Assembly (NCBI GenBank): GCA_048941265.1
Contig: JBHLNT010000132.1
Coordinates: 1 to 11,430, forward strand
Reading direction: 5' to 3'
Origin: Promethearchaeota archaeon
GTDB taxonomy: Archaea > Asgardarchaeota > Lokiarchaeia > Sigyniarchaeales > SOKP01
Length of the DNA stretch: 11,430 nucleotides
Of the stretch, positions 1-11,430 are shown piece by piece. The stretch's first letter is position 1. Every line of letters begins with the position of its first letter. Under the pieces are notes generated by a model that was not told the DNA's origin, made no database searches, and was given only the letters and a program-made list of their open reading frames with translations. A program made the position numbers and the translations under genes.

Positions 1-815
1 GTTTCTTTATCCAATGTCTCAACAATAAAAAAATCCTCCCATATATGCATTCCATTTTTTTCTTCACATTCTACTGATACTCCCGGACCATAAATCTCAC
101 TTAAGCCATAGATATCATACGCATCAATTTTTAAGGTGCCTTCAATTGTTTTTCGTAGATTATCGGACCAAGGCTCAGCGCCGCAGATTGCTTTTTTTAA
201 TGCTAATTTTTCGACATCTATTCCAGCCTTTTTCGCATATTCAGCGATATAAAGCGCATAACTTGGAGTGCAGGTTAGCACAGTAGATCCAAAATCCTGC
301 ATTATCATTAATTGTCTTTCAGTATTGCCTCCTGAAATAGGTATTACAGAGCATCCTACTTTTTCGGCACCATAGTGAAATCCTAGACCTCCCGTAAATA
401 AGCCATAACCATAAGCATTTTGAACAATATCCTTATGAGTTATTCCCGGTGCAACTACGGTCCTTGCCATAAGTTCAGTCCAATCGTCTATATCCTTTTG
501 TGTGTAAGATACGACAGTTGGTTTCCCAGTTGTACCAGAAGAGGCATGAATTCTTATAATCTCATCCATAGGAACTGCATTTAATCCGAAGGGATAATGA
601 TCTCGAAGATCGGTTTTCCAAGTTAACGGTAATTTAGTAATATCAGAAACACTCTTTATATCATTAGGTTTAATACCATTTTCATCGAATCTTCTCTTAT
701 AAAACTCTACATTGTTATAAACATAGTTTGCTAATTTTTTTAATTTCTCCCCTTGAAGCTTTTCTAGCTTATCACGGGGCATGGTTTCCGCTTTTTCATT
801 CCAATAAAGGGTCAT
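1..815 (-). CDS. paaK: Phenylacetate-CoA ligase (ANL adenylate-forming family), 3'-truncated by window edge; not in ORF track
   Basis: Manual translation from ATG 815: [27 protein letters not shown]... with canonical PaaK motifs [12 protein letters not shown] (P-loop), [41 protein letters not shown] and GMHIWEDFF. The frame stays open to the window edge. Confidence 0.93.
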
Positions 816-960
816 AATATATACATCTCAACTTATAATTACCTAAGTTTACTGATATGGTAAATGATAAAAAAAACTAACATGCTTCTCTATTAAAATT
901 TTATCATTTTTTATCATACTGGAAGATTTTAGAAATTATTTTCAAGATATTAGACTTTCT

Positions 961-980
961 AATATTTATATAAGTTTTTT
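961..980 (-). promoter_or_regulatory. Probable BRE-TATA promoter for paaK copy 1
   Basis: Minus strand reads AAAAAACTTATATAAATATT, an A-rich BRE followed by TTATATAA, about 150 nt upstream of ATG 815. The AT-rich background limits specificity. Confidence 0.4.
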
Positions 981-1186
981 CCAAGAATTCATGACGGGAA
1001 TCTTTCATATCTAATTTTAATTGCCAAAAAATGAGAATAATATGGGAATGCTTTTAATATTATAGCGACTAAATTCACTCAATGTTTTAGTTATATTCTA
1101 AAGGAGAAGTCTCTCCCTATAATTTGATTATATAATTAGAACTTTAAAAAAACCAATTAACACAAAAAATTAAGTAACACATAAAA

Positions 1187-1315
1187 ATGTTGATGCAAGG
1201 AGCTAGTGACTATGTATGGCTCTTTTGGGTAATAATTTTTGCATATCTTACCTTTTTAGCGGTCGCTGGATATCATGCTAAAAAAAGACAAAAACTCTGG
1301 AAGACTAAAATTTGA
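1187..1315 (+). CDS. 42-aa single-TM small ORF, probably the 5' remnant of a sodium:solute symporter (SSS) gene; not in ORF track
   Basis: ATG 1187 to TGA 1313-1315: MLMQGASDYVWLFWVIIFAYLTFLAVAGYHAKKRQKLWKTKI. It has one hydrophobic helix and a basic tail. TTATATAA lies at 1128-1135 upstream. Adding one A to the A7 run (1280-1286) would give ...GYHAKKKTKTLED, resembling SSS N-termini. Confidence 0.6.
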   Translation: MLMQGASDYVWLFWVIIFAYLTFLAVAGYHAKKRQKLWKTKI

Positions 1316-1350
1316 AAAATTGAAAAAAAAGATTTTATTGCATGAAAAAA
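1306..1350 (-). terminator. Oligo-T archaeal terminator of paaK copy 2
   Basis: On the minus strand a T6 run follows the stop codon directly, then TTTTTTTTCAATTTTTCAAATTTT. Confidence 0.5.
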
Positions 1351-2685
1351 TTAATATTGCATCATCTTCAACCATCCTTTATAACCATCAGGACGATCTC
1401 TAATATCTTGATATCTAACTGCTTTACCTTCTTGTCTCGGGAGAGTTCCAGGATCAAAAACCATTACATTTATTCCAAGCATTGTAACTTCTCGCAGATT
1501 TTTCTCTAATTCTTTCTTTGCTTTATGTTTATCCATCCCAGGTTTTATCTCAACATTAACTGTAACGTTGTCCATTACTCCAACTGTATGATACATTATT
1601 AGATAAATATCTGTAAAATAATTCGATAAATTAAAAACTTCTTCCTCTATAATTGAAGGATAGACATTAACTCCTTTTATGATTTTCATATCATCCTTTC
1701 GACCTTTAATTCTATCCATAATGAATCCTGTTCTGCCACAGGGACATTCACTTTTATGTAAAGCGGTGATATCACCAGTTCGATATCTAAATATGGGTAT
1801 AGCTTCCTTATATAGGCTGGTTATAACTAATTCTCCATCTTCACCATATGGTAAGGTGTCCCCTGTTTCTAGGTCGACAACTTCAGGATAGAAATAATCA
1901 GACCAAATATGAAGCCCATTTTGCTCTTGACATTCGACTGATGGTCCTGGGCCATATGCTTCTGTCATACCCCAATTATCATAAGCTTTCACACCTAAAC
2001 GATCTTCAATTGTTTTTCTTGTAGATTCTGCCCATCCTTCTGCACCAAGTATTGCATATTTTAGAAATAAATCTTCTTTTTTAATCCCTTCTTCTTCCAT
2101 AACTTGTGCTAACCTTAGACCAAATGAAGGAATTGCATGAAATGCGGTGACTTTAAATGTTTTGAAGAATTCAAGCTGCCGAGAGGTCATACCAGCTCCA
2201 AATGGAATTAGCATTGCCCCCAAAACAGTTGCTCCTTGGGCATATCCAAATCCACCCGTAAATAAGCCGGCAGAAGTAGTATTTTGAAATACATCTTTTT
2301 TTGTCATACCAATTGCACCTAAATTGCGAGCACAAAGATAACTCCAATCATCAAGATCCTTCCTATTATAGAAACCGCAAGTTGGTTGATGTCCTGAGGT
2401 ACCACTGGTTGCGTGCATACGAACTATATCCTCATTTGGAACACAGAGTAGTTTATCTGGAAAGTTATCAAGAAAATCTTGCTTGGTCATAAATGGTACT
2501 TTTTTAAAATCTTCAACACTCTTGATCTCATCTGGAGAGATTCCAGCGTCTTGATATCTTTTTTTCAAAAAAGGTTGATTATCATATAGTCTTTTTAGAG
2601 TCCAGCGTCCCCTCTTAATCCAGTTTTGTTCTAAATTTTTCCAAGGTTGGGTTTCTCTTTTCTTATCAAAATAATTATATTCCGT
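1351..2685 (-). CDS. paaK: Second, divergent phenylacetate-CoA ligase family protein (~444 aa). The real start lies upstream of the track's TTG 2568, probably ACG 2685.
   Basis: Motifs HATSGTSGHQPT, GLFTGG, GAEGW, DNWGMTEAYGPG, FRYRTGD, GRKDDM-IIKGVNVYP and C-terminal GKAVR. The frame is open upstream to TGA 2692-2694 and encodes EYNYFDKKRETQPWKNLEQNWIKRGRWTLKRLYDNQPF, which parallels the N-terminus of copy 1 ([18 protein letters not shown]...YNNVEF). Confidence 0.88.
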   Translation of the reverse strand, partial: TEYNYFDKKRETQPWKNLEQNWIKRGRWTLKRLYDNQPFLKKRYQDAGISPDEIKSVEDFKKVPFMTKQDFLDNFPDKLLCVPNEDIVRMHATSGTSGHQPTCGFYNRKDLDDWSYLCARNLGAIGMTKKDVFQNTTSAGLFTGGFGYAQGATVLGAMLIPFGAGMTSRQLEFFKTFKVTAFHAIPSFGLRLAQVMEEEGIKKEDLFLKYAILGAEGWAESTRKTIEDRLGVKAYDNWGMTEAYGPGPSVECQEQNGLHIWSDYFYPEVVDLETGDTLPYGEDGELVITSLYKEAIPIFRYRTGDITALHKSECPCGRTGFIMDRIKGRKDDMKIIKGVNVYPSIIEEEVFNLSNYFTDIYLIMYHTVGVMDNVTVNVEIKPGMDKHKAKKELEKNLREVTMLGINVMVFDPGTLPRQEGKAVRYQDIRDRPDGYKGWLKMMQY

Positions 2686-2691
2686 TTTTAC

Positions 2692-2698
2692 TCAACTC
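2692..2698 (-). promoter_or_regulatory. Shine-Dalgarno-like GAGTTGA, 6 nt before ACG 2685
   Basis: One mismatch to archaeal GAGGTGA. The same heptamer occurs before the deacylase gene (10702-10708). Confidence 0.55.
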
Positions 2699-2715
2699 GT
2701 CAATTTCTATTAGTT

Positions 2716-2731
2716 ATATTTTATAAAATAT
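2716..2731. promoter_or_regulatory. Perfect 16-bp palindrome ATATTTTATAAAATAT in the divergent promoter region (bidirectional TATA or operator)
   Basis: Self-complementary and contains TTTATAAA on both strands. It lies between the divergent paaK2 and methyltransferase genes. Confidence 0.4.
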
Positions 2732-2850
2732 GGAAGTTTTAATAAAGGCTTTAATAAAAATTATATCAACATTTAAAATTTTACTATGACTAACTCTCAA
2801 TATGGTTCTAACTCTTAGTTTTTTAGTCTAATGGATTCATATTTTCAATC

Positions 2851-3645
2851 ATGAATAAAAAGGAATTTTATGAGGATCACAAGAATTTCTCATTGCGAAC
2901 TATTACAGAATATCTGATATCTCCAGGTATTAGGTGTAAATTTGATATTCTAAAGGTTCATCTTGGCTCTAGAAGATTTTTCAATGGGATTGATTTAGGT
3001 TGCTCTGGGAATTCATTTATTTATTTTTTAGAAAATATTAGACACAAATCCTTTTATGATATTGCGTTAACTCCATTAAATCAATACTCAAGTATATGGT
3101 TAAAAAGATTAAATGAAAATCAGGCATATCAATATTGGAATCCGCTATGTGGTGATATAACCTGCTTGCCTTATAGGGATAAAACATTTGATTTTGTAAG
3201 TGCTTTAGATATCTTAGAGCACATAAAAGATGATCCTAAAGCTGTCTCGGAAATAAGCAGAGTTCTCAAAAGGAAAGGTATTGTAGTTATAACAGTTCCC
3301 CATCGAATGAAATATTATACTAAACAGGATCAATTAATTGGACATTATAGGAGATATGAGATTGACCAATTAATTTCTCTTTTTCAGAAATTCAACCTTA
3401 AAAATCTTAAAATATTTGGAGTATATGGAAGATTAATGAAAATATCAGATATTCAATCTATTAATCCAAAAAAAACCGAAGTTAAACTTCAAAATTTAAG
3501 GAAGGTTTATATATCAAATACCCTATTTCGCATGATTTGGAATATCTTTGTTAAAGTTGGATCCTTATTAATGAAATACGATGCTAGAACTAAGGATCTA
3601 AACAGCAAAATGAATCTTGCTTTTGTATTTATAAAGCAAATATGA
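2851..3645 (+). CDS. Class I SAM-dependent methyltransferase (Methyltransf_11-like)
   Basis: Motif I variant IDLGCSGNS, then GDITCLPYRDKTFDFVSALDILEHI, EISRVLKRKGIVVITVP and GHYRRY. Confidence 0.88.
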   Translation: MNKKEFYEDHKNFSLRTITEYLISPGIRCKFDILKVHLGSRRFFNGIDLGCSGNSFIYFLENIRHKSFYDIALTPLNQYSSIWLKRLNENQAYQYWNPLCGDITCLPYRDKTFDFVSALDILEHIKDDPKAVSEISRVLKRKGIVVITVPHRMKYYTKQDQLIGHYRRYEIDQLISLFQKFNLKNLKIFGVYGRLMKISDIQSINPKKTEVKLQNLRKVYISNTLFRMIWNIFVKVGSLLMKYDARTKDLNSKMNLAFVFIKQI

Positions 3646-3680
3646 GTATATAAAAGAGAACTTAATATAAATAAAAGATT

Positions 3681-4091
3681 TTAATCAAAACTTTCTTTCT
3701 TAATTTTTTCAAACATACTTACATATTCTTCAATAAATTTTTCATCATTTGTTTTCTCGATTTTTTCTACAAGTTCTATTGATTTGGATAAAGTTTCCGC
3801 ACGTCGTTTGATTTGATTCAAAAAGAATTGTTTATTAAAAGTTCCTTTGGTAACATTCAATTGAGATTTCATCTCGTTTATACTATCTTCCATTTTATTT
3901 TCTACTTCGATCACCTTGTCAAAGACACCTAGCATTAACTCTTTCTTCCGTTGCTCTAATTTTATACAATTATCACAAACTATTTCTTGATCGGGTTTAT
4001 GTTCGCCGATTTTGACCATAAAAGGATTTCCGCATCTCTCACACGGCTTTAGTTCAAGGACAAAGTTCGAATTTTCATCGTGACTGGGCAT
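3681..4091 (-). CDS. Hypothetical Zn-ribbon + coiled-coil protein (136 aa from ATG 4091; track start TTG 4103)
   Basis: CERCGNPF...CDNC (two CxxC pairs) followed by a charged heptad-rich helical region. Confidence 0.8.
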   Translation of the reverse strand: MPSHDENSNFVLELKPCERCGNPFMVKIGEHKPDQEIVCDNCIKLEQRKKELMLGVFDKVIEVENKMEDSINEMKSQLNVTKGTFNKQFFLNQIKRRAETLSKSIELVEKIEKTNDEKFIEEYVSMFEKIKKESFD

Positions 4092-4214
4092 GAATAACAA
4101 CAATTAAGTCTTAAATATATGTTTTACCTAATTTAATAATCGTTTTTTAATAATATAATATTTTCTGAAACTAATTTATAAAAGTTATAATTTGATACAA
4201 TATTTTGAAATCTG

Positions 4215-5018
4215 ATGGAGCTAATTTGGTATATCATTATACTTTTAATTGTTTTAGGTTTCTTGGCTGGAGCAATAAGTAGTATTGCTGGAATAGGAGG
4301 AGGTGTTTTCTTTGTTCCTATTATGGTTTTAATATTTCTAATGCCGATAAATGTGGCAATTGACACGTCTACATTCATAATATTAATATCTTCAGGAGCG
4401 GCATTTTTCACTTATTTAAAGGATAATAGAATTGCCATCAAACCCACAATAATTTTTTCAGCATTTTCAATTTTAGGATCAGTTACTTGCATGATAATAT
4501 TTCTTTTTATACAAATAGAAAATACTATCTTAAGAATCTTATTTGCTATTATATTACTATTTGCTGGATTAAATATGATAATAAAAGCATTAAATACTAG
4601 AAAAAGCATGAAAATCCAAAAAATTGAGAATAAAGATGATTTTTCGTTAAATGACCACGACTATAAATCAAATCTGCATAAATCTATACCATTATTCTTC
4701 TTAGCAGGTTTTATTGCTAATTTATTAGGAATTGGGGGAGGTGTGATTAATACACCAGCTTTAAACATTGTTTTAGGTTATCCTATCCATAACTCTACAG
4801 CTATGTCAACAGGAATCATTTTTTTCACTGCAATTATTAATACAATCCTTAAAAGCATCTATGGGCAAATTGATTATATAGTTGGCTTATTTATTGCTAT
4901 TGGTGCGGTATTTGGTGCGATTTTTGGAGCAAAAATTTCAAAATATTTGCCAAAAGTCTACCTTCAATTTTTAGTGGCTATTATTTTAATGTTTTTAGCT
5001 ATTAGAATGTTTATTTAG
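4215..5018 (+). CDS. Sulfite exporter TauE/SafE (TSUP) family membrane protein
   Basis: Two internal repeats, SSIAGIGGGVFFVP and ANLLGIGGGVINTP, with about 8 hydrophobic helices in 267 aa. Confidence 0.92.
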   Translation: MELIWYIIILLIVLGFLAGAISSIAGIGGGVFFVPIMVLIFLMPINVAIDTSTFIILISSGAAFFTYLKDNRIAIKPTIIFSAFSILGSVTCMIIFLFIQIENTILRILFAIILLFAGLNMIIKALNTRKSMKIQKIENKDDFSLNDHDYKSNLHKSIPLFFLAGFIANLLGIGGGVINTPALNIVLGYPIHNSTAMSTGIIFFTAIINTILKSIYGQIDYIVGLFIAIGAVFGAIFGAKISKYLPKVYLQFLVAIILMFLAIRMFI

Positions 5019-5124
5019 AATTGTTAACGAATCAAAAATATTTTTATTCTGTATTTCTCTTCCCTACTAAATAAATATTGAGATAATTTATACAAAGACT
5101 TTCTTTTTATGCGGTATTTTCAGA

Positions 5125-5448
5125 TTAAACACAAAAAACATCCCTGAAGTTAAAAATAGCCCACAGGAACCCAGAATCTCTGAGCCTCCAAAAGTATTTC
5201 AATAATTCTTTGTATATCTAGGACCTGCTTTTATTTTTATTCTTTCAAGATCTATGTGGCTCTTTTCAATGGCAAGCATGCTCACAGGTCCTATATTAAG
5301 TCTATTTTATATTATTCCTATTGATATTACTTATAGTGAAATGAAGAAGCATACAGCTCAACTCGCACCAAAGCGATATTGGGCAATATTTCTAGCTGTA
5401 TTAAGTGGAATCTTCATGATATTCTTATCACTTCTTGGTTTAGGTTAA
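5125..5448 (+). pseudogene. Collapsed remnant of an Nramp-like (divalent metal/APC superfamily) transporter; start approximate
   Basis: The frame of ORF 5254..5448 extends upstream as ...PRISEPPKVFQ*FFVYLGPAFIF-ILSRSMWLFSMASMLTGP..., with an in-frame TAA at 5203-5205. EPPK...LGPAFI resembles the start of Nramp-like proteins and is joined to two terminal TM helices. Family call is from memory. Confidence 0.55.
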
Positions 5449-5620
5449 ATATTAGAAATATATTGTATCCTAATAACATATCAAGATTATTTCAAGTAAA
5501 TTTAAATAAAATTTATTTTATATTAGATCCGGCAATATATGCTGAGTTTTATTTAATTGGATTTTTGCTAAAATCTTAACTATAATTGGTATTCAAAAGA
5601 AACCTTCTAAGGATAGATAT

Positions 5621-6814
5621 TTGACTGACAATATTAACGAAATCAACATAAAGTTGGTTATTCTCGGAAAAGGAGGAGTTGGAAAGACAACCTTGGCAAA
5701 TAAGTTTTTAGAGAATCCGATTTCGGAAAGCTATATACCAACTATAGGATATAATATTCTTAGAAAGGAATATGAATTTAAAGTAAAAAATAAAGTTATT
5801 ATAGTAAATATTTGGGATATAGGGGGTCAAAAATCCTTTAATCCTCTAAATCCTGCCACTTTTACTGACGCGGATGCTGCATTCTTAATTTTTGACTTAA
5901 CAAAACCAAATGAAACGTTACAAAATTTTAAACATGAATATATTGATAATTTAGAAAAATATTCTAAAAATTGTGTTACAACTATAGTAGGGAATAAATT
6001 AGACTTATTAAAGGATAGAAATATGATAAAAGATATTATAAAAAACAATTTTACTAATGAAGATAAAGTTCTACTCGTTTCAGCCAAAACTGGAGAGAAT
6101 CTCAATGAATCTTTCGAATTATTAGTATATAATTTTTTAAAAATTGCCCAGTTTAAAATTCGTCATGGGAGTATAAAGGGAATAGGGGAAGAATATCTTA
6201 AATTAATCGGAAAAAAGGAAAAGGAATTAACCAGATTATATATCGATTTATCAAACATTGATACATTTTTGAAAAATAAAAAAAAGAAAGTTAAACAAAT
6301 TAAGAAGGAAAAGGTTAGTTTTGACAATAACGAGCGAAATATCGAAAACTACAAGTTCCTTCAAGAGGAGTTAGAAAAAATAGAGATACAGCGGAACAAA
6401 ATTAAAAAAAATTTTTTGACAGATTTAATAGAAATAGAAGAATTAATGATTTTTTTGAAAAAATCTTCAATTGGTTCCGTTAAAAGTTCAATTAACACAC
6501 TTAAAGAACAATTGACTGACATGAGCAAGGAATTTCAGTCAAATTTAAATTCGATAAGAACCTTAGTTAAAGAAAAATCTTTTGTACTCAAAGCAAAAGC
6601 AGAAATCCCTTTGACTTCTGAGGAGGAAATTGAATTAATACCCGAGCAAGAAATCTCTAAAGAAGTTTCAGTGAAATCAAAATCCACGAAAGATATACCT
6701 CAAAATGATTTATATCTATTATACGAGAATGAAAATCCAAAAAAAAAAGCTTTATGGCGTGGTAAAGAAACTAAAGGTTTTTTAGAATGGAAGAACAATT
6801 TAGAAAAAGTCTAA
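5621..6814 (+). CDS. Rab-like small GTPase domain + long coiled-coil/charged C-terminal extension
   Basis: G1 GKGGVGKT, G2 YIPTIG, G3 WDIGGQ, G4 NKLD and G5 SAK within about aa 10-175, followed by about 220 aa of extension. No C-terminal Cys. TTG start. Confidence 0.92.
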   Translation: MTDNINEINIKLVILGKGGVGKTTLANKFLENPISESYIPTIGYNILRKEYEFKVKNKVIIVNIWDIGGQKSFNPLNPATFTDADAAFLIFDLTKPNETLQNFKHEYIDNLEKYSKNCVTTIVGNKLDLLKDRNMIKDIIKNNFTNEDKVLLVSAKTGENLNESFELLVYNFLKIAQFKIRHGSIKGIGEEYLKLIGKKEKELTRLYIDLSNIDTFLKNKKKKVKQIKKEKVSFDNNERNIENYKFLQEELEKIEIQRNKIKKNFLTDLIEIEELMIFLKKSSIGSVKSSINTLKEQLTDMSKEFQSNLNSIRTLVKEKSFVLKAKAEIPLTSEEEIELIPEQEISKEVSVKSKSTKDIPQNDLYLLYENENPKKKALWRGKETKGFLEWKNNLEKV

Positions 6815-6828
6815 GGAAAAAATTAAAA

Positions 6829-6834
6829 GGGTGA
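6829..6834 (+). promoter_or_regulatory. Shine-Dalgarno GGGTGA, 6 nt before ATA 6841
   Basis: Matches the archaeal GGTGA core and lies in the 26-nt gap after the GTPase stop. Confidence 0.6.
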
Positions 6835-6840
6835 ATAAAA

Positions 6841-7521
6841 ATATCTAAAAAAGAGGAGATAATATCCGAAAAGGAATTTCAAAAAATAAAGGAACAGGTT
6901 AAAGATATCGACCAAAATTTAAAAGAAGTTATAAAAAAATCTGAAGCCGGAATAAAAGATTTAGATAAAAGATTTGACCGGAAAATTGAAGATTTAATTA
7001 TGATAATCGATCAAAAATTAGAGGATCAAATCAAATTACTAGAAAAAAATTTCCAAGAACAAGTTATGAGCCTAACGGGACAAATTAATGAATTTGGGAA
7101 TAAATTAGGGAATATAACTGCTGAATTATCGAATAATCTGGAAATTATACAAGACCAGATAAAGAACCAAAAAAATGAAAATATTACCTTTAATAATGAA
7201 ATCAATGAACTTATAACAAAAACTACTTCTAAACTTGATTCAGAATTTAAGGACATTAAAGGCCAACAAGATGTTTTAAAAGTATCATTTGATGTTCTGG
7301 AAAAAAAAATATTTGACGAGGCAAAATCAATGATATATAGTGAAGTAAGAATGGTTTGCAAAGACAAGGAAGATGAAATACTGATGAATATGTGGATTGA
7401 TGAATTAAAAGAAATTATTAATGATTTTGATAAATTAAAAGAAATGAATCCGAAGGATTTAAAAATACAAGTAGATGAGATTTCGCAAATTATCGCTTCA
7501 TTTAAGAAAAAATTTGCTTAA
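6841..7521 (+). CDS. Hypothetical all-helical coiled-coil protein (~226 aa). Probable start is ATA 6841 rather than the track's ATG 7000.
   Basis: The frame is open from 6835. The 53 extra codons (M)SKKEEIISEKEFQKIKEQVKDIDQNLKEVIKKSEAGIKDLDKRFDRKIEDLI have the same heptad/charged character as the rest. No in-frame ATG/GTG/TTG occurs before 7000. Confidence 0.8.
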   Translation: MSKKEEIISEKEFQKIKEQVKDIDQNLKEVIKKSEAGIKDLDKRFDRKIEDLIMIIDQKLEDQIKLLEKNFQEQVMSLTGQINEFGNKLGNITAELSNNLEIIQDQIKNQKNENITFNNEINELITKTTSKLDSEFKDIKGQQDVLKVSFDVLEKKIFDEAKSMIYSEVRMVCKDKEDEILMNMWIDELKEIINDFDKLKEMNPKDLKIQVDEISQIIASFKKKFA

Positions 7522-7529
7522 AATAGTGC

Positions 7530-7537
7530 TTTTTTTT
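7530..7537 (+). terminator. T8 terminator closing the GTPase/coiled-coil unit
   Basis: T8 run 9 nt after the stop at 7521. Confidence 0.5.
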
Positions 7538-7687
7538 AAAATCTTGTTAATAATATCTTTCATAAGTATATTTTATGATTTTAAAAATATTTTTCTAAGG
7601 GATTTGTCTAGTATAGATGAATAAAGATTTAAATATCAAAATCGTGTTAATGACTTTAGGGAAATAATTAATAATATAGAGGGAATA

Positions 7688-7963
7688 ATGGTTTTGTTAC
7701 AATCTTTTGACATTTTGAACTCAATATTACAGATTTTATGCTCCCGAACATCAATGAAGTCTGAAAATACTAAAGTTCGGTTAAAAGGAAAATTTCTATT
7801 TGTAGCCTTTTTTTTATTTTTAGCAGGTGCTATCTCAGATACAATATTCTTGAGAGATATTCTTACATTATTAATCACTCGAATTATACTGATATCCGCA
7901 TCCATCTTCTTTTATTTCGGATTTATATTACCGAATTTTGTTAAAAAGAGGTTTGAATCTTAA
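7688..7963 (+). pseudogene. Internally deleted minigene of a Lokiarchaeia-type multi-TM (7TM-like) membrane protein; the 91-aa ORF remains open
   Basis: GAGGGA precedes ATG 7688. The C-terminal SMKSENTKVRLKGKFLFVAF...RIILISASIFFYFGFILPNFVKK matches my recollection of the last two helices of a family of ~220-aa Loki proteins, and only a short N-terminal stub precedes it. T8 follows at 7983-7990. Confidence 0.55.
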
Positions 7964-8039
7964 TTTTATCTAAACCTTAATCTTTTTTTTGATATTATCT
8001 TTTAATTAAGTATATTAATTTCGTGGAGTATATAGAAAT

Positions 8040-8852
8040 ATGTCAAATCGAATTGGATTGCTAAGATTAGATTATACTTTTAGCGTGATAATTCCTATGC
8101 TTATAGCTATATATTTAAATCGCCTTAATCCTTTTCGACACATAGATATCCTTATCGGATTCGTTTTTTTAGCCATCACAGGTAATACTTGGAATGATGT
8201 CATAGATATGAAAGATCCGACTGAAGTGGAAACTCTAAAAAGGGTCGAAGGGTATCATCCTCGAGAGATCTTTACAATAGGATTTATAAGCTTCTTTTTA
8301 GGTATTACTTTATTATTGCGAACGTGTATTCAACATTTCATTAATGCTGTTTTTCTAGTCATAATCATTATTAGTGTTCTCATATATTGTAAATGGATAA
8401 AACCCATTCCTTTTGTAAACCACCTATTATTAGGTGTCTCTCACATGCTCTTACCCTACTTTATGATTAAAGTTGACGCGGGATTACCTTTATTAGATTT
8501 TGAAAATGAGGGACCGTTAGTTTTTGCGTTTATTGCATTCGCCCTTACAGGCCAATTCGTACATGAAGTTATTGATGGTGATGCTTTAGTGAAACGTTTC
8601 AGTCTACGCACATGTCAGCTATTAATCTGGATATTTTCAATTATATCATTAATTTTAGCGATATGGGCATTTGTTATTATTCCACATTTTTATTTCATTC
8701 CATTTGTCTTCTTTCCAATTGGTACGATGTATACATTTAGGAGGCCTACTAAGTCAACACAGGGAGTGAAAGATGTTGGAATATTAATTGGTAATTTCAT
8801 CCTGGTTTATTTTATTTGTTTAATCATCCTACAGATGGAAAGAGTTATTTAA
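8040..8852 (+). CDS. UbiA prenyltransferase family membrane protein
   Basis: N-terminal LLRL, first Asp-rich motif NTWNDVIDMKD, YCKWIKP (Y-x-x-x-K) and second acidic motif HEVIDGD, with about 9 TM helices. GGAG lies upstream. Confidence 0.82.
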   Translation: MSNRIGLLRLDYTFSVIIPMLIAIYLNRLNPFRHIDILIGFVFLAITGNTWNDVIDMKDPTEVETLKRVEGYHPREIFTIGFISFFLGITLLLRTCIQHFINAVFLVIIIISVLIYCKWIKPIPFVNHLLLGVSHMLLPYFMIKVDAGLPLLDFENEGPLVFAFIAFALTGQFVHEVIDGDALVKRFSLRTCQLLIWIFSIISLILAIWAFVIIPHFYFIPFVFFPIGTMYTFRRPTKSTQGVKDVGILIGNFILVYFICLIILQMERVI

Positions 8853-8882
8853 AATCATTTAATTAGGAAAGATTATTTTATC

Positions 8883-10247
8883 ATGACTGAAAATAAAAGA
8901 ATTCCTGCTTTTAAGAAAAATTCATGCAATTTATGTGGACTATGTCTTAATAAGTGTCCAGTCATGCATTTACCGATTGATACAGCAAGAGAAGAAATAA
9001 AGAATCTTATTGAAGGAAAAGAATCAAACTATGCACTCTCAAAATGTAATAGCTGTGTATCATGTAATTTATTTTGTTCAGAAGAAGCAAATCCATATCA
9101 ATTAATTCTTGAAAGATGGAATGATTTGTATAAAAAGAGAGGAGCGCCTCCATTATATAAATTTATCTGCCCTACTGAAACTCCGAACATTTGGCAGCTT
9201 CTCAATGTATTTCTTTCAAACACAGAAAGAAATTGGATTAATGAATGGATGAATTATTTACCCGAATCAGATGATACGATTTTTTTAGTCGGTAATTATG
9301 CCCATTTATTTCCATTTATATTCGGGGGTAGTAAATTATTAAACTATTTCAAACCTATTGATCTAATTGACCATTGGGAAGCCGGAGCATATTTATATCA
9401 GGGAGGATATTTGGATTTAGTGCGAAAAATTGCGTTAAAAACAAAAGAAGATCTCGATAAATGGGGTATGAAAAATGTAATTATCCCTACAGATGCAGTT
9501 CATATTCAATTTTCATTAGTGCATCCGAATGAAATGGGAGTTAAACATGATCAAAACTTTATTAATTTCCATGAATGGCTTGTAAACAATATTTATTCTG
9601 GAAAAATACCTACGCCCCGAGCTCCCTTAAACCTTTCCGTAACTATTCATGATAATTGTTATTCAAAATTTCAGAAAGGCAAATTTTGGGAAGCTCCAAG
9701 GGAAATTCTAAAAAAATGTGGTTGCAGGCTCATTGAAATGAAACATATTAAAAAAGATTCCTTATGCTGTGGATTTGGAGCAGGAGCATCTTGGGTAAAA
9801 AATATCTCTCTACCATTTGATATAATCTATGAAGGATCCAAAAAGTTTAAGGAAGCTGAAGCGACGGGAGCTAAAGCCTTAGTTTCTTATTGTAGTGGGT
9901 GTCTTTATCTTTTATGGGCAACAAAGGAACTTTTAGGAAGCAAACTAGATATTTTTCATATAGTTGAAATAGTGCGTATGGCAATGGGAGAAGAAATACC
10001 TTATCCAGAAGCCCATATAAGCCGTGCATGGGATGTAATCGCGATTATAACATATCAACTCTTAATCTCTACTTTTCAAAATAATTTTTTCATTAAACGT
10101 TTAACTTATGATAAAAATAGAAGTACATTCAGTCCAAAAAATTATAGATTGCTCAAATTATTGAGATATTTATTTGAGATTCCCTTCTTCAGGAAATTTT
10201 ATGCTAAGTTATTTAGAATGCAAATGCCCTTAATGAAAACTCGCTAA
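8883..10247 (+). CDS. Fe-S oxidoreductase, HdrD/GlpC-like (4Fe-4S dicluster + CCG domain)
   Basis: CNLCGLCLNKCP and CNSCVSCNLFC ferredoxin motifs, plus a C-terminal CCG domain TIHDNCY...CCGFGAG...YCSGC. Confidence 0.9.
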   Translation: MTENKRIPAFKKNSCNLCGLCLNKCPVMHLPIDTAREEIKNLIEGKESNYALSKCNSCVSCNLFCSEEANPYQLILERWNDLYKKRGAPPLYKFICPTETPNIWQLLNVFLSNTERNWINEWMNYLPESDDTIFLVGNYAHLFPFIFGGSKLLNYFKPIDLIDHWEAGAYLYQGGYLDLVRKIALKTKEDLDKWGMKNVIIPTDAVHIQFSLVHPNEMGVKHDQNFINFHEWLVNNIYSGKIPTPRAPLNLSVTIHDNCYSKFQKGKFWEAPREILKKCGCRLIEMKHIKKDSLCCGFGAGASWVKNISLPFDIIYEGSKKFKEAEATGAKALVSYCSGCLYLLWATKELLGSKLDIFHIVEIVRMAMGEEIPYPEAHISRAWDVIAIITYQLLISTFQNNFFIKRLTYDKNRSTFSPKNYRLLKLLRYLFEIPFFRKFYAKLFRMQMPLMKTR

Positions 10248-10276
10248 TATATTCAAATAAAAACTCGTCTAATATT

Positions 10277-10290
10277 AAAACTTTATAAAT
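10277..10290 (+). promoter_or_regulatory. Probable BRE-TATA promoter for the 76-aa gene
   Basis: AAAACTTTATAAAT about 85 nt before ATG 10374. An SD-like AGGTAA lies 7 nt before the ATG. Confidence 0.4.
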
Positions 10291-10373
10291 TTTAAAATCT
10301 AAATTTTAGTAAATATAAATAAAAATTAGAGTTATTTTTCAAAATACCAGATCTCAGAGAAGGTAATTATAAA

Positions 10374-10604
10374 ATGGTAAATATGGAAGATCTAAAAAAA
10401 CTTTTAGACGATTATATGTTAGAATCTGACATTCCATTCGGCGAACTGAAACCTTACATTTTAAATGAGTTTGAGTGGAAAGTAGATCGCATGAAAAAAT
10501 TAGAATTTATTATAAGAGGTAAGGTTATTCCGGATAATATGAAAGTAAGTGATGTATTAACAACTTACTTACCGATGGAAACATTAATTGTAAAAGAGGC
10601 TTGA
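10374..10604 (+). CDS. 76-aa hypothetical protein, putative ubiquitin-like (beta-grasp) fold lacking C-terminal Gly-Gly
   Basis: Good SD and a stand-alone ORF followed by T-rich sequence. FIIRGKVIPDNMKVSD aligns without gaps to ubiquitin LIFAGKQLEDGRTLSD. The fold call is an inference. Confidence 0.75.
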   Translation: MVNMEDLKKLLDDYMLESDIPFGELKPYILNEFEWKVDRMKKLEFIIRGKVIPDNMKVSDVLTTYLPMETLIVKEA

Positions 10605-10701
10605 GCTTCGCTTTTAACGCATTTTTACGGAAAGAATATTATTTTTTAAACTTTTAAATTTTTTTAGAATGTAATACTAATTATTCTAATACTAAACTTT
10701 A

Positions 10702-10708
10702 GAGTTGA
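10702..10708 (+). promoter_or_regulatory. Shine-Dalgarno-like GAGTTGA, 5 nt before CTG 10714
   Basis: Identical to the heptamer in front of paaK copy 2. Confidence 0.5.
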
Positions 10709-10713
10709 TTATT

Positions 10714-11430
10714 CTGAGTTATGATATCATTATTAAAAACGGAAAAATAATTGATGGTGCAGGTAATCCATGGTATCGAGCTGATATCGGTATTAAAGAC
10801 GGATTTATTACCAAAATCAGTCCAATTTTGATTGAGGATGCCGATAAAATAATTGATGCTTATAATTTAGTTGTTTGTCCTGGTTTTATTGATGTGCATT
10901 CACATACAGATTACAGCCTGGTGTTAGGTTACCAATTTACCCGAGTTTCCTCATTCATACGACAAGGAATCACATCTTGTGTTATTGGTATGTGCGGAGA
11001 TGGTTTAGCCCCAATTCCTAAAGAAAGAAGAAAGGAAGCTATAGAACAAATAATGAAAATGACAGGACTAAATATGAAAATTGATCTTCCGTGGAATACT
11101 TATGAAGAATATTTAAAACAGTTGGAAAAAAATCAATGTGCAATTAATCTAGTTCCCGTAGTGGGATATAATAATATAAGACTTGCCGGAGGAGCGAGAT
11201 TCGAAAATCGGGAACCAACCAATGAAGAATTAAACAAAATGAAAGAATATCTAAGAGAAGCAATGGAAGCAGGGGCATTTGGAATGAGTACCGGACTTAT
11301 CTATGCTCCCCAGATTTATGCAAAAACTGAAGAACTAATCGAGTTAGCTAAGGTTTTAAGAGATTATAACGCGCTTTATTTTTCTCATATTAGGGGAGAA
11401 GGAAAAACGGTCATTGATGCGGTCAAGGAA
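10714..11430 (+). CDS. N-acyl-D-amino-acid deacylase (D-aminoacylase, amidohydrolase superfamily), 3'-truncated; not in ORF track. Start is CTG 10714 or TTG 10705.
   Basis: (M)SYDIIIKNGKIIDGAGNPWYRADIGIKDG..., PGFIDVHSHTD (HxH metal motif), RQGITSCVIGMCGDG, EAMEAGAFGMSTGLIYAP and YFSHIRGEG. Confidence 0.93.
   Translation, partial: MSYDIIIKNGKIIDGAGNPWYRADIGIKDGFITKISPILIEDADKIIDAYNLVVCPGFIDVHSHTDYSLVLGYQFTRVSSFIRQGITSCVIGMCGDGLAPIPKERRKEAIEQIMKMTGLNMKIDLPWNTYEEYLKQLEKNQCAINLVPVVGYNNIRLAGGARFENREPTNEELNKMKEYLREAMEAGAFGMSTGLIYAPQIYAKTEELIELAKVLRDYNALYFSHIRGEGKTVIDAVKE

Follow-up and report, generated by a model that had tools for sequence, protein, structure and literature searches.

Three genes in the window, by which we mean the whole 11,430-nt stretch of Promethearchaeota archaeon DNA analyzed here, appear to begin at codons one base away from ATG: ACG (2685-2683, minus strand), ATA (6841) and CTG (10714), each with an SD-like motif 5-6 nt ahead of it. 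Sequence comparisons suggest that these codons are probably real near-cognate start sites and that they represent a trait common to this group of low-GC Lokiarchaeia. In the proposed mechanism, an SD motif, usually in the GGTGA register, would pair with the 3' end of the 16S rRNA. A 5-7 nt spacer, for which 6 is the commonest length, would then set a one-base AUG variant in the P site, mostly AUU or AUA and less often AUC, CUG or ACG, and the ordinary initiator tRNA (anticodon CAU) would begin the protein there, presumably with Met.

Proposed start sites in the window

A sequence-only reading of the window had described the SD anatomy and the positions of the three codons, and all of its coordinates check (Table 1). 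The 16S 3' end of the assembly reads ...GGATCACCTCCT (contig C222), which makes GGGTGA a true SD, perfectly matched in the GGTGA register, and GAGTTGA an SD with one mismatch (6/7 positions agree with the register GAGGTGA). The spacings of 6, 6 and 5 nt lie inside the 4-9 nt range of ATG starts behind GGTGA (mode 6-7), and GTTGA also peaks at spacing 6 ahead of ATG starts (19/71). In alignments, each of the three codons stands opposite ATG or TTG in orthologues or paralogues, so that the orthologue comparison proposed in the earlier reading places canonical starts at exactly these codons. That reading also had the window GTPase begin at TTG; this start was found at 5621, with a Ras domain from residue 11 (Pfam).

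Table 1. Features at the three start sites, and the aIF1 gene. Positions are those of the window unless a contig is named.
Feature	Position	Strand	Remarks
SD-like motif GAGTTGA	2692..2698	-	spacer GTAAAA, 2691-2686
ACG, proposed start of PaaK-like gene	2683..2685	-	opposite TTG (G008), ATG (G017), TTG (G018)
PaaK-like AMP-binding CDS	1351..2685	-	444 codons + stop, from ACG
First canonical start TTG	2566..2568	-	39 codons downstream of ACG; a standard caller would lose 39 residues
SD GGGTGA	6829..6834	+	spacer ATAAAA; its TGA (6832-6834) is the in-frame upstream stop
ATA, proposed start of coiled-coil gene	6841..6843	+	opposite ATG in G001, G003 and own paralogue on C317
Coiled-coil CDS	6841..7521	+	226 codons + stop; homologues align from residue 3
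First canonical start ATG	7000..7002	+	53 codons downstream of ATA; loses 53 residues
SD-like motif GAGTTGA	10702..10708	+	spacer TTATT (5 nt); conserved in homologues
In-frame canonical TTG, alternative start	10705..10707	+	three codons upstream of CTG, inside GAGTTGA
CTG at ancestral amidohydrolase start position	10714..10716	+	opposite ATG (G001, G003 paralogue, G017 copies), TTG (G003 orthologue)
Amidohydrolase (D-aminoacylase-like) CDS	10714..11430	+	runs past window end; Pfam Amidohydro_3 and Amidohydro_1
aIF1 gene	G000:C112:9670-9996	-	Pfam SUI1; aligns with residues 3-101 of solved aIF1 4mo0

By its domain make-up (AMP-binding PF00501, 4.6e-11, and AMP-binding_C_2 PF14535, 7.2e-16; Pfam), the first gene is predicted to encode a PaaK-like AMP-binding ligase. 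In the ACG reading, alignment with six full-length orthologues begins at residue 2-3, and the G018 orthologue matches as two segments that differ in frame. G008, of the same genus, has an orthologue with the same GAGTTGA at the same spacing ahead of its TTG start. For the coiled-coil protein, a Pfam search returned no family; its homologues in G001 and G003 have GTGA, 6 nt and ATG in the register of the SD at this site. Since homologues align from residue 2-3 of both readings, the N-terminal extensions are coding and needed. As the sequence-only reading held, no standard start yields the first 39 and 53 residues of these two proteins, which is confirmed by the in-frame TGA two codons upstream of ACG and by that within GGGTGA.

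At the third site, a non-canonical start is not forced, given the in-frame TTG at 10705. It is quite conceivable, for this site only, that the amidohydrolase begins at this canonical codon and that CTG is an ordinary leucine codon: no stop separates the two, and the resulting N-terminus MIILSYDIII would be plausible. No separate SD precedes TTG 10705, however, and homologues retain it as a piece of GAGTTGA. In these, the motif is followed by 5 nt and then ATG (G001, a G003 paralogue) or TTG (G003 orthologue), and the ATG opposite CTG argues for an ancestral start at 10714.

The letters themselves were checked against contigs of other runs, not raw reads, including another sample and another study; no RNA run was among the listed holders of the window stretch. 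Among the differences listed, with 56 lesser ones outside them, these contigs have the same letters at all three sites and no indels. Three of them (X1, X2 and X3) cover the ACG stretch, where the site is free of listed differences and the sole one in X2 and X3 is at 2628 (X2); X1 and X2 cover ATA 6841 with none of the listed differences there; and X1, X2 and X3 show 0 other letters at CTG 10714. Sequencing or assembly errors that created false non-canonical codons or masked a frameshift are therefore a highly improbable source of the pattern. The assembly is indeed fragmented (361 contigs, 4.8% contamination), yet errors would not cluster 6 nt behind GGTGA, and ATT, ATA and ATC are found again at one and the same codon in as many as 19 genomes, each assembled on its own.

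At each of the three positions the relatives carry a canonical codon; near-cognate codons are not conserved there in the orthologue alignments, and each change is accordingly young. Any of the three could thus be a recent, poorly translated mutation, in which case the genes would be dying or N-terminally truncated to TTG 2568, ATG 7000 or TTG 10705, whether or not the lineage has such a trait. The 38 N-terminal codons of the PaaK-like gene show relatively more non-synonymous change against G008 (9 synonymous/10 non-synonymous) than the rest of the gene (155/50; p=0.013), and loss might be tolerable since a second PaaK paralogue adjoins this gene and the amidohydrolase has many paralogues. We nevertheless consider such start losses unlikely. 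All three ORFs are intact across the extension, with SD-like motifs kept at the right spacing, and random decay would not usually strike three of about ten genes in this way. In addition, the same genome contains 53 strictly filtered cases with coding-like extensions, and other genes keep near-cognate starts over long times, as described below.

Probable near-cognate starts across the genome

The sequence-only reading had proposed a genome-wide tally of codons behind SD motifs, which proved strongly positive. Among about 4,000 long ORFs of this genome (30.5% GC), strict filters on SD, spacing and ORF retained 53 near-cognate candidates versus 11 for all other 54 sense codons, against an expected near-cognate share of 18% (binomial p=3e-29); the 11 indicate that the pipeline has a false-positive floor. 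With 268 SD-led canonical starts, this amounts to about one near-cognate start per five. ATT and ATA dominate the strict set, followed by some ATC; CTG is rarer, and ACG, which occurs once, is statistically the weakest codon, being only marginally enriched (4/50, p=0.02). The earlier proposal of ACG, ATA and CTG starts therefore holds in that near-cognate starts appear to be real, but ATT and ATA predominate and ACG is marginal. Elsewhere in the genome, an ACG on C33 stands opposite ATG, as does a CTG on C30, twice.

Initiation at these codons is closely tied to the SD. When GGTGA, 6 nt and a long ORF are combined, ATT occurs 21 times, ATA 16, ATG 18, and all 54 non-related codons together 25. 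The share of ATT and ATA is 37/96 at spacing 6 versus 39/359 at in-frame flanking positions (p=2e-9). Genome-wide, a correctly spaced SD precedes 128/3080 near-cognate codons in the pre-start region versus 287/13999 other codons, twice the rate (Fisher p=1.4e-10). SDs of 6-mer or longer are found at 53% of near-cognate starts versus 32% of ATG starts, and a spacing of exactly 6 at 36/66 versus 77/313. The trait thus requires a strong SD of the GGTGA type at exact spacing. SDs of the GGAGG and GAGGT types are followed by a weak ATT/ATA peak or by none, an observation that counts against the proposal.

The extensions of the 53 strict cases have a mean codon log-odds of +0.138 per codon, as against roughly -0.1 in non-coding leads and +0.175 in gene bodies. 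Several Pfam domains begin at residues 3-11 of the near-cognate readings (ATP-grasp_2 3-194, ATP_bind_1 6-250, adh_short 7-198, Ras 11-168), the zinc ribbon of TFIIB (25-64) precedes the first canonical start of its gene, and in all, outside the three window sites, there are 10 cases in which domains begin within or before the extension, which indicates that these N-termini are needed.

The GGTGA motif itself places a TGA in frame at spacing 6, and reading through or recoding this TGA would allow starts at upstream canonical codons: at ATG 6787, in frame 15 codons before TGA 6832, or at the TTG four codons before ACG, 3 codons before the TGA at that site. We regard this as hardly credible. Ahead of TGA, the ATT/ATA class (n=29) and the ATG class (n=11) share a median open frame of 7 codons; ATA has a further peak at spacing 5, which puts the TGA out of frame; some near-cognate starts follow SDs with TAA or TAG next; and TGA terminates other genes of the window.

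Since the dominant third-position variants ATT, ATA and ATC all encode Ile, a non-standard initiator might instead be invoked, either an elongator tRNA-Ile or a second initiator tRNA whose anticodon has changed. The tRNA genes of these genomes are intron-bearing and hard to find, and an additional initiator may therefore have escaped detection. This explanation appears very unlikely: the one initiator-type tRNA found in G000 (A1, three G-C pairs) has the anticodon CAT, CTG and ACG starts would require yet other tRNAs, and ATG accounts for about 70% of first canonical starts. We infer that Met-tRNAi reads the near-cognate codons and that initiation in this lineage is of permissive stringency.

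Conservation in other genomes

In two further genomes, the same pipeline gave near-cognate/other counts per 0.8 Mb of 9/5 (G001) and 5/1 (G026). The outgroup Asgard genome G066, a control of one genome, 0.4 Mb and higher GC (41%), gave 0/3, although 42 SD-led canonical starts were present. Alignments show near-cognate starts conserved across species in the genes for a GPN-loop GTPase, TFB, a succinyl-CoA-synthetase-like (sucC-like) protein, uS12 and aIF1. In 24 family genomes, the GPN-loop GTPase starts at ATT in 18, at ATA in 1 and at ATG in 5; the aligned codon is neither ATT nor ATA in any of 21 loci of other Asgard families. TFB has ATT in the 10 same-genus genomes and in at least 3 other genera, with an in-frame GTG two codons upstream of ATT in G008. 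The sucC-like gene has ATT in 5 same-genus genomes and a canonical codon (ATG, GTG or TTG) in 3 from other genera, and uS12 in 18 family genomes starts at ATA (4), ATC (5), ATG (8) or TTG (1).

Judged from these alignments, the near-cognate trait appears to be order-wide and to extend beyond one genome. The relaxed start-codon selection suspected in the sequence-only reading is thus supported by the tally, by the orthologue starts, by cross-genus conservation and by one outgroup genome sample without near-cognates. With dozens of genes apparently starting at near-cognate codons behind an RBS, standard gene callers would misplace starts, and the predicted truncation of proteins is visible in public data: for one such gene, protein predictions have at least 4 different N-termini, and two predictions of 238 aa, a length shared by 24 of the 120 entries listed, begin after the P-loop.

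The aIF1 gene and start fidelity

Sulfolobus aIF1 has been described to discriminate against AUU (PMC4705826), and the pointer of the sequence-only reading to a/eIF1 was apt in that the aIF1 gene itself starts at ATT. Across 21 informative family genomes, 19 have a near-cognate aIF1 start (ATT 16, ATC 3), a conserved AAGGTTGTGA motif lies ahead of it, and two of the ORFs hold no ATG, GTG or TTG whatsoever. As in the IF3 and eIF1 systems, aIF1 thus bears a weak start signal on its own gene, conserved in the lineage. In other Asgard families, the aIF1 start is ATA (f11 and f17) or CTG (f6). These observations raise the possibility that stringency is set by feedback on aIF1.

Relation to known systems

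NCBI translation table 11 permits ATT, ATC, ATA and CTG starts, which are rare in model bacteria. The codons and the SD-led setting are the same here, but the starts are commoner (53 under strict filters among about 4,000 ORFs) and conserved, being kept across genera in TFB, uS12 and aIF1. AUA and AUU starts also occur in mitochondria and other AT-rich genomes. The AT-rich genome and the A/T-ending start variants resemble these systems, and higher-GC Asgard relatives keep canonical GPN starts; a point of difference is that no change of the initiator tRNA anticodon was seen in G000. Near-cognate aIF1 starts (ATA, CTG) also occur in Asgard families for which the sampled loci range from 37 to 47% GC, so AT pressure explains only part of the pattern.

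In Haloferax volcanii, ribosome profiling found about 30% of putative alternative initiation sites to be near-cognate; as reported there, these are alternative or internal sites, which the authors put aside because they might be false positives (PMC7261190). By sequence, the near-cognate codons described here are instead main, conserved starts of annotated-type genes. Parallels are also found among fidelity factors. The bacterial gene for IF3, infC, whose product rejects non-canonical starts, is reported to begin at AUU itself and to be autoregulated (PMC4705826). A fidelity-factor gene with a non-AUG start is shared with the family studied here, but aIF1 (SUI1 fold) is unrelated to IF3, its feedback would be hypothetical, and near-cognate starts extend beyond the factor gene to at least 50 genes. 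Eukaryotic eIF1 is described as autoregulated through an AUG in poor context (PMC6237735, PMC4705826). aIF1 is the homologue of eIF1, and both carry a weak initiation signal on the factor's own mRNA; in eukaryotes, however, scanning finds an AUG whose Kozak context is weak, whereas the signal described here is an SD-led codon other than AUG.

Implications

We tentatively propose that Lokiarchaeia may have a set, permissive initiation stringency controlled by AUU/AUC-started aIF1, as an archaeal counterpart of the IF3-AUU and eIF1 weak-context loops, although we would put the chance of this somewhat below even. If true, the 50-100 genes with AUU, AUA, AUC, CUG or ACG starts, including TFB, uS12 and several Ras-like GTPases, would form a set whose output tracks the aIF1 level. 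The near-cognate aIF1 starts in f11, f17 and f6 would make the feedback old within Asgard archaea, and such a circuit would be relevant to the origin of eukaryotic start-codon stringency control.

Near-cognate codons at three window genes

The source genome (G000; 5.0 Mb in 361 contigs, 30.5% GC; the window is contig C122) contains a 16S rRNA whose 3' end reads ...GGATCACCTCCT, which sets the Shine-Dalgarno (SD) register as GGAGGTGATCC. The nearest proteins in public databases carry Promethearchaeota or Lokiarchaeota labels. A sequence-only reading had proposed SD-guided starts at near-cognate codons, i.e., codons one base off ATG, in three window genes, and its motifs, spacers and codons agree exactly with the window sequence. 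The earliest ATG, GTG or TTG is TTG 2568 at site 1, 39 codons downstream of the ACG, and ATG 7000 at site 2, 53 codons downstream of the ATA; at site 3, a canonical TTG at 10705 lies in frame within the GAGTTGA motif.

Window sites and other loci of the source genome (G000) discussed in the text
Feature	Location	Strand	Remarks
Site 1, PaaK-like gene	C122: GAGTTGA 2698-2692, spacer GTAAAA, ACG 2685-2683	minus	in-frame TGA two codons upstream
Site 2, coiled-coil gene	C122: GGGTGA 6829-6834, spacer ATAAAA, ATA 6841	plus	
Site 3, amidohydrolase gene	C122: GAGTTGA 10702-10708, spacer TTATT, CTG 10714	plus	
aIF1	C112:9670-9996	minus	Pfam SUI1
TFB (transcription factor B)	C247:20207-21175	plus	ATT behind AGGTG-TAA
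uS12	C1:8610-9044	plus	ATA behind TGGTGT
Initiator tRNA	C212, about 20480-20600	minus	two introns: after anticodon loop, in T-arm

Alignment to ATG or TTG in relatives places all three codons at ancestral start positions. Read from its ACG, the PaaK-like product (Pfam AMP-binding and AMP-binding_C_2) aligns with orthologues from residue 2-3; the codon aligned with the ACG is TTG in G008, a genome of the same genus with 87% identity (GAGTTGA-ataata-TTG), ATG in G017 and TTG in G018, and in three genomes further removed the ATG lies upstream by one or two codons. Alignments of coiled-coil homologues start at residue 3, with GTGA-gcaaaa-ATG of G001 and G003 in exact register with GTGA-ataaaa-ATA of site 2, and a paralogue on contig C317 of the source genome has ATG at the matching codon. 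In the amidohydrolase homologue of G001 and in a paralogue of G003, the sequence is GAGTTGA-N5-ATG AGT TAT GAT, and the G003 orthologue (88% identity) reads GAGTTGA-ttaat-TTG with its TTG aligned to the CTG. The GAGTTGA is kept in the homologues, so that TTG 10705 belongs to a conserved SD-like motif; it may still be the start in this genome. Since the near-cognate codons of the window genes are not conserved in relatives, recent start-codon loss is possible at each of the three individually; by synonymous and non-synonymous counts, the PaaK-like N-terminus may also be evolving relatively fast.

Positions 2683-2685 are covered by contigs of sequencing runs X2 (same study, another sample) and X3 (another study), 6841 by X1 and X2, and 10714 by X1, X2 and X3; X1 may be the source sample of the genome. 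The only difference listed for the first stretch is at 2628 in X2, away from the codon, and no insertions or deletions are among the differences listed for these contigs (as distinct from raw reads), a listing that is short of 56 lesser differences. Assembly error as the origin of the near-cognate codons was rejected on these contigs and on recurrence across separate assemblies.

Several further features were observed. GAGTTGA is a recurrent, conserved one-mismatch SD variant (window 2692-2698 minus, 10702-10708 plus; G008 and the G001/G003 homologues), and GTTGA before ATG starts peaks at spacing 6 genome-wide (19/71). An in-frame ATG at 6787, overlapping the GTPase gene's end, begins a frame of 15 codons that stops at the TGA of the site 2 SD (6787-6834, plus strand); the frame may represent a short upstream ORF with coupling to the coiled-coil gene. 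The match to the PaaK-like orthologue of G018 (C7:5224-6701) is split between two frames, one with residues 2-88 and the other with 68-442, which suggests a frameshift or an assembly error there. Contigs in three runs join window positions 3048 and 7402 with 15 other letters between; with just 22 letters on the shorter side, this junction is probably a repeat or another organism. Rfam found no RNA families in the window, and no RNA run was listed among the sequencing runs with window matches.

Genome-wide excess behind SD motifs

The analysis of the source genome used 4,174 stop-to-stop ORFs that do not overlap, have 100 codons or more and together account for 84% of its length. Ahead of first ATG starts, G makes up about 25% of bases at positions -8 to -12, up from about 8%. 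GGTGA motifs were tallied where the following codon opens at least 100 sense codons and follows an in-frame stop by no more than 10 codons. Spacing 6 gave ATG 18, TTG 7, GTG 2, ATT 21, ATA 16, ATC 3 and CTG 2, with all 54 unrelated codons combined at 25. At other spacings, ATT and ATA mostly reach 0-7 each, apart from a single ATT count of 10 (spacing 2) and a second ATA peak of 12 at spacing 5; ATT and ATA together make up 37/96 at spacing 6 versus 39/359 at in-frame flanking positions (p=2e-9). Counting GGTGA, a spacer and a codon irrespective of ORFs gave no signal, as internal Gly-Asp codons dominate, so that cross-genome pattern counts are unusable.

The excess also appears further upstream, at a distance of over 6 codons from the first canonical start (ATG, GTG or TTG), where an SD of at least 5 bases at spacing 3-9 precedes 128/3,080 near-cognate versus 287/13,999 other codons (p=1.4e-10). 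By codon, SD-bearing fractions are 8/64 for CTG (p=5e-5), 58/1205 for ATT (p=3e-8), 32/948 for ATA (p=0.007), 13/316 for ATC (p=0.016), 4/50 for ACG (p=0.02), 12/380 for AAG (p=0.10) and 1/117 for AGG (p=0.91). Strict filters (an SD with an aligned spacing of 5-7, no more than 10 codons from the preceding stop, 15 or more codons ahead of any canonical start, and an ORF length of 150 codons or more) retained 53 near-cognate candidates (ATT 28, ATA 18, ATC 3, CTG 3, ACG 1) versus 11 for other codons, whereas near-cognates would be expected to make up 18% (p=3e-29). The genome-wide tally supports the SD-guided near-cognate initiation suggested from the window. ACG, the window's own codon at site 1, is the least supported class, and the strict set is an undercount, with several further cases behind weaker SDs. 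TGA readthrough was rejected, as a genome-wide test gave it no support.

The N-termini between the near-cognate codon and the first canonical start are predicted to be needed. In a Pfam scan of 10 of the 53 candidates, ATT starts precede an ATP-grasp_2 domain (residues 3-194, profile 2-201 of 202; first canonical start at residue 23), a GPN-loop ATP_bind_1 domain (6-250; 64) and a TFIIB zinc ribbon (25-64; 79), an ATA start precedes adh_short (7-198; 31), an ATC start precedes Ras (11-168; 111), and an ACG start precedes a ferredoxin cluster (33-90; 52). Mean log-odds per codon are +0.138 for the 53 extensions, +0.175 for gene bodies and about -0.1 for ordinary non-coding leads, a measure that discriminates coding weakly, supporting the strict set without sizing the whole near-cognate class. 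Among coding-like leads of at least 25 codons, 34/68 have a 5-mer SD and a near-cognate codon, and several of the other 34 have a weaker SD followed by ATA, CTG or ACG (examples of weaker SDs are uS12 on C1, a flavodoxin on C321 and an ACG on C24).

Conservation across the family

The GPN-loop GTPase starts at ATT in 18, ATA in one and ATG in five of 24 genomes of the source genome's family, and at ATG in eight, GTG in two and ATC in one of 11 sister-family genomes. ATT and ATA are absent at the aligned codon from 21 loci of other Asgard families, one of them ambiguous and one with ATC and a TTG two codons on. For TFB, AGGTG(T)-stop-xxx-ATT TCA AGT TGG recurs in the 10 genomes of the same genus and in three or more further genera; G008 has an in-frame GTG two codons upstream of the ATT, a GTG or TTG lies upstream in four genera, and sister families have ATG. 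A succinyl-CoA-synthetase-like gene has ATT in five same-genus genomes and ATG, GTG or TTG in three of other genera. Ribosomal protein uS12 starts at ATA in four, ATC in five, ATG in eight and TTG in one of 18 family genomes, and likely at ATT in two genomes of sister family f2 and one of family f4; this variety at one codon argues that a highly expressed gene uses near-cognate starts. At the same codon, a polyprenyl synthase has ATA behind AGGTGA in the source genome and G003 versus ATG behind CAGTGA in G001. In the source genome, another ACG candidate (C33) and a CTG candidate (C30) align with ATG in orthologues.

A putative ATT start on aIF1

The apparent start codon of the source genome's aIF1 is an ATT 9 nt downstream of AAGGTTGTGA. 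After an upstream TGA, its frame reads AAA TAC AAA ATT AAA GAA GAA GCG ATC TGT; from the ATT, residues 5-103 align with 3-101 of 102 in the solved aIF1 4mo0, and the earliest ATG, GTG or TTG is ORF residue 21, within the zinc knuckle. Among 21 informative family genomes, the start is ATT in 16 and ATC in three, usually 9 nt after AAGGTTGTGA, and two have an in-frame GTG nearby; the ORFs of G018 and G082 hold no canonical start codon throughout. Elsewhere in Asgard archaea, the likely starts are ATA (two f2 genomes and families f11 and f17), CTG (f6) and ATG, GTG or TTG in the rest. The full texts searched held no account of a non-AUG aIF1 start.

Published work reports AUU rejection for Sulfolobus aIF1, and autoregulation for bacterial IF3, through an AUU start, and for eIF1, through a weak-context AUG (PMC4705826, PMC6237735). 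The aIF1 of this family resembles IF3 in the apparent ATT start on its own gene and differs from eIF1 in having ATT or ATC in place of a weak-context AUG. Taken together, these parallels lead us naturally to infer that aIF1 may feed back on its own synthesis through the AUU start. Near basic loop 1, Lokiarchaeial aIF1 reads I-I-I-S-N-D-K/T-R-K-W-G versus R-I-K-V-R-x-E-K-R-K-W-G in other Asgard archaea, and the order's proteins have FxG for IEG, ASGG for ACGG and fewer basic residues in the strand before K-R-K-W-G. A link to initiation stringency is possible, and these differences serve as a lead only, being common to genomes with and without the ATT start.

SD strength and initiator tRNA

Near-cognate starts have SDs of at least 6 bases more often than ATG starts (53% versus 32%) and are more often at spacing exactly 6 (36/66 versus 77/313); GGTGA-containing SDs account for 33/66, versus 105/434. 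A strong, precisely spaced SD would hold a codon with weak pairing in place in the P site. Behind SDs of the GGAGG or GAGGT type the near-cognate peak is weak, which this mechanism does not fully explain. No alteration was seen in the initiator tRNA, which was located by similarity to that of G026; it has anticodon CAT together with A1 and the three G-C pairs. ARAGORN detected no tRNA-Met either in the source genome or across 1.6 Mb of G001 and G026; in the source genome, the two introns of the initiator gene explain why it escapes this program and simple patterns.

Lineage scope and annotation

In addition to the 53 near-cognate and 11 other strict candidates of the 5.0 Mb source genome (268 SD-led canonical starts), the same pipeline returned 9 and 5 in 0.8 Mb of G001 from the same genus (50), 5 and 1 in 0.8 Mb of G026 from sister family f2 (47), and 0 and 3 in 0.4 Mb of G066 from another Asgard family with 41% GC (42). 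At the source genome's ratio, 8.3 near-cognate candidates would be expected in the last (Poisson p=2.5e-4). From these sequence counts, the predicted near-cognate initiation is a trait common to the order and was not seen in the single small outgroup sample.

ATT, ATC, ATA and CTG are included in translation table 11, and AUA and AUU serve as starts in mitochondria. The full texts searched, as distinct from supplementary files, which may contain start-codon tables, describe no start at ATT or ATA for Asgard archaea. Two reviews describe SD sequences as rare in Lokiarchaea (PMC12993045, PMC7531240), and a Haloferax profiling study set aside near-cognate codons at about 30% of putative alternative sites (PMC7261190).

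Public entries for the GPN-loop GTPase are inconsistent, with at least four different N-termini, in line with the suspicion of the sequence-only reading that gene callers truncate such proteins. Of the best 120 matches, 24 have 238 aa, the two examined beginning past the P-loop, and 10 have 252 aa, the three examined beginning MGTAGSGKS (an internal ATA/ATT taken as Met); others have 258 aa (MLLNYF), or 263-288 aa through an upstream extension. The strict set includes five small Ras/GTPase-like genes (contigs C120, C143, C225, C301 and C355) whose P-loops precede the first canonical codon, so that standard callers would truncate these eukaryote-signature proteins.

Standard callers take ATG, GTG and TTG alone, and Lokiarchaeial proteomes are searched for eukaryote-like proteins; in the source genome, TFB, uS12, aIF1 and the five small Ras/GTPase-like genes would be truncated or missed. 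Lokiarchaeia are the lineage closest to eukaryotes, themselves the strictest AUG users. In this free-living archaeal lineage, essential genes with high expression seem to be permitted AUU, AUA and AUC starts and to keep them; if the feedback on aIF1 is true, the fidelity factor would be regulated via its own weak start in all three domains.
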